Positions 1 through 64,000 of a stretch of DNA of 64,000 nucleotides are shown here, piece after piece. Numbering within the stretch: the first letter of the stretch is position 1; each line of letters opens with the position of its first letter. The stretch covers positions 1,766 through 65,765 of the forward strand of contig JBIIIW010000001.1 in NCBI GenBank assembly GCA_044234345.1, written 5' to 3'. The notes under the pieces were generated by a model. That model had not been told where the DNA came from and ran no database searches. It saw only the letters and a program-made list of their open reading frames with translations. The stretch comes from Minisyncoccia bacterium. GTDB lineage: Bacteria > Patescibacteriota > Minisyncoccia > Phycocordibacterales > PALSA-1337. Position numbers and translations under genes: made by a program.

Positions 1-717
1 GGGGAATATTAGATCTGTTCCTCCTGTATGTATATCGATACTACTACCTAGTGCATCTATTGCCATTGCTGAACACTCTATATGCCATCCAGGTCTACCT
101 GCTCCAAATGGTGCATCATACTTAATCTCTCCATCTTCATTTGAGTGGAACTTCCATAGTGCAAAGTCTCTAGGGTTCTCCTTCTCATACTCATCATTAG
201 ATATTCTCTCTTGTAGAGTAGTTGTATCTGTACTTGCAATCTTAAGTTTAGCTAGCTCACCATAGTTTTTTGATAGCGCTATACTAAAATATATACCATC
301 CTTAGATTTGTAAGCTATACCTTTTGATATCAATGTAGATATTATATCCACCATCTCTTTGATATAGTCTGTTGCTCTAAGTACTTTGTTTGGTGTAACT
401 ATGTTTAGAGAATGTATATCCGCCAAGAAAAGATTTTCATAGTGTCTAGTCAGCTTCTCAAGTTTGGTATCTTCAGCAATACTTCTCTTAATTGTCTTGT
501 CATCTATATCTGTAATATTCATTACATGATCTACTTCATATCCATTGTACTTGAATATTCTCTTTACAAGATCATTTGTAATGAATGTACGGAAGTTACC
601 AATATGAGCAGTGTCATATACTGTTGGACCACAACTATACATACTTAGTTTGTTCTTTGATATTGGTTTAAACTCTTCCTTTTCTCCTGAGAGTGTATTG
701 TGTATGTATATAGACAT
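1..717 (-). CDS. cysS: cysteinyl-tRNA synthetase, N-terminal part (C-terminus lies beyond the window start)
   Basis: Minus-strand translation from ATG at 717..715 reads MSIYIHNTLSGEKEEFKPI...CGPTVYD..HIGN...GRPGWHIECSAM. These are the class I HIGH motif and the CysRS zinc-binding GRPGWHIEC signature. Absent from the ORF track because the gene is truncated by the window edge. Confidence 0.9.
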   Translation of the reverse strand, partial: MSIYIHNTLSGEKEEFKPISKNKLSMYSCGPTVYDTAHIGNFRTFITNDLVKRIFKYNGYEVDHVMNITDIDDKTIKRSIAEDTKLEKLTRHYENLFLADIHSLNIVTPNKVLRATDYIKEMVDIISTLISKGIAYKSKDGIYFSIALSKNYGELAKLKIASTDTTTLQERISNDEYEKENPRDFALWKFHSNEDGEIKYDAPFGAGRPGWHIECSAMAIDALGSSIDIHTGGTDLIFP

Positions 718-767
718 ATGTTGTAGTATAGCGCTCGCATTGTCTGAAATCAAATTGTTTGAGATAA

Positions 768-1997
768 TTGTATACTATGAACAAAGAAAATATCTCGAAG
801 ATTTCAAATATAGCTATAGTTGCATTCATTGTTGTAATTATCTTCTACGCTGGTGCCTCATACGGAATTGAGAAGGGAAGAGCTAAAGCATTAGTTAGTA
901 TTGCTCCTGAGGGGGTTGATATTACTAACAAGCAATTAGAGCCATTCTGGAAGGTATGGAATATACTAAGTGAGAAGTATGTGGAAGCAACTACTACAGA
1001 TACACAGAAGAGAATATGGGGAGCTATAGAGGGGTTAGCAAGCTCACAGGGGGACCCATACACAATGTTCTTCCCACCTGAGGAGAACAAGCTGTTCCAA
1101 GGTGATATAGCAGGTAACTTTGATGGTGTTGGTATGGAGATTGCTATAAAGGAAAAGATATTGACTGTAGTTGCTCCGCTTAAGAACAGTCCTGCAGAGA
1201 GAGCTGGTGTTAAGGCTGGAGACAAGATAATTAAGATTGATGACAAGATTTCATCTGATCTTTCTGTTGAGCAAGCTGTTAAGTTGATTAGAGGTAAGAA
1301 GGGAACTGCGGTTAAGATTACATTCCTACGTGAGGGAAGTAGCGAACCGATCGAGAAGTCAATTGTTCGTGATGTTATAGATATCCCAACTCTTGAGACT
1401 GAAATTAAGTCTGACATTTATATCATCAAGCTATTCAGCTTCACTAGTCAGTCTCCGGAGTTGTTTAGAAATGCTCTAAGACAATTCCTACAGTCAGGTA
1501 AGAACAAATTAATTATCGATCTACGTGGTAATCCAGGAGGATATCTAGATGCAGCATGGGATATAGCTAGTTGGTTCCTGCCAGCTGGTAAGGTAATTGT
1601 AACTGAAGACTTTGGAGGAAGAAGAGATAACCTGGTATTGAGAAGCAAGGGATACGATGTATTGAACAAGTACTTCGGAAGTAACTACAAGGTTGCAATA
1701 TTGGTTAATAACGGATCAGCTTCTGCCTCAGAGATCCTTGCTGGTGCACTTAAGGAGCAAGGAGTAGCTAAACTTGTTGGTGTAAAGACATTCGGTAAAG
1801 GATCAGTTCAGGAATTAATCAATGTTACTCCAGAGACATCGATAAAGGTAACCATAGCTCGTTGGATGACACCAAGTGGTCATAACCTCTCACATGATGG
1901 TCTAGAGCCTGACTATGAGGTAAAGATCACAGCAAAGGATCTAGAGAACAAGCTAGACCCACAGATGGACAAGGCTATTGAAATTCTAAGTAAATAG
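768..1997 (+). CDS. ctpA: carboxyl-terminal processing protease (S41 family, PDZ domain)
   Basis: 409-aa ORF with an N-terminal TM helix, a PDZ-like segment (GVGMEI...PAERAGVKAGDKI) and S41 catalytic-region motifs (GNPGGYL, FGKGSVQ). Confidence 0.85.
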   Translation: MYTMNKENISKISNIAIVAFIVVIIFYAGASYGIEKGRAKALVSIAPEGVDITNKQLEPFWKVWNILSEKYVEATTTDTQKRIWGAIEGLASSQGDPYTMFFPPEENKLFQGDIAGNFDGVGMEIAIKEKILTVVAPLKNSPAERAGVKAGDKIIKIDDKISSDLSVEQAVKLIRGKKGTAVKITFLREGSSEPIEKSIVRDVIDIPTLETEIKSDIYIIKLFSFTSQSPELFRNALRQFLQSGKNKLIIDLRGNPGGYLDAAWDIASWFLPAGKVIVTEDFGGRRDNLVLRSKGYDVLNKYFGSNYKVAILVNNGSASASEILAGALKEQGVAKLVGVKTFGKGSVQELINVTPETSIKVTIARWMTPSGHNLSHDGLEPDYEVKITAKDLENKLDPQMDKAIEILSK

Positions 1998-2012
1998 GTT
2001 AATATATCAAAT

Positions 2013-2456
2013 ATGAAAATAATATTATTGAAAGATGTTGCTAAGGTAGGTAAGAAGTATGAAGTTAAGAATATCAGTGATGGATATGCACAAAATCTTT
2101 TGATCCCTAAAGGTCTTGCAGTAGCTGCAACTGCAGACGTTATGAAGAGAATTGAGCTAGAGCGCGCACGTGATGAAGGAGAGAAGAGAGTACATATGGA
2201 ACTACTCCTAAAGAATCTTAAGGAAGTAGAAGGTAAGACAATTACTCTTACAGAGAAGGCTAATGAAAAGGGTCACCTATTCGCAAGCGTTAACAAGCCA
2301 GAGGTTATACTAGCAATTCACAAGCAGACAAGAATACAGATTAGTCCTGACAACATGATGTTGGACAAGCATATTAAGGAAGTAGGTAATCATGAGATAG
2401 AGCTTAAGGCTGGAGACAAGAGTGTTAAGTTTACACTAGTCATCAAAGCTGAGTAG
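2013..2456 (+). CDS. rplI: 50S ribosomal protein L9
   Basis: Opens MKIILLKDVAKVGKKYEVKNISDGYAQNLLIPKGLAV, the typical L9 N-domain. 147 aa. Confidence 0.9.
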   Translation: MKIILLKDVAKVGKKYEVKNISDGYAQNLLIPKGLAVAATADVMKRIELERARDEGEKRVHMELLLKNLKEVEGKTITLTEKANEKGHLFASVNKPEVILAIHKQTRIQISPDNMMLDKHIKEVGNHEIELKAGDKSVKFTLVIKAE

Positions 2457-2471
2457 GGAAGGGAACAAAAA

Positions 2472-2491
2472 AGAGAGGCATATGCCTCTCT
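2472..2491. terminator. bidirectional intrinsic terminator between rplI (+) and rpmA (-)
   Basis: Perfect palindrome agagaggca-ta-tgcctctct with an A-run on one side and a T-run on the other. Confidence 0.6.
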
Positions 2492-2497
2492 TTTTTG

Positions 2498-2770
2498 CTA
2501 TACCACACTCACAATCTTCTTTCTCTTTATTGTATTATCGAAATGTGTTTTTCTCTTAGTTCCGAATGATACTTTACCAGCCTTTAGAGCGAATAGGGTA
2601 TGATCTTTACCCATACCTATATTCTTTCCTGGTAGTACGTCTGTACCACGCTGACGAACGATTATAGAGCCAATAGTAACAGATTCCCCGTGATTTACCT
2701 TAACTCCAAGGTATTTAGGGTTAGAATCTCTACCGTTTGCTGACGATCCTCCTGATTTCTTTGTTGCCAT
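2498..2770 (-). CDS. rpmA: 50S ribosomal protein L27
   Basis: [25 protein letters not shown]...[21 protein letters not shown] matches L27. The start is trimmed from the ORF-track ATG at 2809 to the MATKK Met. Confidence 0.9.
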
Positions 2771-2917
2771 AGTTAAAACAGTATATACCAATATACCTAC
2801 AAAATGCAAGTATTTAGGGGTATTTATGGTATTGACAAAAGGACTAAGAAATGCTAGTATATATAGTAATAGCGAGATTACGTTGAACCTTTCAATATAG
2901 TCTCGTTTTTAAATTAT

Positions 2918-3367
2918 ATGATTGAACTTACAACGGGCCTTGTGTTTCTAATGACTTCGCTATACGGAAACGCTAGTACTACCACAGACTCTGTGAATGT
3001 TCAGACATTGAGAGCTAATGTAGGGAATACAGCTTCTGTTGCAGCGAGTGATAGAGCAATCTTTGAAAAGTACGTTAGAGATCATTTTGCAGATACTCCA
3101 ATTCTAGCGGAGATTGCAAGATGTGAGTCGACATTTAGACAGTTCGACAAGAATGGAAATGTTATTAGAGGTTTAGTTGATAACGATGATATTGGTCTAA
3201 TGCAGATCAATGAAAGATATCACCTGGATACAGCTGAGAAGCTTGGTTATGATATCCATACACTAGAAGGGAACATGGCTTACGCTAAGTACCTATACGG
3301 TAAGTCTGGATCAAGACCATGGAATGCATCTAAGCCTTGTTGGGAGAAGACCCTGGCAGTGAAGTAA
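2918..3367 (+). CDS. small secreted lysozyme-like / lytic-transglycosylase-like protein (IagB/IpgF-type?)
   Basis: N-terminal signal-like hydrophobic stretch. IARCESTFRQFDKNGNVIRG...DIGLMQINERYH resembles the catalytic Glu-Ser and GLMQI motifs of goose-type/SLT-like lysozyme folds. Followed by an intrinsic terminator. Confidence 0.45.
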   Translation: MIELTTGLVFLMTSLYGNASTTTDSVNVQTLRANVGNTASVAASDRAIFEKYVRDHFADTPILAEIARCESTFRQFDKNGNVIRGLVDNDDIGLMQINERYHLDTAEKLGYDIHTLEGNMAYAKYLYGKSGSRPWNASKPCWEKTLAVK

Positions 3368-3379
3368 GGATGATAAAAA

Positions 3380-3406
3380 AACCGGATTAAATTCCGGTTT
3401 TTTTAT
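3380..3406 (+). terminator. intrinsic terminator
   Basis: aaccggattaaattccggtt hairpin followed by a T7 run. Confidence 0.7.
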
Positions 3407-3441
3407 TTGTATATAAAAACAATATTTGTTACTATCTCGGT

Positions 3442-3942
3442 ATGTATAAAAAAATAATTATCTTAGCGTTTTTAATAGTAGTTCTCGTAGTGTTCCTGTC
3501 TGTATTTAAAAATCCTTCACATAAAACAGACGTTATAGATATTGATAATTCAATGAAAGATGAATGGTCGAGTCTACCCCCATATATCCTACAAGGAAAC
3601 TATTCAACATACTCATATATCAACGAGGGAATTGAATATATTCCAGAAATAGATCCGAAACCTGCTACTACAACTTGTCCAGTATTCATTGTTACGGATG
3701 GAGATGAAACTAATATATCAAGATATAAGAATATGGTTAATGAAGGTAATGCGGTAAATCACTTAAATGAGAAAGGTGAGTTGGTCATAAACATTGATCC
3801 TACTGACCTTCCATTAGAGCAACAAGAGTCTCTAATGAAATCAACTTCAACTGTATCCATATTGGTGAAGAATAAATTTTTGGATGGTAGAGATGCTAAT
3901 GCCTGTGAGAGTTTTATAAGTCTAGTTTCGATAGAGAAGTAA
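3442..3942 (+). CDS. hypothetical membrane-anchored protein
   Basis: 166-aa ORF with an N-terminal TM helix (IIILAFLIVVLVVFLSVF). No recognisable catalytic motif. Confidence 0.5.
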   Translation: MYKKIIILAFLIVVLVVFLSVFKNPSHKTDVIDIDNSMKDEWSSLPPYILQGNYSTYSYINEGIEYIPEIDPKPATTTCPVFIVTDGDETNISRYKNMVNEGNAVNHLNEKGELVINIDPTDLPLEQQESLMKSTSTVSILVKNKFLDGRDANACESFISLVSIEK

Positions 3943-3963
3943 ATAACCTGTGTATATATTAAT

Positions 3964-4278
3964 ATGAACCCTCCGATTATTAAAGGCTTCTACTATCACT
4001 ACAAGCATAATGCAGAAGGTGAGGTTAATAACTATGCATACGAAGTAACTGGCACAGGACTGCACACAGAGGATAGAACATATTTTGTTATATATCGCCC
4101 TCTATATGCAAACACCTTTCTAGGTTCAGCTGGATACTGTATACGCCCATACGAAATGTTTACAGGTAATGTTGAGATAAATGGAAAATCAGTGAAACGA
4201 TTTGAGAGAATTGAGGATGAAGGCCTCATTCTTAAGCTGAGTCAAATAAAGAGGGAAATGTATGGAGAGGATAAATAA
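3964..4278 (+). CDS. DUF1653-like small protein
   Basis: GFYYHYKHN...YEVTGTGLHTEDRTYFVIYRPLY...RPYEMF resembles the DUF1653 pattern (YRHYKG..YEV...HTE....VVYR.LY). Strong terminator downstream. Confidence 0.5.
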   Translation: MNPPIIKGFYYHYKHNAEGEVNNYAYEVTGTGLHTEDRTYFVIYRPLYANTFLGSAGYCIRPYEMFTGNVEINGKSVKRFERIEDEGLILKLSQIKREMYGEDK

Positions 4279-4284
4279 GTAGGA

Positions 4285-4306
4285 AAGCCGGCACGAGTGC
4301 CGGCTT
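4285..4306 (+). terminator. intrinsic terminator
   Basis: aagccggcacgagtgccggctt hairpin followed by cttt. Confidence 0.6.
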
Positions 4307-4479
4307 CTTTGATCTTCCTTATCCCTCGAGTTCGTCGAGTTTGATCTTAGGAATCTCTGTTCCTGCAATCAGTATTCTGAACGCTTCCAATGTGCCTGCA
4401 ACTGTTCCAGGTTCTCCAGGAACAATTTCATCAATAGGTTCTTCCATAAATGCGAGTAATTTGAGCTACGCCAAATACA

Positions 4480-4535
4480 TGTTACACCAAACGAAAGGGA
4501 AGAGGAATACCCTAAATTATCAATAAAATAGCTAT
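4480..4535 (+). repeat. left copy of an imperfect ~52-56-nt direct repeat (28-nt identical core aacgaaagggaagaggaataccctaaat at 4490..4517)
   Basis: Compared directly with 6178..6229: tgtta-N5-AACGAAAGGGAAGAGGAATACCCTAAAT-[tc]atc-ata..tagctat. Confidence 0.8.
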
Positions 4536-4654
4536 AGACATATCTTGACTTGTGTAGTCTAGTGTGGTACCTTTTGGCAGTATCAGTTAAGAGCCTGCGA
4601 GTGTAGGAATTCAAGACTGAAGTAATAGCACCTTAACAAAGAAAGGAACACGTC

Positions 4655-4966
4655 ATGTACAACGAGGACGAAGCAGTCGAACTCATTGGTTATCTGACTC
4701 GCTCCAAAGCGATCTGGATGAACCCAGAATTGCTCAACCTTGTTGAGTCTGCTCCTAGTCCCACGAAAGCATATGCTCTAGTACTTCAAAGTACTGGAAG
4801 CCAAAAGAAGGCTAAGGCTGGACGTTGGTATGCATGCGCAATTAGAGACTTCGGAAAAGACTCACTAGGTGCACTCACGGCAGTACTCAATTCTCCGCAA
4901 GGTGCGGTGAAATTGGAGGTATTGCTAACAACTACGTACCCCGGTTCACCCCGGAGGGACAAGTGA
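4655..4966 (+). CDS. hypothetical protein (GC-rich cassette gene 1)
   Basis: 103-aa ORF, about 47% GC against the ~34% background, directly followed by the next ORF (AGGAG RBS 7 nt before ATG 4977). Confidence 0.5.
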   Translation: MYNEDEAVELIGYLTRSKAIWMNPELLNLVESAPSPTKAYALVLQSTGSQKKAKAGRWYACAIRDFGKDSLGALTAVLNSPQGAVKLEVLLTTTYPGSPRRDK

Positions 4967-4976
4967 AGGAGATGGT

Positions 4977-6077
4977 ATGATTATCGCGAACATTCCGTTA
5001 GGTATACAACTCGGTGTGATGCTGTTATGCAGTGTAGCTGGTCTCTGGATATTCCACTATTGTGTGATTAGAGTGATCTTACAAGGAGGTCGTCCGCAAA
5101 ATGGTCCGCCAGAGAGTAGGGAAGAGAAATCAACAGAGGTTGCTTCAAAAACTTCGAAGATCCTGCTCGATGAGTTGAAGACAAGCCTGGTTAAGACTCT
5201 AAGAAAGCGTGACCGGGAAAGTCAATGTGATTCAGCGTTCTGGGCATCTTTTTCGCTTGTTGGAGAAAGCGAAGAGTTTGGTGTCGTGGTCTTAAGGGTA
5301 GACACTAACAACTATGGTTATCAAATAAGAACAGGTAACTTTAAAGATTCGAACGCTTGGGAAAATCTGGTAATAGCGACCCGAAAAGGATACTGCTTCC
5401 TTGGAAGAGTGAACCTCTACAAGGGTGCTGTGTATAACGGGCCGTTTCAGATTACAAAATCCGAAAGTGGATCAATTGTAGTTAGCTGGGGACAAGCTTC
5501 GTTCACTATTAAGGACGAGGAGATGAGAGGTGGTTATGATTTTCCATTCGAATTACCTCCGCGTTCTGAGATGGTAAGAACTGTCTACAACCTTAATGGT
5601 GCTATTGTCGTAATCGATGATGATCCAGGCCAAGGTCGGTATGTTCAGTTTTCGGTAGATCAAATGGGTAAGCGACTGAAAGCAGATCGCACAGTCTGGG
5701 ATTTACCGGGTTGCGTTAGGTGTGTCAAAGATGCAATTCAATATTTACCAGATTGTAGTGGTCGTCGTGAACAGGTTAGACTAGTCCTCGTTGACGGCAA
5801 CTTTAGCGGGGATGGAAGAGGTTTCAATACCGGTAGACTCATTCCTGTATTGCGCGAACGATACCCCAATGCACTCCTTTTCGCGAATAGTGGAATGGCT
5901 GAGAATCATACTAACCATACTCCCGAACTATTGGCAGCTGGTTGTGACTGTGCGCTCTCGATCGAAGATTATGGTTATAAGTCAAATCTGACTAAAATCC
6001 TAGCAAGAGTAGCCGAGCTCAAGCCGGAGATTCTTGTGAGTGAGGAACTTGACTTGAATGAAGTTCTAAAAATCTGA
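4977..6077 (+). CDS. hypothetical membrane-anchored protein (GC-rich cassette gene 2)
   Basis: 366 aa with an N-terminal TM helix (IPLGIQLGVMLLCSVAGLWIF). C-terminal region VLVDGNFSGDGRGFNTGRLIP...LLAAGCDCALSIEDYG is of unknown fold. Good RBS and terminator. Confidence 0.6.
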   Translation: MIIANIPLGIQLGVMLLCSVAGLWIFHYCVIRVILQGGRPQNGPPESREEKSTEVASKTSKILLDELKTSLVKTLRKRDRESQCDSAFWASFSLVGESEEFGVVVLRVDTNNYGYQIRTGNFKDSNAWENLVIATRKGYCFLGRVNLYKGAVYNGPFQITKSESGSIVVSWGQASFTIKDEEMRGGYDFPFELPPRSEMVRTVYNLNGAIVVIDDDPGQGRYVQFSVDQMGKRLKADRTVWDLPGCVRCVKDAIQYLPDCSGRREQVRLVLVDGNFSGDGRGFNTGRLIPVLRERYPNALLFANSGMAENHTNHTPELLAAGCDCALSIEDYGYKSNLTKILARVAELKPEILVSEELDLNEVLKI

Positions 6078-6085
6078 CATTACAA

Positions 6086-6111
6086 GCGGGCACTCTACCA
6101 AGGGTGCCCGC
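6086..6111 (+). terminator. intrinsic terminator
   Basis: gcgggcac-tctaccaagg-gtgcccgc hairpin followed by attttct. Confidence 0.7.
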
Positions 6112-6177
6112 ATTTTCTATACAAATATTGGTAAGTAAAACTAAATTAATAAATCAGCGTCATACCAGTACCTGTGG

Positions 6178-6229
6178 TGTTATTCAGAACGAAAGGGAAG
6201 AGGAATACCCTAAATCATCTATTAGCTAT
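6178..6229 (+). repeat. right copy of the direct repeat (core 6188..6215)
   Basis: See 4480..4535. Confidence 0.8.
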
Positions 6230-6610
6230 TCCCCGATATGTTTTAAAAAGAGTTGGCATGGATAACAGAGGAGAATGGAATATTAAATTAGTAATATAAA
6301 GATTATTATATTTCTCAATTAATTCCTTAATGTTTATTTAAAATATGAGCGATCAAGGTATCGATGGGCAAGTAGTAGTTAGCTTCCTTTCTCCTATAGA
6401 GACAACGTCGCACAATATACCTTTTACGATATAGATACACTATAAACCACTCCCCCGATTAAGCTAAAAAATCTGTAAGCGACACTCGCCTATTATTCTT
6501 TGTCATTAATTTAGTCTCTGTAATTAATTTTAAATAAATTTATTTCTAATAATTTATGTATACAAATATTTAAATTATTTTATAAAATTTGCCTCACTAT
6601 TGTTATCTTA

Positions 6611-7039
6611 TTGATATTTCCGTATTTAATGCTAGAATCAGCTCGGTTACAGCTAAAACACTTACATAGGTATTATCGTATGCCACAGATCATTGTTAGA
6701 TATAATCCGAAGCTGATTAGCCCGGATATGCTCAAGCATTTGGACTCAGTCTTTTCACCGGTAGTCGCCAATCTGGCAAGTGTAGCCAGTGGACCGATAT
6801 TTACCGCTAAGGACGTCGACTTTTTCACATACGCAAACGAAACCTCATCCAGATGCCCGGATCTTGCTATCGAGATACGGACAATTGGACATGCGGATAG
6901 AATCGAGTCTTTGAATCAGTCCGCGCAAATACTTGTCGATATTGTCGTAAAGGCATTGATTGTTAAGTGTGGTCTGAATATTCCGCCCCATGGATTCCTT
7001 TGGATCCAGGCAATTAGCCCAGCAGGTGTGCATGTCTAA
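6611..7039 (+). CDS. hypothetical protein, possibly tautomerase-superfamily-like if translation starts at MPQ (6677)
   Basis: Internal Met-Pro start MPQIIVRYNPKL... of about 120 aa is reminiscent of Pro1 tautomerase/CHMI-like proteins. GC-rich and followed by a strong terminator. No SD seen at either candidate start. Confidence 0.35.
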   Translation: MIFPYLMLESARLQLKHLHRYYRMPQIIVRYNPKLISPDMLKHLDSVFSPVVANLASVASGPIFTAKDVDFFTYANETSSRCPDLAIEIRTIGHADRIESLNQSAQILVDIVVKALIVKCGLNIPPHGFLWIQAISPAGVHV

Positions 7040-7063
7040 TGCCATCAGTCACATTCACAAATT

Positions 7064-7085
7064 CCCACGCGAGGCGTGGGTTTTT
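7064..7085 (+). terminator. intrinsic terminator
   Basis: cccacgcgaggcgtggg hairpin followed by ttttt. Confidence 0.65.
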
Positions 7086-7095
7086 CTTTGTATGG

Positions 7096-7371
7096 TTAAG
7101 AAAAAGCATCATTTTGTATGATGCTCGTTTCCCCCCTAATCTTTCCTGTAATTAATTTAACCCCAGGTTTCCAAATATATTCTATAAATACTTCTTTCCA
7201 AATAAATTTTGCTGGTTGTTCTAGATACTTGTTCCACACAAATGATACAACTTCCTTAATATACTCCAAATTAGACTGAGTTACAGGTGAATTTACAGAC
7301 TTACGTATATCTACACCTAGATTACCTAGTATGATGAGAGCTATGATACCTATAACAATCCATTTAACCAT
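7096..7371 (-). CDS. hypothetical small membrane protein
   Basis: 91 aa with an N-terminal TM helix (IVIGIIALIILGNLGV). Confidence 0.4.
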   Translation of the reverse strand: MVKWIVIGIIALIILGNLGVDIRKSVNSPVTQSNLEYIKEVVSFVWNKYLEQPAKFIWKEVFIEYIWKPGVKLITGKIRGETSIIQNDAFS

Positions 7372-7394
7372 AAGGTAATTATATCACAGACTAT

Positions 7395-8672
7395 TTACTT
7401 ATTAAGATATGAAAGTGGATTAAGGTAAGCCTTTAAATCAGCATAAGGGATAGTTACTTTAGAACATGCTGCACTATTAACGTTCTTTGTAATATTTAAT
7501 CCTTCCGTAGCATAAACTCCGAAGTGTAAGTGTGGACCAGTTGAGTATCCAGTATTACCACTGTATCCAATAACTTGGCCAGTATATACCTGCTGATCCA
7601 TTACTACATTTATTAGCGACAAGTGAGCGTATAGCGTTGATAGACCATTTGGATGCTTTATCATAATCCACTTACCAAACGATCTACATTTACCAACATC
7701 TGTATTGCCGGCACCAATAACAATTCCACTCAATGATGCTTTAACTGGCGTACCAATACTTGCTGCAAAATCTATACCAGTGTGACCCTTACCGTTATAT
7801 ACCTGAGGATTTGCCGTAGAGAATGCAGTATTACCGAAATATTGAGTAACTCTTATGTTATCAAGAGGATATTGAAGTATACCTTTACCAGTACTTGGTA
7901 GAAGGCTTGGATCAATAGCTATCTTTAGAGCAGACTCAAAAGCTAGCACTTCCCTCTCGTATTCCTCTTTTTGAGCTTTACGTAATGCAAGCAAACTATT
8001 GTAGCTCGACTCGGAGTTTCTCGTCTCTTTCAATAGGTCATTTTTTTGCTTAGCTGTGTCAGCAATAATTTTAGTTTGGTTCTTTAGATCATTGGTTAGT
8101 GATACCAACTCCAATCTTTTCTTTTCAGTAAGTTTCTTGTTTTCCTCCAGATTAGTCTTAAGGCTCTGTAGATCCTCAATCTTGTTCTGCATACTAGACT
8201 GTAATATAACTAATTGATCAGCATTCCTCCATAGATCAGAGAATGATGTCCTACCAAGTATAGCTTCTATTGCAGAGGCTGAATTAGCTTGATTGATATC
8301 ACTTAGTGATCTAGAGATAACTCGTCTACTATCAGATATTCTCTCACTCTTGTCTCCAATCTGTAGAGATAGCTCCTTAAGTTCAATATTTCTAGAAGCA
8401 ATCTTGTTCTCAGTAACCTTTATATCAGCCTCTAGCTTCTTCTTAGAGATATCTAGTGACTTAATTGTGTTACTAAGAGAATTCTTCTCCTTACCCAAAG
8501 CATCAATCTCCTTCTGGTATTTACTTATCTCCTGTTCTAGACCTTCGATGACATCATTCTTCTCTGCTATCTTACTTCTAAGATCATCAATAGATTGCGC
8601 ACTAGATATAGATGCACAGAGAATAAATATGATTGTTAAAGAAAATATTTTTTTAAAGTAATTCATATGCAA
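7395..8672 (-). CDS. M23-family peptidoglycan metalloendopeptidase with N-terminal coiled-coil (EnvC-like)
   Basis: Signal peptide, a long coiled-coil region, and a C-terminal LytM/M23 domain (GKGHTGIDFAA..GTPV...GNTGYSTGPHLHFGVY). Confidence 0.85.
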   Translation of the reverse strand: MHMNYFKKIFSLTIIFILCASISSAQSIDDLRSKIAEKNDVIEGLEQEISKYQKEIDALGKEKNSLSNTIKSLDISKKKLEADIKVTENKIASRNIELKELSLQIGDKSERISDSRRVISRSLSDINQANSASAIEAILGRTSFSDLWRNADQLVILQSSMQNKIEDLQSLKTNLEENKKLTEKKRLELVSLTNDLKNQTKIIADTAKQKNDLLKETRNSESSYNSLLALRKAQKEEYEREVLAFESALKIAIDPSLLPSTGKGILQYPLDNIRVTQYFGNTAFSTANPQVYNGKGHTGIDFAASIGTPVKASLSGIVIGAGNTDVGKCRSFGKWIMIKHPNGLSTLYAHLSLINVVMDQQVYTGQVIGYSGNTGYSTGPHLHFGVYATEGLNITKNVNSAACSKVTIPYADLKAYLNPLSYLNK

Positions 8673-17283: not shown

Positions 17284-18681
17284 TTTCCCCTCCTTTATCT
17301 CTATCCCCAACTCTATCAATTGCTTGTCAGTAACCTTACCTGGTGCTCCCATCATTGGATCTCTACCTTCTCCAGTCTTAGCGAATGCAATTACTTCACG
17401 AATATTCGGTTCATTCTCAAGTATCATCATCAATCTATCAAATCCCCACGCCATACCTCCATGTGGTGGTGTACCTGATCCTAGGGCTGATAGCATATGA
17501 CCGAAGTTTCTCTCTATTCTCTCATCATCATATCCCATGATCTTAAATACAGTCTTTAGTGCTTCAGGATTATGGTTTCGTATACTACCTCCTCCAATCT
17601 CATATCCATTTAATACTAGATCGTATTGAGTAGTGAATATATCTGCTATATTCTTCTGCTCCATCAAATCCTTCATTGATTCCTTTGTAGGTGAAGAGAA
17701 TGGGTTATGAGTGAATGTCCATTGATTAGTATCTGCATCCTTCTCAAACATTGGAAAATCAATTACCCAAAGGAATGCTAATTCATTAGGGTTGTTCTTG
17801 TCTTTACGGATATCAGGCTTGTCACTGTTGTACTTCTCCATAGCCTCCTTGTATGTCATTACAGGAATTGGAGTTTGTTGTATTTCCTTTGTTGGATACA
17901 GAGTTTTAACTAGATCTAATATCACACTCTCATTCATTTGCATTACGTCCTTCTGCTCTACAAATGACATTTCCATATCTAGTTGTGTAAACTCTGGTTG
18001 TCTATCTCCTCTTGTATCTTCATCACGCATACAACGAGCTATCTGGAAGTACTTCTCGAATCCTGAAGCCATTAATAGCTGTTTGTATTGCTGTGGAGAT
18101 TGAGGGAGAGAATAGAAAGAACCACGCTCTAGACGAGAAGGGACAATGAAGTCTCTAGATCCTTCTGGTGTTGTGGCTGAAAGTAGAGGTGTCTCTATTT
18201 CTGTAAAACCATATTTAGAGAATGCATTTCTGATATGTAGAGTTGCCTTATGTCTATTGATAATATTCTTCTGTAGTCTCTCTCTTCTTAGATCTATATA
18301 TCTATACTTAAGTCTTACCTCTTCATTAATCTCCTTTCCATCAGTGTGTATGTCTATCGGAGGAGTTGTTGCTTCGTTAAGTACTTCAATACCAAGTATC
18401 TCAAGTTCTATCTCTCCATTCTGTTTGTCTTTCTGTATATTCCTCTCTGGTCTCTGATTTACTTTTCCGTGTACCTTAACTACCCACTCACTTCGAAGTG
18501 TAGATCCTACTGTATGAGCATCCTTAGCATTTGGAAGTATTACTCCCTGGACCTTACCAGTTACGTCTCTGAAATCGAAGAAAATTAGTTTACCTTGATC
18601 ACGACGAATGTCTATCCAAGCAGATATGCTTACTTCTTTTCCAATATGACTTGATAGGTCCTTTATATATATTCTTTCCAT
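17281..18681 (-). CDS. aspS: aspartyl-tRNA synthetase, short form lacking the GAD insertion domain
   Basis: N-terminal OB fold (GKEVSISAWIDIRRDQGKLIFFDFRD). Class II motifs CMRDEDTRGDRQPEFTQLDMEMSF and GGSIRNHN. 466 aa. Confidence 0.9.
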   Translation of the reverse strand: MERIYIKDLSSHIGKEVSISAWIDIRRDQGKLIFFDFRDVTGKVQGVILPNAKDAHTVGSTLRSEWVVKVHGKVNQRPERNIQKDKQNGEIELEILGIEVLNEATTPPIDIHTDGKEINEEVRLKYRYIDLRRERLQKNIINRHKATLHIRNAFSKYGFTEIETPLLSATTPEGSRDFIVPSRLERGSFYSLPQSPQQYKQLLMASGFEKYFQIARCMRDEDTRGDRQPEFTQLDMEMSFVEQKDVMQMNESVILDLVKTLYPTKEIQQTPIPVMTYKEAMEKYNSDKPDIRKDKNNPNELAFLWVIDFPMFEKDADTNQWTFTHNPFSSPTKESMKDLMEQKNIADIFTTQYDLVLNGYEIGGGSIRNHNPEALKTVFKIMGYDDERIERNFGHMLSALGSGTPPHGGMAWGFDRLMMILENEPNIREVIAFAKTGEGRDPMMGAPGKVTDKQLIELGIEIKEGK

Positions 18682-18685
18682 AAAA

Positions 18686-19639
18686 TTATTTTACTCCAAT
18701 AGTTGTTTTAATTGCATTCATCTTCTCATCCGCCCTATTCCTTGCATCTATCGCTCCATCCTCAAGTATTCTCTTTACGCTATCAATATCTTTTGCTAAT
18801 TCATTACGTCTATCTCTAAGTGGCTTTATGAATGCATCAATATCCTCAATCAACGCTTCCTTAAGGACCTTGTACTTACCTTTGCTTTCTTCGTATAGAG
18901 ACTTTAGTTCAGCTTCTGATTTAAATAACTTGTGAATATTGTAAACATTAATAGGTGTCTCTCCACTAGAATCTGTAACAATACTCATCACTGCTTTTGT
19001 AATCTCCTCCCTGTCTGCAAACAAAGGAATTGTGTTGCCGTAACTCTTAGACATCTTCTGTCCATCTGTTCCTGGTACGATAGCTACATCCTTCATTATA
19101 TGAGCCTCAGGTAACTTGAATGTCTCTCCAAACGTATTGTTAAACTTTTGTGCAGTATCTCTTGTATATTCAATATGCTGCTTCTGATCCTGTCCTACAG
19201 GTACTATATCTGTATCGTAAAGTAGTATGTCTGATGCCATTAGCATTGGATAGTTGAAGGTACCAACACTAATCTCTCTGTCTTTTGCTTCTGCATCCTT
19301 GAAAGCATGTGCTCTCATTAAGTATGGCATTGTTGTGATTGTATCGAATATCCATGCTAGTTCTGTATGGGCTGGTACATCACTTTGTTTAAATATCTTT
19401 GATTGTTTTGGATCAATACCAATTGCTAGATAGTCTAGAGCAAGATCTAGAGTATTCTGTCTCATTAGATCTGCACTCTGTATGAAGTTAAGTGCGTGAT
19501 AGTCTGCAATCATGAAGTACTTCAACGCATCAGGATTTGTATTCTGTAGATCTACCATTTGCTTCATTGCACCGAAATAGTTACCGATATGAGGTCGGCC
19601 TGTAGGTTTAACTCCTGAAAGTAATATCTTTTTTGACAT
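18686..19639 (-). CDS. trpS: tryptophanyl-tRNA synthetase
   Basis: KKILLSGVKPTGRPHIGNYFGA (HIGH-type motif) and KMSKSYGN (KMSKS). 317 aa. Confidence 0.9.
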   Translation of the reverse strand: MSKKILLSGVKPTGRPHIGNYFGAMKQMVDLQNTNPDALKYFMIADYHALNFIQSADLMRQNTLDLALDYLAIGIDPKQSKIFKQSDVPAHTELAWIFDTITTMPYLMRAHAFKDAEAKDREISVGTFNYPMLMASDILLYDTDIVPVGQDQKQHIEYTRDTAQKFNNTFGETFKLPEAHIMKDVAIVPGTDGQKMSKSYGNTIPLFADREEITKAVMSIVTDSSGETPINVYNIHKLFKSEAELKSLYEESKGKYKVLKEALIEDIDAFIKPLRDRRNELAKDIDSVKRILEDGAIDARNRADEKMNAIKTTIGVK

Positions 19640-19671
19640 GGGTAAATAATAGCAGATTTATAGTCTATGAG

Positions 19672-20523
19672 CTATATCCCCTCTTTCTTCAATTCCTCAA
19701 CTAGTTTCTGTGCACTCTTAGATAGCTTTCTTGGCATATCAACTTTTGTAACAATAAGTAGGTCTCCCCTTCTTCCTCTCTCATCTGGAACTCCTTTCTG
19801 TCTAACTCTAAGTATTTCATTATGTGTAGTTCCTGATGGAATCTTTAACTCTATCTTCCCGTCTAATGTCTCAATATCAAGTGTTGCTCCAAGTAGTGCT
19901 GTTGTAAGCTTAAGATTAAGTTCCATGATCAGATCAAAACCTTGTTTTCTAAATGTCTTGTTCTCCTCAACCCACACACGAACAATTAGGTCTCCCTTTC
20001 CACCAGGACCATCCTCTCCTTTTCCAGTAATTCTTAATCCTTGCCCGTTCTCAATTCCAGAAGGAATAGTTACAACTATTCTCTCTCCATTTACATTAAT
20101 TTCTTTTTCAGTTCCGAATATAGATTCTTTGAAACCAAGTTGGATATCTACAGTAATCTTTGCACCTCTTCTAGGTCGTCTTCCACCTCCGAAGAAATCT
20201 CCGAACATCTCTCCAAGATCAAACTCAAATGATTGACCATTCTGTCCTTGATACTGTTGTGCAAATCCTGAGAAGTCGAATCCTCCGAAACCTTGTCCAG
20301 GATTAAATCCTGCACCTTGATCAGCCGATCCATACGTATCATACCTTTGTCTCTTCTGATCATCAGACAATACAGTATATGCTTCGTTTATCTCCTTAAA
20401 CTTAGCATCATTACCCTGATTCTTATCAGGATGATGTTCGTGAGCAAGCTTACGAAATGCTTTCTTTATCTCGTCTTTTGATGCTCCTTTTTGTATTCCC
20501 AGTGTTTTGTAATAGTCTTTCAT
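19672..20523 (-). CDS. dnaJ: DnaJ-class chaperone (J domain + C-terminal substrate-binding domains, no zinc finger; CbpA-like)
   Basis: [35 protein letters not shown] (J domain with HPD), a G/F-rich linker, and C-terminal DnaJ_C-like repeats. Confidence 0.85.
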
Positions 20524-20656
20524 GTGGGTATAAATATAGCAGAAATTGTTACTGGATTAGTATTGACTTTAGTGATCATTTATGATAAAAAGATAAAAGT
20601 GAATTCAGGATGGATGTCCAGAGTTCTTCGTAAGAAACGACGAATTCTATACCTGT

Positions 20657-20866
20657 ATGACTTGTCCGGTTTGCAATAGTCAATTTTGCGATCACACTCA
20701 TGGTCAGAAAAATGGCGCACGACAGAGAATCAATAAAGGATTAAATCCTGTTGATGTCAGGCATGAAGAATGGTTGTCTGATCCAAGCGGTAATCCATTT
20801 TATAATCCATTGCCTGTTAAGGTAAAGCAACCTGAAGAAGATGGTTATTGGCCAGGGCCAGGATGA
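20657..20866 (+). CDS. small Cys/His-rich hypothetical protein
   Basis: 69 aa (MTCPVCNSQFCDHTHGQ...), GC-rich, with a weak hairpin downstream. Sits between dnaJ and the Fic gene on the opposite strand. Confidence 0.3.
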   Translation: MTCPVCNSQFCDHTHGQKNGARQRINKGLNPVDVRHEEWLSDPSGNPFYNPLPVKVKQPEEDGYWPGPG

Positions 20867-20919
20867 TTCAATTTTTAACACCGAAAACCGGCTTCCTTTT
20901 GAGGACAGTCGGTTTTGTT

Positions 20920-21933
20920 CTACATCAACAAATTTGAAACCAAAGCAACCATAAGTTCTTTGTCCCTAGGATTACTCTCAGCAATGAGTAATGCAAGAGC
21001 TACTAGAGTATTGTCATTTATCTTCTTCTCTCCGTTGTCTCTAATATCCATCCTATTTAGTCTCAGGAAGTAAATGAATACAAATGACCCTATACGCTTG
21101 TTACCATCTGAGAAAGGATGATCTTTAATGATGAAATACAATAAGTGGGAAGCTTTTTCGTTAAGACTTGAGTATAGCTCCTTACCGTCGAAGGTTTGGT
21201 ATATGGTCTTAAGAATACCTTGGAAACTTCCATCCCTTTCGGAACCGAATATATCTGTAGCTTCCTTCTTATCAACCAATACTTCTTTAAGCATATCTAT
21301 CGATCCACGAATGAATTCATAATCAAAACGTCTTTTCTCAATATCCTTACCCTTCCTTAGCTGCAGCTCACCTTCATCATATTCCTTTAGGAACTTCCAA
21401 GAATTCGCATAGTCATGGATAACGGAAAGAAGACTATTAGACTCACCCCTGTCCAATTCTCTGTTTCTAATTGTTCTTTGAATAAAGGAGATCTTTTCAT
21501 CTAAGTCACTAAGTATCTTGTCTGGTAGTTTAGATATTCTTTCGTTGTTAACTACAATACCTTTGATTAGATACTCACGGAGAGTGACGGTGGCCCAGAT
21601 ACGGAACTGAGTTGCTTTCTTGGAGTTAACTCTATATCCAACAGATAGTATTACATCTAAGCTATAGAACCTTACCTTGTAATTCTTACCATCAGCGGCA
21701 GTATGTTCCAAAATGGAACTAACTGAACTTTCGTTAAGCTCACCAGAATCGAAGATATTCTTAAGATGTTTTGTAATTGCTGGTCTTTGCGTTCCAAATA
21801 ACTCTGATATTTGTTCCTGCGTAGCCCAAATCGTCTCCTTGTCCGTATCCGCTCTTAGCTCAACTACCCCATTCTCACCTGTGTATAATACTAACTTACC
21901 GTCCTCATTTATAACGATGTTTTTGTTTACCAT
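20920..21933 (-). CDS. Fic/Doc-family protein with N-terminal RhuM-like domain
   Basis: The N-terminus (LYTGENGVVELRADTDKETIWATQEQISELFGTQRPAITKHLKNIF) resembles the RhuM virulence-protein domain. The C-terminus carries the Fic motif HPFSDGNKRIG. Confidence 0.8.
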   Translation of the reverse strand: MVNKNIVINEDGKLVLYTGENGVVELRADTDKETIWATQEQISELFGTQRPAITKHLKNIFDSGELNESSVSSILEHTAADGKNYKVRFYSLDVILSVGYRVNSKKATQFRIWATVTLREYLIKGIVVNNERISKLPDKILSDLDEKISFIQRTIRNRELDRGESNSLLSVIHDYANSWKFLKEYDEGELQLRKGKDIEKRRFDYEFIRGSIDMLKEVLVDKKEATDIFGSERDGSFQGILKTIYQTFDGKELYSSLNEKASHLLYFIIKDHPFSDGNKRIGSFVFIYFLRLNRMDIRDNGEKKINDNTLVALALLIAESNPRDKELMVALVSNLLM

Positions 21934-22105
21934 ATTTAATTTTGCTAACTATTATTAAAACTTGCAGTTAAATCCCGGGAATGATTACTGAATTGATTGA
22001 GTTAAATCTAGTACAACCTAGATTGACCTCACAATTATATCAATATTAAAAGTAAAAGACCACAATATTTGTGGTCTTTTACTAATTCTATATTCCCTAC
22101 TCTAC

Positions 22106-23989
22106 CTATTTCTTCTCCTTAAACTCCGCATCCTTCACATCCCCCTCTGGTGCCTTCTGTTCACCTGTAGGTGGAGTTTGTTCTGCCTGAGCTTTAGATA
22201 GTATCTCACCAATCTTTGATAGTTCTGCTGATAGGATATCAGTTACTTTCTTTAGATTAGCTTGATCAGTACCATCCTTAGCAGTCTTTACATCAGCAAT
22301 CTTGTCTTCGATTGACTTACGAAGATCTGCTGGAACTTTGTCTCCCGCATCCTTTAGAGATTTCTCTGAAGTATGTATTAGTTGTTCCGCCATGTTCTTC
22401 GCTTCAACCATTTCCTTCTTCTTTGCATCCTCTGCTGCATTCATCTCTGCATCCTTCTTCATCTTCTCAACCTCTTCTTTTGAAAGTCCTGAACTTGCAG
22501 TGATCTTAATACTATTAGCCTTTCCAGTAGCTTTGTCCTTAGCTGTAACTGATAGGATTCCGTTAGCATCTAGATCGAATGTAACTTCAATTTGTGGCAT
22601 ACCTCTCTGAGCTGGAGCTATACCATCTAGGATGAATCTACCCAATGACTTGTTATCACTCGCCATTGATCTCTCTCCTTGAGTAACGTGAATTTCTACA
22701 GATGTTTGGTTATCAGCTGCTGTAGAGAAGATTTGAGACTTCTGGGTAGGTATAGTGGTGTTCTTGTCGATTAATCTTGTAGCTACTCCTCCCATTGTTT
22801 CGATTGAGAGTGATAGCGGAGTAACATCTAGAAGTAGTACTCCCTTAACGTCTCCAGCAAGGATACCTCCTTGTATAGCAGCTCCTACCGCAACCACTTC
22901 GTCTGGATTTACACCAAGATGTAATTCCTTACCGAAGAAATCCTTAACAGCCTTTTGCATAGCTGGCATTCTTGTCTGACCTCCAACAAGTATTACCTCG
23001 TTGATATCGCCAACTTTGAATGGAGATGCAGCCATTGCTCTCTTTGTGATCTCCATTGCACGAGTGATGAACTCTGAAGTAAGTTCCTCAAGCTTTGCAC
23101 GAGTCATAGTTACGAGTAAGTGTTTTGGTCCATCAGCTCCTGAAGTTAGGAATGGAATATTTACTTCTGTCTGCATAGCAGTTGAAAGTTCAATCTTTGC
23201 CTTCTCTGCAGCTTCATCTAGTCTCTGTAGAGCAAGTGCATCCTTTCTAACATCAATTCCCTCTTGCTTCTTGAATTCTTCTGCAAGCCAGTTAATGATC
23301 TTTTGATCAATATCCTTACCTCCAAGATGAGCGTCTCCGTCTGTAGACTTAACTTCAACAACATCATCTCCAACTTCTAGAACTGAGATATCGAATGTAC
23401 CTCCTCCGAAGTCAAACACTACAATCTTCTCATCCTTCTTCTTGTCGAAGCCATAAGCTAGAGCTGCAGCTGTAGGTTCGTTGATAATTCTCTTAACATC
23501 AAGACCAGCAATCTTTCCAGCATCCTTTGTAGCTTGCCTTTGTGCGTCATTGAAGTATGCAGGAACTGTAATTACTGCTTCTGTAACAGGTTCTCCAAGA
23601 CGAGCTTCAGCATCAGCCTTCATCTTACCTAGTATCATTGCTGATATCTCTTCTGGTCTGTACCACTTATCACCCATCTTCACTTCAATTCCTCCAGTTG
23701 CACTCTTTTGCATTTCGAATGGAACAGATGTTCTATCTTTCTGTACTGCAGGATCATCGAAGTTATGACCGATGAATCTCTTGATTTGGTATATTGTATT
23801 CTTAGGATTTGTAACTCCCTGACGCTTAGCAAGAAGTCCCACCATACGATCGCCAGTCTTAGACATTGCGATTATAGATGGAGTTGTACGTGCTCCTTCA
23901 GCGTTCTCTAATATTTTTGGTGTACCAGCTTCCATTACTGCAACTGCAGAGTTGGTGGTACCTAGATCGATTCCGATTATTTTAGACAT
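22106..23989 (-). CDS. dnaK: molecular chaperone DnaK (Hsp70)
   Basis: [33 protein letters not shown] and more. 627 aa. Confidence 0.95.
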
Positions 23990-24016
23990 AGATTTGTTTG
24001 ATTATTATTTTATATT

Positions 24017-24244
24017 TTGATAATGTCGCCCTATATGAGTTCATCTTTTTCCAAACTTGATATTGGCAGGTCTGTCATTTTTAATTCTATACATGGAGAA
24101 TGTGGTATAAACGGTCTTAGGGCTGTGATTAAGGACGTTACGTATGGTTATGAGAACCACGTGACTTTTCCTCAAGGTATCTCGGTATGTATTGAATTTG
24201 AAGACAGACGCATTACTTGGTGTAGGGTTGATGAAATCACTTAA
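24017..24244 (+). CDS. small hypothetical protein
   Basis: 75-aa ORF followed by a clean terminator (24257..24284). Position within the dnaK upstream region makes it uncertain. Confidence 0.3.
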   Translation: MIMSPYMSSSFSKLDIGRSVIFNSIHGECGINGLRAVIKDVTYGYENHVTFPQGISVCIEFEDRRITWCRVDEIT

Positions 24245-24256
24245 ACACCACTGCAG

Positions 24257-24284
24257 ATCCGCATTAATTTGCGGATTCTTTTTA
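24257..24284 (+). terminator. intrinsic terminator
   Basis: atccgcattaatttgcggat followed by tcttttt. Confidence 0.6.
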
Positions 24285-24578
24285 TTTAGCCGGAGCCCTC
24301 GTAGGTTGACTCATAAAGAAGTCTAGAGAGATATATGGAGATATCCTAGATATATATGAAGGAGTTGTATCTAGAGCAAGATCTTCGGCATCAACTGATA
24401 TTGGTAGACATACTACATTCTCAGACTTAGTAACTATAGGTTCAGCAGACACGATCTGAGCTGTAAGCTTTCCATTAACATCAACTACAGTAAAACGAAC
24501 ACGTACAAGTACACCATTCTTGTCGTAGATGATTCTCTCAAAGATGCTATTGAGTTGTTTTGAAGCAATAGCTAACAT
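24282..24578 (-). CDS. hypothetical protein
   Basis: 98-aa ORF with no recognisable motif. Confidence 0.35.
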   Translation of the reverse strand: MLAIASKQLNSIFERIIYDKNGVLVRVRFTVVDVNGKLTAQIVSAEPIVTKSENVVCLPISVDAEDLALDTTPSYISRISPYISLDFFMSQPTRAPAK

Positions 24579-24637
24579 ACAAGTATTATATTATATTTTG
24601 CAAATTTGTCCAACCAAATCCATGCTATGATTACCTT

Positions 24638-24925
24638 ATGCAAACACTTATACACGCAGACATATTCTTCTTCGTAACAACAGTAATAGTTATAGCTTTA
24701 GGACTAATTTCAATAGTCATATTGACCTACATAGCATTCATAATTGCAGATATACGTGAGATATCACGCATAGCTCGTAGAGAGAGTGGAGAGATAGCTG
24801 AAGATATTGCAGAGATTAGAGGTGAGATAAAGAAAGAGATACGTAATAACTCATCAGTTATTACGTCTATATTTAAGGTAATCAAAAACCTATTTAATAG
24901 AAGAGGAAGAGTTAATAAAAAATAA
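24638..24925 (+). CDS. small membrane protein
   Basis: 95 aa with an N-terminal TM helix followed by a charged helical tail (EIAEDIAEIRGEIKKEIR). Confidence 0.4.
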   Translation: MQTLIHADIFFFVTTVIVIALGLISIVILTYIAFIIADIREISRIARRESGEIAEDIAEIRGEIKKEIRNNSSVITSIFKVIKNLFNRRGRVNKK

Positions 24926-25255
24926 ATGAAAAAGAAAAATAATAACAATATAGCTATAGGTATTGGATTAGCTACCCTTGCAGCAACTACAGCTGGAGCA
25001 TACTTCTTGTATGGTACTAAGAAAGGCAAGGTCCAAAGAAAAGCAATTAAGAGTTGGACCCTAAAGATGAAGGGAGACGTAATGGATGAAGTAGAGAAGC
25101 TTAAGGACGTATCTGAGGAGTCATACCATAAAGCTATTGATAAGGTATCAAAGAAGTATAACAAGATGAAGAATATGGATATGGTAGAACTTGCAGAGAC
25201 AGCAGACTCACTTAAGAGTCACTGGAAGGATATAAAGAAGGAGATTGGGATTTAG
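24926..25255 (+). CDS. small membrane protein, YtxH/DUF948-like
   Basis: 109 aa, NIAIGIGLATLAATTAGAYFLYGTKKGKVQRK... plus a long charged helix. Pattern typical of YtxH-like proteins. Confidence 0.45.
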   Translation: MKKKNNNNIAIGIGLATLAATTAGAYFLYGTKKGKVQRKAIKSWTLKMKGDVMDEVEKLKDVSEESYHKAIDKVSKKYNKMKNMDMVELAETADSLKSHWKDIKKEIGI

Positions 25256-25320
25256 ATCTGTATAAAAGTTTGTCCGAGAGATCTTGCGATCCCCCGGACG
25301 ATTTGTAATTCATTATTTGT

Positions 25321-25947
25321 TCATTTTACGATGAGAGTTTCCAGATGTTCCATTACCTTCACCAAGCTATCATTCAAGATTACTGGTGATGTTTTTACAT
25401 TGATACAATCGAGGTTCTCGATGCCGACTGGTATGTATCCTTTTCCGTGGTTACCCCAGTCATTGTGTGACATGTAATCTGCCAGATCCCACATCATGGG
25501 TTTAGTCCTTTCTGGATTATTTAGATCCATTTCATACTCAGCTCTGGCTATGCGTTCAATTTTTGCATACACGGACTCCCATGTAACTCGGATGGCTTTC
25601 ACTCTGTTCCTCTTGCGGAATCCTCCAAAGAACAACTTACCGTTGTTCGATACAAAACCTTCTTTCTGCCTTTCTCCTATCACGTATTCGAGAAAGTAGT
25701 CAGGATGGCAATTTGCTTCATAGAATATCTCAGCTGGTCGGTCAAGCGTCTCTACTGTTATGATTACTCCGTAGCTGTAGGCATCAAATACCCTAATCGC
25801 AATGTCGGTTGTTGGGTCAAATGCGCTATCAGACGGTCTATGACCTCTGGTCATGTATCCGTTAATAGGTTTTCCAACTTCCGGCTCGTATACCGGAACT
25901 ATTTCCGGCGCGTTGCCAATAGGTTTACAACTTCTAGCTCTTTTCAC
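25321..25947 (-). CDS. hypothetical protein, GC-rich ORFan (208 aa)
   Basis: Soluble ORF of higher GC with no recognisable motif. Confidence 0.5.
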   Translation of the reverse strand: MKRARSCKPIGNAPEIVPVYEPEVGKPINGYMTRGHRPSDSAFDPTTDIAIRVFDAYSYGVIITVETLDRPAEIFYEANCHPDYFLEYVIGERQKEGFVSNNGKLFFGGFRKRNRVKAIRVTWESVYAKIERIARAEYEMDLNNPERTKPMMWDLADYMSHNDWGNHGKGYIPVGIENLDCINVKTSPVILNDSLVKVMEHLETLIVK

Positions 25948-26031
25948 GTATCACCCTTGGTTGGTTATTTTTGAATAGGACAATTAAGTGTCCAAATATA
26001 AAATAACATATTTTACATGTCAAGTCAATAG

Positions 26032-26574
26032 CTATTTCCCCTCCCCAATCTTAACCTTAGGAGCCTTCAAAACCTTGCCATTAAGCTCATATCCCTTCTG
26101 TACAACTGTAGTTACTATATCACTCTGTTTACCATCCTCTATAGCTTCATCACGCATAGGGTCAAATGTCTTACCTATAGGGTCGATTTCCTTAAGACCA
26201 AAGTCTTCTAGAGTCTTCTTAAGCTGATTAGCAATATATTCAACTCCCACTCTCCAGTTCTTGTCTGCCTTCTCCCATGCTTCCTTGTTACCCATAGCCA
26301 TATTAAAACTATCTAATACAGGTATTAGTTCAGTAATTAGATTCTCGTTAGAGAAACGAGCAAAATCTTTTTGTGATTCTTGATCACGCTTACGAGCATT
26401 TATAAACTCAGCTTTGTCTTTCTGCCAACCATTTAGATACTCCTGCTTCTCTTCAATAGCTTTCTTAAGCTTCTCCTTAAGTACCTTAACAGTATCTAAA
26501 GCATTCTCTTCGATGACTACAGAGTCATCAATATTCTCATCCCTTTCAATTGTGATATCATTTTCATCTTTCAT
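26032..26574 (-). CDS. grpE: nucleotide exchange factor GrpE
   Basis: Coiled-coil N-terminus and a GrpE core (DFARFSNENLITELIPVLDSFNMA...GLKEIDPIGKTFDPMRDEAIE). Confidence 0.85.
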   Translation of the reverse strand: MKDENDITIERDENIDDSVVIEENALDTVKVLKEKLKKAIEEKQEYLNGWQKDKAEFINARKRDQESQKDFARFSNENLITELIPVLDSFNMAMGNKEAWEKADKNWRVGVEYIANQLKKTLEDFGLKEIDPIGKTFDPMRDEAIEDGKQSDIVTTVVQKGYELNGKVLKAPKVKIGEGK

Positions 26575-26616
26575 ATATTTCTAGTATATATTATAGAGTT
26601 GATTTTGCAATACAAA

Positions 26617-26634
26617 AGGGCGCAAACGCGCCCT
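26617..26634 (-). terminator. intrinsic terminator of gene 26638..27090
   Basis: agggcgcaaacgcgccct hairpin with a U-run on the minus strand (plus: caatacaaaa). Confidence 0.7.
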
Positions 26635-26637
26635 GTG

Positions 26638-27090
26638 TTAATGCTCTAGAAACTCCTCGAGTTCCTTAGACATTTGCTTGACCAAGAGTTCAAGACGAGT
26701 CTTATCTTGCTCAAGATATTGCTTGTATGCCGCACCACCATCGGTATCATCGAGTTTAGGATCAGATAGTTCTTTCTGAACTCTTTCAAGGTTAGCATTG
26801 TGGTTATCCAATACTCGCGTGAATGACTCGAAAGCACTATTCCGTGCTTCATCCAAGCTGAACCTTAAGGCTGACTTTGGTATGTCGTAGAGTCTCATTT
26901 CCTCCAATATCCATAAATACTCCTGAAGCGACTCACCCTCCTCAATTTGCCCCGCATTCATACGGACCAAAAGATCATTGATTTCCTCAATAGCGTGTTT
27001 CCTTCTAACCCACGTTAGTATCCAATACACTACAGGGACGATGATGGCAATTGCACTCAGGACAATTATGAGCGATAGGATTCTGTTCAT
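26638..27090 (-). CDS. membrane-anchored coiled-coil protein, paralog 1
   Basis: 150 aa with an N-terminal TM helix, then RKHAIEEINDLL... Homologous to 27222..27683. Confidence 0.55.
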   Translation of the reverse strand: MNRILSLIIVLSAIAIIVPVVYWILTWVRRKHAIEEINDLLVRMNAGQIEEGESLQEYLWILEEMRLYDIPKSALRFSLDEARNSAFESFTRVLDNHNANLERVQKELSDPKLDDTDGGAAYKQYLEQDKTRLELLVKQMSKELEEFLEH

Positions 27091-27200
27091 GTGTTCTATA
27101 CTCCTTCTGTTGTATTTCTACCACGTGAATGGAGCCTAGTCTAGGTACACGTATACCCACTGTTCATGCCAGCACAAAGAAATATTTTAATCAATACAAA

Positions 27201-27218
27201 AGGGTGCAAACGCACCCT
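27201..27218 (-). terminator. intrinsic terminator of gene 27222..27683
   Basis: agggtgcaaacgcaccct, the same module as 26617..26634 with a compensatory C:G to U:A change in the stem. Confidence 0.7.
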
Positions 27219-27221
27219 CGT

Positions 27222-27683
27222 TCACTCGACACTAAATTGTTGCAATTCATACTCCATTCTTTCTTGTAGTGTGTGGAGTCTCCGTAGCTCGTACCAAAGT
27301 TTTACTTTCCTAGACGATTCATTCTCTCCGTCATTTAATTCTAGACCATTCATCTCTTCTAAGAGTGTCTCTTGCTGGGCTTTGATAGCGTCTATGGCTT
27401 TTTGAAACGAGTTCTTTGCCCACATTTCCACCGTAGGAAGGTTATGCGAGATCTCGGATTGTTCGATTCCATGCAGGCTCATCAGGACAAGTATTTGAGA
27501 AAATATCCTTAGAGAATCTGGATCCCCCTTGTCACAATTCTTGTTAATTAAAGCTATCTCACGGTTGATGTGTTCAATCGCAGCCTTCTTCTCAACCATC
27601 TCCATGAATTTGTAGAACTTAAACAGGATGATGGTGAGTATTGCAATGCAAATCAGTGCGATAGTAAAGCTAACTGGATTCAT
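27222..27683 (-). CDS. membrane-anchored coiled-coil protein, paralog 2
   Basis: 153 aa with an N-terminal TM helix, then KKAAIEHINREI... Confidence 0.55.
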   Translation of the reverse strand: MNPVSFTIALICIAILTIILFKFYKFMEMVEKKAAIEHINREIALINKNCDKGDPDSLRIFSQILVLMSLHGIEQSEISHNLPTVEMWAKNSFQKAIDAIKAQQETLLEEMNGLELNDGENESSRKVKLWYELRRLHTLQERMEYELQQFSVE

Positions 27684-27804
27684 GATGTGCTCCTAAGTTC
27701 ACCGTAATTGGTGGTTCTAAACATATTTTTACCACACGACACAGACAAAGTAAAAGGGACCAAGATTCAATCTTGGCCCCTGAAAATTCACCCAGTTTCT
27801 CCTA

Positions 27805-28461
27805 TCAGAACCAGGAGAAATATACTTTGACTGGTTTGAATTGCAACCCTAACCGATCTCCGAAACACAGGATTGTAGTCAAATGCATACCCCTTGCAAT
27901 CGTGTGCTCGTGACTATCAGCACGCCCAGTATTCTCCAGTAGCTTGATCCACCGTATCAGTTTTCTTAAGGAATCATACTCAAAATGTTCCAATAGTTTG
28001 TTTTCATTTAAGCTACTGTGGTATCCCATTATTACCCCAGCATGACCTTCTGGTTCCATTCTCATTACGGATATCGAGGAGTCATGCCTCGTATTCACCA
28101 CCTCACAGTATTCACGAAAGTGGCGACAGAAATAATTCCAGTAATACGCATCCTGACTCACAGGTCTATTGAAAGCCAGTAGAAGTGATGTGATGATGGT
28201 CAATGCCCCTGTTCCGAGGTAAGGCCACCTTAACACATCTTCATTGTCCCTGAAAACTACCAACACGCTGAGTGCACCAATAAAGGTGATCAATGATAAA
28301 ACGAAACATGCGAATAGCATTTTGTAATGCTCCTTCCTGGTCAGGAATTCATCAGTCTTCCTAAGGATTGACTCAATGTCCTTACCCTCCTTGCCTTCGA
28401 TTTCTAACGTTCGCTTCAGCCACAACGCGAACAGGTCGCGCACCGCTTTGTTGTTCTTCAT
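27805..28461 (-). CDS. hypothetical membrane protein (2 TM), GC-rich
   Basis: 218 aa. Two TM helices (MLFACFVLSLITFIGALSVLVVF, GTGALTIITSLLLAF) and a C-terminal His-rich soluble domain. Confidence 0.5.
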   Translation of the reverse strand: MKNNKAVRDLFALWLKRTLEIEGKEGKDIESILRKTDEFLTRKEHYKMLFACFVLSLITFIGALSVLVVFRDNEDVLRWPYLGTGALTIITSLLLAFNRPVSQDAYYWNYFCRHFREYCEVVNTRHDSSISVMRMEPEGHAGVIMGYHSSLNENKLLEHFEYDSLRKLIRWIKLLENTGRADSHEHTIARGMHLTTILCFGDRLGLQFKPVKVYFSWF

Positions 28462-28653
28462 ATGTCAACGAACCAACTTAGTCAAAATCAGAGGATGGGG
28501 TTTCATACCCACTTTCTAGAACTTTCGATCCTAGAGAGTACTTCATTTACTCCGTGAATAGCTGACTAATCTATCCTACATAACTATATACCATATTTAT
28601 TGATTTGTCAATACTAATAAACATAGCTTATGTTGGGTGTTTTAGTTACAAAA

Positions 28654-28675
28654 AAGACCGATCGGTATCGGTCTT
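28654..28675 (-). terminator. intrinsic terminator after rpsI
   Basis: aagaccgatcggtatcggtctt with a U-run on the minus strand. Confidence 0.7.
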
Positions 28676-28683
28676 TTTTGCTG

Positions 28684-29097
28684 CTATCTCTTACTCCACT
28701 GTGGACTCTTTCTCGCTTTCTTGAATCCGAACTTACGTCTTTCCTTTGCTCTAGGATCACGCTTAAGCATTCCTGCCTTCTTCAATCCTGTTCTTAGTTC
28801 CTTGTCATATTCGATAAGGGCACGAGCGATACCATGTCTTACAGCATCAGCTTGTCCCGCAATACCTCCTCCCTTTGCAACTACAGTGATCTTAAACTTA
28901 GTTTCTGTAAGTTTAGACTCCTTTAGAGACTCCTGAGCCATAAGTTGAAGTTCCTTTGTTGGGAAGTACTCTTCTACTGTCTTACCATTAATATCATATG
29001 AAGTCTTTGAACTTGGAGTAATTCTTACACGAGCAGAAGCAGTCTTTCTACGACCGATAGCTTCAATGTATTTATCTGTTGTTTTAATTGCTGTCAT
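28684..29097 (-). CDS. rpsI: 30S ribosomal protein S9
   Basis: GRRKTASARVRI...GGGIAGQADAVRHGIARAL...KARKSPQWSKR. Confidence 0.9.
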   Translation of the reverse strand: MTAIKTTDKYIEAIGRRKTASARVRITPSSKTSYDINGKTVEEYFPTKELQLMAQESLKESKLTETKFKITVVAKGGGIAGQADAVRHGIARALIEYDKELRTGLKKAGMLKRDPRAKERRKFGFKKARKSPQWSKR

Positions 29098-29102
29098 ATA
29101 TA

Positions 29103-29447
29103 TTATTCTGTAATTGTTAAATTCTTCATTATCTGCTTTCGTAGAGTGTTTGAAGGAAGCATTCTGTATACTGCTCTCTCAAAAACTTCACTTGTACCCT
29201 TACGAGCGATAAGATGCTCTAGAGTCTCTGTGAATAGTCCACCTCTAAATCCTGTGAATGTAACGTAGTTCTTCTCTTTAAGCTTCTTAATATCAAAACT
29301 AGCCTTACTTGTGTTAATTATTGAAACCTTAACATCAGATACCTTGTTTCTAGAAAAACTTACTGAACTCTTACCATTAAGAAGAGCTGCAGCTTCACTA
29401 GCTACTCGTCCCAACTTCTTTCCTTGTGCATCTATAGTGTAATTCAT
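29103..29447 (-). CDS. rplM: 50S ribosomal protein L13 (short form)
   Basis: IDAQGKKLGRVASEAAALLNGK...GFRGG...ERAVYRMLP. Confidence 0.85.
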   Translation of the reverse strand: MNYTIDAQGKKLGRVASEAAALLNGKSSVSFSRNKVSDVKVSIINTSKASFDIKKLKEKNYVTFTGFRGGLFTETLEHLIARKGTSEVFERAVYRMLPSNTLRKQIMKNLTITE

Positions 29448-29458
29448 GTTATTTAATA

Positions 29459-29809
29459 TTATACAAATTCAATCATAGCCATAGGAGCTGCGTCAAGCTT
29501 TCTTGGTGCTAGTTTAATAATTCTAGTATATCCTCCCTTTCTGTCAGCATACTTCTTAGCAAGGTTATCAACAAGAACCTTAACCTCTCTTTCTCCATCA
29601 ATCTTTGAGATTAATACTCTTCTTGAAGCAAGAGTATTAAGTTTAGCCTTAGTAACTAGCTTCTCTACGTATGGTCTAAGCTCCTTAGCCTTAGCTAGAG
29701 TAGTCTTAATCTTGTTTTCATTTATGAGATTTCGCGCAAGAGAACGCATCAAAGCGTTTCTTTGATCCTTCTCTAAACCGAATTTTCTTGTAACTGAATG
29801 ATGTCTCAT
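29459..29809 (-). CDS. rplQ: 50S ribosomal protein L17
   Basis: MRHHSVTRKFGLEKDQRNALMRSLARNLI...GGYTRIIKLAPR. Confidence 0.9.
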   Translation of the reverse strand: MRHHSVTRKFGLEKDQRNALMRSLARNLINENKIKTTLAKAKELRPYVEKLVTKAKLNTLASRRVLISKIDGEREVKVLVDNLAKKYADRKGGYTRIIKLAPRKLDAAPMAMIEFV

Positions 29810-29826
29810 AAAATTTAATTAATTTA

Positions 29827-30792
29827 TTACTTTAATGTTATACCATACTGTGAAAGCACTTTCTTGATTTCCTGTATTCCCTTACTTCCCAATCCTTCGA
29901 TATCAAGAATATCAACTTCCTTCTTTCTTGCAAGACCACCTATTGTTCTGATGTTTGCACTTGTAAGAGCCTTAGCTGTTCTTGGAGAGAATCCAATAGC
30001 ATCTATGCGTGTCTTTAGGAACTCAACATCTAGCTCTTGCTTAGGAGCAGATTCTGAGTCTGAAGAAGTCTCTGACTTTGTCTCCTCAACTACTTCCTCT
30101 TCCTTGAATCCAACAATTGCCTTAAGCTGCATGATCATAAGAGCAATTGAACTTTCTAGAGCTTCGTTAGGAGTTAGAGTTCCGTCAGTCTCGATAGTTA
30201 GTCTCAAACGATTAAAGTCTGTTCTGTCTCCAACACGCATGTTCTCAACTTCGTAGTTAACCTTCTTGATTGGAGTAAATGTTGCATCAAGAGAGATTGT
30301 ACCAATATCAACACGGTCCTTTGTAATGATTTCCTTTGAAACATATCCAAGTCCCTTCTCAACAGTTAGTTCTATATCAACATCTGAACTCTTGTCTGTA
30401 AGAGTAGCTAGGTGTAGCTCAGGGTTTAGTATCTCTACTTGTCCAGGTACTTCTATATCCTTAGCAGTTAGTGTCTTAACACCCTTAGCCTTTAGAACTA
30501 TAGTCTGAGGTTCATCTGTAATTAGCTTGATTCTTAGCTTCTTGAAGTTAAGAATTAGAGCGATAACATCCTCTTTAACTCCATCAATTGATGAAAATTC
30601 GTGTTCAACACCCTTAATTTTAATACGTGTAATAGCTGCTCCAGGTAGAGAAGAAAGGATAATACGTCTTAGAGAGTTACCAAGAGTATGACCATATCCA
30701 GGATATAGACCGTCTATTTCATAAGTACCACTAAAACCTTCCTCGCGGATTATCTTTGGCTTTGATGGAACAATTATTGAATGATTTGACAT
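29827..30792 (-). CDS. rpoA: DNA-directed RNA polymerase alpha subunit
   Basis: GYGHTLGNSLRRILLSSLPG, an NTD and a CTD (LGSKGIQEIKKVL). 321 aa. Confidence 0.95.
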   Translation of the reverse strand: MSNHSIIVPSKPKIIREEGFSGTYEIDGLYPGYGHTLGNSLRRIILSSLPGAAITRIKIKGVEHEFSSIDGVKEDVIALILNFKKLRIKLITDEPQTIVLKAKGVKTLTAKDIEVPGQVEILNPELHLATLTDKSSDVDIELTVEKGLGYVSKEIITKDRVDIGTISLDATFTPIKKVNYEVENMRVGDRTDFNRLRLTIETDGTLTPNEALESSIALMIMQLKAIVGFKEEEVVEETKSETSSDSESAPKQELDVEFLKTRIDAIGFSPRTAKALTSANIRTIGGLARKKEVDILDIEGLGSKGIQEIKKVLSQYGITLK

Positions 30793-30831
30793 ATATTTTT
30801 TATTAAAATTATTTTATACTCTGATAAGCTA

Positions 30832-31443
30832 TTAACGACTATAAAATTCCAATACTGCTCCGACATTAAACTGTAATTCAGAAGGTGCTACATTCGGTAT
30901 TCCAGCAATCTCGACTTCTTTCTTGTCGAAATTGAGCTTTAGCCAAGCAGGAATCTTAACTGTTTTTAGTCTTTCATCAAGAGTGTTGAATAGAGCTTTC
31001 TTCTTACTTCCTTCTCTAATACCTACGATATCTCCTACCTTAACCTGGTATGAAGGGATAGTTACTATCTTTCCATTAATTGTAAGATGACCATGAGATG
31101 TCATTTGGCGAGCAGCTTGTCTTGTTGTAGCAAAACCAGCACGTAGAGCAACGTTATCAAAACGTCCTTCTAGTAGGTGTATTAGAAGATCACTAGAGTT
31201 ACCCTTTGTCTCTGTAGCCTTAGCAACGTAGTTACCAAATTGCTTACTTGTAACACCGTAACTGTATCTAGCCTTCTGCTTTTCGATAAGACCTAGTCCG
31301 TAATCACTTCTTGTCTTAGGCTTAGATGACTTTCCAGCCATTTTCTTTTGCTCACTTCTTACAGCAAATTTCTGAGTTTGAGTTTTCTCAAATACTGGTG
31401 CTCCTAGTCTTCTTGCAATTTTATATCTTGGTCCAATTTTCAT
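30832..31443 (-). CDS. rpsD: 30S ribosomal protein S4
   Basis: [14 protein letters not shown]... and an S4 RNA-binding domain ([34 protein letters not shown]). Confidence 0.9.
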   Translation of the reverse strand: [203 protein letters not shown]

Positions 31444-31455
31444 AAAAATAATATA

Positions 31456-31881
31456 TTATACTCTTCTTGGCTTCTTTGCCTGAGGCCCATTATGAGGAAC
31501 AGGTGTCTCATCCTTTATAGATGAAATAGTTACTCCTCTTGAAATAAAACCACGGATAGCTGACTCACGACCTGATCCAACTCCCTTAACTACCACGTTA
31601 ATATCCTTAAGGCCAAGTGCCTCTGCCTTTAGAGCTAGAGTCTCTCCTACCTTAGCAGCTGCGAAAGGAGTACCTTTCTTGGCTCCCTTAAAACCTAGAG
31701 TACCACATGAAGACCAGATAACAGCGTTACCATCGTTATCAGTTAGAAGAACCTTAGTGTTATTGTATGTAGATTGAACGTACAATATACCAGAATCAAG
31801 TCTCTTTTTTGAAGAGCTTGTAGGTTTTGAAACTTTCTCCTTTGTTTCTCCCTCAGATTTTACTATTTTTTTCTTTTCCAT
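31456..31881 (-). CDS. rpsK: 30S ribosomal protein S11
   Basis: GILYVQSTYNNTKVLLTDNDGNAVIWSSCGTLGFKGAKKGTPFAAA. Confidence 0.9.
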   Translation of the reverse strand: MEKKKIVKSEGETKEKVSKPTSSSKKRLDSGILYVQSTYNNTKVLLTDNDGNAVIWSSCGTLGFKGAKKGTPFAAAKVGETLALKAEALGLKDINVVVKGVGSGRESAIRGFISRGVTISSIKDETPVPHNGPQAKKPRRV

Positions 31882-31898
31882 ATTTTTATATCAGTATT

Positions 31899-32279
31899 TT
31901 ATTTCTTCTCTTCCTTCTTTCTACCTGAACCCATAGTTTTTCTGATGTTTCCTCTTACAGTTCGAGAGTTTGTCTTTGTTCTCTGTCCCCTTACTGGTAG
32001 ATGTCTCATATGGCGAGTACCTCTGTATGTCTTTATATCCTTATGTCTCTTGATGTTAGAAGCTACTTCACGCTTTAGGTCTCCTTCAATCTTGAAAGTC
32101 TCAATGATCTTTCTAATCTCGTTTTCTTGATCAACTGTTAGAGCTTTAGGATCAGTATCAACTGGAACCTTAGCATCCTTAAGGATCTTAAGAGCGCGTG
32201 CACGTCCTACACCGTAAAGAACAGTAAGACCTATGTCTAATCTTTTTGTATCTGGAATTGTTATACCTAGTATTCTCAT
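31899..32279 (-). CDS. rpsM: 30S ribosomal protein S13
   Basis: MRILGITIPDTKRLDIGLTVLYGVGRARALKIL. Confidence 0.9.
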   Translation of the reverse strand: MRILGITIPDTKRLDIGLTVLYGVGRARALKILKDAKVPVDTDPKALTVDQENEIRKIIETFKIEGDLKREVASNIKRHKDIKTYRGTRHMRHLPVRGQRTKTNSRTVRGNIRKTMGSGRKKEEKK

Positions 32280-32291
32280 AGTATTTTAAAA

Positions 32292-32408
32292 TTAACCTTG
32301 TCTTTGCTTATGTCTCGGATTCGACTTACATATAACGTAAACATAGCCCTTTCTACGAACGGTTTTGCACTTTGGACAAATTTTCTTTACTGATGCCTTT
32401 ACCTTCAT
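32292..32408 (-). CDS. rpmJ: 50S ribosomal protein L36
   Basis: Hand-translated 38-aa minus [41 protein letters not shown] with a C-x2-C...C-x4-H zinc ribbon. Below the ORF-track size cutoff. Confidence 0.85.
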
Positions 32409-32436
32409 TTTATTAAAAATCTTTTAAGTTTTGCTA

Positions 32437-32676
32437 TTAAAATCTCTTTGTTATTCGTGCCCTACCTCCGTATGGATCCAACTCAAGTTCTACCTTGTCT
32501 CCGATAAGTACTCTTATGCGATGCATTCGCATTTTACCTGCTAGATACGCCATAATGACTTCTTCTTTACCATCGAGTGCTACTCTAAAGAGAGTATTAG
32601 GTAAAGCTTCTGTTACCACACCAAATGCAGTAGTAGTAGCCTTAACTTTGTCGTTGATATTGATCTTGGAATCCAT
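32437..32676 (-). CDS. infA: translation initiation factor IF-1
   Basis: [70 protein letters not shown]. Confidence 0.9.
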
Positions 32677-32719
32677 TAATTTCGCGTTTACATATACTAC
32701 CAGAAGTACCCAGTAAAAG

Positions 32720-34060
32720 TCAATGCTTATACTCTATTAGTATCTTCTCTACGCTGTCTGGGAAGGATCTCATCCAAAAAGGAGTGATTAAAGTGTATGC
32801 ATTTGCTATGGCTGTATACTTAGCAAATACCGCACTACTGTCTTGGACCTTAAGCCCTCTCAATTCCTCCTTAAGCTTAGCCTCATTGAATGTTCCTGTG
32901 ATTGTAACTGGGCCTTTAAGGGTAAATATCATAGGAGTACCCTTCTTTATAGAGAAATCCTTGATATTAGAGATCTTGAATGCCAGTTCCTTGTCTCCAG
33001 ATATGTCATAGGTATCTGATGGGAACTTTTTTATCTCCTTACTAGCAATATACTTAACTAGAGAGTTGGATTTAAATATAGCACCATATGCAGTTCCCTT
33101 AACTGTGATCTCAGCGTTAGTTGCATCTTTAAATACAGGCTCAGGTGTCTCGTATTCAATGTTGTATGCAGTGTCGTATAGGATATAGTCCTTAGGAACA
33201 TTCTCATTTAGTTTAGTTACTAATTGTTCCTTAAGTAGATCCTGCATAGCAACTATCTTAGCCTTCTTCTGTGTCTCATCTATAACCATCTTGTTGCCAG
33301 AGAATCCTCCAGTGATATTTGTCTTAATTCTCGCATAGAAAGTATCATACTTAGTTGTACCCTTGTATCCAGGAAGCTTAAAGTCACCCTTTAGATCAGC
33401 TACGTTAATGTTATATTTCTCTCCTACCTGATCAGCAACGACAGCAACAGATATACTACCAGGAGTAGTCTTCTTACCAGGTACACTTACTGTAGTAGTT
33501 GTACGATATATTAGCCCTTCTGGTGTAGATATTCTAGTACCCGCCACCAATGTCTGAGCTGTTGCACTATGGTTGTTGTATATAACTACAGTTCCCTTAG
33601 CTTTAGTCTGTATTAACGGACCCTTAGTTGCTGGCATAGTCTCAACTAGAGTGTCAGATACAGTAATCGACTCATATTGCATATCAGTACTAGCTACAGT
33701 ATTACCTTTCTTAGCAGTAAATGTTCCACTAATATCAAAGTCAGCTGTTTTAGGGGTAATAGTTACTGTGGCCTTTGAGTATGAGAGAGATAGAGCTATA
33801 GCTATAACGGCAATAGATACTAAGATGATACCGAAAGTAATTAGGTATCGAGTTTTAGATACAGTTTTCTTAGCCTTTGGTTTCTTAGTAAAGATTGGTT
33901 CTACATTCTCAAATACTTCAGGTTCTTCCACTACCCTTCTTCTCTGAGGCTTAACTTCTACCTCCTCTTCATGCTTAATTGTAATATTTCTAATAGATCG
34001 CTTCTGAGAAGGAACTATATCTTGAACAACTTTTTTAGTGGAATTTTTTCTAATTGCCAT
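32720..34060 (-). CDS. hypothetical bitopic membrane protein (446 aa)
   Basis: About 70-aa basic cytoplasmic N-terminus, one TM helix ([23 protein letters not shown]), and a Thr/Lys-rich beta-rich ectodomain of about 350 aa. Confidence 0.55.
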
Positions 34061-34071
34061 AATCCTAAATA

Positions 34072-35181
34072 TTATAACACATCATGCAATGCAATTGCAT
34101 ACATTTTTACCATGTTGCTAGTATTTGCATACTTATCGAATACAACATTGCTATCCACCTTGATTAAATCGTGTTCAACGATGTTTAGAGTAATTTTCTT
34201 TAGAATACTTTCTTTAAATATATTGAAGTATCCATGTGCTGCCAGGTATACAGTTTTAGGAATATTAGATTCATTAATATTAATTGCTGATACTAGTGAT
34301 GATGTCCATTCTTCCATTATTGGATCTATTATCTTACCAAGTCTTGTCATCTCTGATTCACTTAATTTACCATCTTGGTAGAGGCTTAGGGTTGATTTTA
34401 ATGCTTCTAGATCATGATTAGTTGAGTTGGATAGCTTGTTAAGTATGGTATTTATACCAATTGGATAGCTACCAATGGTCTTACATTGCCCGCTCTTAAC
34501 TACAACAAAGTCTGTTAACTCGCTATGAGTATGTATATATGTATATTCAATGCTGTCAGTAAATATGTTTCGTAGAGCGACGAATTGTAATAGCGAAGCG
34601 GAGTTATATGTGTACTTCTTAGATGTTAAGTGATGTTTAACTGTATCATCCAGTCTACTTATATATTCCTTAGATGCTACCGAACTTGCTACAGATATCT
34701 CTACTGAATGTGCTCTCTTGTTATCGAAATTAGTTGCAACGTAACCGTTTAGCTTAACCTCAAATATCTTCCTATCAATCACAGTTGAATCAGATCCTCC
34801 ACCCTTCTTAAACTCATCATTGATTATCCCCTCAATCAAGTCATTACTAATATCCGTATCCACCCCATACTCGTTCTTTATGGTCTTAATCTTTGAGAAT
34901 ACCCATGGAGAGGATAGTACATAGTTAATGCTATTAATTGTCTTACCAGAAATGTCCTTTGAAATACTGGACACAACTTGATCTACAAGCTTCAAGCTAT
35001 CCTTAGTTAGATGTACCGCATCCTTATGTCTTCTACCAGTACTAGTTTTAGTTACGACTAATGATACATGTAGTTTACCCAGTTCATCCTTCTCTATTAC
35101 TGATCCACGTACTAATCCACTTTGAATATCTAGAATGATATTAAAACTTCTCTTTGAACTATTATTAAAAAGCGAGAACAT
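34072..35181 (-). CDS. hypothetical protein; N-terminus weakly resembles the actin-like ATPase phosphate-1 motif (FtsA/PilM-like?)
   Basis: FNIILDIQSGLVRGSVIEKDELG fits the hhhLDIGT/SxxhKhhhxE pattern of the FtsA/PilM/MreB folds. Other motifs could not be confirmed by eye. Confidence 0.5.
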   Translation of the reverse strand: MFSLFNNSSKRSFNIILDIQSGLVRGSVIEKDELGKLHVSLVVTKTSTGRRHKDAVHLTKDSLKLVDQVVSSISKDISGKTINSINYVLSSPWVFSKIKTIKNEYGVDTDISNDLIEGIINDEFKKGGGSDSTVIDRKIFEVKLNGYVATNFDNKRAHSVEISVASSVASKEYISRLDDTVKHHLTSKKYTYNSASLLQFVALRNIFTDSIEYTYIHTHSELTDFVVVKSGQCKTIGSYPIGINTILNKLSNSTNHDLEALKSTLSLYQDGKLSESEMTRLGKIIDPIMEEWTSSLVSAININESNIPKTVYLAAHGYFNIFKESILKKITLNIVEHDLIKVDSNVVFDKYANTSNMVKMYAIALHDVL

Positions 35182-35232
35182 AGTGTAGATATTATATCAT
35201 CTATGTGGTTATGTTGCGTGTGGAAAAAGAAA

Positions 35233-35255
35233 AGCGGCCGTGTGCAACGGCCGCT
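35233..35255 (-). terminator. intrinsic terminator after the zinc-ribbon gene
   Basis: agcggccgtgtgcaacggccgct with a U-run on the minus strand. Confidence 0.65.
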
Positions 35256-35270
35256 AATGCGTGGACAGCA

Positions 35271-35552
35271 TTATTTCTTTACTGTTGGTTCATCCACAAT
35301 AAAACTCATTCCACTTAGATTCCAGTTTAATTTACATTTAGGACAGTGGTTTGCGTGGTGGAAATAATATCCACCAGGACGGTGTTCATCACGTTTACGA
35401 ACATCGATGGTCTTAGTCCAGAAATTGTTACATTTAGGACAGCGTCCACACATGAGTGAGATAAAAAACCTAATCATGATGAAGACAGCGACAGCCGTGA
35501 AAACAATGATAGTTAATGTGGGGACCATATCTGTTAGAGTGTTCTCTCCCAA
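35271..35552 (-). CDS. small membrane protein with C-terminal zinc-ribbon
   Basis: 93 aa with a TM helix (LTIIVFTAVAVFIMIRFFISL) and CGRCPKC...HCPKC. Confidence 0.45.
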   Translation of the reverse strand: MGENTLTDMVPTLTIIVFTAVAVFIMIRFFISLMCGRCPKCNNFWTKTIDVRKRDEHRPGGYYFHHANHCPKCKLNWNLSGMSFIVDEPTVKK

Positions 35553-35608
35553 CCCTGAAGGAGGTGTTTGTTTAGGGTTACTTTTAAAAGTATACTACAT
35601 CTTATGAG

Positions 35609-37399
35609 CTATGTCAACACTGCCTTTATCCTCCTCACTCCTTGAGAACTAGCTTCCTCCTTCTGTATCTTAAATACTCCAAGCTCTGAAGTATTCTTAA
35701 CATGTGGACCTCCACAGAATTCTTTAGAGTATGCAGTTTCTAGGGAATTACCGATAAAGTATATTGATACTTCATCTCCATACTTCTCTCCGAAGAAATG
35801 TCTTGCTCCAGTCTTAAGAGCTTCTTCTTTCGGAAGAACTACATTCTGCATTGGCAATGCTTGCTTGATCTTCTCATTAACTATATCCTCTACCTTCTTC
35901 TTTTCTTCATCCGTCATCTTCTTGTTGTACGAGAAATCAAATCTTAATCTCTCAGCCGTTATATTAGATCCCTTCTGCCCTACTCCTTCCCCAAGTACAT
36001 CATGTAGTGCCTGGTGTAGTAGGTGGGTCGCTGTATGGTACTTAATCACCATAGGATTAGTATCATCTGCTAGTCCTCCTTTAAACTTCTGTTCTGCTCC
36101 GGATCTAGATAGTTCTTGATGCTTCTTGAACTCCTCATTGTATTTTTCAATATCAACTGTAATACCCTTCTCTTTCGATAGTTCAAGTGTTAACTCTATA
36201 GGAAAACCATAACTTGAGAACAGGGTAAATGCATCTGTACCTTTATCGAATTCCTTAAGCCCCTTCTCAAGTGTCTTTCTAAACTTCTCCTCCTCCTGAT
36301 TAATCTCATTTCTAATATATTCAAGTTTGTCTTGTATGATTGGATATGAGTCCTTGTATGTATTTGCAAAGATATTAACTAAATCCTTTAGTGTATTCTC
36401 TTGTACCCCTAACCTATTAGCATTAACTATAGCTCGTCTCAATAGTCTTCGTAGTATGTATCCTCTATCAGTATTAGATGGAGTAACTCCGTCTGTGATC
36501 AGGAATACAGATGCACGAATATGATCAGCAACAATTCTTGCGGACTTTAGATCAAAGTTCTTAGATACAGAAGATATCTTCTCCATTACTGGTTTGAATA
36601 GGTCGGTATCATATATATTGTCTACTCCTTGTAGAGTCATAGTAAGTCTCTCCAATCCAGCACCTGTATCTACTGAAGGTTTAGGTAAGGTACCGACTAT
36701 AGCTCCATCCTTCTTCTCATATTGCATGAATACATCATTCCATACCTCAACAACAGTTCTCTCATCATCTGCCTTAACATATTCTTCATGAGTTAGTCCT
36801 CTGCCTCCAAATGTATTTGATATATCGTAGAACATCTCCGTATCTGGTCCACAAGGTCCATTGTCTCCAGCCTCCCACCAGTTATTCTTCGCAGGGAGGT
36901 AGTATAGTCTGTTACCTTCAATACCATTTCTCTTGAATATATCCTTCCAGATGTTCGCAGCTTCTTCATCACGAGGAGCTATGCTATCTCCTTCAAATAC
37001 AGTTACATATAGTCTGTTAGGATCAAGTCCTAATCCTTCTTCTTTGTTTGTTAAGAATTCAAAACTCCATTCTATAGCGTCTTTTTTGAAATAGTCACCA
37101 AGAGACCAGTTACCAAGCATTTCAAAGAATGTAGCATGTGTCTTGTCTCCAATATCATCTATATCAACAGTACGAAGACATTTCTGTGTATCAACTAATC
37201 TAGTTCCGTTTGGATGAGTCTTACCAAGTAGGTATGGCACTAGAGGTTGCATACCTGCAGTATTAAAAAGTGTTGAATTAGTTATTCCCTTCTCATCTGT
37301 TGTTACAAGAGATGCTGAAGGTATGACAACATGCCCTCTCTTCTCGAAGAATTTAAGGAATCTAGATCTTATATCGCTACTTGTTAACTTTGGGTTCAT
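35609..37399 (-). CDS. alaS: alanyl-tRNA synthetase, truncated form without the C-Ala domain
   Basis: The N-terminal catalytic domain (FLKFFEKRGHVVIPSASLV...FFEMLGNWSLGDYFK) and the editing domain HxxxH/CxxxH (HTATHLLHQALHDVLG, CGGPHV) are present. Only 596 aa. Confidence 0.9.
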   Translation of the reverse strand: MNPKLTSSDIRSRFLKFFEKRGHVVIPSASLVTTDEKGITNSTLFNTAGMQPLVPYLLGKTHPNGTRLVDTQKCLRTVDIDDIGDKTHATFFEMLGNWSLGDYFKKDAIEWSFEFLTNKEEGLGLDPNRLYVTVFEGDSIAPRDEEAANIWKDIFKRNGIEGNRLYYLPAKNNWWEAGDNGPCGPDTEMFYDISNTFGGRGLTHEEYVKADDERTVVEVWNDVFMQYEKKDGAIVGTLPKPSVDTGAGLERLTMTLQGVDNIYDTDLFKPVMEKISSVSKNFDLKSARIVADHIRASVFLITDGVTPSNTDRGYILRRLLRRAIVNANRLGVQENTLKDLVNIFANTYKDSYPIIQDKLEYIRNEINQEEEKFRKTLEKGLKEFDKGTDAFTLFSSYGFPIELTLELSKEKGITVDIEKYNEEFKKHQELSRSGAEQKFKGGLADDTNPMVIKYHTATHLLHQALHDVLGEGVGQKGSNITAERLRFDFSYNKKMTDEEKKKVEDIVNEKIKQALPMQNVVLPKEEALKTGARHFFGEKYGDEVSIYFIGNSLETAYSKEFCGGPHVKNTSELGVFKIQKEEASSQGVRRIKAVLT

Positions 37400-37450
37400 G
37401 GAAAGAGTTTAGCATAAAATTAGGGGAAAATGAAAATACATTGCGTCAAC

Positions 37451-39241
37451 CTACTTCTTCTTACTAACCAACCTCTCTAGCATATCTACATCCTTTTTAA
37501 TTTCCCCTAATCCCTCACTAAAGAAATTCTTGTCTGTAACATCAATTCCGATACTCTTGTATATATTCTCTGGCGTATCACTACCTCCTGCCTTAAGAAA
37601 CTTTTCAATTGAAGCTATAAAGCTCTTGTCTTCCTTGTATCTCTTAAGCATAACCTTACTAACCAGCATTCCGTATGCATAAGTGTATACATAAAAGAAT
37701 CTTCTAATATGACCCCATTGAACGAAGAAATATCCATCATCCTCTTCCATCTTGAATACTGGACCGAGGTATGCACTCATATTCTTGTTATGAAGATTGG
37801 CTAATTCCTCTTTTGTAACTAGTCCCTTGTTACGTACAACACTATGTATATCAGATTCAAAGTTAAAACATGCTATCTGTCTAAAGATTGTTTGCATTTC
37901 ATCATCTATCTTGTCATGTAAAGCTACAATCTTGTCGCTATCACTTAGAGTCTCAGCGAATGTATCGAATGCTAAACTTTCAAAAAATGTACTCGCGGTC
38001 TCGGCAGTAGTTGTGGAGTATTGGCAATATACTGGACCAGCTTTCTTTGATAGTTCTGTATGGAATGCATGTCCCATCTCATGAGCTAGTGTTGAATATG
38101 AGTTAAGATCATTAATATGATTTAGTAATACAAGTGTAGGGTTCTCGTATGTGCCCCAGCAATACGCTCCTCCGTGCTTACCTTTCTGTGGAGCTACGTC
38201 TATTTGACCGTTATTAACATACTGACTCAACATATCAGCATATTTAGTATCGAACGTATTAAGTGTTGTATTTAGTCTCTTAATCGATTCTTTATATGCA
38301 AAGTCCCCCTTAATCTTCTTGTATGATACAGCTCTATCTGAGTAGTTTAGCTTCTTAAGCTTTAGTAGCTTTGCTTTAATCTTAAAAAACTTATGTGCAA
38401 CTGGAAAATACTTTGTCACACTAGAGACTAGATTTTCTACAACTAGAGGATCATTCCTATACCCTAATATTGTTGCTAGTTGTGGAGTATCAAATCCTCT
38501 TAGTTCATCATCAATCTTTTTGTTGATATATACAGCATTGATTTCTGCTTCTGAGAAGAATGCAATACTTTTAAGTTCAGCATTCACTAATTTAGATAGC
38601 TTAACTCTTTCTGATTTGTTTAGATTCTTAATTAAATTACTAGCCTCTTGTAAAGGAAGCTTCTTACCCTTCCAGTCTACTGTTAATCCTGATATCGCCT
38701 TGTCATGACTATCGTTCCAAAAGTCTGATGACGGTATTCTCTTGAGATTAATGATCTTCTCTTCAGCTTCTGATAGAAGATACTTGGCATCGTCAAAAGT
38801 ACATTTAAGGAAGAAGGTATAGTATGCAAGGTCAGGATCTGATAGCAGCTGTTGTTGAATATCACCACTAATCACTCCAAGCTTGATTGTAAAGAATGTA
38901 ATATTGTTTATACACTTCGTTGTTCTGCTATTGTAAAGGTTTAGCATTGACTGAGCCTTCTCATTCGAAGAATTTTTATGAGTTAAAAAAGTCAGATATG
39001 TTACTGGCTTGGATGGTAGCTTGCCTATAATTAGGAAATAGTCTTCGAGAGATTGTTTAAGTGCTGTTTTGTTGTTCTCAAGAGATTGACTATGGTAATT
39101 GGTATAGAAATCTAGACAAAGTCTCTCCAACTGCTCCATATCAGTCTCTATTCTAGGATCATTTATTGATTTATAGAACAAACTAAAATTCCATTCGGTA
39201 TTAATCTTGTTGTTTTTCATAGTATTTACTCTATCCCACAA
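37451..39241 (-). CDS. pepF: oligoendopeptidase F (M3B family)
   Basis: HEMGHAFH zinc motif and M3B architecture. 596 aa. Confidence 0.85.
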   Translation of the reverse strand: MWDRVNTMKNNKINTEWNFSLFYKSINDPRIETDMEQLERLCLDFYTNYHSQSLENNKTALKQSLEDYFLIIGKLPSKPVTYLTFLTHKNSSNEKAQSMLNLYNSRTTKCINNITFFTIKLGVISGDIQQQLLSDPDLAYYTFFLKCTFDDAKYLLSEAEEKIINLKRIPSSDFWNDSHDKAISGLTVDWKGKKLPLQEASNLIKNLNKSERVKLSKLVNAELKSIAFFSEAEINAVYINKKIDDELRGFDTPQLATILGYRNDPLVVENLVSSVTKYFPVAHKFFKIKAKLLKLKKLNYSDRAVSYKKIKGDFAYKESIKRLNTTLNTFDTKYADMLSQYVNNGQIDVAPQKGKHGGAYCWGTYENPTLVLLNHINDLNSYSTLAHEMGHAFHTELSKKAGPVYCQYSTTTAETASTFFESLAFDTFAETLSDSDKIVALHDKIDDEMQTIFRQIACFNFESDIHSVVRNKGLVTKEELANLHNKNMSAYLGPVFKMEEDDGYFFVQWGHIRRFFYVYTYAYGMLVSKVMLKRYKEDKSFIASIEKFLKAGGSDTPENIYKSIGIDVTDKNFFSEGLGEIKKDVDMLERLVSKKK

Positions 39242-40068
39242 ACCTCCTTAATCTCGGCTATAACCTCCTCTTTCTCTGGAGACTTCATACCAATCTCGTC
39301 TAACACACTCTGATTATTATATATCTCCATACAAAGCACAACACCCTTCTTTAATAGCTCCTTTTTGAATGTATTAGATATAGATACAAGACAAGTAAAA
39401 GGATGTAGATGTAGTTCTTCGATAATGTCCTGTAAGTTACCCTTTGCTGGATAGTTCCATCCCAACATCTTAACTCCATTACACTCTCCGTACTTAATTG
39501 CTTGTTCTGTAAACTTTGTATTAGTAATGAGCCAACCTTCTGTTAGTTTCCTCTGTATCCCTCCATAGTCGAACATATTACCCTTAAGGTCATCGAAACG
39601 AGCTTTGATGTACAGTACAACCTTAAGATCTGACTTCATATCAAGTTCATTATGGAACTTAGCTTCCACCATAACTAACTTGCTATCATTCCATGCTACG
39701 ATATCTACCTCATGAGGAACACATACACCAAGAACACTCTGATCAGTTAATGTCTGATATCCTCTAGCTTCAAACATCTTTGCAATATACTTCTCGAAAG
39801 GAAAACCATCTGGACCAAGTTCAGAGAGAGCTCTGCGAAGCGAATACTTTACAGCAACTGGTAGAGAATGACTTCTAAGTAGCTTAAATGCTCTAGAATA
39901 TATCTCACTAGTTGGCATACCGTCATACATCTCCTTACTTATATGGCCCAGTATTTCTTCTATAACCTCTTCACTACCTCCGGAGTTCTTTAGAGAATCA
40001 ATTAATTTATGTTCTTCGAATAATTCCTTTGTACCATCAGCCTTTGTAATTTGTATTAAGTGATTCAT
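39226..40068 (-). CDS. ATP-cone domain protein fused to an Mrr-like (PD-(D/E)xK) restriction-endonuclease domain
   Basis: The N-terminus (LIQITKADGTKELFEEHKLIDSLKNSG) is an ATP-cone. The C-terminus (VDIVAWNDSKLVMVEAKFHN) is a PD-D/ExK core. The chosen start ATG 40068..40066 overlaps the mnmA stop TGA (40067..40065) as ATGA. Confidence 0.7.
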   Translation of the reverse strand: MNHLIQITKADGTKELFEEHKLIDSLKNSGGSEEVIEEILGHISKEMYDGMPTSEIYSRAFKLLRSHSLPVAVKYSLRRALSELGPDGFPFEKYIAKMFEARGYQTLTDQSVLGVCVPHEVDIVAWNDSKLVMVEAKFHNELDMKSDLKVVLYIKARFDDLKGNMFDYGGIQRKLTEGWLITNTKFTEQAIKYGECNGVKMLGWNYPAKGNLQDIIEELHLHPFTCLVSISNTFKKELLKKGVVLCMEIYNNQSVLDEIGMKSPEKEEVIAEIKEVCGIE

Positions 40069-41114
40069 GCGGATATTATAGCACCACCTAAACATATATT
40101 TCCATCGTACATAACCAGAGACTGCCCTACAGATATATTGTCTTGTACGTTAGTAAACTTAACTGTATTACTGTCTACAAACTCTATCTCCTGTAGTGGT
40201 GCTCTGTATCTAGTACGAGCTAGTATCTTTCTTCCAATAGCTGGTACGCCCTGATTCCAGTTAACGTCCTTCACTTGTATAGTAGTTATTCCATTAGGTA
40301 ACTCACCCTCCAATCCCTTGTTAGCAACAGTTATTGTATTCTTCTCTATATCTTTGGATATTACATAATACGGCTCATCATTAGGAGTCTTCTTGATAAT
40401 ATCAAACCCATGTCTTTCACCTATGGTATAGAAAAAGGAACCATCGTGTGTACCAATTACATTTCCTTGTATATCAAGTACACCTCCTTTGTCTGGAGTA
40501 ATATAGTGAGACAAAAATTCTTTAATATCTATCTTACCTATGAAGCATAGTCCTTGGCTATCCTTCTTTAAAGCATTTGGTAAATCAAATTTCTTTGCTA
40601 ATTTACGTACCTCAGGCTTCTCGATGTTCCCAACCGGGAACAATGTCTTACTCAATTGTTCTTTATTAAGTGTCCAGAGAAAATATGTCTGATCTTTGTT
40701 CTTGTCTTCTCCTGCAACTAACTTTCCATCAATCACTTGCGCATAGTGTCCTGTAGCAACATAGTCAGCACCGTTCTTCATAGCATAGTTATAGAAACCA
40801 CCAAACTTTACATACCTATTACACATCACATCTGGATTAGGTGTTCTTCCGAGTTTATACTCACTAATCATATAGTCTACTACCTCCTCCTTGTATTCTT
40901 TCTCAAGATCTAGAGTTATAAAGGGTATATCAAGCTTAGCAGCTACTCTCATAGCATCTAACCTATCCTCTTTCCACGTACAGTTAATCCAGTCAGGTTG
41001 CCATACTTTAATGAATACACCAGTTACATCATAACCAGCTTTCTTAAGTAGTGCTGCGGATACAGAGCTATCTACTCCACCCGACATCCCTATATATACT
41101 TTCTTAGACTTCAT
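40065..41114 (-). CDS. mnmA: tRNA-specific 2-thiouridylase
   Basis: VYIGMSGGVDSSVSAALLKKAGYDVTGVFIKVW, a PP-loop, and overall MnmA architecture. Confidence 0.9.
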   Translation of the reverse strand: MKSKKVYIGMSGGVDSSVSAALLKKAGYDVTGVFIKVWQPDWINCTWKEDRLDAMRVAAKLDIPFITLDLEKEYKEEVVDYMISEYKLGRTPNPDVMCNRYVKFGGFYNYAMKNGADYVATGHYAQVIDGKLVAGEDKNKDQTYFLWTLNKEQLSKTLFPVGNIEKPEVRKLAKKFDLPNALKKDSQGLCFIGKIDIKEFLSHYITPDKGGVLDIQGNVIGTHDGSFFYTIGERHGFDIIKKTPNDEPYYVISKDIEKNTITVANKGLEGELPNGITTIQVKDVNWNQGVPAIGRKILARTRYRAPLQEIEFVDSNTVKFTNVQDNISVGQSLVMYDGNICLGGAIISA

Positions 41115-41140
41115 ATTTCGAGTATATGTTAAGTTAATAA

Positions 41141-42091
41141 CTATTTCAAATATCTATTTATGTTATTCAAATGAGTGTCATATGTAATTGCATATCTCAT
41201 TAGTCCATCTTTACCAGTTAGGTAGTAATAGTAGTCAGTCTTAATGTAGTTAATTGTATCCTCTATCGCAGCTATACCAGGATTTGATATTGGTCCCTTT
41301 GGTAATCCTTTATATAGGTAAGTATTATAAGGAGACTTAATAGCTAGATCTTGCTTTGTGAAGTTGCCTGGCTTACCAGTTAGGTAATAGAAAGGAGCAT
41401 CAACTTGAAGTAGCATTCCACGATCAAGTCTCTTCCATAATATTCCAGCAATGATCTTCCGATCCTCACTGTTATTAGCTTCCTTCTCCACTATGGCTGC
41501 CATATTAACAATATCCTTTAGACTCCTATTAGACTTACTCAAGTTAATCTTACTTATCTTCTCTTCAAAGTTCTCTCTCATAACCTTAATTATCTCCTCA
41601 GGTTTTGTATTAGCTAAAAAGATATATGTATCTGGATATAGATATCCTTCATATTGTATTGCTAATGATACAAACCTTGCTGCATTAAAGTCATTTAATT
41701 TCTTTAGGAGAATATATGCAATATCGTAGGTATTTGTACCTTCAGGTATTGTGATAGTTACACTTGGTTGCCTCTGTTCCCCATTAATCATTCTTCTTGC
41801 AATACCTATTGTATTTGTAGGCTCGCTGAATCTATAGTCTCCAACTTTAACTCCTTTGTTACCTGACAGTACTATAGCTATAAACTTAAATACTGATTTA
41901 CTTGATATCATATTCTTCTCGTACAGTGATTCTGCTACCTTGATTATCGAATCTCCGCTGTCTATATGGAAATCAAACTGTTGTTTAGGAAAATCCTTTG
42001 GTGGTGTAGATGAGTACCCTATAACAAGTAGGAGAATAGCGAAAATGATAAATGCTAATTTTAGTATTCTTGTATATTTGAAGTATTTCAT
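41141..42091 (-). CDS. mltG: endolytic murein transglycosylase MltG (YceG-like)
   Basis: N-terminal TM helix and the YceG hallmark GYLYPDTYIF. Confidence 0.85.
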   Translation of the reverse strand: MKYFKYTRILKLAFIIFAILLLVIGYSSTPPKDFPKQQFDFHIDSGDSIIKVAESLYEKNMISSKSVFKFIAIVLSGNKGVKVGDYRFSEPTNTIGIARRMINGEQRQPSVTITIPEGTNTYDIAYILLKKLNDFNAARFVSLAIQYEGYLYPDTYIFLANTKPEEIIKVMRENFEEKISKINLSKSNRSLKDIVNMAAIVEKEANNSEDRKIIAGILWKRLDRGMLLQVDAPFYYLTGKPGNFTKQDLAIKSPYNTYLYKGLPKGPISNPGIAAIEDTINYIKTDYYYYLTGKDGLMRYAITYDTHLNNINRYLK

Positions 42092-43359
42092 TATATAGGT
42101 AGATTTGCAGGAGCCTGTGACTTCTTAGAAGGTATACGATTAAGGTTAGGTGTTGATGCAACTGCACCTGGGAAGTGATATAGAGTTGCTAATTCCTCTG
42201 TGCTTAATACAAGCGGTGTACCTGTAAAAGGCTCATAGAAGAATGATCTTCTCTTGTATGCCTCAAGTACAAGTCTACACTGCTTGTTCTCTCTGTACTT
42301 CTTGTAGTCCTCCCAAGGTAGTCCTGAGAACTTAGCTGAGTACTTGTCTCCATTCTGTTTGATTCCGTTAAAGTTCTCACTTGAGAAGTGCTTGAATGCA
42401 GAAAGTATACCTCCCACACCATTTGGTTTGTCGAATACATCCTTCTTACCAATGTACACAGCCCTGATACCAACATCAAAAGCTAGTTTACCCATATTCC
42501 TCTCAACTGCCTTTATGAGTTCCTTCTCTCCATCAGTTAGAGTTGGAGGTATGACTCTTCCAGTCTCCTTGTCCTTCTTACCAACAATTCTAGTCTTAGC
42601 ATCACGCACCATAAGTTTGTTAACAAACTCTTGAGCTTGGTCCTTGTACGCATCAGTTTTCTTCCATAGATGACCAGGTTTGGCTTGTTCCGCAGTGTGA
42701 GCTCTAATCATGAACTGAAACCATACTTGTTGATTAGGACCGACACTTCCAAGAAACTCAATCATGGGAGTCATAGGATCAACTTTGAATTCCTCCTTAG
42801 GATCCTTATCAAGTCCATAATCAACGTATGTCTTTATCGGCAATACATCATTCTTCTGTGTAAACTTAAAGTCTGCACCCCATAGCTTACTTTCTTTAGG
42901 ATCGAAGTGTATACCATGAGTGTAGTCTGGTGCCTCATGTACTTCAATACCTGGGAACTGAGAATATAGCGCTGCCATAACTCCATTCTTTCTTCTGTCT
43001 TCTGTGCGAATGAAGAACTTAACTACACCCTCAACTGATACTAGTTCGAGAGAGTATGTTGGTCTTTTTTCCCCTTTCCAGAATTGGGCAAAGTTACTAC
43101 CATCTGAAGTATTGTGTAATGCGTTCAATACTAATTCCATAGAGAGTGGAGATTTCAGCATCTCTTTAGGAAGTTTAATTTCCAAAAGAGTGTACTTCAT
43201 ATTGGCTATGAAGTCTGATCTAACATAGTTGACCCATAGAGGCCAAAAAAGAACGTAAAGGATTATAGCTAAGAAAATTGGAGATATAGCTATTAGTATT
43301 TGGATGGTATTTGGTAACATTTCACCAAATAGCATTGATTGAAGTTCAACGGGAATCAT
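42091..43359 (-). CDS. hypothetical membrane protein (422 aa)
   Basis: N-terminal TM helices (IQILIAISPIFLAIILYVLFWPLWV) and a large soluble domain of unknown function. Confidence 0.55.
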   Translation of the reverse strand: MIPVELQSMLFGEMLPNTIQILIAISPIFLAIILYVLFWPLWVNYVRSDFIANMKYTLLEIKLPKEMLKSPLSMELVLNALHNTSDGSNFAQFWKGEKRPTYSLELVSVEGVVKFFIRTEDRRKNGVMAALYSQFPGIEVHEAPDYTHGIHFDPKESKLWGADFKFTQKNDVLPIKTYVDYGLDKDPKEEFKVDPMTPMIEFLGSVGPNQQVWFQFMIRAHTAEQAKPGHLWKKTDAYKDQAQEFVNKLMVRDAKTRIVGKKDKETGRVIPPTLTDGEKELIKAVERNMGKLAFDVGIRAVYIGKKDVFDKPNGVGGILSAFKHFSSENFNGIKQNGDKYSAKFSGLPWEDYKKYRENKQCRLVLEAYKRRSFFYEPFTGTPLVLSTEELATLYHFPGAVASTPNLNRIPSKKSQAPANLPI

Positions 43360-43616
43360 ACCTAAATATTATACCATAGAGAATATGGTTTAAACAAAAA
43401 TAGCCCAACATTTTGTAGTCGGGCCCTGATCTCGCCTCTGGAGATCAGTAGGTGTAACCGTCTATGCTGAATGATATCTTAATAATATCTTATCATAGTG
43501 ATGCCAATGCGGTGGAGGTATACGTGTCACTTGACAGTCTAAGTTGCTTCATGTTTAATGGATGACAGACACTACCTGTCATGTCTGCAAAATAACCTAA
43601 ATTAAATGATTCGGCT

Positions 43617-43808
43617 ATGACCCTACTTCAAGAATTTCGTAATGCTAGTAGTAGTGAGCCTGACACGGCTAAAAAAATCTTGTTCACCGTCTTTGTGGAT
43701 CTACTCGCGAGACATGGCTTTTCAAATTGGTGGCACTCGTGCGATGAAAAAATTCAGGACGAGATACTCCAGACCAATCTAGACAAGATTCGAGAGCAAA
43801 TGCAGTAG
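43617..43808 (+). CDS. small hypothetical protein
   Basis: 63 aa, GC-rich, followed by a long terminator hairpin. Confidence 0.35.
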   Translation: MTLLQEFRNASSSEPDTAKKILFTVFVDLLARHGFSNWWHSCDEKIQDEILQTNLDKIREQMQ

Positions 43809-43813
43809 TCAAT

Positions 43814-43860
43814 ACCACCTCCCACGACGCAAAAAACCACGTCGAGAGAGGTGGTTTTTT
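43814..43860 (+). terminator. intrinsic terminator
   Basis: accacctc..cgacg..cgtcg..gaggtggt extended hairpin followed by tttttt. Confidence 0.65.
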
Positions 43861-43889
43861 GTTTAAAATATTTTGACTTAATGAAATAC

Positions 43890-44936
43890 CTACGCCACTA
43901 CCTTAGAATCAGCTGGAGAATACTTACCATCCTTGTTCTTCTTGAAATGCTTCTGGTTCTGGATATTAACCATAATAGTGTTTTCCTTTACATATCTCTC
44001 CTTCATTACCTTTTCGATAATCTCATCTTTAGATAGAGGACCATGCTTCTCTAGTATGCTCTTTATAACATCCTTAACTACTCCTGACATATATCCCCAT
44101 TCACGTAGAGCGTATAGACCACGTCCTACAAGTACAAATCTCTTGTCTTTAATTAGTTCGTTATGAGTTGTTGCGATATGAGCCTTCTTCTTGAATATTG
44201 TAGTAATCTGCTTAGCAACCTCTTTGAAGTGTATAGGTGAACCATGCTTACGGATAACTAGGAATGCATAGTCTCTCATACCCTTTGTCTTGATATTTGA
44301 AGAATGAGATACTCCCCATTCACCCATAGCATTTTTACCAATCATCTTAGAAAGTGATAGCCAACGCTTAACAATCTCCTGATTCTTGTATTTCTCAGAA
44401 ACTTGCTCTAGATGTGACAGGAACTTGTTAACAATCTCTGATTCAACTAGTAGATCGTCATCTGAAAGTTCTCCATATAGCTTTTTTAGAGAGTCTTCAA
44501 CTTGTTTTGAAAGCTCTTCGTTTACATGCCATCTGTGCTTGAATTCATCATCCTCCTTTCTCTTCTTGAATACATCACCAATTACTAGTATGAAGTGTAT
44601 ATGATTCTGTAGTTCTAGATCCTTTGATGCATGTCCAAGGAAATCATCTTCAACAACAATTCCACCAAGAGAGTGTATTAGAGTCTCAAGTTCAGCAAAT
44701 GCAGCCTTCTCAGCCTTATATGCATCTGACTTACGGATATTAGCTAGAGCATAGTTCTCTATCTGACGTACTCTTTCACGAGTAATTCCATATAGTTTAC
44801 CTATAGCATCTAGAGTCATTTTCTCTGTACTCTTGCCTAGACCGTATCTTTTGACAAGGACTTCACGAGCACGATCAGGTAGCACTGAAAGCAGCTTCTT
44901 TGATGTTTGTTTTGGTTTGAATTGGATGTTTGCCAT
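43890..44936 (-). CDS. sigma-70 region-4 HTH domain protein with C-terminal HARE-HTH-like domain
   Basis: The N-terminus (LPDRAREVLVKRYGL...TLDAIGKLYGITRERVRQIENYALANIR) matches sigma70_r4. The C-terminus (HFKEVAKQI...DKRFVLVGRGLYALREWGY) matches the HARE-HTH signature found in the RNAP delta subunit. Confidence 0.6.
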   Translation of the reverse strand: MANIQFKPKQTSKKLLSVLPDRAREVLVKRYGLGKSTEKMTLDAIGKLYGITRERVRQIENYALANIRKSDAYKAEKAAFAELETLIHSLGGIVVEDDFLGHASKDLELQNHIHFILVIGDVFKKRKEDDEFKHRWHVNEELSKQVEDSLKKLYGELSDDDLLVESEIVNKFLSHLEQVSEKYKNQEIVKRWLSLSKMIGKNAMGEWGVSHSSNIKTKGMRDYAFLVIRKHGSPIHFKEVAKQITTIFKKKAHIATTHNELIKDKRFVLVGRGLYALREWGYMSGVVKDVIKSILEKHGPLSKDEIIEKVMKERYVKENTIMVNIQNQKHFKKNKDGKYSPADSKVVA

Positions 44937-45001
44937 GCAATTTAAGTTATTTATATAATTGATACTACATTATCATTGATATTCTGTCAAATTAGTGTCA
45001 A

Positions 45002-48000
45002 TTAGACTACAATATTGATGATTTTGTTCTTAATAATTATTACCTTTTTAATCTCCTTTCCTTCTGTCCATTTCTTCACTTCATCCATATTCATAGCTAT
45101 GTTTTTGACATTCTCATCGCTATCATCCATCACTGTTTTTAGTATTCCTCTAGTCTTCCCATTTATCTGTACTGATATGGTCGCAGTACTTGATACAAGC
45201 ATACCTGGGTCATATTTAGGCCAATAACTGGCATGTACTGAACCCTTGTTCTTTAGCTTCGCCCATAACTCTTCAGTTACATGAGGAGCGAATGGTGCTA
45301 CCAGAGATATAACTACTTCGTAATCACTTTTTGTTATAGAGCTTTCTTTCTCAAATTGATTCAGAAGAATCATGATTGAACTTATCGCTGTATTGAACCT
45401 CATTTCCTCAATATCCTCACCTACCTTCTTTATCGTCTTATGCACCATCACTTGTGTCTCCTCACTAACCTTCGCATCTATACTTACCTTCTCTTGTAGC
45501 TTCCATATTCTTTCTATAAATCTTCTTGATCCAGCTATTGTATTTGTGTCCCATGCTATCGCTTGATCGAATGGACCCATAAACATTTCATGAACTCTTA
45601 GTGTATCTGCTCCAACTGTATTTACTATGCTATCTGGATTAATTACATTTCCCTTTGACTTCGACATCTTCTCTCCTCCTTCTGCTAATATTAGTCCATG
45701 TGATGTTCTCTTCTTGTATGGTTCTTTGGTCGGTACTAGTCCTAGATCGTACAGGAATTTGTGCCAGAAACGAGAGTATAGCAAGTGTAGAGTGGTATGC
45801 TCCATCCCACCGTTGTACCAGTCTACTGGAGTCCAGTATTCTAGATTCTCTTTTGATGCAAACATCTTTTTGTTACCTGGATCTGCATATCGAAGGTAGT
45901 ACCAACTAGATCCTGCCCAGTTTGGCATTGTGTCTGTCTCTCTTTTGGCTTTACAATCAAAATTAAAGTATCTGTGGATATCATCAAAACTTCTTAAGAT
46001 TTGTCTTTCTGGTAGTACTTCATTTAACTTATCAAATCCATTAAAGCCCCAAGAACAACCAATAATTTTTTCTCTATCAAGCAAATTTTCCAACTCAAAC
46101 ACATCTGCCTTAGTGTCAGTGAAGTAATGTATTTGCTTAACACCTACTCCCCAATCTTTGCAGACTCTCTCAATCTTGTCTTCTTTTGATTTCCCATCTT
46201 CGAATGATAGGACGTGTGTAAATTTAATTTTAGATTTTTTAAGTGTGTTCTTCACATACATACCTGATCCAGAAGAAACCACAGCACATTTTATGTTTTT
46301 ATACTTTTTAACTTCATTAATGAAATCCTCGAAAAGGTTGATCTCGTGTCTTATCATTTGTTCGCCAAAACTTCTGGACCATCTTACGTCCCTCTCTATT
46401 TCCTCAGTTGCTTGTACGGAATCTCTAGTGTGATGAGGTTTTTTACCAAAATACTCTTGCAGTTTAGAGATTGTTTCGTTCTTAGATTTATCCTCATCCA
46501 TTGCAAACCTTGCCTCTACTGTTGCATTCCATGTATCTCCTAGAACTCCATCGAAATCAAAGATAAAATATTTAATATCATTCTTCTCGGCTATACATTT
46601 TGGACACTTAGTATTTACCCATTTCTCTATAGAAGCGAGTGGACTCTCTCCAGTCTGACTTGGTTTGTAATTATCTATCTTAGGTAGTAACAGAGGTAAC
46701 TCCTTTTCAGGTAATGGCACTATTCCACACTTCTCACAGTGAACTACAGGTATTGGCTCTCCCCAATATCTTTGTCTTGAGAATATCCAGTCTCTTAGTT
46801 TAAACTTTGTTACCCATTTACCTCCTACGAATTCTGTAATTTCCTCCTTAACCTCTTCTGAGTTCCTGTTATTAAACCTATCAGAATTGATTAGTAGTCC
46901 AGATTCAGTTACTGCATGGTTATCATTCTGTAGTCTGTATAGCCATATATCTAATTCTCCACATTGCATTGTATCCTTACGTATATCCTTAAGTGGAAGC
47001 CATATTGGTTCATGCTTCTCATTCTCTTCAGTAGTTACACTATCTTTCTCTTCATTCTCTAATTCAAAGCATGCCACTTGGAAGTATGCAACTCTATTTT
47101 CATCTTTATGTGCAGCAAAGAATTCACTCTTCACTGTGCCTCCCAGAGTGTTAATATATTTTAAGTTCTTGTATCCTGTTTCCTCTAGTATCTCTCGTCT
47201 TGCTGCTGTCTCTACACTCTCATCTCCCTCTATTCCTCCAACGATGAATGTAGTCCAAGGTTGCTTCTTCCACTTCAGGCATAGTATTTTTCCAGTCTTT
47301 GGATCTCTTACAATTGCTTGTATTGCTCTTCTCTCTACTATCTTCTTCCCATCTCTGTGTGGATTAGTTAGATCGATTCTTACTGGCATAACGACATCTC
47401 GTATCTCAAGGCTATACTTTCTTGCAAAGTCGTAATCTCTTGTATCGTGTGCAGGAACTGCCATAACTGCACCAGTTCCATAGTCATTGAGTACATAGTC
47501 TGCTACCCAAACAGATATCTCTTCGTTATTAGCTGGATTAATTGCCTTTATACCCTTAATCTCTACTCCTGTCTTAACTGTCTTTGCATCTGTTCTCTCA
47601 ATATCTGTCTTCTCCTGTACTTCCTTAATGTATTTTGCAATCTCTATCGTATTCTCTGCATTTTGCATGAATTTAGATACCAGTGGGTGTTCTGGAGCAA
47701 GTACTACATATGTAACACCAAACATTGTATCTGGTCTTGTTGTATATACTTTTATCTTCTCCTCACTCGCCTTTATACTAAATTCAATTTCTGCACCTTC
47801 ACTTTTCCCTATCCAATTCCTCTGTTGTATCTTTATCTTCTCCAGGAAGTCTGTCTCATCTAGATCTTTGTCTAGTCTTTCTGCATATTTAGTTATTGCC
47901 AGCATCCATTGCTCCTTCTCCTTCTGCTCTACTTTTGTACCACATCTCTCACAACATCCGTCTATCACTTCTTCATTAGCTAATCCAATTAGATCCTTAG

Positions 48001-48478
48001 GACACCAGTTAATGGTTAGCTTCTTCTTGTAAGCTAATCCTTTCTTTAGAAACTGTAGGAATATCCATTGTGTCCATTTGTAGTACTTTGGATCTGTTGT
48101 ATCTATCTCTCTAGACCAGTCGAAAGAGAAACCTAATGCTTTTAATTGTCTTCTGAAGTTATCTGAGTTTGTCTTACTCACTATACTTGGCTGTATACCA
48201 GTCTTAATTGCATAGTTTTCTGTAGGTAGACCAAATGCATCCCATCCTATTGGGTAAAGTACATTGTATCCTTCTCTACGTCTCTTACGTGCAATGATAT
48301 CCATTGCTGTGTTACTTCGTATATGTCCTACGTGTAGTCCATCACCTGATGGGAATGGAAACTCTATTAATGCAAAGAATTTCTTCTTGTCCTTATCCTC
48401 CTTAACCTTGTTCGGCTTCTTCGACTCCCATACCTTCTGCCACTTCTTTTCTATTTTTATATGATCGTAGGGCTCCAT
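45002..48478 (-). CDS. leuS: leucyl-tRNA synthetase with inserted NUDIX and HAD-like domains and no canonical CP1 editing domain
   Basis: HVGH, [69 protein letters not shown]. Extra segments: NUDIX box [23 protein letters not shown] (about 46981..47401) and a HAD segment [10 protein letters not shown]...VVSSGSG...FTDTKAD (about 45946..46573). Only about 75 aa lie between TRPDT and GTGAVM, where CP1 normally sits. Confidence 0.9.
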   Translation of the reverse strand: [1158 protein letters not shown]

Positions 48479-48730
48479 GATTCAATCATAATACAATATT
48501 TTTGGGTAAAGTAAAAGCCTGCCGGAATGTGGCAGGCTCTGATGTGGTTCATCTTGGAAATATCCCATGTGCCACTACGGCATACCAGAGGAGTATTAGC
48601 AGGACGACTGTTCTGGGACCAGAGAGTTTGTCTAGTATGGAGGTCATAGCTGGCGAATATACTAGCATTGTTTGGGGGTTAGGGGAAGGGATTAAATTCT
48701 ATACTCGATAGTACTACTATCTTTAACTAC

Positions 48731-48759
48731 TTGACAGAATTGATGATAGGTGCTATGAT
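48731..48759 (+). promoter_or_regulatory. near-consensus sigma-70 promoter TTGACA-N17-(TGc)TATGAT
   Basis: TTGACA at 48731..48736, a 17-nt spacer, and an extended -10 TGCTATGAT at 48751..48759. Confidence 0.5.
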
Positions 48760-48766
48760 TAAAAAG

Positions 48767-48874
48767 TTCAGATTAAGGTCAAAGGTCCGGATACCATTGT
48801 CTGAACATGTCCCGTCAGAAAGGCAGGATATAACCAAATTCTCGACCAGGCGCGTAGGCAACTACGCGCTTTTT
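48767..48874 (+). ncRNA. candidate ~108-nt small RNA of unknown function (SRP RNA-like fragments noted)
   Basis: Bounded by the promoter above and by terminator gcgcgtag-GCAA-ctacgcgc (48850..48869) plus ttttt. No plus-strand CDS follows (ychF is convergent). Contains GGUCAAAGGUCCGGA and GUCAGAAAGGCAGG, loosely resembling SRP RNA domain IV (GGUCAGGUCCGGAAGGAAGCAG). Confidence 0.35.
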
Positions 48875-48879
48875 CCTAC

Positions 48880-49977
48880 CTAAATTCTAAACTCCATCAC
48901 ATCCCCATCCTTCACTATATACTCCTTACCCTCTGTTCTAAGCAGTCCCTTCTCTCTTGCATTAGCAAATGATCCAGATTCAAGTAGTTTGTCCCACTCT
49001 ATAACCTCAGCTCGGATAAATTTCTCTTCGAAATCTCCATGAATAGCTGTGCCAGCTTTAGGTGCTGTCCATCCGCGCCCTATAGTCCAAGCACGAGTCT
49101 CCTTCTCTCCAGTTGTGAAGTATGTAATTAGGTTAAGAAGCTCATATCCTTTCTTGATAAGATCATCAATACCATCATCCTTAGCTCCTAGTCCTTCTCT
49201 AAGTTCCTTCTTCTCCTTGTCATCTATATCCTTCAATTCATGCTCTATACCAGCATCAACTATTACCCACTTTGCATTGTTATCATTAAAAAACTTAATT
49301 AGAGCTTGATATCTCTCATCATTCATTTCATCAAGATTCTTTCCTCCTGCCTTCTTGTTAAGTATGTACATGAATGGCTTAGAAGTAAGTAGATGTAGTG
49401 ACTTAATGAATGGTTTCTCGAATTCATCTGCTACTACTGTAGATGCTAGTTTACCTGCTTCAAGTGCAGTCTTTATCTTCTCTACTAATCCATTCTCTAG
49501 TATTGCTTCCTTTTTGTTTGCTTTTACCTCTCTGTTTAGATTTGCTAATCTCTTAGTTACAGTTTGTAGATCAGCAAGTATTAATTCTAGGTTTATAACC
49601 TCAATATCTTTTAAAGGATTAATCTTTCCATCAACGTGTATGATGTTATCATCCTCGAATATACGAACCACTTCAGCTATAGCGTCAGTCTCTCTAATGT
49701 TTGTAAGGAATTGGTTACCCAGCCCTTCTCCATCTGATGCACCCTTAACTAGTCCTGCAATATCTACGAATTCAACCACAGCAGGTACAATCTTCTGTGT
49801 CTTAGAGAACTCTGAGAGTTTGTACAGTCTTTCGTCTGGTACAGCCACAACTCCTACTGATGGATCTATTGTTGCAAATGGATAGTTAGCGACTAACACA
49901 CTCTTTTTTGTTAGAGCATTGAATAGGGTGGATTTACCCACGTTTGGTAGACCTACGATTCCGATTGATAGTGACAT
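48880..49977 (-). CDS. ychF: ribosome-binding ATPase YchF (Obg family)
   Basis: MSLSIGIVGLPNVGKSTLFNALT (G1) and a C-terminal TGS domain. Start trimmed to MSLS. Confidence 0.9.
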   Translation of the reverse strand: MSLSIGIVGLPNVGKSTLFNALTKKSVLVANYPFATIDPSVGVVAVPDERLYKLSEFSKTQKIVPAVVEFVDIAGLVKGASDGEGLGNQFLTNIRETDAIAEVVRIFEDDNIIHVDGKINPLKDIEVINLELILADLQTVTKRLANLNREVKANKKEAILENGLVEKIKTALEAGKLASTVVADEFEKPFIKSLHLLTSKPFMYILNKKAGGKNLDEMNDERYQALIKFFNDNNAKWVIVDAGIEHELKDIDDKEKKELREGLGAKDDGIDDLIKKGYELLNLITYFTTGEKETRAWTIGRGWTAPKAGTAIHGDFEEKFIRAEVIEWDKLLESGSFANAREKGLLRTEGKEYIVKDGDVMEFRI

Positions 49978-50427
49978 GGCATGAGCATACCATATTTTCA
50001 CTTAAAAAGTCATTATGGTATCATATTCCACCAGATGAAGACTCTACAATACTACGTGCTTGTCTCAGCTATGCTGGGCATACACATTTTGCTCATACCC
50101 CTAGCGTTTCTGTTTATCTGCTCATTAATCGTAATGGCAATAGTTGATTACAAATTCGAATAGATCCTCCATAACCCAATCATTTTGCATCACTAGACTT
50201 ATCATCTAACAATCAGCCCCGTCGTGTTCACGACGGGGCTTTGATTATTTACGTCTCTTTGGACGTTGACGGCGTCTCCTGCAACCTAGATTTTTGAGCG
50301 AGTCTTCTATCGCCCTCATTCTCTGGCTACAAAAAGTAGCACGCTGAATTAAGAGTTGTCCAATTAGGGGTAGTGTGTTTGCACTCATATCCTCAATAAC
50401 TCTACACCTAAAAGTATTTATCGTAAA

Positions 50428-50655
50428 CTACTTCCCCATCACCTTCTTCAACTCATCCTGATGACTCTGCATTACTTGCATCATAGCATCTTGCTGATTC
50501 ATCCCTCCCTTTACCTTCTCCTGTACTTCCTCAGCAATCTTCATAAAGAAATCTGGATTCTTCTCGATCATAGCAAATATCTGATCTTGTTGTTCCTGAG
50601 GGATATCCTTTAACTGCTTCTTTAGCATTTGTTTTAGTAGAAAATTTTGAAACAT
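50428..50655 (-). CDS. small Met/Gln-rich hypothetical protein
   Basis: 75-aa ORF immediately downstream of zwf on the same strand. Confidence 0.4.
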   Translation of the reverse strand: MFQNFLLKQMLKKQLKDIPQEQQDQIFAMIEKNPDFFMKIAEEVQEKVKGGMNQQDAMMQVMQSHQDELKKVMGK

Positions 50656-50677
50656 AAAATTTAAATTTAATTAATAG

Positions 50678-52051
50678 CTATATTACCTCTTTTGTACCCT
50701 TCTTGTATATAGTAAGTGGTACTGTATTCCATGATGATATTACTGAAGTAATATACTTCCATGCATGGAGCACTTCATCTGTACTTGTAAACAATGTTTG
50801 ATCTCCAATTATGGCATCATAGAGCACTCTCTCATATGCATCTGGTAATACTGAATGTGATTCGTAATCACTGTACTTAAACTTAAGTACTTTAGGCTCT
50901 ACATCCATAGTGAAGCCTGGTGTCTTTACCCAGAATCCAATCTTAATTAGTTCATCTGGTTGTATTCGAAATGTTAGTACATTCTGCTTACCTTCCCCAT
51001 CTCCTCCTTTGAAGTATATGTTGATTTCTGTCTTAGTTTCTGACATTTCTTTACCGCTCTCGATATAGAAAGGAACATTCTTCCATCTAGCGTTATCAAT
51101 ATATGACTCGATTCTGAAGTATGTTTCTGTCTGAGTATATTCCTTTACTCCTGACTCATGTCTGTATCCTTCATATTGTCCTCGTACAACCTTAGATTGT
51201 ATGTTGCGTGGAGTAAACATCTGGAGGTGTGAGAGTGCACGAGCTCTCTCCTTACGTATACATTCAGCATTCATGTGTAGTGGAGGTTCCATTGCAACTA
51301 TAGCGAGCATTTGAAGCACATGATTCTGTCCTACATCCTTAAGTGCACCAATTGCATCATAGAATGATCCTCTACTACCTATACCAATCTTCTCTGTTAA
51401 CTTTATATGTACCTTCTCTATATGGTTCTTGTTCCATAGAGGTTCAAACAGTGAGTTAGCAAAACGGAAGGTAAGGATATTCTGTAATGCTTCCTTTGCT
51501 AGATAGTGATCGATTCTAAATATCTGATTTTCATCGAATAGCTCTGCTAGTTTCTTGTCGAGCTTCTTTGCAGTCTCTATATCATTACCAAATGGCTTCT
51601 CAACAAGTACACGAGTCCATCCTTCATTTCCTCCACAAGGTATTGTAAGTCCTGAATTGTGTAGATGAATGAATATTGATTCGTATAGAGATGGAGGAGT
51701 TGATAGGTGGAAGAGTTTGTTTGAACATTGTCCAAAACCATCATCAATATTTTTCAATCTCTGTGCTAATTGAGCATATGATTGTGATGAATCGAAATTA
51801 CCTTGCTCATAATATATATGATCAATGAAGTGCTTAACATCCTCTTCTTTGTATGTACCCGGTTTAACATTTATATGCTCTCTTACGAATGTTCTAAACT
51901 CTTCTCTTGTGAATGGTCGTCTTGAGAATCCTACGATAGCGAACTTATTAGGTAGCTCCTTCTTTACATACAAGCTCAAAAGGGCTGGTAATAGCTTACG
52001 ACCAGCTAGATCTCCTGTTATTCCTAGTATTATAAATATTGTAGGTGTCAT
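50678..52051 (-). CDS. zwf: glucose-6-phosphate 1-dehydrogenase
   Basis: IFIILGITGDLAGRKL (NADP-binding), RIDHYLAKE, RVLVEKPFG. Confidence 0.9.
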   Translation of the reverse strand: MTPTIFIILGITGDLAGRKLLPALLSLYVKKELPNKFAIVGFSRRPFTREEFRTFVREHINVKPGTYKEEDVKHFIDHIYYEQGNFDSSQSYAQLAQRLKNIDDGFGQCSNKLFHLSTPPSLYESIFIHLHNSGLTIPCGGNEGWTRVLVEKPFGNDIETAKKLDKKLAELFDENQIFRIDHYLAKEALQNILTFRFANSLFEPLWNKNHIEKVHIKLTEKIGIGSRGSFYDAIGALKDVGQNHVLQMLAIVAMEPPLHMNAECIRKERARALSHLQMFTPRNIQSKVVRGQYEGYRHESGVKEYTQTETYFRIESYIDNARWKNVPFYIESGKEMSETKTEINIYFKGGDGEGKQNVLTFRIQPDELIKIGFWVKTPGFTMDVEPKVLKFKYSDYESHSVLPDAYERVLYDAIIGDQTLFTSTDEVLHAWKYITSVISSWNTVPLTIYKKGTKEVI

Positions 52052-52163
52052 ATTTTAGAAACCTTCTCCCCACTTCTCCCATTTTGGGAAATATACTGTT
52101 GAGATGAATACACAAGGGAGTATGAATACTCCAGATATTACCCAAAGTGAAAAACTAACTATT

Positions 52164-52715
52164 TTAGTTATTGCTTCCATTAAATTTCTTTGCGTAAGCT
52201 AGTTGAGCCTTCTTGATTAATTCGTAAGCCTCTTTTGGCCCAAGGAACTTACCAATCTTAACTGTTCCTGGTCCTGTCTGAGGTATCTTGTATGTCTCGA
52301 AGAATGTCTGTAGATCCTTTCTCTCATATGGAGCTAGTTCCTCTACATGTGTAATGTGTGAGTATCTTGGATCCTTGTTGTTTACTGTAATTATCTTAAA
52401 GTCTTCTTCATTGTTATCAATCATTTCTAGGGCTCCGATAACACGACCACGAACAAGTGCACCTGGAACTATTGGGTGAGTGCTAAATACTACTGCATCT
52501 AGAGGATCGTTATCTCCCTCATTCCATGTTGATGGCACATCACAGTAGTTTACTGGGTAATAGAAAGGACCAAAAAGAACGCGGTCAAGTTCGATTATTC
52601 CGTAATCCTTGTTGTACTCATACTTATTTGATTCACCTTGTCGTATTTCTACTATTAGGTTTAATATTTCAGGAGCTTTGTCCTGTGGAATTGAGTGAAA
52701 ATGTGTTTTATTCAT
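52164..52715 (-). CDS. ppa: inorganic pyrophosphatase (family I)
   Basis: YYPVNYCDVPSTWNEGDNDPLDAVV and a family-I PPase core. 183 aa. Confidence 0.9.
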   Translation of the reverse strand: MNKTHFHSIPQDKAPEILNLIVEIRQGESNKYEYNKDYGIIELDRVLFGPFYYPVNYCDVPSTWNEGDNDPLDAVVFSTHPIVPGALVRGRVIGALEMIDNNEEDFKIITVNNKDPRYSHITHVEELAPYERKDLQTFFETYKIPQTGPGTVKIGKFLGPKEAYELIKKAQLAYAKKFNGSNN

Positions 52716-52753
52716 ATGGCAAGATTGTAGCCTGATTTTGGCGTTTTTACAAG

Positions 52754-53320
52754 TTAGTACTTGCGTACTACACCCTTAACAATTGCACGTATCTTCATAT
52801 CATTCTCAGGATATATTGGTCCGTAATTCTTATTAGCGGCCTCGAGATATACACTGTTACCTCTCTTCCTGAAGTACTTCATTGTCCATCCACCATCTAC
52901 CTCTGCAATTACTATGTCTCCATCCTTAGGATCATCTCTACGTTCCACTATTACTAGATCACCCTCCATAATTCCTTCTTCAATCATTGAGTCACCTTTA
53001 ACCTCAAGTAGGTATGATGACATCCTGTTTTTGATCAAGTAGCTATCTAGGCTTAATTTATCAAGCTCATTCTCTTCAGCTACTGTGGGTATACCAGCCT
53101 CAACTAGTCCAAGTAGGTTAACTTCCTGGAAAAGATTATTGGGTACTATCTTACCTGTACTATCCTTACTTATGACACCTATATCTATTAGCTTATTAAT
53201 TAATTTATATACTGAGTTCTTAGACTTGAAACCAAGAAGAGACATAACCTCAGCATAGCTGGGCATTCTCTTGTTCTTCTCGTAGAAAGAAAATATTTTG
53301 TTTTTATATTCCTCTATCAT
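52754..53320 (-). CDS. lexA: LexA-type transcriptional repressor (S24 peptidase)
   Basis: N-terminal winged HTH (YAEVMSLLGFKSKNSVYKLINKLIDIGVIS). C-terminal S24 domain with VKGDSM (Ser nucleophile) and WTMKYF (Lys). Confidence 0.8.
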   Translation of the reverse strand: MIEEYKNKIFSFYEKNKRMPSYAEVMSLLGFKSKNSVYKLINKLIDIGVISKDSTGKIVPNNLFQEVNLLGLVEAGIPTVAEENELDKLSLDSYLIKNRMSSYLLEVKGDSMIEEGIMEGDLVIVERRDDPKDGDIVIAEVDGGWTMKYFRKRGNSVYLEAANKNYGPIYPENDMKIRAIVKGVVRKY

Positions 53321-53328
53321 TATTATGA

Positions 53329-53526
53329 TTATAGTACAAAACTTGCAAATACATTAAATGTTCTCTTGAACCAACTTGATTTAGTTGTTTCGTAGAATCC
53401 GTAGAACTGTGATACTAGAAACTTATGTCTTCGAGCTTCTGCCTTGTATGGAAGTCCCTTTATGATTTTAAGATCGATATCATTATTCAATTTCTTTATT
53501 TCTCTAACTAATTGTATTTTACTCAT
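53329..53526 (-). CDS. small hypothetical protein, first gene of the lexA operon
   Basis: 65 aa with a hydrophobic C-terminus. Directly downstream of a LexA box plus TATAAT and 8 nt upstream of lexA. Confidence 0.4.
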   Translation of the reverse strand: MSKIQLVREIKKLNNDIDLKIIKGLPYKAEARRHKFLVSQFYGFYETTKSSWFKRTFNVFASFVL

Positions 53527-53565
53527 ATGTTTTTTAATTAATTTCTCTTATGAATATATTATAGG

Positions 53566-53579
53566 TGAACAATCGTTCA
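53566..53579 (-). promoter_or_regulatory. Cheo-box type LexA operator (tGAACaatcGTTCa) overlapping a TATAAT -10
   Basis: Sequence ggtGAACaatcGTTCacc read directly. It matches the Gram-positive consensus CGAACRNRYGTTCG in 12/14 positions. On the minus strand it is immediately followed by TATAAT and, about 35 nt later, the ATG of the small ORF. Confidence 0.6.
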
Positions 53580-53610
53580 CCTGCAAGAGAAAAGGTGGGG
53601 ATAAGTAAAA

Positions 53611-53631
53611 CCGCATGGGCACTCCATGCGG
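53611..53631 (-). terminator. intrinsic terminator after the sigma factor gene
   Basis: ccgcatgggcactccatgcgg with a U-run on the minus strand. Confidence 0.6.
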
Positions 53632-53643
53632 CTTGTGATTACT

Positions 53644-54540
53644 CTAACCTGCTGCCTCACATACCTTTCTTGCTATAAACGACTCTAGATCTGGGTCTTG
53701 CTCGGCGCTGTCAACATCAATTGCAACTCTGAGCTTCTTGAATGCTGCTGCCTGGATCTGACGAATCCGTTCCCTGGTGACTCCATAGAACTTACCAACC
53801 TCATCCAAGGTCATAGGATCAGAGTCGTCCAGACCGAACCTCAGCGTAAGTATTCTCTGTTCTCTTTTATCGAGTCTGCTTAAATGCTTCCGAAGTAGAC
53901 CAAGAAGATCTGACGATTCAATATCGTCAAATGGCATTTTTGCTGAGTGGTCAGCGAGAATGTCTGCAAGGGAGGTGTTATCGAAATCCCGAACCTGAGC
54001 CTCGAGATGTAAGTTTGGCTGCGCCCACTCAAAAACCATTCTTACATTATCCTCAGTTAGATGCGTTGCCTTTGCAATTTCTGCATGACTTGGTTCATAC
54101 CCGAGTTGCATTTGAAGTTTCTTCTCAGCTTTTCTTATCTTACCGAGACGAATCACCTGGTGAACCGGCATTCTCACATTCCTGACTTGGTTGGCGAGTC
54201 CGCGCTTAATTGATTGTTTGATCCACCACGCAGCATATGTCGATAGTTTCGCACCCTTAGCTGGGTTGAATTTATCAACTGCTCTCATTAGGCCAATATT
54301 GCCTTCGTTGATAAGGTCAACGAGTGGCAAACCGTAGTCGAGGTATTCTCGTGCGATTTTCACCACCAATTTGAGATTGCTTCGAATCATTGTTTCTCTG
54401 GCCTCTTTGTCGCCCATAGCAATTCTTCCTGCCAATGCAGTTTCCTGCTCTGGGGTCAGCAAATCGTGTTGGAGAGCGTCATTGGCATATAGCCTCATGA
54501 GAAAATCGTCGCCATCATCATATGTGCCTTCTTTTGCCAT
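53644..54540 (-). CDS. RNA polymerase sigma factor, RpoD-like (compact, regions 2-4)
   Basis: DLINEGNIGLMRAVDKFNPAKGAKLSTYAAWWIKQSI (r2), PVHQVIRLGKIRKAEKKL (r3.0), LTLRFGLDDSDPMTLDEVGKFYGVTRERIRQIQAAAFKKLR (r4.2). About 44% GC. Confidence 0.85.
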   Translation of the reverse strand: MAKEGTYDDGDDFLMRLYANDALQHDLLTPEQETALAGRIAMGDKEARETMIRSNLKLVVKIAREYLDYGLPLVDLINEGNIGLMRAVDKFNPAKGAKLSTYAAWWIKQSIKRGLANQVRNVRMPVHQVIRLGKIRKAEKKLQMQLGYEPSHAEIAKATHLTEDNVRMVFEWAQPNLHLEAQVRDFDNTSLADILADHSAKMPFDDIESSDLLGLLRKHLSRLDKREQRILTLRFGLDDSDPMTLDEVGKFYGVTRERIRQIQAAAFKKLRVAIDVDSAEQDPDLESFIARKVCEAAG

Positions 54541-54604
54541 ATTCGGTGCCTTGTTTGGTTGTTAGAACATTATCTACCTAAAGATTACATCTAATTATGA
54601 GGAT

Positions 54605-55168
54605 TTGTCAAACTATATTGATGGTATAATGTCAGACAGATTAATCGTTATGGATACCAAGTATTCATGTCCAAAAATGTTCAAAGGGGAGGTCGCAAGA
54701 TTCTTCAATGGACAAATACAGTTTAGAACTGTATACGGAGAAGTTTTTCGTGGTAAACCTCTGTCGATTAGATTCGACGAGCATATACACCCGAAAAGGT
54801 TCTTTATCTGGTTTGAATGGTATGTAGCCGTTAGACCAGTTCTTGTTTCATCCAATGGATTGCTTTTCCTTCGTGGGGATAGTGATAGGATTCATAGATC
54901 ATATACAATGTCATTCGACCTGGAGAAGTTCTATTTTCCAAAGTCATACTTTGTTGAAGTGAGAAGGGGAAAAACTGTCTACGTTAAAAGACCAGACAGG
55001 AGGCGAATGAAATGGACAACCTCAGCCAATGACGAAGAATTCAGATTCATCTTGGGTGATGATCATGCGAGACTTGAGTTTAATGGTGATGGAGATCTTG
55101 TCTCGATGTCCCCTGTCACTCTCGAGGAGCATAACAAAGGAGTCCCGACTCCAATTCAGCGACCATAG
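54605..55168 (+). CDS. hypothetical protein, GC-rich (187 aa)
   Basis: Beta-rich ORF followed by a terminator. A TGGTATAAT extended -10 lies inside the first 10 codons, so the true start may be a downstream Met. Confidence 0.5.
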   Translation: MSNYIDGIMSDRLIVMDTKYSCPKMFKGEVARFFNGQIQFRTVYGEVFRGKPLSIRFDEHIHPKRFFIWFEWYVAVRPVLVSSNGLLFLRGDSDRIHRSYTMSFDLEKFYFPKSYFVEVRRGKTVYVKRPDRRRMKWTTSANDEEFRFILGDDHARLEFNGDGDLVSMSPVTLEEHNKGVPTPIQRP

Positions 55169-55170
55169 CA

Positions 55171-55198
55171 AATCCCGCCAAACAGGCGGGATTCTTTT
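55171..55198 (+). terminator. intrinsic terminator
   Basis: aatcccgccaaacaggcgggatt followed by cttttat. Confidence 0.65.
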
Positions 55199-55334
55199 AT
55201 CCCTCATCCAATCACATTGTCACAAGTTAAATTACAATTAAACTAAAGCAGATATTCCTGCAAATTAAAAACCGCCACCAATTAAGGTGCGCGGTGTGTG
55301 GAGGATGGAGAGTTAAGTATCCTCTTGGTTAAGT

Positions 55335-56039
55335 TTACATAACCATACCATCTTTTGCTTTTCGGAAAACATCTGGTTCATCTAGCTTAATGTCGAGGTC
55401 AGAAGCGAGGGTAACTGCAAACTCTCTAAAGTCACTCTCACATTTCTGGACGTGTATTCCAGTCTCAATTAAACGATTTCTTCCACATTCTTTTCTCCTT
55501 CGTCGCTGATCAAACTCCACTTGCGCCCAGATAGTATTACGTGCCAGTGTTATCGCCATTCCATGAATGTATTTATCATCAATCATGTTGCGATTACTAT
55601 TTCCACGTCTGGCAGGATTTAGTGACAATAGTGACCTCTGTAGATTTTCAAAAACGAGGTCACAAATCTCGATTTCTCTATTCTGTTTATTCCAGTTACT
55701 TTCATTCCTGATGATGAAGACGCAGGTTGGTATGATTGTAAGCAGAAGGCAAACAAAGTAGATGACCATACTGTCCTTCATAGGTGGAAGCAAAAACCAC
55801 TGACACAGAAAAGCAATGGGTATGGTGAGATACAAGAACTTCAATATCTTGCTACAGTTTTCCTTAGTGACTATAGCAGACTCACGAGATTTCCTAAGCT
55901 CCAGCAAACATCTACCGTCATATCTTCGAGCCTCCCATTTTTTGCGAAGGGGCTCTGACATAACACGGAGCATACGCTCAATTTCCTGATCATTCATCTT
56001 TGAATGCCATAATATGAACTCATGGGGCTTGCAACCCAT
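55335..56039 (-). CDS. hypothetical membrane protein (2 TM), GC-rich
   Basis: 234 aa with two TM helices in the centre, an Arg-rich C-terminus, and topology similar to 27805..28461. Confidence 0.5.
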   Translation of the reverse strand: MGCKPHEFILWHSKMNDQEIERMLRVMSEPLRKKWEARRYDGRCLLELRKSRESAIVTKENCSKILKFLYLTIPIAFLCQWFLLPPMKDSMVIYFVCLLLTIIPTCVFIIRNESNWNKQNREIEICDLVFENLQRSLLSLNPARRGNSNRNMIDDKYIHGMAITLARNTIWAQVEFDQRRRRKECGRNRLIETGIHVQKCESDFREFAVTLASDLDIKLDEPDVFRKAKDGMVM

Positions 56040-56196
56040 TTCTACAAGCGGGCAGCCTGTAGAAATACTTCATGTAATTCAGAATAGATAGGCAGCTACT
56101 CTGTAATATACTATACAATAGATACTAAAATAGTCAATTTTGTGGACTCTAGTTTTAGTTTTTTGGACTGAAGCGTAAAGGATAATTTACACGATT

Positions 56197-56481
56197 CTAT
56201 CGAGATTTACTAAAAAATATACTGATAATTGTAAGTATAAGTAGAAAGCCTCCTAATAGCACAGAACGATTCATACTCTCACTTATATGATCACCATAGT
56301 AAATAAATTGTGTGGATATAATTATGCCAACAATAAGATAAGATAATCCGAGTATTCGTGCTACTTTCCTCGTGATCTCTCGACTAGATGATACTACTAA
56401 CCGACTATCCTTAAGTAGCTTGAATGCAACATAAAATATAAATGCTATTGGAAGTAAAATAAAAACAAGCAATATTCCCAT
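56197..56481 (-). CDS. small hypothetical membrane protein
   Basis: 94 aa with 3 hydrophobic helices. Confidence 0.4.
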   Translation of the reverse strand: MGILLVFILLPIAFIFYVAFKLLKDSRLVVSSSREITRKVARILGLSYLIVGIIISTQFIYYGDHISESMNRSVLLGGFLLILTIISIFFSKSR

Positions 56482-56526
56482 TTAATTGTATTTAAAAATA
56501 TAATACTTATTATAACACCAATTCTG

Positions 56527-56599
56527 TGGACTCGAGGAGATTCGAACTCCTGACCTTTCGCTTGCAAAGCGATTGCTCTACCAACTGAGCTACGAGCCC
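56527..56599 (-). tRNA. tRNA-Ala (anticodon UGC)
   Basis: Minus strand reads GGGCTCGTAGCTCAGTTGGTAGAGCAATCGCTTTGCAAGCGAAAGGTCAGGAGTTCGAATCTCCTCGAGTCCA. It folds as a cloverleaf with a G3:U70 pair, a TTCGAAT T-loop, anticodon TGC, and no encoded CCA. Confidence 0.9.
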
Positions 56600-56623
56600 G
56601 TATATTTACTAAATGATTCTAAC

Positions 56624-57541
56624 CTATTTTCTAGTTATTGCAAGTCCTATTATATGCTCCAGGAAATGTGATACTGATGCCCCTACTGATGTTAATGATC
56701 TAGCGATAATAGACTTCTCGGAAAGATCTGGATGTGGTGTAGTCCCAACCACAAATACGCCTCTCTTTGGATGTATGACAAAATTAGAATGAGAGTAGTG
56801 TTCCATACCTAATGCCTTGTGTGCACTCTTTGCAATATTCTCAATCTCCTTCTTCTGCTCTGTTGAGAAGCTAGTATTATGTATTTCTTCCATTCCTGTG
56901 TGTTTGTACGGGTCAATTTCAACTGGTGGAAATGCATAGAGCCCTTCCCCTCTGAAATCATCGAGTATGCTACATCCTGCACCTTTACCAGATATATACT
57001 CCTCAATCATAACTGACTTGCTATACTCAAGTGTCTTCTTTATCGCTTCTTCTAGCTCAGGAAAACCCTTAGCTACTGTCATACCACTACCAGAACTAGG
57101 TCTTACGACAACTGGTAAGGGAAACTTTCTAAATACCTCATGTGCTTCCTTGCTTATGTTAACTAGGTTGTCTAATAGTATTGATTGTGGAGTCTTAATT
57201 GCATTCTTCTTAAGTATATCTCTAGATATACTTAAGTTATTGGATGTTGTTGAAGAAAATGATCCAGAACCTGTAAATGGTATTCCATGAGTTTCAAAGA
57301 TATGCTGGATCTTACCGTCGTTTGTATGTAATGCGTTTATAACTATATCAAGACGAGATAGTATGTCATGTGGTTGTGATGGTATACCATGCATATGCCA
57401 TATACCACTCATATCTATTAGAATATCTCTAACATCATATCTATCTGATGAGAGATTCTTAATTATATTTGCTCCAGTTAGCAGAGATTCGGAATATCCA
57501 TTATGTCCACCACGTATTACTCCAATTCGAATCTTATTCAT
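56624..57541 (-). CDS. ddl: D-alanine--D-alanine ligase (ATP-grasp)
   Basis: IRIGVIRGGHNGYSESL..., PVVVRPSSGSGMTV, and an ATP-grasp C-terminal half. A TGcTATAAT promoter lies just upstream. Confidence 0.75.
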   Translation of the reverse strand: MNKIRIGVIRGGHNGYSESLLTGANIIKNLSSDRYDVRDILIDMSGIWHMHGIPSQPHDILSRLDIVINALHTNDGKIQHIFETHGIPFTGSGSFSSTTSNNLSISRDILKKNAIKTPQSILLDNLVNISKEAHEVFRKFPLPVVVRPSSGSGMTVAKGFPELEEAIKKTLEYSKSVMIEEYISGKGAGCSILDDFRGEGLYAFPPVEIDPYKHTGMEEIHNTSFSTEQKKEIENIAKSAHKALGMEHYSHSNFVIHPKRGVFVVGTTPHPDLSEKSIIARSLTSVGASVSHFLEHIIGLAITRK

Positions 57542-57579
57542 CTAAATATTATAGCATGCATATTTTATATAAAGAAAAA

Positions 57580-57613
57580 GGCCGAGTCGCAACACAGAAA
57601 ATGCGACCGGCCC
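57580..57613 (-). terminator. strong hairpin plus U-run in the GC-rich uvrC-ddl intergenic region (terminator or leader/sRNA 3' end)
   Basis: ggccgagtcgca-acacagaaaa-tgcgaccggcc with a U-run on the minus strand. Preceded about 30 nt upstream (minus sense) by a second hairpin ACGCG..CUCC-UUUUUG-GGAG..CGCGU and a TGGTATAAT -10-like element (57648..57656). Confidence 0.5.
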
Positions 57614-57785
57614 GACGCGGGTATTCTCCCAAAAAGGAGCTTCGCGTATTATACCATGACTCCACCCAGGGGGGACCAAATTTGAAAAAGGTGGTTGATC
57701 GGGTTCTTCTGCAGAACGAACATCGCCTGCGATACCTGTAAGGCCTTCGGAACTTAATCACTGAAAAAACCATACCACAATATAG

Positions 57786-59009
57786 CTATTTCTGCAACTT
57801 TATGAAGTTCTTTGTTCTTAAATTCTTATGATATGCAATTGCAAATCTATGAGCTTCGGAATTGGCTAATAGTATTGATTCGATATGGTCTTTATTTGTC
57901 TCTATATCTCCAAGATAGTGATCTGGCTTATGAGCGTCATTCTTAACCACTGAGACAATTGGTATATTAAGTGCGAATGAATCCATTACTTCCTTCGCTG
58001 CATTGTATTGCCCTATACCCCCATCAATTACTATGAGATTAGGCATTCTCCATTCAGGATGAGTGAATCTTCGTCTAAGTATCTCTCTAAGTCCTCCTGT
58101 ATCGTTATTAGCATCCTTACTAAGCTTAAATTTCTTGTATTCTCTCCTATTGGCCTCCCTATCAGTAACTACTGTCATTACACCCACAGTGTCTTTACCA
58201 GACATATGCGCTACATCATAAGCTTCAATCCTAAATCCAGTATCGCTATCACGCTCATTCTTGATTAATGATACGTCTTGTATGTGATTTAATGCATATA
58301 TTGTATCTCTAGTCTTCTTAGCTTGTTCGAAGTTCTCTATCTTGGCATACTCATCCATTTCTTTCTCTAGAGTTGATATGAGTTTAGATTTCTTACCTTC
58401 GAAGAAGAGTACTAGGTTACGTATTGTTTTCTTGTATTCATCACGTGCCTCTGGAGACTCTGTATTTGGCGACAAACCAAGGGATTTGTAGAAAGACTCT
58501 TGATGCTTAAGCTTAGCCTTCTCATCTCTATATGGAAATATCTTCCTAATTATCTTAAGTGCATCACGAAGAAGAGAACCCTGTGGATATGGTCCGAATT
58601 GATACTTAATCTTAAACCCTATCTCATCCTCATTAAGCTTATCCAACTCTCTACCTCTTACCATTACTAGTCTAGGAAACTCTTCATCAGTTATGACGAT
58701 ATAGTTATAGCTTCGGTTATCCTTCTCTTTGGTATTGTAATATGGTAAATGCTTCTTTATCTCATTACTCTCAAGAATTATTGCTTCTAGTACTGAGTCC
58801 GTCTGTATATATTCTACAGTACTAGCTTTTGTCACCATATCAACCAGTAGAGGTCCTCTAGTAGCTATCAAATCACTAGAGAAATAGCTTGAGACACGAT
58901 CATATAGAGAAGTAGCACGACCTATGTATAGGATGCTGTCTTCATTCTTGAAAAAGTATACTCCTGGAGTTTCTGGAAGATTTAGTTTTTTAAAATCTTC
59001 TAATTTCAT
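57786..59009 (-). CDS. uvrC: excinuclease ABC subunit C, short form lacking the C-terminal (HhH)2
   Basis: N-terminal GIY-YIG (PGVYFFKNEDSILYIGRATSLYDRVSSYF), a UvrBC-interaction region, and a C-terminal RNaseH-like endonuclease (LIVIDGGIGQ). 407 aa. Confidence 0.85.
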   Translation of the reverse strand: MKLEDFKKLNLPETPGVYFFKNEDSILYIGRATSLYDRVSSYFSSDLIATRGPLLVDMVTKASTVEYIQTDSVLEAIILESNEIKKHLPYYNTKEKDNRSYNYIVITDEEFPRLVMVRGRELDKLNEDEIGFKIKYQFGPYPQGSLLRDALKIIRKIFPYRDEKAKLKHQESFYKSLGLSPNTESPEARDEYKKTIRNLVLFFEGKKSKLISTLEKEMDEYAKIENFEQAKKTRDTIYALNHIQDVSLIKNERDSDTGFRIEAYDVAHMSGKDTVGVMTVVTDREANRREYKKFKLSKDANNDTGGLREILRRRFTHPEWRMPNLIVIDGGIGQYNAAKEVMDSFALNIPIVSVVKNDAHKPDHYLGDIETNKDHIESILLANSEAHRFAIAYHKNLRTKNFIKLQK

Positions 59010-61642
59010 TACTTTCTTTTTAATATTTTCTTCAGATACTGTCCTGTATATGACTTATCATTTTTTGCAACATCCTCAGGTGTACCCCTGGCTACTATCT
59101 TACCTCCTCTAGCTCCACCATCAGGACCAATATCAATTATATAGTCTGCTGACTTTATCAAATCTAAGTTGTGCTCAATTACTACCACAGTATTACCCTT
59201 ATCAACCAGTCTCTGTAATATCTCAATTAATTTCTTAACATCTTCATAATGTAGTCCTACTGTAGGTTCATCAAGTAGATATATTGTCTTTTGTAGATGA
59301 GCTCTGTATAGCTCAGAAGATATCTTAACTCTCTGTGCCTCTCCACCAGACAATGTTGTAGCTGATTGTCCTAGTTTTAAGTATCCTAGTCCCACTTCCT
59401 GTAAAGTCTGCAATCTATCTGAAACAGCAGGAATATCCTCAAAGAATTTCAATCCTTCCTCTACTGTCATTTCTAGTATGTCATACACACTCTTACCTCT
59501 GTACTTAACCTCAAGAGTTTCTTTCATAAATCTCTTACCATTACATACCTCACAAGGTACATACACTGTAGGAAGGAAGTGCATCTCTACTGCAATTTCT
59601 CCATTACCCTGACATGCTTCACATCTTCCACCTTTAACGTTGAAAGAGAATCTTCCAGGACCCCAACCATGAGCTTTGGCTTCTGAAGAGTTAGCGAATA
59701 GGTCACGAATGTGAGTCCACGATCCTGTGTATGTCACTGGATTTGATCTTGGAGTACGACCAATTGCACTTTGGTCAATCAATATTGTTCTTCCTAGGTA
59801 TTCAGCTCCAGAAAAACTCTCACAATTGAATATCTTAGCTGTTCTATGTCTAAACTCTAGTTTAGCTTCTAGATTCTTATGCAATATCTCATACATAAAT
59901 GATGATTTACCTGATCCAGATACTCCGGTTATGACATTAAGACAGTTTAGAGATATATCTGCATCCATGTTCTTAATATTGAATACATTACCTCCTCTTA
60001 CAGATATCTTACCCTTAGGTTCTCGTCTGTTTTCTGGTACTACAATACTATTCTCTCCTCTTAGGTATGACAAAGTTAGTGAATTACTATCATTCTTCTT
60101 TGCTGTAAGTAGCTCATCTAGATATCCAGATACAACTACATTACCTCCATGTACTCCAGCTCCTGGTCCAATGTCTATGATGTAATCTGAGGCAAACATT
60201 GTATCCTCATCATGCTCTACAACAATAATTGTATTACCAAGATCACGAAGACTTGTAAGAGTCTTAATTAATCTATCATTATCTCTCTGATGTAGACCTA
60301 TAGTTGGTTCATCAAGTACGTATAGCGCACCTACAAGTCCTGATCCTAATTGAGATGCAAGTCTAATTCTCTGTGCTTCTCCTCCTGAGAGAGTGTGAGC
60401 ACGACGATCTAGTGTTAGGTACTCTATACCAACATTAACCATAAACTGTAGTCTTGCCTCGATCTCTCTAAGTATCACCTTAGCAATTTCCTTCTCAGTA
60501 TCAGATAGCTTTATATCCTCGAAGAACTTCTTACTTTCCTCGATAGACATTGCTGTAACTGAAATGATATTAACACCACTTACTTTAACGTTAAGTGCTT
60601 CCTCTCTAAGTCTTGCTCCCTTACATACCTCACAGTCCTCATTACTGAAGAATTCCTTAGTACCAAGTCCATTACATGTAGCACAAGCACCGTATGGTGA
60701 GTTGAATGAGAAGAGTCTAGGCTCAATCTCAGGATATGAGAACCCATCGTATGGACACATGAACTTAACTGACATAAGTTTCTCTTCATCAGGGAATTCA
60801 ATCTTGATTAATCCCGATGCTTCTTCAATTGCTTTCTCAAGAGATTCAGATAGTCTCTCGCGAGCATTATCTACCTGTTTGTTCCTCTCACTGTTACCCT
60901 TACTTGCAGGCTTAAACTCACTTAGAAACATTTCATCAACAAGTACATCAATATCATGCTTCTTGTTCTTGTCGAGAATTATCTGCTCTCTAAGTCTCAT
61001 TACCTTTCCATCCACCTTTACTCTGTCATATCCTTTACCAAGTAGGTCATATAGCAATTGGTAATATTCTCCCTTTCTACCAACTACAATTGGAGCATAT
61101 ATCTTAACCTTCTGTTCATTAAGCTCAACTCCCATGACCTTCTTACCAGTCTTATTATGATTACTTACTTGCTTAATTATTGTCTCTAGTATCTCTTCCT
61201 TAGATATTCTGTGTATCTCCCTATTACATACCAAACAATGTGGCTTACCTACACGGGCAAAGAGAATACGTAGATAGTCATATATCTCCGTAATTGTAGC
61301 CACAGTTGATCTTGGATTGTTTGATCTAGATTTCTGATCGATAGATATGGCAGGAGAAAGCCCTATAATCTCATCTACATCAGGTTTCTGCATCTGCTTA
61401 AGGAATTGTCTTGCATATGATGAGAGTGACTCAACATATCTTCGCTGTCCTTCAGCAAATATCGTATCGAATGCAAGAGAAGACTTACCTGAGCCTGATA
61501 GTCCTGTTATGGCTACCATCTTGTTTCTAGGCATTTCTACACTTATATTCTTTAGGTTATGTGTCCTAGCACCTTTAACGATGATCTTTTCATCACCGCG
61601 TTCAGTATATTCTAGACCCTTGTTTATTGGCTTTTTAGACAT
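59009..61642 (-). CDS. uvrA: excinuclease ABC subunit A
   Basis: Two ABC ATPase modules (GLSGSGKSSLAFDT, GVSGSGKSS), zinc fingers, LSGGEAQR signatures. 877 aa. Confidence 0.95.
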   Translation of the reverse strand: MSKKPINKGLEYTERGDEKIIVKGARTHNLKNISVEMPRNKMVAITGLSGSGKSSLAFDTIFAEGQRRYVESLSSYARQFLKQMQKPDVDEIIGLSPAISIDQKSRSNNPRSTVATITEIYDYLRILFARVGKPHCLVCNREIHRISKEEILETIIKQVSNHNKTGKKVMGVELNEQKVKIYAPIVVGRKGEYYQLLYDLLGKGYDRVKVDGKVMRLREQIILDKNKKHDIDVLVDEMFLSEFKPASKGNSERNKQVDNARERLSESLEKAIEEASGLIKIEFPDEEKLMSVKFMCPYDGFSYPEIEPRLFSFNSPYGACATCNGLGTKEFFSNEDCEVCKGARLREEALNVKVSGVNIISVTAMSIEESKKFFEDIKLSDTEKEIAKVILREIEARLQFMVNVGIEYLTLDRRAHTLSGGEAQRIRLASQLGSGLVGALYVLDEPTIGLHQRDNDRLIKTLTSLRDLGNTIIVVEHDEDTMFASDYIIDIGPGAGVHGGNVVVSGYLDELLTAKKNDSNSLTLSYLRGENSIVVPENRREPKGKISVRGGNVFNIKNMDADISLNCLNVITGVSGSGKSSFMYEILHKNLEAKLEFRHRTAKIFNCESFSGAEYLGRTILIDQSAIGRTPRSNPVTYTGSWTHIRDLFANSSEAKAHGWGPGRFSFNVKGGRCEACQGNGEIAVEMHFLPTVYVPCEVCNGKRFMKETLEVKYRGKSVYDILEMTVEEGLKFFEDIPAVSDRLQTLQEVGLGYLKLGQSATTLSGGEAQRVKISSELYRAHLQKTIYLLDEPTVGLHYEDVKKLIEILQRLVDKGNTVVVIEHNLDLIKSADYIIDIGPDGGARGGKIVARGTPEDVAKNDKSYTGQYLKKILKRK

Positions 61643-61679
61643 AATATCTAACTATATCAATCTTTGGATAATAGGCAAA

Positions 61680-62477
61680 CTATGCCCTATACCTTTGTAT
61701 TAATGTATTAACCTCGTTAATTATCTCTGCAGGTGATACTGTAGCTTTAGTTATGAACTTATCAGCTCCTAATTCTATGCATTCTTCAATTATTCCATGT
61801 TTGTGGTTGTTTGATAGCATAATTATAGGTATCTTTTTAAACTGGGGTTTTGATCTGACCTTAACTAATATATCCAATCCAGTCATATCTGGGAGATTGA
61901 TATCAAGTATCATGATATCAGGCTTAGATATATCCAAGAATTCTAAAAATTCCTTACCGGTACTACCTTTAAGTAGTGTAAAACCACTTGATTGAAACTT
62001 CTTAGACAATATTGTACTTAGTAACTTATCATCATCTACCCACAATATCGTTTTACCCTTACCTATACTTGAACTTTCAGTAGTTTCGCTCTCAACTAGC
62101 GGTCCTCTACCAAAAACCTTATCAATCTTCTCCGCTACCTCCTCCGGAGCTACATGTAGCTTGATGATATAGTCTTTAACAACTGGTGTAGAAGGTATTT
62201 TCTTAATATGTATCGCTTCTCCTGAGTTAGAGATGATGATTACAGGTATCTTGGTGACATCTCTATCAAAACTCTTCTCATTTAGAACATCATACCCACT
62301 CTTGTTTGGTAATACTGTATCGATTAGTAGGATACTTGGTTTAAAATCCTTTAGACTTGGTATTACTGCATTTCCATCAGATACAGAACTTACTACATAT
62401 CCTGAGTTCGATAGATATGCTACTAGTCTCTTAGACAATTCTGGATCACTTAATGCAAGTAATACCTTTTCTTTCAT
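61680..62477 (-). CDS. response regulator with two tandem receiver (REC) domains and no output domain
   Basis: The second REC is canonical (ILWVDDD...IMILDINLPDMTGLDIL...IIMLS..K). The first REC is degenerate (LLIDTVLPNKSG). Confidence 0.75.
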   Translation of the reverse strand: MKEKVLLALSDPELSKRLVAYLSNSGYVVSSVSDGNAVIPSLKDFKPSILLIDTVLPNKSGYDVLNEKSFDRDVTKIPVIIISNSGEAIHIKKIPSTPVVKDYIIKLHVAPEEVAEKIDKVFGRGPLVESETTESSSIGKGKTILWVDDDKLLSTILSKKFQSSGFTLLKGSTGKEFLEFLDISKPDIMILDINLPDMTGLDILVKVRSKPQFKKIPIIMLSNNHKHGIIEECIELGADKFITKATVSPAEIINEVNTLIQRYRA

Positions 62478-62485
62478 TTGTAATA

Positions 62486-64000
62486 TTATACCATTCGTTT
62501 CTTAAGTGTAGCAATCTCATCTCGTATCAATGCTGCGGTTTCGAAGTCTAGTACTTTAACTGCTTCATTCATCTCTTCTTCCTTCATCTTAAGTAACTTC
62601 TTAGGATTCTCTGCTAACATCTTCTCATCTATTCTAACTAGTTCTTTTACAGCCTTATCATGTTCACTCTCTAGTTGATCAGTGATGTCTTGAATCTTCT
62701 TGATAATTGTTTTAGGAGTAATACCATTCTTAGTATTGTAATCAATCTGAATCTTTCTTCTTCTCTCTGTCTCCTTTATTGCATAGTTTAATGCATCATT
62801 CATGAAATCTGCATAAAGTATCACTCTTCCGTTTATATTTCGTGCTGCACGACCAATTATCTGTATTAGAGATGTTTGTGATCTTAGGAATCCTGCCTTA
62901 TCAGCATCAAGAATACCAATTAATGATACTTCAGGTAGATCAAGTCCTTCTCTAAGTAGGTTAACACCAACGAGGACATCAAACTTTCCTCTTCTAAACT
63001 CTGTAAGTATTGTAATTCTATCTATTGTCTTGATATCACTGTGCAAGTATTCTGATTTAATACCTTTCTCCTTAAGATATTCACTTAGATCCTCGGCCAT
63101 CTTCTTGGTTAGAGTTGTTGCAATTACTCTGTCTCCAGCCTTAATTACCTTCTCAGCTTCATCAATGAAATCAAATATCTGTCCCTTGTAACTACCATTC
63201 TCTGCTACAGGCTTAACAACCACCACTGGATCAATTAGTCCTGTTGGTCTTATAACCTGCTCAACTATCTGCTCACTATGCTCTATCTCAAACTTACCTG
63301 GTGTGGCAGTTGTATATATTACTTGTCCTACTGCTCTCTCGAATTCCTCAAACTTCATTGGTCTGTTATCTCTAGCTGAAGGTAATCTAAATCCATACTC
63401 TATTAGTGTATCTTTTCTGCTCGCATCTCCTGCGTACATACCTCCAATTTGAGGTACTGTAACGTGAGACTCGTCTATAACGGTAAGGAAGTCTGGAGTA
63501 CCATCTTTTTTATGTGGGAAGTATGATAGCAGTGAGTCAGGCGCTTCTCCTGGCTTCTTGCCAGAGAAATGTCTTGAATAGTTTTCGATTCCGTTACAAT
63601 ATCCAACCTCACGTATCAGTGCTAGGTCGTACTTTACTCTCCTCTTCAATCTCTCTGCTTCAAGATTCTTCCCAGCCTTCTCCAATTCCTTTAGTCTAGT
63701 CTCTAGTTCTGCCTTAATTGTCTCAAATGCCTTCTTGCTTTGTTCATCAGTACTTATGAAATGCTTTGCTGGGAAAAGAAATATCGTAGTATGCTCTTTC
63801 TTGATCGCCATTGTTACAGAATCTAGCTCTATAATCTTAGATATTGTACTAGCATCATACTCAATTCTGTATACAGTTCTCTCATTTACCGGCATTATCT
63901 CTATCATATTACCTAATGCTCTAAATTGCCCTGCGTTAATATCAGAATTAGTTCTTTCAAAGTGTATATCTATTAGTCTGCGTATTAAATCTGCTCTTGA
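62486..64000 (-). CDS. uvrB: excinuclease ABC subunit B, C-terminal about 500 aa (gene continues beyond window end)
   Basis: Helicase domain 2 motifs (VLVGVNLLREGLDLPEVSLIGILDADKAGFLRS, QIIGRAARN) and the UvrB C-terminal UVR motif (ETAALIRDEIATLKK). The reading frame stays open to position 64000 (...RADLIRRLIDIHFERTNSDINAGQFRALGN). Confidence 0.9.
   Translation of the reverse strand, partial: SRADLIRRLIDIHFERTNSDINAGQFRALGNMIEIMPVNERTVYRIEYDASTISKIIELDSVTMAIKKEHTTIFLFPAKHFISTDEQSKKAFETIKAELETRLKELEKAGKNLEAERLKRRVKYDLALIREVGYCNGIENYSRHFSGKKPGEAPDSLLSYFPHKKDGTPDFLTVIDESHVTVPQIGGMYAGDASRKDTLIEYGFRLPSARDNRPMKFEEFERAVGQVIYTTATPGKFEIEHSEQIVEQVIRPTGLIDPVVVVKPVAENGSYKGQIFDFIDEAEKVIKAGDRVIATTLTKKMAEDLSEYLKEKGIKSEYLHSDIKTIDRITILTEFRRGKFDVLVGVNLLREGLDLPEVSLIGILDADKAGFLRSQTSLIQIIGRAARNINGRVILYADFMNDALNYAIKETERRRKIQIDYNTKNGITPKTIIKKIQDITDQLESEHDKAVKELVRIDEKMLAENPKKLLKMKEEEMNEAVKVLDFETAALIRDEIATLKKRMV

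Follow-up and report, generated by a model that had tools for sequence, protein, structure and literature searches.

Streptococcal CIMEs are att-bounded, cis-mobilizable elements that carry no recombinase of their own, and the core sites used by tyrosine recombinases usually have dyad symmetry. IMEXs that insert at dif, such as the CTX, VGJ and TLC phages and the gonococcal island, have flanking sites of 28 bp; filamentous phages are the classic IMEXs, and dif itself is normally conserved among relatives. In the lambdoid phage literature, autonomous promoter-gene-terminator units located between backbone genes are called morons, and classical morons are not known to have direct repeats at their ends. 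The microcin H47 island of Escherichia coli is portrayed in the reports cited here as small, with short direct repeats and without a recombinase of its own (PMC3191183, PMC5426353). The locus described below lies in the window, by which we mean the whole 64-kb stretch of DNA that was analyzed. An earlier note on this DNA had drawn attention to a segment bracketed by direct repeats, and that observation holds.

A variable slot with two promoter-to-terminator modules

In relatives with a 70-74% identical M23 protein, the gene order GluRS, M23, ORF91, slot, ORF149, L27, L9, S41 is kept, the content of the slot differs in every case, and module 1 is absent. Because these relatives keep the flanking genes and fill the space between them differently, positions 3442-7090 constitute a variable slot, which is best read as lying between an L27-ORF149 block and an ORF91-M23-GluRS operon in a Patescibacteria (Paceibacteria-like) chromosome. 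The features of the slot and its borders are collected in Table 1. ORF149 shares 61-64% amino acid identity with the syntenic genes of relatives L016-L019 and ORF91 shares 51-59% with those of L015-L019; ORF91, the M23 peptidase gene and the GluRS gene apparently form one operon. The leftmost content of the slot (3442..4306) includes a gene with a DUF1653 match (E 2.7e-15), and no tblastn match for the content of this region was found in L015-L019. Apart from a 20-nt element, the slots of L015-L019 contain no intergenic DNA alignable with that of the window; even the closest relatives available have diverged too far for their intergenic DNA to be compared. Wherever same-species contigs assembled from other samples overlap the arrangement, they have it too, and there is thus no presence/absence polymorphism among them. 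One of these, the independently assembled contig L013, covers 5273-12121 at 99.7% identity, including the right repeat.

Table 1. Features of the variable slot and its borders (window coordinates)
Feature	Position	Strand	Remarks
ORF149	2918..3367	+	Last conserved gene on the left, left slot border; weak SLT-like match (Pfam E 0.003)
ORF166, DUF1653 gene and bidirectional terminator (4285-4306)	3442..4306	+	Slot content
42-aa acidic ORF	4319..4447	-	GC 0.434; short gene or remnant
Left direct repeat, R1	4480..4535	+	Core 4490-4517; right end, TAGCTAT, abuts start of module 1 (4535)
Module 1 promoter	4545..4573	+	TTGACT, 17 nt, TACCTT
Conserved 5' leader	4574..4654	+	Hairpin 4594-4607: CCTGCGAGTGTAGG here, CCTGCGTGTGCAGG in L003 and L004
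ORF103	4655..4966	+	Small protein, no His residues, no family match
ORF366	4977..6077	+	N-terminal TM helix (residues 8-37), beta-rich middle, C-terminal receiver (CheY-like, ~residues 200-350)
Module 1 terminator and T-run	6086..6121	+	L003/L004 homology stops here
AT-rich spacer	6122..6177	+	56 nt, GC 0.32, from module end to R2; no L003/L004 homology
Right direct repeat, R2	6178..6229	+	Core 6188-6215
Backbone element with GTCGCACAATATACCTTTT	6402..6425	.	blastn matches in L019, L016 and L015
Module 2	6611..7090	+	Promoter, ORF119, terminator
Module 2 promoter	6611-6638	+	TTGATA, 16 nt, TAGAAT; 10/12 consensus matches
ORF119	6680-7039	+	Tautomerase-superfamily fold, Pro1
Module 2 terminator and T-run	7064-7080		
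ORF91	7096..7371	-	First conserved gene on the right, right slot border

The base composition of the slot was recomputed. The segment between the repeats is richer in GC than its background, as the earlier note had claimed, but the values are 0.448 rather than 0.47 for the segment and 0.38 rather than 0.34 for the window. Genes of the window have a mean GC content of 0.379 (sd 0.029), against which ORF103 stands at 0.49 (z 3.9), ORF366 at 0.444 and ORF119 at 0.461 (z 2.8). Given these window, segment and gene values, the contrast is real but moderate. The ORFs, the terminators and the small minus-strand ORF were all found as described, and of the AGGAG ribosome-binding sites assigned to the two genes, that of ORF366 was found while the site of ORF103 reads AAAGGAA. 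The proposal that the minus-strand ORF is a gene remnant fared less well: deleting 4518-6215, which joins the two repeat copies, restores no ORF, and a homolog of the 42-aa product is absent from all loci compared.

Module 1 (4535-6121) is self-contained, consisting of a promoter, a 5' UTR, ORF103, ORF366 and a terminator, and it recurs at two other loci. Homology to L004 extends over 4535-6110 at 81% nucleotide identity (86% for 4535-4654) and homology to L003 over 4586-6121 at 74%. The window shares the promoter (TTGACT-17-TAnnCT) and the terminator hairpin with L003 and L004, and homology ends just outside these two features. All three share the same -35 box; the -10 box is TATACT in L003, TAAACT in L004 and a degenerate TACCTT in the window, where the promoter scores under the threshold of the consensus scan. 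The hairpin at 6086-6111 has 11 pairs, eight of them G-C, in agreement with the strong terminator that had been placed after ORF366. At L003 the module lies between an OLD-family nuclease (PADLOC 1e-66) and NYN, and next to it are genes for a rolling-circle Rep, for an M13 protein-I-like morphogenesis protein and for a tyrosine integrase; the module is there the cargo of an inovirus-like integrative element. At L004 it lies ~230 nt downstream of a tRNA-Gly gene and upstream of a phage-type regulator, and the ORF366 homologs of L001 and L007 are likewise adjoined by tRNA genes. The GC content of the module (0.45-0.50) is higher than that of its flanks (0.37-0.40) in the window, L003, L004, L005 and L006. 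Searches of the INPHARED phage set, PLSDB and IMG/VR gave no copy of module 1. The suggestion that the segment was acquired horizontally is supported by the occurrence of the module at these levels of identity in unrelated neighbourhoods and by its absence from relatives that keep synteny. Module 1 is therefore a 'moron'-type autonomous unit, with its own promoter and terminator, that is carried as mobile-element cargo.

ORF119 does not belong to the same insertion. In relatives, the terminator of the ORF91 homolog is followed after 17-60 nt by the backbone element that the window has at 6402-6425; in the window this element is ~670 nt from the ORF91 stop codon, with ORF119 standing between the two. 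By the position of this element, ORF119 is not part of the repeat-bracketed cassette, and module 2 (~6600-7090) is a second, independent insertion.

Proteins encoded by the modules

ORF103 is the most conserved part of module 1, with 94% amino acid identity to its counterpart in L004 and 91% to that in L003, and most of the nucleotide differences fall at third codon positions (17/25 for L004, 25/33 for L003). It had no match in Pfam, NCBIfam, PADLOC, PHROGs or PDB. ORF366 was originally noted as a membrane-anchored protein of unknown fold. The membrane anchor stands, but the C-terminal third of the protein is a receiver domain: it adopts a (beta-alpha)5 flavodoxin-like fold whose nearest relatives are response regulators. 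The invariant residues D214/D215, D273 and S305 of the family, candidates for the acidic pair after beta-1, the phospho-acceptor Asp of beta-3 and the Thr/Ser of beta-4 in receiver domains, are located at predicted strand ends, and the invariant K335 lies about seven residues past the position expected for the beta-5 lysine. No Pfam (including PF00072) or NCBIfam match was obtained for ORF366 even at E 10, and a PDB profile search was empty. ORF366 is a single-pass membrane protein with a receiver domain that is probably phospho-accepting. Membrane-anchored receiver proteins of this type are very rare, forming 8 clusters among 5.8 billion proteins. We propose that ORF103 is the tightly conserved small partner of ORF366 and that the pair travels between genomes as mobile-element cargo.

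The claim that ORF119, with its MPQ start, is a Pro1 tautomerase-like protein was borne out by a tautomerase-superfamily fold and by conservation of the proline that follows Met1. The protein has 25 distant homologs and consists of a beta-alpha-beta block fused twice; among the 26 aligned members of the family M1 is invariant, P2 is present in at least 90%, and a C-terminal His-Val and Trp108 are conserved. None of the 26 members matched Pfam at E 1, its Tautomerase, CHMI, MIF and Tautomerase_2/3 models included, and a PDB profile search gave no match. ORF119 is a divergent Pro1 tautomerase-superfamily protein. ORF103, ORF366 and ORF119 had no match to a PADLOC defence model at E 0.1, the sole PADLOC match being the gene that neighbours the module in L003 (Old model, 1e-66).

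The direct repeat and its origin

The repeat is built around an exact 28-mer, AACGAAAGGGAAGAGGAATACCCTAAAT, present twice on the plus strand. At up to 3 mismatches the 28-mer has these two matches in the 64-kb window versus none expected from shuffles (two matches were seen in 0/100 shuffled windows), and no further copy was found in any sequence collection searched. Without gaps the repeat spans 45 nt at 87% identity (4480-4524 versus 6178-6222), its copies being spaced 1698 nt start-to-start; a single 4-nt gap lengthens it to a shared TAGCTAT (4529-4535 and 6223-6229), as had been claimed, and with its imperfect arms it measures ~46-56 nt in total. The local alignment score is 63, whereas the best of 1000 dinucleotide shuffles reached 33. 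All six mismatches of the 45-nt alignment fall outside the 28-nt core, for which C(17,6)/C(45,6) = 0.0015, a value that refers to alignment ends picked post hoc. The right copy is identical in L013, which comes from a different sample. A dyad scan of the core (at least 8/11 arm matches) gave no candidate at the repeat, and by direct reading the sole inverted element in the core is AGGG...CCCT, a 4-bp pair with a 10-nt spacer. Folding of the repeat on either strand is no better than that of shuffles (z +0.3 to +1.0), a search of Rfam gave no match, and the outer flanks of the two copies have no similarity beyond the repeat. From the limits of the L003 and L004 homology, it follows that the left copy abuts the left edge of module 1 and that the right copy begins 56 nt past its terminator.

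The explanation that best accounts for the locus, and to which we assign about an even chance, is a slot with at least two separately acquired modules in which the repeats are the junction copies of a single-crossover insertion. The vehicle of module 1, either a circular DNA or a larger element that later decayed, would have crossed over once with the slot at a short stretch common to both, leaving the 28-nt-core repeats as a pair resembling attL and attR. The recombinase would have been supplied in trans or since lost, and the 6122-6177 spacer would be the element-side arm of attP. In its present form the element would be non-autonomous and could be lost if its two repeats recombined. In favour of the att-like origin proposed earlier are the contact of the left copy with the module and the sharp limits of the identity block; against it stand the occurrence of the module elsewhere without the repeat, the lack of a dyad and the failure to find an empty site. 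Viewed as an att-bounded element, the locus has end repeats and lacks an integrase, a travelling attP and a core dyad. The 28-nt core is absent from all loci with the module, and in L003 and L004 the module is not flanked by repeats; because the other copies of the module lack the repeat, no attP can be demonstrated. A different upstream motif, AATAGAGCC, is common to L003 and L004 at the same promoter. No integrase-like gene was detected in the 64-kb window by tblastn with the L003 integrase, in line with what had been reported, and no recombinase ORF occurs between the repeats; this fits only a non-autonomous element. The insertion reading is short of proof because a single-copy empty site was not recovered among L015-L019 or the same-species contigs. 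If the repeat is a recombination site, it would give access to site-specific insertion in a lineage that is uncultured.

An unlikely alternative is that the repeat arose by local duplication, independently of the arrival of module 1. In such a scenario, an older tandem or segmental duplication, or previous turnover of cassettes in the slot, would have left the repeat behind, the 28-nt block would be identical through gene conversion or recency, and module 1 would have replaced the interior. The repeat is indeed specific to the host slot and does not occur with the module elsewhere, and slot turnover is repeated in the relatives. In addition, the genes of L007, including its ORF366 homolog, are separated by a reiterated 34-109-nt repeat that contains a terminator, which shows that local reuse of intergenic blocks occurs around the ORF366 family. 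However, the left copy stops precisely where homology to the module starts, the arms have diverged, with an indel, on both sides while the core is perfect, and the outer flanks share no further similarity.

The shared cis-regulatory RNA or operator that had been offered as an alternative to insertion is disfavoured. Copy 1 is not in the leader because it lies upstream of the conserved -35 box of module 1, copy 2 comes after a terminator, and the repeat has neither a fold nor an Rfam match. We consider it distinctly improbable that the repeat serves in cis as a binding site for a protein, be it an operator, an activator site or a UP-like element, with one copy ahead of each of two transcription units. 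Copy 1 does end 27 nt upstream of the module -35 box, where an activator could be needed because the local -10 box is degenerate, and a weak TTGGCA-17-TGGAAT motif lies 37 nt past copy 2, a distance that exceeds the one at copy 1 by a helical turn. By direct reading the core also contains three tandem GAA-led hexamers, and a perfect core between diverged arms is compatible with a constrained site. Yet L003 and L004 have this promoter without the repeat ahead of it, no protein-coding ORF lies downstream of the weak motif, and copy 2 is preceded by a strong terminator and stands ~400 nt upstream of the good promoter that ORF119 has of its own. With two copies in 64 kb and none in the collections searched, the distribution of the repeat also speaks against a regulatory site, as does its lack of RNA structure.

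Very improbable, in our estimation, is a slot located at the replication terminus, with the core as an unconventional dif-like site for the resolution of chromosome dimers, duplicated by an integrase-less IMEX that exploits the host Xer recombinase. The core is exactly 28 nt long, the element is without a recombinase, and an inovirus-like element carries a relative of the module. The slot coincides with a peak of cumulative GC skew, as do the slots of L016 and L019 (to the left of the maximum only 6-10 kb are available), and the genes from 7.1 to 64 kb are nearly all on the minus strand, converging on plus-strand genes at 0.8-7 kb. By direct reading, the terminal TAAAT of the core equals the end of the E. 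coli XerD arm. On the other hand, only 11/28 positions match the dif of E. coli or V. cholerae and 9/28 that of B. subtilis, no arm symmetry exists at a spacing of 6-8 nt, the slots of L015, L016 and L019 contain no similar sequence, and L003 has a tyrosine integrase of its own. Moreover, genes left of the slot in the relatives are mixed in orientation (7 co-oriented, 5 not), and the skew peak may therefore just track the coding strand. If true, this reading would reveal the dif equivalent of a candidate-phyla lineage along with a minimal 1.7-kb recombinase-less hitch-hiker. Finally, a chance match or an artefact is hardly credible even though the source is a metagenome assembly and contigs from other samples break within ORF366 and at 6441, because shuffles never match the repeat (0/100; score above all 1000), the independent L013 assembly reproduces the R2 region, and a chimeric join would give one shared copy rather than two flanking ones.

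Relation to described systems

Mobile DNA and gene flow in Patescibacteria (CPR) are poorly charted, and the locus illustrates a chromosomal hot spot cleanly and on a small scale: its slot exchanges modules that run from promoter to terminator, and one of them is common to an inovirus-like element and to tRNA-adjacent sites. It also brings to light two uncharacterised families missed by sequence models, the ORF366/ORF103 pair and a divergent clade of Pro1 tautomerase-superfamily proteins. Unlike receiver (REC) domains, ORF366 has an N-terminal membrane anchor and a beta-rich domain fused to its receiver, no recognisable output domain, no PF00072 match and no kinase gene nearby. ORF119, in turn, compares with MIF, CHMI, cis-CaaD and fused 4-OT (~115-125 aa, fused beta-alpha-beta), from which it is set apart by the lack of a sequence-level Pfam or PDB match.

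As a short unit of one or two genes between repeated sequences that resemble recombination sites, the insertion is reminiscent of integron cassettes. An integron gene cassette was nonetheless rejected, there being no attC-type hairpin and no IntI and the module having its own promoter. With IMEXs the locus shares the lack of its own recombinase, flanking sites of 28 bp, a connection with filamentous phages and a location where skew and gene orientation switch, but its core resembles dif neither in sequence nor in symmetry and is not kept in relatives. The likeness to recombinase-less att islands lies in a short cargo of atypical GC content, imperfect end repeats of tens of nucleotides and the lack of an integrase; unlike such islands and CIMEs, the locus has an asymmetric core and a cargo module that occurs elsewhere without the repeat. 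Modules 1 and 2 resemble morons in that each comes with a promoter and a terminator and differs in GC content from its surroundings, although they reside in a slot of a bacterial chromosome rather than in an intact prophage. The proteins are new, rare relatives of receiver domains and tautomerases, while the insertion itself is ordinary island biology.

The direct repeat and the segment it brackets

The 64-kb window holds exactly two copies of a 28-nt core, AACGAAAGGGAAGAGGAATACCCTAAAT, in the same orientation, and no third copy was found there at up to 3 mismatches (chance expectation, 0). Around the core, ungapped similarity covers 45 nt at 87% identity (4480-4524 versus 6178-6222; spacing, 1698 nt), and a single 4-nt gap extends the repeat to TAGCTAT at 4529-4535 and 6223-6229. 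The repeat is real, with an alignment score of 63 compared to a maximum of 33 among 1000 dinucleotide shuffles, and the length of 52-56 nt claimed for it in an earlier note is reproduced by the gapped alignment. None of the six mismatches in the ungapped alignment falls within the core (p ∼0.0015 under uniform placement), which gives the block of identity sharp edges that a duplication decaying uniformly would not have. Exact 20-mer and 22-mer scans with the core in genome, viral and metagenome contig collections, from which this organism's own contig is absent, returned only chance matches (an Accumulibacter coding sequence, Akkermansia and a Syntrophobacterales contig).

The segment between the two copies has a GC content of 44.8% in a window of 38% (genes, 37.9 ± 2.9%). 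The compositional contrast in the earlier note thus holds in direction, but its background of 34% was too low and its value for the segment also needs revision. No gene of the window is richer in GC than ORF103 (0.49; z 3.9), and the values for ORF119 and ORF366 are 0.461 (z 2.8) and 0.444, respectively. The reading frames, terminator, small minus-strand ORF and MPQ start reported previously are all present (see table).

Coordinates of the features in the window and in the contigs used for comparison (L numbers)
Sequence	Feature	Position	Strand	Remark
Window	Small ORF	4319-4447	minus	42 aa
Window	R1, left repeat copy	4480-4535
Window	Core, copy 1	4490-4517	plus
Window	Leader hairpin	4594-4607
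Window	ORF103	4655-4966
Window	ORF366	4977-6077
Window	Module 1 terminator	6086-6111
Window	R2, right repeat copy	6178-6229
Window	Core, copy 2	6188-6215	plus
Window	GTCGCACAATATACCTTTT element	6402-6425		non-coding
Window	ORF119	6680-7039		MPQ start
Window	PemK-family toxin gene	15424-15813	minus
L001	tRNA-Arg(CCT)	5836-5908
L001	Repeat of tRNA-Arg end	6307-6327		21 nt
L004	Leader hairpin	∼2981-2994
L007	Terminator-containing blocks	1-109, 517-625, 2073-2126
L007	tRNA-Leu	2156-2240
L015	Slot			methyltransferase + 172-aa gene
L015	GTCGCACAATATACCTTTT element	7566-7592
L016	Slot			271-aa gene
L016	GTCGCACAATATACCTTTT element	11606-11627
L019	Slot			∼520 nt; uncalled GC-rich 78-85-aa ORF
L019	GTCGCACAATATACCTTTT element	11610-11633
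L019	Slot ORF	11714-11971	plus

Module 1 and its proteins

Among 5.8 billion protein clusters, only eight are related to ORF366, and the contigs encoding them were fetched for comparison. Nucleotide homology with the window runs over 4535-6110 in L004 (81%) and 4586-6121 in L003 (74%). It begins at a promoter, TTGACT followed after 17 nt by a -10 box that reads TAAACT in L004 and TATACT in L003 and has degenerated to TACCTT in the window, spans a conserved 80-nt leader and both genes, and ends just past the terminator. Bounded in this way by promoter and terminator, this stretch (module 1) has the anatomy of an autonomous module. The ORF103 protein is 94% and 91% identical in L004 and L003, with nucleotide differences concentrated at third codon positions, so that ORF103 is a real gene under strong constraint. 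For ORF366, the corresponding identities are 76% and 67-69%. The leaders of all three loci contain a small hairpin, CCTGC-GNGT-GYAGG, in which one pair is G-C in L003 and L004 and G-U in the window.

The surroundings of the module differ from locus to locus. In L003 one neighbor is an OLD-family nuclease (PADLOC Old, 1e-66), and the opposite side carries genes for a NYN nuclease, a tyrosine integrase and a rolling-circle Rep, together with an M13 protein-I-like morphogenesis gene; its host context there is an inovirus-like integrative element. In L004, a tRNA-Gly(CCC) gene lies ∼230 nt upstream and a phage-type regulator downstream, and the ORF366 homologs of L001 and L007 adjoin tRNA genes as well. 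The GC content of the module is 0.45-0.50, compared to 0.37-0.40 in its flanks, in the window, L003, L004, L005 and L006, and looks native only in L001 (0.47 throughout) and L007 (0.34). Searches of phage, plasmid and IMG/VR sets found none of the module proteins. Horizontal acquisition, as proposed in the earlier note, is well supported.

Two of the other loci carry repeats of their own. In L001 a tRNA-Arg(CCT) gene lies 190 nt downstream of a 394-aa ORF366 homolog, and its last 21 nt recur at 90% identity 418 nt further on, the classic signature of integration at a tRNA 3' end, or a remnant of it. Upstream of the ORF366 homolog in both L001 and L002, only the last 32 codons of ORF103 are kept. 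L007, which encodes the most distant homolog (39% identity), contains a terminator-containing block (CCCCCAGCTACGGCTGGGTTTTTTT...) three times. Two of the copies are perfect over 109 nt, and the blocks bracket a 94-aa gene and the ORF366 homolog, with a tRNA-Leu gene following; they could be a cassette-like array or an effect of assembly.

Family searches by sequence (Pfam, NCBIfam, PADLOC, PHROGs and PDB) gave no usable match for ORF103, ORF366 or ORF119. In an AlphaFold2 model of ORF366 (eight-sequence alignment; pLDDT 78), a transmembrane helix at the N terminus (residues 8-37) is followed by a beta-rich middle domain and, at the C terminus, an alpha/beta domain. Its invariant residues fit a receiver active site, with D214/D215 after beta-1, D273 at the end of beta-3 and S305 after beta-4, although the displacement of the invariant K335 makes the beta-5 lysine uncertain. 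The C-terminal third of ORF366, previously described as a protein of unknown fold, is thus predicted to be a receiver domain, and the model suggests a membrane-anchored protein with a cytoplasmic receiver-like domain that is phosphorylated or otherwise switched. ORF103 (103 aa, zero His residues, no detectable relatives) we infer to be its obligate partner. A role for ORF366 in defence or exclusion is speculation hinted at by the nuclease neighbors in L003; no PADLOC defence model matched it.

A lineage-variable slot and the ORF119 unit

Taxonomic labels on homologs of the M23 peptidase assign the window to Patescibacteria / Paceibacterota. Relatives with a 70-74% identical M23 protein fall into three sets (L015, L016-L018 and L019), and all of them keep the order GluRS, M23, a small ORF91 homolog, a slot, an ORF149 homolog, L27, L9 and an S41 protease. 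The contents of the slot differ among them, and L015-L019 lack any equivalent of ORF166, DUF1653, the small ORF, module 1 or ORF119, so that the interval 3442-7090 is a lineage-variable slot. The ORF in the otherwise empty slot of L019 (MNRILTKNHRVLTEIIYS...) has a weak DUF4777 match (E 1e-4, below the Pfam threshold) and, being arginine-rich, may bind DNA. Independent same-species assemblies from three other samples end at 5273 (L013), at ∼5660 (a 61-kb JGI contig) and at 6441 (L014), inside ORF366 or just right of the 6402-6425 element, which suggests strain heterogeneity or a change in coverage across the acquired region. Outside the slot, among the housekeeping genes ScpA/ScpB, FtsW and MurG, lies a PemK-family toxin gene, so named from how Pfam annotates the corresponding JGI contig.

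Between 7.1 and 64 kb the genes are nearly all encoded on the minus strand, with strongly negative GC and AT skew; plus-strand genes occupy 0.8-7 kb. The maximum of the cumulative GC skew and the end of the 57-kb minus-strand run coincide with the slot in the window, L016 and L019. The slot may therefore be the replication terminus, although skew and coding strand are confounded here and the left side covers only 6-10 kb.

ORF119 looked like an ORFan in a word-indexed search, and exhaustive phmmer found 25 full-length homologs at 26-44% identity. The family conserves Met1-Pro2 (at least 90%), an invariant Arg74, Trp108 and a C-terminal His-Val, and the model (pLDDT 86.6) has a beta-alpha-beta-beta-alpha-beta order. 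The suggestion of a Pro1 tautomerase gains support from this fold and the key residue, as a prediction for a family that no curated HMM recognizes. The position of ORF119 is best seen from a non-coding element of ∼20 nt, GTCGCACAATATACCTTTT, the sole stretch of intergenic DNA conserved in both the window and its relatives at ∼70% identity. It shows neither dif-like symmetry nor, in L019, an ORF. Relatives carry it 17-60 nt past the ORF91-homolog terminator; in the window, ∼670 nt separate it from the ORF91 stop, with ORF119, its own promoter and its terminator in between. Since the ORF119 unit separates the element from ORF91, this unit is a second, independent insertion, outside the repeat-bounded cassette. 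Beyond the ORF119 unit is a possible decayed duplicate of the ORF91 3' end (6476-6530, minus strand, versus 7096-7159), with a 13-mer in common (AAATTAATTACAG), a translation KLIT... and, at 6476-6492, a hairpin resembling a terminator; read as a target duplication of this unit, it is not significant on its own (p ∼0.08). A 23-nt inverted repeat, 83% complementary, pairs the right arm of R1 (4515-4537) with 6597-6619, just upstream of the ORF119 promoter. It was rejected as a pair of terminal inverted repeats, being marginal in AT-rich DNA, with its score equaled by 8 of 300 shuffles.

Origin of the repeat

R1 ends where the portable module starts, R2 lies 56 AT-rich nt past the module terminator, and between them a 28-nt block is perfectly identical while the arms have diverged. 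Such geometry is the product expected if a circular DNA had entered the slot through one crossover within a short sequence common to both (Campbell-type insertion); the element's own part of the site would then be the 56 nt together with the inner arms. The agent might have been a tyrosine integrase acting in trans, possibly supplied by an L003-like element, or homologous recombination at a minimal identity block, and the insert may be the remainder of a larger element. We regard the chances that the repeats are junction copies of a single-crossover insertion as about even. The geometry makes the att-like origin proposed in the earlier note the best candidate explanation, but three observations tell against it: a search for an empty site yielded none (the relatives have diverged too far, and L013, L014 and the 61-kb JGI contig all contain the insertion wherever they cover it), module copies elsewhere show no attP, and a dyad scan of the core found no symmetry. 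The core is absent from every fetched ORF366-homolog locus. L003 and L004 have no direct repeats around the module, and extended similarity between the R1/R2 arms and the flanks of L003 or L004 did not exceed that of shuffles.

A local duplication unrelated to any insertion is the strongest rival, although an unlikely one. It agrees with a repeat specific to the host and with the intergenic blocks that recur around the L007 homolog of ORF366, but leaves the coincidence with the module boundary unexplained. We are more doubtful still that the repeat is a protein-binding site, which would account for a core without mismatches and for a local -10 box that is weak; conservation is missing, however, and copy 2 is unfavorably placed.

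Several other cis-acting or gene-based readings were rejected. Both copies, on both strands, fold no better than shuffles, and Rfam was silent at its gathering threshold and at an E of 1. Copy 1 lies upstream of the -35 box of the module, and copy 2 lies past the terminator, ∼400 nt from the promoter of ORF119 itself, which argues against a leader element. The regulatory RNA offered previously as the alternative is accordingly disfavored. The same promoter occurs elsewhere without the repeat, so that a cis element of the module does not fit; deletion of 4518-6215 reconstitutes no ORF on either strand, as a split or disrupted gene would require; and an integron attC site is contradicted by the lack of a hairpin and by the module having its own promoter.

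That the core is a dif site used by an IMEX seems very improbable. Its length of 28 nt, an element without a recombinase, a module relative carried in a filamentous-phage-like element and the position of the slot at the skew maximum and strand switch would all agree with this reading. On the other hand, the core is unlike known dif (11/28) and without symmetric arms, it is absent from the slots of the relatives, and the left-side skew rests on 6-10 kb of mixed gene orientation; scans for dif similarity and dyads in the window and relatives gave nothing above chance. Chance or an assembly artefact is scarcely credible for a repeat scoring above every shuffle.

The feature belongs to a known type, that of small islands or morons which are non-autonomous and occupy a variable slot of the chromosome, and what is new here is only its two uncharacterized protein families and the host lineage.

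Follow-up and report, generated by a model that had tools for sequence, protein, structure and literature searches.

The window, a stretch of 64,000 nucleotides, carries between dnaK and dnaJ an accessory gene, intact and belonging to the known RhuM/Fic/DOC family (PDC-S23), placed in a slot whose cargo varies among relatives. We infer that its product is a self-inhibited, translation-blocking kinase serving defence or addiction, and we assign this reading a probability of roughly 60%. On the minus strand the genes follow one another in the order dnaK, RhuM-Doc, dnaJ, and the features of the region are collected in Table 1. An earlier note on this DNA had given the region as 20524-21933. The gene was correctly located in this way, but the full gap extends over 20524-22105, the 172-nt leader and the dnaK terminator having been omitted.

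Table 1. Features of the dnaK-dnaJ region; positions are those of the window
Feature	Position	Strand	Basis
dnaJ (flank), 283 aa, J domain and DnaJ_C, without zinc-finger domain	19672..20523	-	Pfam DnaJ and DnaJ_C alone
Variable segment of the gap relative to L014	20630..22048	.	blastn; inside, 20884-20948 alone aligns
69-aa Cys-rich mini-ORF (MTCPVCNSQFCDHTH...)	20657..20866	+	ORF list; C3, C6, C11, H13 conserved
Hairpin AAAACCG...CGGTTTT between convergent RhuM-Doc and mini-ORF	20884..20916	.	sequence
RhuM-Doc fusion gene, 337 aa, intact	20920..21933	-	ORF list, Pfam, NCBIfam, PADLOC
C-terminal Doc-type Fic domain, residues about 205-337	20923..21321	-	TIGR01550, phrog_577, PDB match, Foldseek
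Catalytic motif HPFSDGNKR, residues 272-280, Doc/kinase type	21094..21120	-	sequence and homolog alignment
N-terminal RhuM-type domain, residues about 12-157, winged-helix-like core 36-124	21463..21900	-	Pfam, PDC-S05, AF2
5' leader, conserved in L003 and L007, with two palindromes that may act as operators or RNA hairpins	21973..22024	-	upstream-region alignment
Extended -10-like promoter element TGATATAAT (putative)	22034..22042	-	consensus match alone
Intrinsic-terminator hairpin immediately downstream of dnaK, with a 15-bp stem followed by TTTTAATATT	22051..22083	-	conserved in L014
dnaK (flank), 627 aa	22106..23989	-	HSP70 PF00012, E 1e-244

Domains of the RhuM-Doc protein

The earlier note had described a RhuM-like N-terminus joined to a Fic/Doc domain, and a Pfam scan bore this out, with scores far above chance for Virulence_RhuM PF13310 (80.4 bits versus a cut-off of 33.7, residues 72-156) and Fic PF02661 (40.4 bits versus a cut-off of 24, residues 230-290). 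A Fic/Doc fold is thus detected by HMM. In NCBIfam the protein also matched TIGR01550 DOC_P1 over residues 212-307, barely over threshold at 39.3 bits versus a cut-off of 38.65, and in PHROG it matched phrog_577 'Doc-like toxin' with an E-value of 6.5e-17. The best PDB sequence match in a profile search was 9vzc_A, a death-on-curing family protein; matches to T4 lysozyme in the PDB profile search had E-values above 0.1 and were disregarded as spurious. Using Foldseek, the model of the Doc domain (pLDDT 74-88) matched P1 Doc (3k33_A, 3dd7_A) with a probability of 0.96-0.98 and a target-normalised TM of 0.58-0.64. For the set that includes 3kh2 the probability was 0.92-0.98, with weak whole-query E-values of 0.2-0.7. 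The AF2 models are of moderate quality (mean pLDDT about 69, pTM 0.48), and contact between the domains is unreadable in them. The toxin-like nature proposed for the 337-aa protein is upheld.

The catalytic motif is of the type defined for the Doc subfamily, Hxxx[D/E]GNKRxx[!R] (PMC4454073). The window sequence HPFSDGNKRIGS fits this definition: the second Gly is replaced by Lys, and the third residue past the motif is not Arg. The substitution noticed earlier in HPFSDGNKR is therefore real, but it is the diagnostic signature of the Doc subfamily (PMC4454073) and no departure from the Fic motif. With a GNKR-type motif, kinase chemistry is expected and not AMPylation. Alignment of 45 homologs, down to 58% identity, showed no variation at H272, F274, D276, G277, K279 and R280 and almost none at N278, and the exact HPFSDGNKR is present in 41 of the 45. 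Such near-invariance of the catalytic residues points to selection for catalysis. It also speaks against the view that the protein is a DNA-binding regulator only, its Doc domain being catalytically dead. This view would find some encouragement in proteins of 169-173 aa consisting of the RhuM N-domain only, which occupy the equivalent position in L023, L037 and L038, but we consider it extremely improbable.

Regulation of the domain was also considered. An inhibitory (S/T)xxxE(G/N) helix in cis, which the earlier note had proposed to look for, is absent from the window protein by regular-expression search, and it is not conserved among the 45 homologs: six match, all of them in the variable N-terminal stretch. 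No adjacent co-directional antitoxin gene was found either, the 172 nt from dnaK to the start codon being devoid of an ORF. The sole small ORF neighbouring the gene is convergent with it, is not retained together with the Doc gene, and is found elsewhere without one. In these respects the protein can be compared with P1 Doc of the type II Phd-Doc system, with which it shares the Doc fold, the kinase-type motif with Lys for Gly and the TIGR01550 match. P1 Doc, however, is a single domain of about 126 aa with a Phd antitoxin gene, whereas the Doc domain of the window protein is fused to a RhuM/linker N-terminal region of 200 aa and has neither Phd nor another antitoxin gene. The AMP-transferases SoFic and class I-III Fic belong to the same Fic/Doc superfamily as the window protein; they carry HxFx(D/E)GNGRxxR and the inhibitory (S/T)xxxE(G/N) helix, in contrast to GNKR and no inhibitory motif here.

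The match to PF13310 is limited to profile positions 3-88 of 252, short of the full-length RhuM architecture; where classical RhuM has its C-terminal half, the window protein has a linker and the Doc domain. The N-terminal domain is held in common with Salmonella RhuM and with PDC-S05, whose profiles matched residues 8-159, with E-values down to 1e-59 over residues 8-225. In PDC-S05 this domain is joined to many different C-terminal domains, in contrast to Doc in the window protein. The AF2 model of the N-domain (pLDDT 71-95) contains helix-turn-helix helices at 39-46 and 50-63, followed by a beta-hairpin (72-90) and then a long helix spanning residues 105-124. We believe that the domain is probably a winged helix; the assignment of the fold stays tentative since Foldseek returned only weak winged-helix matches, for example TFE-alpha with a probability of 0.82 and an E-value of 0.07, the rest being worse. 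One of the RhuM-N-only proteins, that of L037, is related to the N-domain and gave weak matches to Bro-N and Phage_pRha.

Taken over its full length, the protein is not new. Three profiles of the PADLOC phage-defence candidate PDC-S23 matched it with E-values of 1.2e-117 to 2e-108, residues 11-336 being aligned with profile positions 4-323 of 327, and the full-length architecture of PDC-S23 is identical to that of the window protein. This architecture already carries the NCBI name "virulence protein RhuM/Fic/DOC family protein". There are more than 8000 homologs, with end-to-end alignment among the matches listed. These comparisons confirm that the window gene is an intact single-gene fusion, predicted to encode a RhuM DNA-binding-type domain and a Doc-type kinase toxin domain. 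The family is already named and catalogued, and the gene is no discovery in itself. A literature search combining RhuM and Doc turned up no account of the RhuM-Doc architecture, and the main text of the guilt-by-embedding preprint discusses neither RhuM nor Doc.

The gap between dnaK and dnaJ

The flanking dnaJ product scores under the NCBIfam DnaJ equivalog cut-offs. Co-regulation of the inserted gene with the heat-shock genes, suggested in the earlier note, is unsupported in the window genome: dnaK is followed by a terminator, RhuM-Doc has its own TGATATAAT and terminator hairpin, and a convergent ORF lies before dnaJ. The hairpin shared by the two convergent genes is probably a bidirectional terminator. 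No CIRCE/HrcA operator was found in the window with up to three mismatches allowed. Upstream of the gene, TGATATAAT is kept at the equal position in L003 and L007, and the two palindromes of the leader are AATCTAG..CTAGATT at 22005-22024 and TCCCGGGA at 21973-21980. In the upstream alignment these leader elements are common to the window, L003 and L007 and do not occur in L005, L010, L012, L020 and L057. The arrangement downstream also varies, the 3' end of the gene lying just 0-44 bp from dnaJ in L012, the P0063 contig, L098 and L029; in the first three of these, the gene is operon-tight with dnaJ.

The opposite-strand, 69-aa Cys-rich ORF reported earlier in the gap is present. It matched no family in Pfam, NCBIfam, PADLOC or PHROG, and in a word-indexed database of 5.8 billion proteins it found itself alone. 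Among 1.84 billion representatives it has one true relative cluster, P0122; P0123 (1105 aa) was rejected as a repeat artefact. These searches gave no indication of a function. The homolog in L033 was matched with an E-value of 2e-18, the identity at codon positions 1, 2 and 3 being 62, 72 and 48%, and 13 codon changes at conserved residues are synonymous. The other two known copies lie in dnaK-dnaJ gaps or adjoin dnaK, without any Doc gene. We conclude from these sequence comparisons that the mini-ORF is a real, near-orphan gene independent of the Doc gene and, because its two other copies occur in the absence of that gene, no partner of it. Small ORFs of 94, 88 and 87 aa found elsewhere between the Doc gene and dnaJ were tested as homologs of the mini-ORF and are not homologous.

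Comparison of the dnaK-dnaJ spacing in relatives, another check that had been proposed, gave values from 12 to 6860 bp. Among the genes found in the gap are PemK/MazF, canonical Fic, RhuM-N-only and YafQ/RelE-like genes, the last with a small ORF upstream. Since its length varies and assorted toxin-type genes occupy it in relatives, the gap is an accessory hot spot and a recurrent slot for cargo of the toxin/defence type. In these very small genomes the grpE-dnaK gap is likewise a recurrent slot for such cargo.

Distribution and history of the gene

The host belongs to the Paceibacteria and is Taylorbacteria-like, within the candidate phyla radiation. An unbiased presence/absence scan, queried with DnaJ, covered about 65 Patescibacteria dnaK-dnaJ loci. 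Full-length RhuM-Doc was found in L020, L026 and L057, and also in L029 and L016, where dnaK lies off the contig. Carriers thus make up 3-5 of about 65 related species, or about 5-8%. The gene is an accessory element; it splits dnaK from dnaJ, as the earlier note observed, and most relatives are without it. Seven initial look-ups had suggested that the whole lineage carries the gene; they had been queried by the Doc protein and formed a biased sample, and the DnaJ-based scan overturned the idea. In the nearest relative, L014 (DnaK 99%, DnaJ 97%), all that is left of the gene is its 3' 65 bp and a 42-aa remnant of RhuM. The blocks of the window aligning with L014 by blastn are 24018..22049 and 20629..19578, and between them this locus, which has no intact gene, matches at a 65-bp block, 20884-20948, with 95% identity.

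The closest homologs are found at the same site. All seven looked-up homologs at 60-86% identity, together with four metagenome homologs at 63% or more, lie at dnaK/dnaJ, and every located homolog of at least 60% identity lies just upstream of dnaJ. Among homologs at 56% identity or less, none of about 72 is at dnaK/dnaJ. The commonest neighbours of these distant homologs are R-M genes (ResIII in 8, SWI2_SNF2 in 7, plus methylases). Homologs on plasmids share 38-45% identity with RhuM-Doc over 96% of its length; one plasmid homolog lies inside hsdM-hsdS-X-hsdR (type I R-M) and another adjoins a Tn3 transposase. In the dnaJ-linked homologs, divergence of Doc tracks that of DnaK and DnaJ, with Mantel r values of 0.76 and 0.78 (p about 0.003-0.004).

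These data bear on the proposal that a mobile toxin module was recently inserted into the dnaK-dnaJ operon of this strain. The intact gene is indeed absent from L014 and most species, and members of the wider family lie on plasmids, beside a Tn3 transposase and within type I R-M operons; to this extent the earlier note was right. A recent insertion at this site is nevertheless largely refuted, and we regard it as very improbable. All located homologs of at least 60% identity share this one site, and their divergence follows that of DnaK and DnaJ; in L014 the site is not empty but contains a decayed remnant that includes the gene's 3' end. In GC content (0.35-0.39) the gene resembles its surroundings. 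No integrase or transposase lies nearby, the sole tRNA is at 56526, and a search for flanking direct or inverted, target-site or terminal repeats gave none that is convincing, only short two-copy matches at chance level. A 12-mer pair at 20640 and 22081 was rejected as an insertion repeat, as it lies off the indel boundaries 20630 and 22048. The distribution indicates that RhuM-Doc is not shared by the whole lineage and that it was not inserted recently either. It shows a subclade, of at least about 60% identity, found only upstream of dnaJ and lost or degraded in most species.

The subclade has been linked to dnaJ exclusively and over a long time, and in L012, L098 and the P0063 contig the two genes are operon-tight, so that a role related to the chaperones is conceivable. 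The dnaJ-linked subclade might have been recruited as a stress-response part of the Paceibacteria chaperone locus, a domesticated Doc-type kinase, co-expressed with dnaJ and in some lineages transcribed together with it, that would throttle translation via EF-Tu or modify DnaK, DnaJ or GrpE when proteins misfold. The 0-44 bp spacing before dnaJ in four loci and the co-divergence with DnaK and DnaJ agree with such a role, and there are precedents in eukaryotic FICD, which modifies the Hsp70 BiP, and in SoFic, which acts on EF-Tu. Against it, only about 5-8% of related species carry the gene, which is decayed in the nearest relative; the window gene is insulated by terminators, its own promoter-like site and a convergent ORF before dnaJ; unrelated toxins fill the equivalent slot elsewhere; and the window has no CIRCE element. 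We consider this role improbable.

Proposed function

In the reading that we prefer, the C-terminal Doc domain would be a protein kinase that arrests translation in the manner of P1 Doc, for which EF-Tu is the paradigm target; Doc phosphorylates EF-Tu and thereby halts translation (PMC9207808). Inhibition in cis would come from the RhuM N-domain and linker. Release of the kinase by a trigger, of which phage infection is the most plausible, would lead to growth arrest or abortive infection, and the leader palindromes may permit autoregulation by the N-terminal domain. The place beside the chaperone genes would be a permissive slot between highly conserved genes, with no chaperone function implied.

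This mode of action may be akin to that of fused toxin-antitoxin defence proteins. CapRel(SJ46) is such a protein, with a translation-blocking toxin domain and a regulatory/sensor domain in one polypeptide. The likeness is one of concept and serves as an analogy only, as the folds are unrelated and the order of the domains is reversed. SoFic is described as a Fic enzyme encoded by a single gene, associated with defence and acting on EF-Tu (preprint 10.64898/2026.07.09.737422). A sister candidate sharing the RhuM N-domain, PDC-S05, lowered the plating of T7 and T5 on E. coli by a factor of about 1000, and one PDC-S05 gene shielded E. coli from T7, T5 and T4 (PMC12881386). What defines PDC candidates is that they are embedded in defence loci already known, R-M systems for instance (PMC12881386). 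The window copy and its subclade lie between dnaK and dnaJ instead; with these two genes as its flanks, the window copy is not embedded in or beside a recognisable defence system. A freely moving defence gene fits poorly with the subclade, because its link to dnaJ is exclusive and long-lived.

The gene might also be a single-chain toxin-antitoxin addiction element that persists selfishly in the gap and has no role in phage defence, RhuM being the fused antitoxin or autorepressor and Doc the toxin. Classical type II toxins in the equivalent gap of relatives, namely YafQ/RelE-like with a small upstream ORF and PemK/MazF, would suit this explanation, as would the conserved palindrome-bearing leader and the lack of a separate antitoxin ORF. 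Loss in most species and decay in the nearest relative speak against strong addiction, and the RhuM N-domain occurs with many C-terminal domains in PDC-S05, as expected of a sensor module. We think addiction alone unlikely, if by no means far-fetched. Mechanistically it overlaps with the self-inhibited kinase and differs in the trigger only.

The description of the gap as a cargo slot, together with the history of the subclade, is of modest value for the genomics of candidate phyla. If the improbable stress-related role were true, RhuM-Doc would be a bacterial counterpart of FICD-BiP in organisms showing no CIRCE/HrcA-type control here. If PDC-S23 is a phage-triggered EF-Tu kinase, a Doc-based mechanism would join the known single-gene defences. 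The RhuM-Doc subclade, kept in its slot through deep divergence and repeatedly lost, offers a natural presence/absence series on single-gene Doc fusions.

A Doc-type enzyme behind a RhuM domain

ORF order, Pfam matches and motif confirmed the earlier note's observation that dnaK and dnaJ are split by a 337-aa protein combining RhuM and Fic/Doc regions, with a 69-aa ORF on the opposite strand. In a Pfam scan, Virulence_RhuM matched residues 72-156 (80.4 bits), the alignment covering only the first 88 of 252 profile positions, and Fic/DOC matched residues 230-290 (40.4 bits). The NCBIfam death-on-curing toxin family, TIGR01550, scored 39.3 bits, a small margin over its cut-off of 38.65. By the definitions in PMC4454073, the motif HPFSDGNKR (residues 272-280) is of the Doc class, Hxxx[D/E]GNKRxx[!R]; that of an AMP-transferase would read Hxxx[D/E]GNGRxxR. 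Its lysine had been seen correctly and misread as a deviation from the Fic motif; it is the Doc signature (PMC4454073). Doc is described, in PMC9207808 and references cited there, as a kinase that inactivates EF-Tu. Among 45 homologs of 58-86% identity, H272, F274, D276, G277, K279 and R280 are invariant and N278 nearly so, and hence selection acts on the enzyme.

An AlphaFold2 model (mean pLDDT 69.6; C-terminal domain 74-88) was matched by Foldseek to P1 Doc, the toxin of the Phd-Doc system, in the PDB (probability 0.92-0.98, target-normalised TM 0.58-0.64), and the top PDB match by sequence was the death-on-curing protein 9vzc_A. The N-terminal domain is predicted to have a well-modelled core (residues 36-124) in which a pair of HTH-like helices is followed by a beta-hairpin and then a long helix; its likeness to winged-helix DNA-binding proteins in structure comparison of the model is weak, as are the Bro-N and Rha matches of a related protein made of the RhuM N-domain only. 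The inhibitory motif (S/T)xxxE(G/N), sought in cis, is absent from the 337-aa protein and not conserved across its family.

The protein is an ordinary member of a known, functionally uncharacterised family of more than 8000 homologs, named 'virulence protein RhuM/Fic/DOC family protein' by NCBI and 'prophage maintenance system killer protein' or 'death-on-curing family protein' by JGI. PADLOC profiles of the phage-defence candidate PDC-S23, which has the same full-length architecture, match it end to end (E 1e-117), and those of PDC-S05 match the N-domain alone. Such candidates were proposed for their repeated occurrence inside known defence loci; a gene of PDC-S05 lowered T7 and T5 plating about 1000-fold (PMC12881386). 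Full-length plasmid homologs of 38-45% identity occur in Legionella, Methylophaga, Shewanella, Vibrio, Pseudomonas and Aeromonas; one is located in a type I restriction-modification operon, with hsdS and hsdR on either side, and another adjoins a Tn3 transposase. A purely selfish fused toxin-antitoxin remains an alternative to a defence role, and no co-directional antitoxin ORF lies beside the gene.

Features of the window and of loci of other species (L-numbers)
Feature	Locus	Coordinates	Strand
grpE	window	26032-26574	-
grpE-dnaK gap	window	24282-25947	
grpE-dnaK gap	L014	3380-4618	
208-aa ORF, no Pfam match	window	25321-25947	
dnaK	window	22106-23989	-
Terminator, 15-bp stem	window	22051-22083	
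Extended -10-like TGATATAAT	window	22034-42	
Conserved leader	window	21973-22042	-
Conserved leader	L003, L007	upstream of 6001	
RhuM-Doc ORF, 337 aa	window	20920-21933	-
HPFSDGNKR motif	window	21094-21120	
Hairpin	window	20884-20916	
Mini-ORF, 69 aa	window	20657-20866	+
Mini-ORF family, beside dnaK as in window	L033	1941-2162	-
Mini-ORF family, beside dnaK	L176	141-362	+
dnaJ, 283 aa (trpS and aspS follow)	window	19672-20523	-
413-aa ORF, no Pfam match	window	15995-17236	+
PemK/MazF-family toxin	window	15424-15813	-
RhuM-N-only proteins	L023; L037; L038	2985-3506; 1688-2200; 7481-7990	
RhuM fragment	L014	7206-7514	
Canonical Fic proteins	L018; L025	6930-7982; 7215-7961	
YafQ/RelE/ParE-like pair	L027; L043; L046; L057; L063	1313-1771; 7530-7991; 6059-6521; 2968-3440; 7509-7963	

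Probably an old resident, frequently lost

In a first sample of seven homologs (60-86% identity), biased since it was chosen via the Doc protein, dnaJ follows closely in all seven, and in most of them dnaK precedes the gene. A second sample used the window DnaJ as query with one genome per GTDB species and gave 80 loci, 71 of them with both dnaK and dnaJ readable (about 65 of these from Patescibacteria). Here the full-length gene was present only in L020, L026 and L057, with two further cases in L029 and, as a contig-edge fragment, L016; relatives do not carry it uniformly. Database entries for many of the close relatives bear the name 'uncultured Candidatus Saccharibacteria bacterium', and comparably distant ones go under Candidatus Taylorbacteria, Paceibacterota or Parcubacteria; the name Saccharibacteria seems to be a catch-all or an error.

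Three loci encode RhuM-N-only proteins of 169-173 aa directly upstream of dnaJ, with up to 67% identity to residues 9-158 of the window protein; a common short tail unrelated to Doc (...FIESKV.GKVKGK.TLKLTKE..) takes the place of the Doc domain. In the nearest relative, L014, whose DnaK and DnaJ are 99% and 97% identical to those of the window, the gene is missing. What remains in the 851-bp dnaK-dnaJ gap is a coding stretch for 42 aa of RhuM (48% identity with residues 46-87, E 1e-8) and a 65-bp block, 95% identical to the window, that spans the last codons of the gene and its downstream hairpin; judged from sequence, this is a decayed copy and not an empty site. Allele replacement followed by decay is suggested, since the fragment is nearer to the L057-type allele whereas the adjacent 65 bp are nearly those of the window.

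In pairwise comparisons of eight loci, Doc identity was correlated with that of DnaK (Mantel r 0.76, p 0.003) and of DnaJ (r 0.78, p 0.004). In a metagenome scan the divide was sharp: homologs of at least 63% identity lie at dnaK/dnaJ, and none of about 72 homologs of at most 56% identity does, their commonest neighbours being restriction-modification proteins. Around the gene in the window we found no mobility gene, flanking repeat above chance or compositional anomaly. A recent insertion, as implied by the mobile toxin-like module proposed earlier, is largely refuted; what stands of that proposal is an accessory, toxin-like gene akin to those of mobile elements. The gene is best read as long resident in the dnaK-dnaJ slot and often lost from it, neither quite an insertion nor quite a lineage feature.

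The dnaK-dnaJ slot, its cargo and its transcription

The comparison of spacing among relatives showed dnaK-dnaJ gaps of 12 to 6860 bp in the 71 readable loci, and of about 80-320 bp in outgroup bacteria. Five species carry a pair consisting of a 59-68-aa ORF and then an 88-89-aa YafQ/RelE/ParE-like toxin, which in L057 lies between the RhuM-Doc gene and dnaJ. Other cargo includes PemK/MazF toxins, ClpP-like and M28 peptidase genes, and two kinds of canonical Fic protein (GNGR or GNKR type), one with a TSNALEGN inhibitory motif (L025) and one with the motif QPFEDGNKR behind an HTH-like N-terminal region (L018). This varied cargo marks the gap as a hot spot for accessory genes, many of them of toxin type.

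The grpE-dnaK gap varies too: that of L014 lacks the 208-aa ORF and has about 600 bp of additional sequence opposite 26 bp in the window. The window DnaJ has a J domain, a G/F-rich linker and DnaJ_C without the CXXCXGXG zinc-finger domain, and scores under every NCBIfam DnaJ equivalog cut-off; most relatives share this short form, but the DnaJ in that position in L010 has 368 aa and includes the zinc finger. A PemK/MazF-family gene (57 bits), adjoined by the 413-aa ORF, lies 4 kb downstream of dnaJ.

The Cys-rich mini-ORF is, on codon evidence, a real gene; its family is known from three places only, always next to dnaK. A homolog in the L033 gap is 50% identical (E 2e-18) with C3, C6, C11 and H13 conserved; identity at codon positions 1/2/3 is 62/72/48%, a pattern typical of coding sequence, and 13 of 28 conserved residues use different codons. 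The family motif, M.CP.C.S.FCDH..GQKN.ARQRIN, might be guessed to form a C2CH zinc knuckle. The ORF is nearly an orphan, finding only itself in a 5.8-billion-protein database and one true relative cluster, whose gene adjoins the 3′ end of dnaK, among 1.84 billion representatives. It and the Doc gene each occur without the other; they are independent cargo and not partners.

Downstream of the dnaK terminator, the extended -10-like TGATATAAT, a candidate promoter, precedes a 110-nt leader with two palindromes. The conserved portion holds TGATATAAT, AATCTAG..CTAG, AACTCAATCA and a CCGGGAAT/CCCGGGAT palindrome; L003 and L007, whose proteins and that of the window share 76-86% identity, have it too, and the other loci do not. 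A hairpin separates the gene from the convergent mini-ORF, and the window contains no CIRCE element. This arrangement gives no sign that the gene is transcribed by read-through together with dnaK or dnaJ in the window, and the suggested co-regulation with heat-shock genes did not find support there. In L012, L098, L029 and the contig P0063 the gene ends 0-44 bp before dnaJ and is probably co-transcribed with it. A chaperone-linked stress kinase remains a second alternative.

Proposed function

We propose that the protein probably works as a self-inhibited Doc kinase on one polypeptide; the RhuM N-domain would be the sensing and regulatory part, and may also repress its own gene through the leader palindromes. 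Activation, most plausibly by phage infection, would stop growth by way of a translation factor that the Doc domain phosphorylates.

Follow-up and report, generated by a model that had tools for sequence, protein, structure and literature searches.

The window analysed here, a stretch of 64 kb, carries grpE among small genes lying between dnaK and the ribosomal protein gene rpsI, and two of these genes, A and B, end in almost identical hairpins. This arrangement raises the question of whether the small genes are one accessory insertion, perhaps delivered by a mechanism tied to the hairpins, or whether they have separate histories. In this bacterium of the candidate phyla radiation, A and B probably (roughly 0.75) arose when a whole transcription unit was copied in tandem; the unit belongs to a fast-evolving, uncharacterised membrane-protein family located just upstream of grpE, and the evolution of the region is otherwise largely ordinary.

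Gene order around grpE

The genes of the region are as follows.

22106-23989, minus strand: dnaK (ORF coordinates)
24017..24244, plus strand: p75, a small ORF limited to one lineage and running against the direction of the operon
24282..24578, minus strand: p98, a small protein conserved in the clade and encoded between grpE and dnaK
24638-24925, plus strand: p95, in a convergent gene pair with p109
24926-25255, plus strand: p109, weakly YtxH-like
25321..25947, minus strand: p208, a near-ORFan with a promoter-like site at 25995-26023 and a terminator at 25272-25299
26032-26574, minus strand: grpE (Pfam GrpE, 7.9e-33)
26638..27090, minus strand: paralog A, 150 aa, the copy kept beside grpE in all close relatives
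27222..27683, minus strand: paralog B, 153 aa, an N-terminal membrane helix and a helical domain
27805..28461, minus strand: p218, a strain-specific ORFan (GC3 of 0.52) whose central part has two hydrophobic helices
28684-29097, minus strand: rpsI (ORF coordinates)

The minus-strand order is thus rpsI, p218, B, A, grpE, p208, p98 and dnaK, with plus-strand p109 and p95 between p208 and p98 and plus-strand p75 between p98 and dnaK. An earlier sequence-only reading gave the ORFs and coordinates correctly, and its remark that small genes near grpE are GC-rich also stands (GC3 of 0.43-0.52 for p208, A, B and p218, versus 0.25-0.34 for the ribosomal and chaperone genes). That reading took the genes between dnaK, grpE and the rpsI operon for a single accessory block and proposed a synteny comparison. 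Across 80 related species/loci the comparison reveals a conserved backbone, rplQ-rplM-rpsI-[gap]-grpE-[gap]-p98-[gap]-dnaK, with p98 and the A/B family fixed in place. The three gaps are all highly variable in length (about 0 to 8 kb), spanning -7 to 6372 nt between rpsI and grpE and 22 to 8422 nt between grpE and p98. The rpsI gene is upstream of grpE in 70 of the 80 loci, and in the window rpsI or a member of the A/B family precedes grpE. A single block does not fit these data, as p98 is present in 66/80 species and the A/B family occurs clade-wide beside grpE; the genes restricted to a strain or lineage are only p218, p208 and p75. By its gene order, the region is the clade-typical rpsI-grpE-p98-dnaK backbone of a Paceibacteria (Patescibacteria, "Taylorbacteria"-like) genome, and the intergenic junctions of this backbone are apparent hot spots of small-gene gain and loss. 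On the same comparison p98 and the p95/p109 pair are conserved neighbours, and p218, p208 and p75 are strain- or lineage-specific additions independent of one another.

The p98 protein has an invariant C-terminal motif, SQPTRAPS, in the alignment and no match in Pfam or PDB. The p95/p109 pair occupies the same position in 10/80 loci, and its members are 95% and 98% identical, respectively, in the related genome L004. The similarity of p109 to YtxH (PF12732; E=9.1e-5, 23.3 bits) falls below the Pfam cutoff of 37.5. Matches to p75 (37–44%) occur at the same position and orientation in two genomes (L020 and L021). The p208 gene is absent from L004 and has one relative (34%, in L059), likewise directly after grpE. 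The p218 protein forms a singleton cluster, and its gene is absent both from L004 and from L006, although the flanking genes of L006 are ~97% identical at the nucleotide level. The homology searches that the earlier reading had suggested for A, B, p218 and p208 returned no match for p208 among protein families, phage or PDB and none for p218 in Pfam, PHROG, PADLOC, phage, viral or PDB data, while A and B form a narrow, unannotated family described below.

The p218 gene lies in a 925-bp cassette with the following predicted elements.

27755..27781, minus strand: p218 terminator, its U-tract continuing into sequence common to relatives (TTTTACTTTGTCTGT)
28583..28611, minus strand: p218 promoter-like site TTGACA-17-TATAGT, an 11/12 consensus match
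28650..28679, minus strand: rpsI intrinsic terminator (AAAAAAGACCGATACCGATCGGTCTTTTTT), the first element of the cassette (-22.1 kcal/mol, z -9.4)

At the position of this rpsI hairpin, L006 and L004 have a different hairpin, and homology with both genomes resumes at 27755, beyond the p218 segment. The ~120-nt leader downstream of the p218 promoter shows no significant structure (z -0.5).

The A and B transcription units

The description of A and B as clear paralogs is borne out. They align end to end with 29% identity (BLASTP, 148 aa, E=1e-11), each matches one independently built family HMM at ~1e-24, and both have an N-terminal hydrophobic helix followed by further helices. An AF2 model of A (pLDDT 89) contains a helix at 3-45 plus three helices and has no significant match among PDB folds. 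Because basic residues follow the membrane helix, the ~100-aa helical domain is inferred to be cytoplasmic. Searches of Pfam, PHROGs, PADLOC, PDB sequences and PDB folds gave no significant match for A/B; the sole PDB sequence match, to the membrane helix of Vpu, reflects composition. The family is narrow, with 67 representatives among 1.84 billion, all but two of them 78–238 aa in length. Among 6480 ORFs of related loci we identified 25 copies in 22 genomes, and every copy lies in the interval from rpsI to grpE, on the same strand as grpE. The GrpE proteins of these genomes are 55–97% identical to that of the window, so the family appears to be old in the clade.

Orthologs of A are 84% identical in L006 and 62% identical in L004, with dN/dS of 0.33-0.36 (against L004: dN 0.22, dS 0.67, ratio 0.33). 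The corresponding values for core genes are 0.01-0.05 at comparable dS, which indicates vertical descent of A with fast protein change. These estimates show the coding parts of A/B to have a dN some 10-20 times faster than the neighbouring core genes. Family GC3 is ~0.43-0.58 whether the core GC3 of the host is 0.17 or 0.71. Elevated GC3 is, as judged from base composition, a property of the A/B family, with no evidence of a foreign origin in common with p218 or p208.

The predicted signals of the two units and of grpE are as follows.

26583..26610, minus strand: grpE promoter TTGCAA-16-TATACT, overlapping the end of the A terminator tail
26608..26634, minus strand: A terminator and tail, AGGGCGCGTTTGCGCCCTTTTGTATTG (AGGGCGC-GTTT-GCGCCCT-TTTGTATTG)
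27113..27124, minus strand: A promoter core GTGGTAGAAATA, a conserved block
27192..27218, minus strand: B terminator and tail, AGGGTGCGTTTGCACCCTTTTGTATTG (AGGGTGC-GTTT-GCACCCT-TTTGTATTG), carrying the compensatory U:A pair
27724..27735, minus strand: B promoter core GTGGTAAAAATA, extended -10-like, a block conserved in all five upstream regions aligned

The A and B terminators are identical at 25/27 positions; the two positions that differ face each other in the stem as a single compensatory change from C:G to U:A, as had been noted from the sequence. Both stems fold (-14.9 kcal/mol for A and -13.7 kcal/mol for B; z -3.0 and -3.9). In five related terminators all 35/35 stem cells pair, with one double-sided change and one G:U/A:U change. 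This covariation is a single event in one sequence and is reached by 109/500 shuffles of only five sequences. By our arithmetic, the chance that two random substitutions in 27 nt fall on one stem pair with complementary bases is ~0.007. When 28 terminators of the window are compared in 378 pairs, A/B scores highest of the non-trivial ones (22; median 6, 95th percentile 10), and a search allowing 3 mismatches finds the module only twice in the window (0 expected by chance).

The hairpins have a 7–8 bp GC stem and a 4-nt loop, sit 3–10 nt after the stop codon (the stems start at 3–4 nt) and are followed by a U-tract. In the tail CCCUUUUGUAUUG, four uninterrupted U lead into a U-rich stretch, which passes our scan (at least 5 T in 8). 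These features are those of Rho-independent terminators, including the compensatory evolution of stems by which the double substitution keeps pairing. The A/B terminators differ from typical ones in that the U-tract is short (four U) and runs straight into the -35 box of the next promoter, and in that their primary sequences are almost alike although the tandem ORFs are saturated. That the hairpins behave as intrinsic terminators is supported as a prediction, and the earlier suggestion that they are functional holds in this sense, although the preserved pairing reflects one event.

Each unit would comprise a putative extended -10-type promoter, a Shine-Dalgarno site and an ORF of ~150 aa, closed by a GC hairpin of 7 bp with its U-tract. 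Homology extends to the promoters (GTGGTA[A/G]AAATA...CAGAA), and together with the paralogy of the ORFs and the matching terminators this sustains the proposal that the whole unit was duplicated. Alignment of the predicted elements shows that the duplicated segment took in promoter, ORF and terminator and reached into the start of the grpE -35 box. L006 joins B-type upstream to A-type downstream sequence exactly at the promoter repeat; this junction shows, in our reconstruction, that L006 later lost B via recombination between the two promoter copies. The arrangement resembles tandem duplication by unequal recombination with later loss, both in its head-to-tail promoter-ORF-terminator copies and in the close strain L006, where the product of the deletion is seen and the junction falls within the repeated promoter. 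Under this model the hairpins, as predicted intrinsic terminators, would keep read-through transcription out of each unit and of the grpE promoter, and the C:G to U:A double change would be the expected signature of selection for pairing. Functional constraint on the majority of positions (-10 box, stem pairs, U-tract, next -35 box) may be what keeps the short flanks alike.

Near-identical flanks around divergent coding regions

Usual tandem duplications differ from this one, in which protein identity is down to 20–30% while regulatory flanks of 16–40 nt are nearly identical. Four genomes show this pattern, and so does a second gene pair of the same window. In the four genomes, the tandem copies have 20–30% amino acid identity and coding DNA without detectable similarity (best local match 11–20 nt). 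Their terminators, however, are identical at 25/27, 30/31 and 38/40 positions in three genomes, and at 16/16 with an identical stem in the fourth, and these near-identical sequences differ between genomes. Purifying selection alone may not explain terminators kept beside such dissimilar coding DNA; selection on flanks, gene conversion and flank-anchored replacement are candidate explanations.

It is possible, though we think it rather unlikely, that gene conversion over short tracts, or template switching, maintains the identity of the flanks inside each genome, or that the flanks serve as homology arms for swapping in divergent alleles from relatives. Such concerted evolution or cassette replacement would refine the duplication explanation and not oppose it; on this view the flanks appear young, the ORFs old. 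Beyond the genome-specific terminators, this possibility draws on one genome (L038) whose copies are not mutual best protein matches despite terminators identical at 38/40 positions. In contrast, the pairs in the window and in L012 are mutual best matches, which would fit a duplication within each lineage and rapid divergence of the proteins afterwards, and the L022 pair lacks common terminators. B has an 86%-identical relative (P0004), but is only 22% identical to the upstream copy in L004 despite conserved flanks, a value more in keeping with replacement, or with diversifying selection of great strength, than with simple descent. Against this, the A orthologs have normal dS with no sign of import. 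Conversion is suggested by the A terminator of the window, which has the closing A:U pair of the B-type where those of L006 and L004 have G:U, but this is the one shared derived site in the window lineage. The GC3 near 0.5 of the family whatever the host bias, the replacement of the rpsI hairpin by the p218 segment between conserved flanks without target-site duplication, and a second paralog pair with the same pattern (10073-10339 and 10864-11127) are also consistent with flank-anchored exchange. However, repeats of just 16–40 nt are near or below the usual minimum for RecA-mediated exchange.

Hypervariable loci exchanged via conserved flanks, such as capsule, O-antigen and integron cassette arrays, similarly hold divergent or strain-specific genes at a fixed position. 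Here the flanks are a promoter and a terminator of tens of nucleotides, there is no integrase or attC-type site, and exchange would be a reading of the sequence.

Returning to duplication of the A/B unit, two other accounts of the hairpins and their tails are very improbable. The first makes the hairpin and tail a sequence-specific site (a protein operator, recombination site or 3'UTR-derived RNA processing signal) rather than primarily a terminator. The primary sequence of the stem and 10-nt tail is indeed kept across A- and B-type copies in two species beyond the need for pairing. However, the position after the stop codon, GC stem, 4-nt loop and U-tract are those of a textbook intrinsic terminator, the loop is the most variable part (GTTT, GATT, AGGG), the hairpins found at this position behind family members of other genomes are unrelated, and an Rfam search of the hairpins gave no match. 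Additionally, the tail is accounted for by the adjacent promoter: the 'UACAAAA' sequence is the predicted terminator U-tract running into the conserved grpE -35 box (TTGCAA-N16/17-TATACT). A regular-expression search identified TTGC(A/C)nn-N~17-(C)GTATACT upstream of grpE in 35/79 related loci.

The second account, offered by the sequence-only reading, gives the GC-rich ORFs (p218, B, A, p208 and those near 10-11 kb) a common foreign origin or a terminator-associated mobile mechanism; their elevated GC3 and the recurrence of T-run/GTAT(AC) tails at several terminators fit it, but it is largely refuted by the vertical inheritance of A with dS like its neighbours, the age of the family in the clade, the different terminators and lack of common relatives of p218 and p208, and the absence of any transposase, integrase or phage signal in the block. 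The tails do not mark GC-rich ORFans, as by our reading they follow ~4/12 low-GC3 and ~7/12 higher-GC3 terminators, including those of rpsI and the low-GC3 genes 2918-3367 and 11218-11724. Of two sites said to share the design, that at 11171-11195 is indeed a hairpin terminator, bidirectional and also serving the low-GC3 gene 11218-11724 (DUF7282), whereas 10374-10390 is a T/A-rich tail only. Nor is the module a dispersed element: outside its two copies in the window, the exact sequence gave two chance matches only in a metagenome collection, both in unrelated high-GC organisms. A mobile repeat (REP/MITE-like) or integron attC cassette was likewise rejected, given two copies in 64 kb and no recombinase domain in the block.

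The grpE-dnaK neighbourhood

The order and orientation of grpE, dnaK and dnaJ match those of the Firmicutes-type hrcA-grpE-dnaK-dnaJ operon controlled by CIRCE/HrcA. In contrast to that operon, grpE in the window lies behind the rpsI operon under a conserved promoter of its own, the gene of a conserved 98-aa protein separates grpE from dnaK, and the junctions are interrupted by variable genes. We confirm that the CIRCE inverted repeat (TTAGCACTC-N9-GAGTGCTAA) has no match in the whole 64 kb with up to 3 mismatches, and that no ORF of the block has an HrcA domain (Pfam), in agreement with what had been seen upstream of dnaK and grpE. As a tentative guess of low confidence, proteins of the A/B family could be adaptors or sensors that are tethered to the membrane and connected with the GrpE/DnaK system. 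More speculative, and doubtful at present, is the idea that promoter and terminator flanks are fixed 'sockets' beside chaperone genes for duplicating, homogenising and swapping fast-evolving small membrane-protein genes in episymbiont-type bacteria, with the A/B family and the invariant-tailed p98 as clade-specific GrpE/DnaK partners or regulators at a locus without CIRCE/HrcA control.

The main value of the analysis is corrective: at a variable site of a Patescibacteria genome, a self-contained transcription unit appears to have undergone a normal tandem duplication, and no new mobile system carried by terminators needs to be invoked. It also brings out two unannotated protein families, A/B and p98, locked to the grpE-dnaK neighbourhood; to our knowledge, neither has been annotated or studied. 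Both are candidate clade-specific chaperone partners or stress regulators at a CIRCE-less locus, and, given population data, the recurring near-identical flanks around saturated paralog ORFs could show how these little-understood bacteria with small genomes diversify small membrane proteins.

The A and B transcription units

ORF calls for 24017-28461 returned the genes that the sequence-only reading had listed there. Apart from A, B and grpE, they are named by their length in amino acids:

27805-28461, minus strand: p218, next after rpsI in minus-strand order
27222-27683, minus strand: B, between p218 and A
26638-27090, minus strand: A, between B and grpE
26032-26574, minus strand: grpE (Pfam GrpE, 7.9e-33)
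25321-25947, minus strand: p208, next after grpE
24638-25255, plus strand: the p95/p109 pair, between p208 and p98
24282-24578, minus strand: p98, between p95/p109 and p75
24017-24244, plus strand: p75, between p98 and dnaK

The GC content of the window is about 37%, and GC3 is 0.43-0.52 in p208, A, B and p218 and 0.25-0.34 in the ribosomal and chaperone genes. Searches of all block ORFs against Pfam, PHROGs and PADLOC returned nothing beyond GrpE and a weak YtxH match. Outside the block these searches matched a RhuM/Fic-Doc gene (20920-21933, minus strand; PADLOC PDC-S23, E=1e-117), found between dnaK and dnaJ. Four other species (L009, L018, L030 and L042; L-numbers denote GrpE-anchored loci of related species) have relatives of it, 71-78% identical, downstream of dnaK. 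Elsewhere in the window, 53644-54540 (minus strand) encodes a 298-aa sigma-70 family protein with regions 1.2, 2, 3 and 4. The gene has its own terminator, and its GC3 is elevated (0.445).

A full-length alignment of A and B gives 29% identity (E=1e-11), and the two are paralogs. Their terminators, AGGGCGCGTTTGCGCCCTTTTGTATTG for A (26608-26634) and AGGGTGCGTTTGCACCCTTTTGTATTG for B (27192-27218), match at 25 of 27 positions, and the two differences make up one compensatory C:G to U:A pair. The predicted folding energies are -14.9 and -13.7 kcal/mol, respectively, and stem pairing is intact in 35/35 cells across five related terminators. Even when three mismatches are permitted, the 64 kb contain no further match to the module. 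Among the 378 pairs formed by 28 window terminators, A/B is the top non-trivial pair (score 22; median 6, 95th percentile 10), and the observation of a duplicated terminator is therefore confirmed. By our own arithmetic, the chance of two random substitutions in 27 nt hitting one pair with complementary bases is about 0.007. The stem covariation is statistically weak, because it is a single event. The core of the original argument, that the hairpins are functional as terminators, holds as a prediction, pairing having been kept by the compensatory change.

The upstream regions of A and B are also homologous, sharing a block GTGGTA[A/G]AAATA...CAGAA with the look of an extended -10 element; in both, a Shine-Dalgarno site lies beyond this block. 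The duplicated unit therefore comprises promoter, ORF and terminator, in line with the earlier proposal of a whole-unit duplication. The modules are of known kinds, namely a transcription unit duplicated in tandem and the intrinsic terminators that end it. The close relative L006, about 97% identical to the window in the flanking genes, has the order rpsI, A, grpE and lacks both p218 and B. Its sequence is B-type up to the promoter block and A-type beyond, the junction expected if a deletion had occurred by recombination between two promoter copies.

An unannotated family between rpsI and grpE

Word-indexed searches recovered only a handful of A/B relatives; B has one at 86% identity (P0004). 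Searching all 1.84 billion representatives with an HMM identified 67 family proteins (E up to 1e-3). All are without annotation in the searched library, and all but two are 78-238 aa long. The usual member has a membrane helix followed by KRxxRRxELRHHIxMIxDPxGCxxAxxHYxxCxHIxEHYGIxLxEVGF and later EAxxSxxRA, and A and B form a divergent branch without the cysteines of this pattern. In an AF2 model of A (pLDDT 89), a long N-terminal helix spans residues 3-45 and three more helices follow. Foldseek comparison of this model with the PDB gave no significant fold match (best E=0.38, generic helical bundles), and a PDB sequence search with the A/B profile gave nothing meaningful.

A GrpE-anchored scan of species-representative genomes yielded 80 loci, all from Patescibacteria MAGs labelled Taylorbacteria, Paceibacteria, Parcubacteria and similar. 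The window's contig is also present in Logan run SRR27335595 and in JGI sample 3300042861. We searched 6480 ORFs, from these loci and the window, with a family HMM built from database proteins alone. It matched 25 ORFs in 22 loci, every one between rpsI and grpE and on the grpE strand; A and B are the only matches in the window (about 1e-24). GrpE of the 22 family-bearing genomes is 55-97% identical to that of the window; the family is therefore old within the clade, and its position is fixed. Between A and its ortholog in L004 (GCA_964492835.1), a close relative about 87% identical to the window, dN is 0.22 and dS 0.67 (ratio 0.33). Neighbouring core genes have similar dS and a dN/dS of only 0.01-0.05, a comparison that indicates vertical descent of A with rapid protein change.

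The loci share the backbone rplQ-rplM-rpsI-[gap]-grpE-[gap]-p98-[gap]-dnaK-[gap]-dnaJ, with rpsI upstream of grpE in 70/80. The gaps vary widely, from -7 to 6372 nt (median 538) for rpsI-grpE, from 22 to 8422 nt for grpE-p98 and from 44 to 1734 nt for p98-dnaK. By eye, the rpsI-grpE gap elsewhere holds pilin-like, NUDIX-like, ArsR-like and LysE-like ORFs, tiny membrane peptides and one 1568-aa ORF. In about ten species grpE directly follows rpsI. Thus the compact ancestral state exists in these species, and the backbone junctions are general hot spots; the window's rpsI-grpE gap of 2.1 kb is toward the large end of the range. A tiny family with a membrane helix followed by APxGYEDxTGxHxG also occurs in this gap (L052:9597-9815, L057:9751-9909, L058:9630-9776 and L063:9631-9780).

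In L004, rpsI is followed by an upstream copy of the family, then by A' and grpE, and both p218 and p208 are missing. This locus carries a PemK-family toxin gene (L004:9963-10448, minus strand) between the p95/p109 pair and p98, a place that is empty in the window. The p218 segment (28680-27756, 925 bp) stands in place of the relatives' 26-nt rpsI hairpin, bounded by conserved flanks and with no target-site duplication. Among 15 billion proteins, p218 and p208 fall in clusters of one or two sequences. Neither matched families in Pfam, PHROGs or PADLOC, viral contigs or phage genomes, and PDB sequence searches gave nothing meaningful. A single relative of p208 (34%) is found in L059, likewise directly after grpE. 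The p218 5' leader was considered as a riboswitch or attenuator and rejected, as it is not structured (z -0.5).

Terminator tails and conserved flanks

From a recurring UACAAAA-hairpin design, the sequence-only reading had suggested that the GC-rich insertions may share an origin or a terminator-associated mechanism. In many genomes the family genes are followed by a hairpin and T-run, then TTGCAA or TTGCCA, about 17 nt, (C)GTATACT, about 10 nt and the grpE ATG. A simple regular expression finds this promoter arrangement upstream of grpE in 35/79 loci, and the predicted window promoter is TTGCAA-16-TATACT (26610-26583). With the hairpin and T-run running into a conserved grpE promoter, 'UACAAAA' is the U-tract and the first bases of the grpE -35 box, read in reverse complement. 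In the B copy of the tail only TTG is kept, and the sequence then diverges. In eight relatives (L020, L023, L024, L025, L030, L035, L037 and L042), some 60 nt ahead of grpE (position 10001 or equivalent), the grpE -35 box (CTTGCC) is embedded in the rpsI terminator hairpin, in its loop and 3' arm (for example CCGGCACTTGCCGGATTTTT), and GTATACT follows. This overlap of terminator and promoter is very compact.

The proposed link does not survive. The exact module is not dispersed, having two copies in the window and, in a scan of a metagenome-contig collection, two chance matches only, both in high-GC organisms. On our reading of the window terminator survey, T-run and GTAT(AC) tails follow about 4/12 low-GC3 and 7/12 higher-GC3 terminators. 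The low-GC3 genes with such tails include rpsI, 2918-3367 and 11218-11724, and the tail was rejected as a marker of GC-rich ORFans. The supposed recurrence at 11171-11195 is the bidirectional terminator of a low-GC3 DUF7282 gene. Across 26 family ORFs in 22 loci, GC3 is about 0.43-0.58 in hosts whose core GC3 is 0.17-0.71, above the core in AT-rich hosts and below it in GC-rich ones. The GC-richness is an A/B-family trait in an AT-rich host and is not evidence of an origin shared with p218 or p208.

The window, L004/L008, L012, L038 and L022 contain tandem pairs of family genes. Within these pairs the two proteins share 20-30% identity, and the best local match of their ORFs at the nucleotide level spans just 11-20 nt. 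Terminators are near-identical within four genomes holding such pairs, yet differ between genomes:

Terminator identity within tandem pairs
Window: 25/27
L004/L008: 16/16, with an identical stem
L012: 30/31
L038: 38/40

A second window paralog pair, unrelated to A/B, behaves in the same way, with flanks alike and ORFs diverged. The ORFs 10073-10339 and 10864-11127 (plus strand) are 26% identical (E=6e-8). Over 56 nt of promoter-leader the identity is 77%, and over 30 nt of terminator it is 83%. The middle gene (10479-10760) of this tandem module (10001-11200, plus strand) has a terminator resembling the hairpin at 11171-11195.

With the strains at hand, any of three explanations may account for this pattern. 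Lineage-specific duplications may have been followed by fast ORF evolution while purifying selection preserved the densely functional flanks; the window and L012 pairs are mutual best hits. Short-tract gene conversion may instead keep tandem flanks alike; the window A terminator has the closing A:U pair of B-type terminators, and the A terminators of L006 and L004 differ. We found nothing specific in the literature on terminator gene conversion. Finally, ORFs may be replaced through conserved flanks, as B and the L004 upstream copy are just 22% identical between such flanks.

p98 and regulation of the chaperone genes

Neither CIRCE, searched across the window with up to three mismatches, nor an HrcA domain, searched with Pfam in all block ORFs, was identified. 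Rfam searches of the whole window at the gathering threshold, and of 21900-28750 at E up to 1, gave one tRNA and two chance-level matches only, with no thermosensor or leader. The literature on Patescibacteria heat-shock regulation offered nothing specific to this clade.

Between grpE and dnaK, 66/80 loci carry a homolog of p98 (for example L008:10571-10867), a small protein conserved in the clade and always found at this position. The protein has no Pfam match, and a PDB sequence search with its profile gave nothing meaningful. Its single-sequence AF2 model is poor (pLDDT 51); in it residues 8-47 form a three-stranded sheet (pLDDT about 70), and the tail is disordered. The extreme C-terminus is invariant (...SPYxSLxFFxSQPTRAPS; C-terminal peptide SLDFFMSQPTRAPS). 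p98 is a candidate chaperone partner or regulator. Where, as is often the case, only about 50 nt separate p98 from dnaK, co-transcription of the pair is probable.

The predicted p98 promoter, TGGACA-16-TATAAT (24585-24612), ends 6 nt before the ATG (24578), which suggests a leaderless mRNA; the spacing is the same in many relatives. The grpE leader is just 8-10 nt or so. Related loci (for example L022, L030, L052, L076 and L084) repeatedly have TTGTCAA(T), a 7-bp palindrome-like motif, ahead of p98 and of dnaK. Its distance from the gene varies, and at times it abuts the dnaK ATG. The motif may be an operator or a variant -35 box; the window has no clean copy. Of side interest are the two unannotated families tied to grpE-dnaK and the pattern of conserved flanks around saturated ORFs.

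Follow-up and report, generated by a model that had tools for sequence, protein, structure and literature searches.

A nuclease gene whose start codon overlaps the stop codon of mnmA, and whose product begins with an ATP-cone, raises the question of whether the encoded enzyme serves defense, tRNA modification or some other need of the cell. The locus lies in the 64,000-nucleotide stretch of DNA that was analyzed, here called the window. A first-pass annotation of the window favored a defense or stress nuclease controlled by ATP or dATP, with nucleic-acid turnover tied to tRNA modification as its alternative. As described below, its reading of the gene and of two domains holds, and the evidence on function points instead to a housekeeping role.

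Gene structure and domains of the 280-residue protein

The span singled out previously, 39226-41114, consists of the nuclease gene and mnmA, both on the minus strand. The features relevant to the argument are as follows.

35233..43425, minus strand: probable transcription unit DUF8128 - mltG/yceG - mnmA - nuclease - pepF - alaS, inferred from a consensus scan
39226..40068, minus strand: nuclease gene, encoding a 280-aa ATP-cone / PD-(D/E)xK / HhH-like protein of the AF1548 family
39226-39228, minus strand: stop codon (TAA) of the nuclease gene
39241..39402, minus strand: C-terminal helical domain (AF1548-like_C), helix-hairpin-helix-like, residues 223-276
39466..39807, minus strand: PD-(D/E)xK (Mrr_cat) nuclease core, residues 88-201
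39658..39705, minus strand: catalytic triad from alignments, D122 (39703-39705), E135 (39664-39666) and K137 (39658-39660)
39826..40056, minus strand: ATP-cone domain, residues 5-81
40065..40068, minus strand: ATGA overlap of the mnmA stop and the nuclease gene start
40065..41114, minus strand: mnmA, tRNA 2-thiouridylase, 349 aa, upstream neighbor of the nuclease gene (Pfam)

The open reading frame is real and the overlap can be read directly in the window, where the plus strand carries tcat at 40065-40068 and the minus-strand ATG (40068..40066) shares bases with the TGA (40067..40065). The ORF listing also offers a longer alternative of 289 aa, starting from 40095, but the 280-aa product is the correct one because MNHL is the start of all homologues. 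The mnmA product matches tRNA_Me_trans (E 1.8e-74), together with the M and C domains, in Pfam.

Both domains first proposed for the protein score above the curated Pfam cut-offs, with 29.0 bits against 25.8 for the ATP-cone (PF03477, residues 5-81; up to 35.6 bits in homologues) and 30.6 bits against 21 for Mrr_cat (PF04471, residues 88-201). The N-terminal domain has the four-helix architecture of a cone, complete with a beta-hairpin lid, and can be superposed on cones of known structure. The first-pass annotation missed a third, C-terminal domain, to which Pfam gives a sub-threshold AF1548-like_C match at residues 223-276, as well as an existing crystal structure (PDB 1Y88). An NCBIfam search returned YraN-type models at chance level only and no NrdR match. 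Conserved cysteines occur at C116, C196, C226 and C246.

The catalytic residues suspected earlier from a 'D..EAK' motif (D122 and E135-A136-K137) are present, and D122, E135 and K137 do not vary among 48 aligned sequences of 32-47% identity or among 12 archaeal ones. They correspond to the triad predicted for AF1548 (PMC1821046), and E92, H119 and E120 are conserved at 90% or more at the same 32-47% identity. Within the ATP-cone, K9, F17 and K21 are also conserved at 90% or more, and E15 does not vary in alignments A1, A2 and A5 and is the consensus residue in A3. In alignment A3, the most diverse, conservation was too low in every block to support a locus scan, and A4 was used for that purpose.

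Residues K9, E15, F17, K21 and L22 align with K53, E59, F61, K65 and L66 of E. coli NrdR, and the counterparts of the NrdR nucleotide-contact residues V51, K53, E59 and K65 (here I7, K9, E15 and K21) are conserved. The Arg of the usual K-R-D-G lid motif is replaced by Ala in the window protein (KADG), at a position that varies across the family, whereas members from Archaeoglobi keep KRDG. This replacement is not disqualifying for an ATP-cone, since E. coli NrdR presumably lacks the Arg as well, having K53-S54. The substitutions K50A, E56A and K62A in ScoNrdR, equivalent to NrdR K53, E59 and K65, weaken nucleotide binding (PMC12176259).

The union of an ATP-cone with a DNA-binding module is the design of NrdR itself (PMC9110341), and one family member is labelled 'NrdR family' by JGI. 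It is thus conceivable that the protein is a non-catalytic, nucleotide-sensing regulator in which the restriction-enzyme fold and helix-hairpin-helix tail only bind DNA, and ribonucleotide reductase (RNR) genes do lie downstream of the nuclease gene in 2 of 59 loci. However, inactivated restriction-enzyme folds normally lose residues such as D122, E135 and K137, invariant here, and E92, H119 and E120, nearly so. NrdR, moreover, reads NrdR boxes through an N-terminal four-Cys Zn-ribbon, of which Pfam detects no counterpart in the window protein, and its cone is C-terminal with the DNA-reading ribbon as output, whereas here the cone is N-terminal and the output would be an intact nuclease core. 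A purely regulatory protein is therefore highly improbable.

The AF1548 family

Judged by its sequence, the window protein is an ordinary member of the AF1548 family, joining a nuclease core to a domain of the ATP/dATP-sensing type. Its homology to AF1548 of Archaeoglobus fulgidus is full-length and includes the C-terminal domain (Mrr_cat plus AF1548-like_C), such that it represents a new member of a family that is already known but uncharacterized. The structure of AF1548, PDB 1Y88, is a structural genomics entry for a 'protein of unknown function'. In the crystallized chain the ATP-cone and the conserved GPxGFxFE helix are both missing, as the gene model began too far downstream; the full-length archaeal protein, of 265 aa, has an ATP-cone. 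That the only structure misses the regulatory domain is probably part of the reason why the family is still annotated in this way.

The literature searched on AF1548, and on ATP-cones together with nucleases (Mrr and restriction endonucleases included), yielded no study of the fusion, the sole exception being the GOS paper, in which AF1548 was predicted to be a restriction endonuclease. For the Saccharibacterium Southlakia, the supplementary Tn-seq table contains no orthologue, only a stand-alone ATP-cone protein and RNR.

The fusion of cone and nuclease is widespread in bacteria and archaea. The family comprises 1182 clusters at 50% identity, of which 445 are found at E<=1e-30, nearly all of them full-length at about 280 aa, and it is present in no fewer than 595 GTDB species genomes. 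Members occur in Patescibacteria, Balneolales, Archaeoglobi and DPANN archaea, and the carriers among Archaeoglobi and Balneolales include free-living organisms.

Gene context and rival functions

The genes from DUF8128 to alaS are tightly packed, and terminator-like hairpins, identified by consensus scan only, flank them at 43402-43425 and 35233-35255. In the window genome, the adjacency to mnmA would give co-transcription of the two genes within this probable unit, and their translation is probably coupled as well. An HMM of the window protein's own cone detected no second ATP-cone protein, such as NrdR or RNR, in the window.

This arrangement could reflect a nuclease tied to MnmA, acting for example on tRNAs with or without s2U34 or in tRNA turnover. 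Consistent with such a tie, in addition to the ATGA overlap in the window, mnmA lies upstream on the same strand in 71 of 80 Paceibacteria species loci (within 200 nt in 50), and the adjacency holds in most Paceibacteria down to about 45% identity. However, the ATGA overlap is found in only 2 of the 71 loci, and in 21 of them unrelated genes (PaaX_M, FKBP, GNAT, histidine kinase) are inserted between the two, with no recurrent partner such as MazF among the insertions. The YceG-mnmA and DUF8128-YceG pairs are as well conserved as mnmA-nuclease, which argues for synteny of the whole block. Nor does mnmA stand beside the nuclease gene in any locus read outside the Paceibacteria block (Balneolales, Archaeoglobi) or appear among the 25 commonest neighbor families on either side in 80 metagenome loci, and the helix-hairpin-helix tail suggests DNA rather than tRNA as the ligand. 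The mnmA adjacency is thus conserved synteny within one bacterial class and not evidence of a shared pathway, which makes a function built around MnmA very unlikely.

Beyond Paceibacteria, gene neighborhoods are heterogeneous and give no consistent functional pointer. The 80 metagenome loci contain 94 upstream and 69 downstream families, none found more than 5 times; the few genes of nucleotide metabolism among them are RNR, at 2 loci, and nucleoside/AMP phosphorylase-like genes, at 3. In Archaeoglobi, MscS or CorA is found upstream, the place taken by mnmA in the window. Ion and metal transporters (MscS, CorA, MgtC, Na/H exchanger, P-type ATPase) were considered as recurrent neighbors and found unsupported in the 80 metagenome loci.

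The reading originally favored for this gene was a defense or abortive-infection nuclease, triggered when phage infection upsets the ATP/dATP pool. A ligand sensor joined to a PD-(D/E)xK nuclease is indeed typical of the effectors Can2, Card1, Cdn1, NucC and Cap4, all of which are among the fold neighbors of the window protein. In addition, an N-terminal PemK/MazF toxin domain is fused to the protein in two close relatives, and at two loci genes of restriction type lie 2-3 kb from the nuclease gene (L089, MmeI/Type ISP-type; L090, RhuM and the HI_1054 helicase). Nevertheless, Can2, Card1 and Cdn1, which are CRISPR type III ancillary proteins, sense through a CARF domain, for which Pfam gives no match here; only the nuclease core aligns with Can2 and Card1, and the window gene has no CRISPR or CBASS context. 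The likeness to Mrr, the type IV methylation-dependent restriction enzyme on which Mrr_cat was founded, is similarly confined to the catalytic domain, with an ATP-cone in place of the Mrr_N winged-helix DNA-recognition domain (not detected by Pfam), and nothing points to a modification-dependent restriction role.

The manner of inheritance also argues against defense. PADLOC-DB 2.0 defense models gave only chance-level matches (E 0.02-0.03), no relatives were found in viral contigs (IMG/VR), and the GC content of the gene is normal, equal to that of neighboring genes. No recurrent partner, such as an immunity gene or methylase, was seen in the 80 metagenome loci. The nuclease is 72-78% identical to its relatives, compared with 70-76% for mnmA, 76-79% for alaS and 46-60% for YceG, and across 71 species conservation of the nuclease follows that of mnmA. 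The gene thus evolves as slowly as those for an aminoacyl-tRNA synthetase and a tRNA-modification enzyme, and it occupies a fixed place in a housekeeping block across the whole bacterial class (71 of 80 species). Its behavior is that of a housekeeping gene passed on vertically and not of a mobile defense gene, and a defense role is therefore quite improbable.

Alternatively, the enzyme might be a structure-specific nuclease of DNA repair or recombination, like Hjc or NucS/EndoMS, with the ATP-cone permitting cutting according to energy or dNTP status. However, its likeness to Hjc and NucS goes no further than the PD-(D/E)xK fold common to them, no element for recognizing junctions or mismatches was found in the protein, and the 80 metagenome loci show no consistent repair-gene neighborhood. 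We consider this role unlikely, if less so than defense.

A proposed link between nucleotide pools and nucleic-acid cleavage

We give about an even chance to the proposal that the protein is an adenine-nucleotide-gated housekeeping nuclease with a role in nucleic-acid turnover or salvage. It would be a cytoplasmic enzyme of three domains, in which the N-terminal ATP-cone may bind adenine nucleotides (ATP and dATP, possibly ADP), the PD-(D/E)xK endonuclease core, catalytically intact by its residues, would cut DNA or RNA, and the helix-hairpin-helix-like module would grip nucleic acid irrespective of its sequence. By analogy with all characterized ATP-cones (those of RNR and NrdR), nucleotide occupancy probably alters cone pairing and, through the oligomeric state, turns the nuclease on or off. 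The likeliest job of such an enzyme would be to couple DNA or RNA cleavage to the adenylate/dATP pool. Patescibacteria and DPANN archaea are often described as unable to make nucleotides de novo, and a salvage role would therefore suit them; this suggestion comes from the lineages in which the family occurs and from what is generally known of CPR and DPANN metabolism, not from the window genome, and the presence of the family in free-living Archaeoglobi and Balneolales counts against it.

Biochemical work on ATP-cones in the literature searched concerns only ribonucleotide reductases and NrdR. The family might hold the first ATP-cone-controlled enzyme beyond these, a housekeeping nuclease whose activity depends on the balance of ATP with dATP (or with ADP), a possibility that we put forward tentatively and as more doubtful than not. 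The links to defense and tRNA thiolation are not borne out for the window gene. Even so, a sensor joined to an intact nuclease, the abundance of the family and its retention in genomes of roughly 1 Mb at tRNA-synthetase-level conservation argue for an important, unrecognized function connecting nucleotide status to nucleic-acid cleavage. Because some hosts can be cultured (Archaeoglobus, Ferroglobus, Geoglobus, Fodinibius and Rhodohalobacter), the family is directly testable. If the proposal is true, nucleic-acid breakdown and the nucleotide pool would form a feedback loop in ultra-small symbionts of the Patescibacteria and DPANN, as well as in some free-living archaea and bacteria.

Gene pair, domains and conserved residues

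The span 39226-41114 contains two genes, mnmA and the nuclease gene, both on the minus strand and within a tightly packed run that extends from a DUF8128 gene to alaS.

Features in and around this run
35233-35255: terminator-like hairpin
35609-37399, minus strand: short alanyl-tRNA synthetase (596 aa) with catalytic and tRNA_SAD domains and no Pfam domain C-terminal to them
39226-40068, minus strand: nuclease gene; 280-aa product encoded from 40068 to 39229, stop codon 39226-39228
40065-41114, minus strand: mnmA; 349 aa with all three MnmA domains (Pfam; tRNA_Me_trans E 1.8e-74)
42091-43359, minus strand: 422-aa protein whose gene opens the DUF8128-YceG-mnmA block and is conserved in that position across Paceibacteria; no significant Pfam match in the window, homologues recorded as DUF8128 in precomputed annotations
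43402-43425: terminator-like hairpin
43890-44936, minus strand: 348-aa protein with Sigma70 region 4 and a HARE-HTH domain, highly conserved (66-86% identity) ahead of the block in many relatives and followed here by the 43402-43425 hairpin

The plus strand reads tcat at 40065-40068, and hence the ATG of the nuclease gene overlaps the TGA of mnmA as ATGA on the coding strand. The first-pass annotation had described this pair and its overlap, and both coordinates and plus-strand sequence bear it out in every particular. An alternative start at 40095, offered by a mechanical ORF list, was ruled out because every homologue begins MNHL..., which leaves the 280-aa product. Given the overlap and a sole Shine-Dalgarno-like motif (AGGTGG, 15 nt ahead of the ATG), termination-reinitiation is plausible in this genome, and the tight packing together with the two terminator-like hairpins suggests that DUF8128 to alaS may form one transcript. 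A promoter-like site (40075-40104, minus strand: TGGAAA, 18 nt, TATAAT, extended TG) also falls within the 3′ end of mnmA, with a -10 box ending 7 nt before the nuclease ATG, such that a leaderless transcript is possible; this site carries no statistical weight, since our scan returned fewer promoter sites than in shuffled sequence.

Modules of the protein in the AlphaFold model (mean pLDDT 82.6), with Pfam matches
Residues ~1-84: ATP-cone (residues 5-81, 29.0 bits, cut-off 25.8)
Residues 91-202: alpha/beta PD-(D/E)xK core (Mrr_cat, residues 88-201, 30.6 bits, cut-off 21)
Residues 212-277: helical tail (AF1548-like_C, residues 223-276, sub-threshold)

Thus the ATP-cone and Mrr-type nuclease proposed in the first-pass annotation both exceed their Pfam cut-offs, although a third domain had been overlooked; NCBIfam gave no match to the protein. 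Its fold neighbors include a series of nuclease cores: XisH (10.3), Upx, Can2 (10.1) and NucS (9.9), followed by AspBHI, VC1899, N.BspD6I, FokI, LlaBIII, Card1, NucC and Hjc, and Foldseek agrees with these neighbors. Across 48 aligned sequences (32-47% identity to the query), G85, F91, G114, R157, D160, N183, W204 and P223 are invariant, as are the predicted catalytic residues D122, E135 and K137, and E92, C116, H119, E120, T182 and C196 are at least 90% conserved. With catalytic-core positions invariant, the active site is strongly constrained by selection; this speaks against a fold that only binds DNA and makes a non-catalytic regulator less likely. Cysteines C116 and C196 are conserved, joined in CPR members by C226 and C246.

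In NrdR, ATP at the inner site is contacted by V51, K53 and E59 and dATP at the outer site by K65, and nucleotide binding is impaired when the equivalent Streptomyces coelicolor residues are mutated (PMC12176259). Local alignment with Escherichia coli NrdR, whose numbering fits twelve residues quoted in that paper, pairs K9/K53, E15/E59, F17/F61, K21/K65 and L22/L66. Within the family, K9, G12, F17 and K21 are at least 90% conserved, and E15 is the consensus residue. The Arg of the K-R-D-G motif is replaced by Ala in our protein, and this position varies across the family; Archaeoglobi members retain KRDG, and E. coli NrdR presumably also departs from the motif, with K53-S54 at the K-R position. 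Judged by these residues, the cone is likely to bind nucleotide.

The AF1548 family

A PDB sequence search returned a single strong natural match, 1Y88 (E 1.4e-33, residues 91-278), a structural-genomics entry for "hypothetical protein AF1548" of Archaeoglobus fulgidus. Public databases already list the ATP-cone/nuclease fusion, and a structure has been deposited for its catalytic part, which makes the window gene a new member of a family that is known but functionally uncharacterized. AF1548 was predicted from its structure to be a restriction endonuclease with a D/E/K triad (GOS paper, PMC1821046), and our literature searches found no later work on it. The 1Y88 chain begins ...VARLLEE, past both the cone and the conserved GPxGFxFE helix, and the four preceding residues, FQGH, look like an expression-tag remnant. 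A protein 99% identical to this chain (P0391; 265 aa, encoded at 5001-5798 of an A. fulgidus-like contig, L092) has ATP-cone, Mrr_cat and AF1548-like_C, and it retains the GPxGFxFE helix. By this comparison, 1Y88 derives from an N-terminally truncated gene model, such that the sole structure lacks the regulatory domain, and the three-domain layout is ancestral to the family.

With HMMER, a full scan of 1.84 billion representatives (clusters at 50% identity) recovered 1182 clusters at a threshold of E<=1e-3 and 445 at E<=1e-30, nearly all of 270-290 aa and aligned end to end. Among GTDB species genomes, relatives occur in at least 595. Patescibacteria of the Paceibacteria/Parcubacteria type (Nomura-, Taylor-, Zambryski- and Kaiserbacteria) account for nearly all of the best 80, which also include a Balneolales member, Halalkalibaculum. 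Additional searches found well-conserved members throughout Balneolaceae, archaeal members in Archaeoglobi, Geoglobus, Ferroglobus, Nanoarchaeota, Aenigmarchaeota, Korarchaeota and Bathyarchaeia, and one labeled Microgenomates. Members go by generic names in public records ("ATP cone domain-containing protein", "restriction endonuclease", "ATPase", "Holliday junction resolvase-like"). A second ATP-cone protein, fused to Glycoamylase (PF10091), is encoded two genes downstream of a family member in Halalkalibaculum sp. (L082, 5190-6719), and is another uncharacterized ATP-cone fusion.

Inheritance and gene neighborhoods

The first-pass annotation had raised a defense nuclease and, alternatively, a role linked to tRNA modification. 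Identity to three relatives is 72-78%, compared with 70-76% for mnmA, 76-79% for alaS, 53-61% for pepF and 46-60% for YceG at the same loci. Since identity tracks that of mnmA over 71 species, GC content (0.37) equals that of the neighbors, and neither PADLOC nor IMG/VR viral contigs yielded a match, the gene behaves like core genes that are inherited vertically and unlike the genes of a defense island. A defense role is thus less likely, despite slight support from restriction-type genes a few kb away in two Balneolales-like loci and from a PemK/MazF-like toxin domain (residues 29-126) ahead of the ATP-cone-nuclease in two close relatives (P0013, 444 aa, 81% identity; P0041, 447 aa, 77%), which are either fusions or merged gene calls.

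Of 80 species-representative loci, 71 have mnmA upstream in the same orientation; the remaining nine include several truncated contigs. The DUF8128-YceG-mnmA-nuclease block persists down to ~45% identity, with a variable downstream side (pepF, alaS). The mnmA-nuclease junction itself is not conserved: the genes overlap at 4 of the 71 loci (two as ATGA), and gaps measure 0-50 nt at 35, 51-200 nt at 11 and more than 200 nt at 21, the large ones being occupied by unrelated genes (PaaX_M, FKBP, GNAT, histidine kinase). Outside the Paceibacteria class, no mnmA neighbor was found in Balneolales, a metagenomic relative, A. fulgidus or Ferroglobus, nor among the 25 commonest neighbor families on either side in 80 metagenome loci. 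The adjacency to mnmA is thus a matter of block synteny confined to one class, and a tRNA-linked role is less likely.

Other neighbors are diverse. In Balneolales, a glutaredoxin-like gene (~110 aa; L082, 4846-5178; L089, 6855-7190) overlaps the nuclease 3′ end by 4 nt, which, with the conserved cysteines, hints at redox control; a beta-CASP RNase gene overlaps downstream in one metagenomic relative, and the upstream neighbor is an MscS channel in A. fulgidus and CorA in Ferroglobus. At several non-Paceibacteria loci (L092, L093, L090, L088, L052, L082), family members adjoin, and often overlap, genes for ion or metal transport (MscS, CorA, DUF389, Na/H exchanger-TrkA, AI-2E transporter, MgtC, P-type ATPase). 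As a dominant pattern, this was not borne out in the 80 metagenome loci, whose immediate neighbors span 94 Pfam families upstream and 69 downstream, each represented at most five times, with HypF (4-5 loci), nucleoside/AMP-phosphorylase-like (3), T2SSE (3), CsoR (3) and RNR (2) the most frequent.

Proposed function

From domains, residues, distribution and gene context, we infer that the protein is most likely an adenine-nucleotide-gated nuclease. The cone would bind ATP or dATP, and its occupancy would change cone pairing and hence oligomeric state, by analogy with RNR and NrdR; oligomeric state would in turn control the PD-(D/E)xK nuclease, which a non-specific HhH tail may hold on nucleic acid. 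To our knowledge, no ATP-cone has been studied experimentally outside RNR and NrdR. Repair or recombination is the main rival role. An adenine-nucleotide-gated nuclease would most likely serve nucleic-acid turnover or salvage coupled to the nucleotide pool, in a family that is large, conserved at the level of core genes, and represented in the PDB by an entry without the sensor domain.

Follow-up and report, generated by a model that had tools for sequence, protein, structure and literature searches.

Few enzymes are as conserved as the aminoacyl-tRNA synthetases; catalytic parts newly appended to them are rare and usually informative. Canonical bacterial leucyl-tRNA synthetases (LeuRS), represented by those of Escherichia coli (PDB 4AQ7/5ON2) and Thermus thermophilus (1H3N/2BTE), are built in the order of a Rossmann HIGH/KMSKS catalytic core, a ZN-1 module, a CP1 editing domain with Thr-rich and GTG/Asp motifs, a Zn knuckle, an anticodon-binding domain and a C-terminal domain. 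The LeuRS of Mycoplasma mobile (3ZIU), a bacterium with a reduced genome, is naturally CP1-less. The leuS gene described here lies in a 64,000-nucleotide stretch of DNA (the window). Its product follows the canonical order, but it has gained a 157-aa NUDIX cassette in CP1 and a 215-aa HAD cassette after the Zn knuckle and is without the leucine-specific domain; in contrast to the M. mobile enzyme, it keeps a complete CP1. Full-text searching of the literature turned up no account of a LeuRS with a NUDIX or HAD domain. The gene is organized as follows.

45002..48478, minus strand: leuS open reading frame (1158 aa and stop codon) for a bacterial-type LeuRS in which two hydrolase cassettes are nested
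47822..48478, minus strand: Rossmann catalytic core, first half, including HIGH motif and ZN-1 module, aa 1-219
47387..47821, minus strand: first roughly three quarters of the CP1 editing domain, aa 220-364
46916..47386, minus strand: NUDIX cassette nested inside CP1 (site C), 157 aa, aa 365-521
46595..46915, minus strand: last part of CP1, re-entry into the catalytic core, and Zn knuckle, aa 522-628
45950..46594, minus strand: HAD cassette (subfamily IA, C1 cap) directly after C628 (site E), 215 aa, aa 629-843
45005..45949, minus strand: catalytic core, second half, including KMSKS, followed by anticodon-binding (PF08264) and C-terminal tRNA-binding domains, aa 844-1158

The LeuRS core and its CP1 editing domain

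The 1158-aa reading frame is uninterrupted and scores 971.9 bits against the bacterial LeuRS family TIGR00396 (leuS_bact), for which the curated equivalog cut-off is 548.4. In an alignment of 121 LeuRS sequences, comprising the query and its 120 best relatives, the class I signatures HVGH (the HIGH motif; aa 49-52, nt 48323-48334) and KMSKS (aa 937-941, nt 45656-45670) are conserved in 120-121 members; the ZN-1 module spans C159 to C179. Alignment to T. thermophilus LeuRS (Tt) reveals two clean insertions, query residues 365-521 standing for Tt 364-375 and residues 629-843 for Tt 488-490. The segment between them (aa 522-628) aligns to Tt 376-487 and carries the Zn knuckle C581-x2-C584 ... C625-x2-C628 with its cysteines conserved, while aa 844-1158 align to Tt 491-581 and 637-876; nothing in the query matches the leucine-specific domain, Tt 582-636. 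The AF2 model of the whole protein (pLDDT 88.1, pTM 0.74) reaches a Foldseek TM of 0.83, normalised to target, against full-length E. coli and T. thermophilus LeuRS. Judged by its sequence, the product is a fully equipped LeuRS of bacterial type, with synthetic site, both Zn modules, CP1, anticodon-binding and C-terminal domains, and the enzyme is predicted to be active.

A preliminary description of this locus had taken the protein for a LeuRS that has lost CP1, with TRPDT and GTGAVM as the flanks of the missing domain. Both are themselves editing-site motifs, separated by a spacing that is normal for LeuRS: the Thr-rich motif TTRPDT occupies aa 246-251 (nt 47726-47743) and the GTG/Asp motif, which includes the catalytic Asp345, occupies aa 334-345 (nt 47444-47479). 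The LeuRS editing domain of Pfam (PF13603) matches aa 220-369 in two stretches with E=5e-65, crystal constructs of isolated CP1 (4k47, 2ajg and 3pz5) match aa 226-371 with E=1e-34 to 1e-37, and the AF2 model superposes on full-length LeuRS. We identified CP1 by the Thr-rich motif together with the catalytic Asp (E. coli T247/T248/T252 and D345); the corresponding query residues T246, T247, T251 and D345 are invariant in 121/121 aligned family members. The cis-editing domain is thus not lost by any of these measures, and editing activity is predicted. Because the fold and catalytic residues of CP1 are present, the two hydrolases cannot be replacement proofreading for a missing domain, and the earlier proposal to that effect is ruled out. 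What survives of the architecture first proposed is a genuine LeuRS with internal NUDIX and HAD domains, and every motif quoted for it was found in its place. A tempting misreading is corrected here: this LeuRS has retained its proofreading domain.

Two nested hydrolase cassettes

The NUDIX cassette is an insertion within an insertion, as CP1 itself interrupts the catalytic fold; the cassette is complete, with the perfect Nudix box that had been noted at the outset. PF00293 matches aa 383-501 (E=4e-14, 53 bits against a cut-off of 21), the box at aa 414-436 (nt 47171-47239) fits every position of GX5EX7REUXEEXGU, and the AF2 model contains its helix (422-434) in a cassette with pLDDT of about 88-95. 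A NUDIX domain occupies the same site in 110/121 aligned LeuRS; G414, E429, E432 and G435 are kept in 110/110 of these, E433 in 108, and E420 and R428 in 104. The best profile-to-PDB matches, at E=1e-8 to 1e-5, are AvrM14, the lupin and Aquifex Ap4A hydrolases, Dcp2 and DIPP, and no equivalog is matched by the LeuRS-embedded family. ADP-ribose pyrophosphatases reportedly carry a Pro some 15-16 residues past the box; this marker is absent across 123 NUDIX copies, which have A, S or K at +15 and E, F or H at +16. The NADH pyrophosphatase motif SQPWPFPxS is likewise absent downstream of the box. ApnA hydrolases are said to be marked by a Tyr 16-18 residues past it. At +17, 56 copies have F and 52 have Y; at +18, 61 have F, 31 have Y and 23 have H. 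The query has Phe instead of Tyr (F453 and F454). With the Ap4A-hydrolase/decapping sector the family shares the perfect box and an aromatic residue at +17/+18, but it is a distinct and small one: it comprises only 371 representative clusters at E<=1e-3 among 1.84 billion, and 104 of the 148 representatives retrieved (about 70%) contain LeuRS core segments.

The HAD-like module proposed earlier is also borne out. PF13419 (HAD_2) matches aa 639-793 with E=2.6e-11, and the pattern of subfamily IA, namely motif I DxDx(T/V), motif II S/T, motif III K, motif IV (D/E)x3-4D and a helical cap between I and II, is present as DFDGV (aa 641-645, nt 46544-46558), S735, K765/K768 and DTKAD (aa 788-792, nt 46103-46117). 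Residues D641, D643, S735, K765, K768, D788 and D792 are kept 21/21. Its assignment to the leucyl-specific region does not hold: the module sits in the loop of the Zn knuckle, and the leucine-specific domain is the part that is missing. Searches against PDB by sequence, with the single sequence and with a profile, gave no significant match for the HAD cassette, and a fold search returned generic subfamily-IA neighbours only. Neither an equivalog-level score nor diagnostic cap residues mark it as a HAD-type inorganic pyrophosphatase (PpaX NF009804 / BT2127); it scores 24 bits against the PpaX cut-off of 218. Set beside COG0546 and other subfamily IA phosphatases (phosphoglycolate phosphatase-like enzymes, Bacillus subtilis PpaX and Bacteroides thetaiotaomicron BT2127), it is 13-21% identical, falls far under every equivalog cut-off and differs in being nested in another enzyme.

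Both inserts are confidently and independently folded in the model. GC content is 0.384 for the NUDIX cassette, 0.340 for the HAD cassette, 0.384 for the remaining gene and 0.38 for the window, and composition and skew are uniform. Identical junctions occur in dozens of independent assemblies from NCBI, JGI, ENA and Logan. No Hint domain is matched in Pfam, and the junctions VVM/PVR...NDNH/AVT and CPKC/IAE...FDCK/AKR have no Cys/Ser start or His-Asn end, in agreement with the initial observation that intein splicing motifs are lacking. An intein or a chimera is excluded by the uniform GC, the recurring junctions and the absent Hint match, and the recurrence of the same design in many independent assemblies of related Patescibacteria itself argues that the architecture is not a chimera.

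Insertion, exchange and loss across the family

Relatives are labelled Paceibacteria, Taylorbacteria or Patescibacteria. Across the wider family, a 766-aa core offers at least five recurrent insertion sites for NUDIX (one to three copies), HAD or alpha/beta-hydrolase domains, giving proteins with up to five nested domains and up to 1722 aa in total. A single HAD family is nested at five positions of the LeuRS core (about 250, 370, 405, 453 and 615-650). About 17 divergent types can be distinguished among the NUDIX cassettes, and up to three of these types occur in one protein; cassette type is uncorrelated with host phylogeny, and the cassettes have been exchanged between hosts independently of the core and with sharp boundaries. 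Copies within one protein are 30-38% identical, compared with 55-78% to copies in other proteins, and recent tandem duplication was rejected on these figures as the source of extra copies. Inserts have also been lost cleanly and repeatedly, as seen in forms of 766-771 aa and in a 33-aa stub (P0102). Close relatives of 766 aa without inserts share 78-80% identity with the query across the core and have identical synteny, yet neither a NUDIX nor a HAD gene lies within 8 kb of their leuS. Such comparisons indicate that the inserts are dispensable for LeuRS itself. The query belongs to a large, apparently undescribed Patescibacteria family in which cassettes have been repeatedly inserted, swapped and lost.

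Small free-standing genes of Patescibacteria are the source of both cassettes, and in some related genomes these genes immediately precede leuS. One free-standing NUDIX gene lies 2 bp upstream of leuS (P0254), another 3 bp upstream of a leuS without insert (P0274), and a free-standing HAD gene lies directly upstream of leuS in Kaiserbacteria (P0224). Nested cassettes and upstream genes stand in a Rosetta-stone relationship. Outside LeuRS there are stand-alone HAD-NUDIX fusions (P0181 and P0214) and a NUDIX/HAD gene pair with a 4 bp overlap. The HAD-paired NUDIX genes (L006, P0181 and P0214) belong to another subfamily than the LeuRS-embedded one, and the pairing is therefore generic rather than type-specific. 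Further partners of the HAD family are a HisRS-like gene, CTP synthase, PNPase and a class-I GATase, all of them nucleotide-handling; since it is also nested in CTP synthase and PNPase, its linkage is not specific to LeuRS. Free-standing NUDIX genes that are more distantly related within the family do not adjoin leuS, one of them lying after MutM, and this points to a general role in sanitizing nucleotides. When metagenomes were scanned with P0254, six loci resulted: three embedded copies, a NUDIX cut short at a contig edge and two weak matches; a scan with P0274 for free-standing contexts gave no loci.

Possible roles and described counterparts

On balance, we consider it probable that the two inserts are putative accessory nucleotide hydrolases tethered to an intact LeuRS, which clear nucleotide by-products and add to editing. 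Two autonomous cassettes, a NUDIX pyrophosphohydrolase within CP1 and a C1-capped HAD phosphatase after the Zn knuckle, would be looped out of LeuRS and held close to it at 1:1:1 stoichiometry, where both would hydrolyse nucleotide-derived by-products. The NUDIX domain may cleave NDP-X or NTP species to NMP and (P)Pi, the leading candidate substrates being ApnA formed from Leu-AMP and ATP, or aberrant NTP; the HAD domain may then remove the phosphate product, splitting PPi into 2 Pi or dephosphorylating NMP to the nucleoside. Their hydrolysis could pull or tidy the adenylation chemistry, and they would supplement CP1 proofreading, not substitute for it. The cassettes take flexible positions in the scaffold, and tethering and co-expression would therefore outweigh precise geometry. 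A softer idea voiced earlier, the clearing of products or by-products such as Ap4A or PPi, forms part of this reading as a candidate role; in E. coli, LeuRS produces Ap4A only poorly, which counts against an ApnA role. Linkage to LeuRS is favoured by the embedding in 110/121 sequences, the leuS-adjacent free genes and the five HAD positions, and the reading also draws on the NUDIX-HAD pairing outside LeuRS and on the nucleotide-handling partners of the HAD family. It is opposed by the low PpaX score, the Phe residues at the ApnA markers, the insert-free relatives, the occurrence of HAD in other hosts and the distant free-standing NUDIX genes away from leuS.

Alternatively, and as a tentative possibility, the NUDIX, HAD and alpha/beta-hydrolase domains might be ordinary house-cleaning enzymes without a LeuRS-specific role, for which LeuRS, being essential, constitutively expressed and rich in permissive loops, is only a convenient carrier. 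Genes first located beside leuS would then have been captured and kept as nearly neutral, or as a saving of regulatory overhead, in a tiny genome. The clean and repeated loss of inserts, HAD nesting in unrelated hosts, the sharply bounded swapping of NUDIX types regardless of phylogeny and the distant homologues in non-leuS contexts, including the one beside MutM, are all consistent with this, as is the wide variation in insertion position, because it implies that no fixed geometry is required. However, without selection for physical linkage it is hard to explain how one HAD family came to be nested independently at five or more positions of a single host protein, and equally hard to explain are the one to three NUDIX copies per LeuRS and the translationally coupled upstream genes where cassettes are not nested; the large LeuRS-embedded share of the sampled NUDIX family also speaks against mere carriage.

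We think it unlikely that LeuRS in Paceibacteria-type Patescibacteria acts as a docking platform, with exchangeable cassettes (one to three NUDIX, HAD and alpha/beta-hydrolases) in at least five loops swapped by recombination and coupled to aminoacylation. If true, this would add a new mode to protein modularity and a new class to the accessory activities of synthetases; clearing PPi, ApnA or aberrant adenylates in cis, for example, would represent a so far unrecognised level of metabolite control associated with synthetases.

It is very improbable that the variable hydrolases form a conflict or immunity payload, detoxifying nucleotide-like LeuRS inhibitors such as aminoacyl-adenylate mimics (the toxic moiety of agrocin-84) and microcin-C-like compounds, or hydrolysing nucleotide signals. 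An arms race could account for about 17 NUDIX types exchanged independently of the core, up to three per protein, and an IleRS fused to a GNAT domain is among the families curated at NCBI (NF040702); MccE-type GNATs inactivate aminoacyl-nucleotide antibiotics. Against this, PADLOC gave no meaningful match, toxin or immunity genes were not found nearby, NUDIX enzymes cleave pyrophosphate linkages that the known aa-AMP mimics do not have, and the HAD family is widespread, single-copy and housekeeping-like.

Substitute proofreading or trans-editing by NUDIX and HAD in a LeuRS without CP1, as first proposed, is scarcely credible: its sole support is the presence of two extra hydrolase domains, whereas CP1 is complete by Pfam, PDB sequence matches, fold search and invariant editing residues, the genuinely CP1-less M. 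mobile LeuRS, which is the precedent such an idea would need, has a different and shorter architecture (637 aa) and comes no higher than 50th in the fold search, and aminoacyl esters are not acted on by NUDIX or HAD chemistry. Assembly chimeras, inteins or mis-called frames have nothing but the unusual length in their favour, and the single open frame, uniform GC and skew, shared junctions, lack of intein traits and folded enzymes leave them a negligible probability.

The LeuRS family provides a natural system for studying domain insertion into essential enzymes, and its cassettes are testable candidates for the clearance of nucleotide by-products (PPi, ApnA and NMP) in organisms with minimal metabolism. 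Among described enzymes, the IleRS of NF040702 (isoleucine-tRNA ligase, N-acetyltransferase domain-containing) is also a class Ia synthetase with an extra small-molecule enzyme domain; its host and its domain, a GNAT, differ, and the multi-site, multi-cassette behaviour of the LeuRS family is not known there. NMN adenylyltransferase/ADP-ribose pyrophosphatase fusions of the NadM-Nudix type are found in phage and bacterial enzymes (PMC7824862). Like the LeuRS described here, they join a HUP/HIGH-class adenylate-forming enzyme covalently to a Nudix domain, which in their case acts on a product-related nucleotide (PMC7824862). Whereas these fusions are end-to-end on a small nucleotidyltransferase, the Nudix domain of our LeuRS belongs to another subfamily and is nested in the inserted domain of an aminoacyl-tRNA synthetase.

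LeuRS core, editing domain and nested hydrolases

The 1158-aa leuS product is encoded by a single open frame and is unquestionably a LeuRS. Against the NCBIfam equivalog leuS_bact it reaches 972 bits (cut-off 548), and Pfam recognizes tRNA-synt_1, tRNA-synt_1_2, Anticodon_1, NUDIX and HAD_2; all motifs cited in the preliminary description were found in it. Residue-by-residue alignment to the Thermus thermophilus enzyme (Tt numbering) gives the layout below, in which the leucine-specific domain (Tt 582-636) is the part truly missing.

Layout of the query LeuRS
Window 45002-48478, minus strand: leuS, aa 1-1158
aa 1-364: corresponds to Tt 1-363
aa 365-521: insert 1, NUDIX, in place of the 12-residue loop Tt 364-375
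aa 522-628: corresponds to Tt 376-487
aa 629-843: insert 2, HAD, in place of three residues, immediately C-terminal to the second Zn-knuckle CxxC (C625-C628)
aa 844-934: corresponds to Tt 491-581
aa 937-1158: corresponds to Tt 637-876
Window nt 47386/47387, 46915/46916, 46594/46595 and 45949/45950: insert junctions

The preliminary description had proposed that the CP1 editing domain was lost and that the two hydrolases replaced its proofreading. CP1 is in fact present. The Pfam editing domain of LeuRS, tRNA-synt_1_2, matches aa 220-369 in two stretches (E=5e-65), the CP1-only crystal constructs 4k47, 2ajg, 3pz5 and 3o0a match aa 226-371 (E=1e-33 to 1e-37), and an AF2 model of the query, built on a 95-sequence alignment (pLDDT 88.1, pTM 0.74), aligns structurally with the complete LeuRS of E. 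coli and T. thermophilus at a TM-score of 0.83, normalised to the target. The Thr-rich motif TTRPDT (aa 246-251) and the GTG/Asp motif (aa 334-345) stand at normal spacing and are the counterparts of E. coli T247/T248/T252 and D345; no editing residue varies among the 121 aligned LeuRS (the query and its 120 best relatives). Since these motifs belong to the editing site and not to the synthetic site, the original premise was a mis-assignment, and the replacement-proofreading rationale is refuted because CP1 is there; the architecture itself is real and unusual. In the AF2 model, pLDDT falls below 50 only in the strictly conserved loop of the editing site (aa 334-343, window 47450-47479), which is probably mobile and substrate-binding and not a sign of disorder or decay.

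Both hydrolase domains are also real, as had been claimed (Pfam NUDIX at aa 383-501, E=4e-14; HAD_2 at aa 639-793, E=2.6e-11). Insert 1 lies about three quarters along CP1 and, as CP1 itself sits within the Rossmann fold, the NUDIX is a domain nested in an inserted domain. Its Nudix box satisfies GX5EX7REUXEEXGU at all positions, and in the AF2 model the domain has the beta-grasp and helix layout to be expected (pLDDT ~88-95). In the family alignment, G414, E429, E432 and G435 are retained in 110/110 NUDIX inserts, E433 in 108, and E420 and R428 in 104. In the HAD, motif I reads D641-x-D643-G-V, motif II is S735, motif III is K765/K768 and motif IV is D788...D792; a helical C1 cap separates the first two motifs, and the catalytic residues are retained in 21/21 aligned copies. 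A model of the HAD alone, made with its free-standing homologues, has pLDDT 93.5 and pTM 0.90. No intein features were found at the junctions of either insert. GC content and skews are even along leuS and the same as in the window (GC 0.384 in the NUDIX segment, 0.340 in the HAD segment, 0.384 in the remaining leuS and 0.38 in the window). The query combines an intact LeuRS, editing site included, with two structurally autonomous, catalytically competent-looking hydrolases.

Recurrence and exchange of the inserts

A search of 5.8 billion protein clusters placed the query in a family. Many Patescibacteria LeuRS, labelled Taylorbacteria, Paceibacter, Minisyncoccota or 'Patescibacteria group', share its NUDIX insertion, which recurs in many independent assemblies. 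Aligning the best 120 matches to the query delimited a 766-aa core with recurrent insertion sites.

Insertion sites in the LeuRS core
Site A, core ~202-212: NUDIX, one or two copies
Site B, core ~236-243: alpha/beta-hydrolase or NUDIX
Site C, core 363-366: NUDIX, 110/121
Site D, core ~406: serine hydrolase
Site E, core ~453: HAD, 21/121

This recurrence, together with the conservation in the family, excludes assembly chimerism and makes the NUDIX and HAD look like working enzymes under purifying selection. The largest member, P0002 (1722 aa), contains three NUDIX domains, one alpha/beta-hydrolase and one HAD. Alpha/beta-hydrolase modules of the Ser_hydrolase and Hydrolase_4 kinds are nested at sites B and D in P0002, P0036, P0087 and others from related lineages. 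At site C of the homologues P0042 and P0049 the NUDIX is replaced by a non-NUDIX segment of ~120-150 aa, 'KDYSAFCSYLMGAKNIKDK...', which clusters with P0042, its assignment to P0049 being tentative. At one homologous locus, L012, the LeuRS consists of two ORFs (3680-5593, 637 aa, and 5675-7228, 517 aa) broken inside the HAD cassette; the split may be genuine or may result from a frameshift or an assembly error.

In a neighbour-joining core tree, the site-C NUDIX looks ancestral to the clade as sampled and cleanly lost on several independent occasions; the loss forms are 766-771 aa long, and one homologue, P0102, retains a 33-aa stub. The HAD is patchily distributed and is absent from the closest core relatives of the query. 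One homologue without inserts, P0117, has 78% core identity to the query and exactly the synteny of the window (YchF ... leuS, sigma70_r4/HARE-HTH protein, DUF8128, YceG). Two neighbours always follow leuS in the clade: a 348-aa Sigma70_r4 and HARE-HTH protein (window 43890-44936, minus strand) and a 422-aa protein (window 42091-43359, minus strand), whose window copy has no Pfam match and whose syntenic orthologues have DUF8128 (PF26449). The AlaRS of the window (35609-37399, minus strand) is only 596 aa long, with tRNA-synt_2c and tRNA_SAD and without the C-terminal C-Ala region; it has no nested domains, so insertions are not general among the aaRS genes of the window.

NUDIX and core divergence are uncorrelated (Spearman -0.06), a value that might be biased by the choice of the 120 relatives for their similarity to the query. 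The NUDIX inserts fall into ~17 types at a 45% identity cut-off, and mean core identity is equal within and between types (0.697 vs 0.702). Breakpoint profiles are independent of that choice: in a sliding window, the query is ~80% identical to P0024 and P0030 in the flanks, 30-45% at aa ~346-525 and 80-97% thereafter, with sharp edges, and relative to P0001 and P0004 the cassette is conserved to the same degree as its flanks. The NUDIX pattern is that of exchangeable cassettes. Recent tandem duplication is ruled out for proteins with several NUDIX domains, whose copies are 30-38% identical to each other and 55-78% identical to copies in other proteins.

Free-standing relatives and other hosts

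Searched exhaustively with phmmer, 1.84 billion representatives yielded only 371 clusters of the LeuRS-type NUDIX at E<=1e-3. Among 148 representatives analysed from the best 150 of these 371 clusters, 104 include segments of the LeuRS core, and 33 are proteins of <=210 aa with a Met start and no LeuRS segment. The two closest free-standing NUDIX genes examined lie 2-3 bp upstream of leuS. At the homologous loci L038 and L039, the leuS beside the free NUDIX gene itself lacks a NUDIX insert, which constitutes a Rosetta-stone relationship. Three more distant free NUDIX genes (35-44% identity) are not near leuS; one of them (L042:3016-4513) follows the gene of a Fapy-DNA glycosylase (MutM/Fpg) at a distance of 4 bp, which hints at MutT-like sanitation of oxidised nucleotides for at least part of the NUDIX family. 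A 924-aa Kaiserbacteria LeuRS (L004:6689-9463) has another, MutT-like NUDIX (box GGKIESEETPLAATKRELEEELEF) at site C, indicating independent capture of a different NUDIX type.

The embedded-HAD profile retrieves a large Patescibacteria family of free-standing ~205-aa proteins (40-54% identity over ~91% of their length) and two stand-alone HAD-NUDIX fusions, P0181 and P0214. In Kaiserbacteria (L004), leuS is immediately preceded, within the same syntenic block, by a free HAD gene, and other free HAD genes overlap by 4 bp with the end of a HisRS-like gene, with a NUDIX gene and with a class-I amidotransferase gene. In GTDB species genomes, scanned and then examined with local HMMs, the HAD family is nested in LeuRS at five core positions (~240-254, 366-374, 402-408, 452-456 and 615-651), and site C has it both before and after the NUDIX. 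In other Patescibacteria, the HAD is nested in a CTP synthase, where it separates the synthetase domain from the glutamine amidotransferase (GATase) domain (L028:3134-5500), and joined to the C-terminal half of PNPase (RNase PH, KH, S1; L027:5809-7902). NUDIX and HAD are recurrently tied to leuS by nesting, fusion and translationally coupled adjacency.

Candidate functions and known systems

Weak clues to the NUDIX substrate come from its profile, which is nearest to the decapping effector AvrM14, Ap4A hydrolases, Dcp2 and DIPP, and from an F/Y pair at +17/+18 (Phe-Phe in the query). Neither the ADPRase proline nor the NADH-pyrophosphatase motif occurs in the domain, which reaches no equivalog in NCBIfam. 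For the HAD, the top curated match is the PpaX pyrophosphatase, with 24 bits where the cut-off is 218, a similarly weak clue. We infer that both enzymes act on nucleotide-derived molecules linked to adenylate-forming chemistry. As the preferred mechanism, by-product clearance would be tethered to the synthetase, with ApnA or an aberrant NTP as the NUDIX substrate and PPi or NMP as that of the HAD. The main alternative is that the cassettes are house-cleaning passengers and LeuRS a permissive scaffold. This alternative is favored by how often the cassettes are lost, by the occurrence of the HAD in hosts other than LeuRS and by the varying insertion positions; the many independent nestings in one host protein and the free cassette genes adjoining leuS argue against it. 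A role in conflict or immunity is possible, if little supported.

Public records label proteins of this family 'leucyl-tRNA synthetase', 'class I tRNA ligase family protein', 'leucyl-tRNA synthetase/phosphoserine phosphatase' or 'hypothetical protein'. No description of a LeuRS with NUDIX or HAD inserts was found in the full-text literature searched, which covers only part of what appears by subscription, and a nested, exchangeable hydrolase payload on LeuRS appears to be undescribed so far. The interest of the architecture is greater at the level of the family than the preliminary description had realised. Among known enzymes, the CP1-less LeuRS of Mycoplasma mobile (3ziu) is a far poorer and shorter structural match to the query model than the full-length E. 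coli and T. thermophilus LeuRS.
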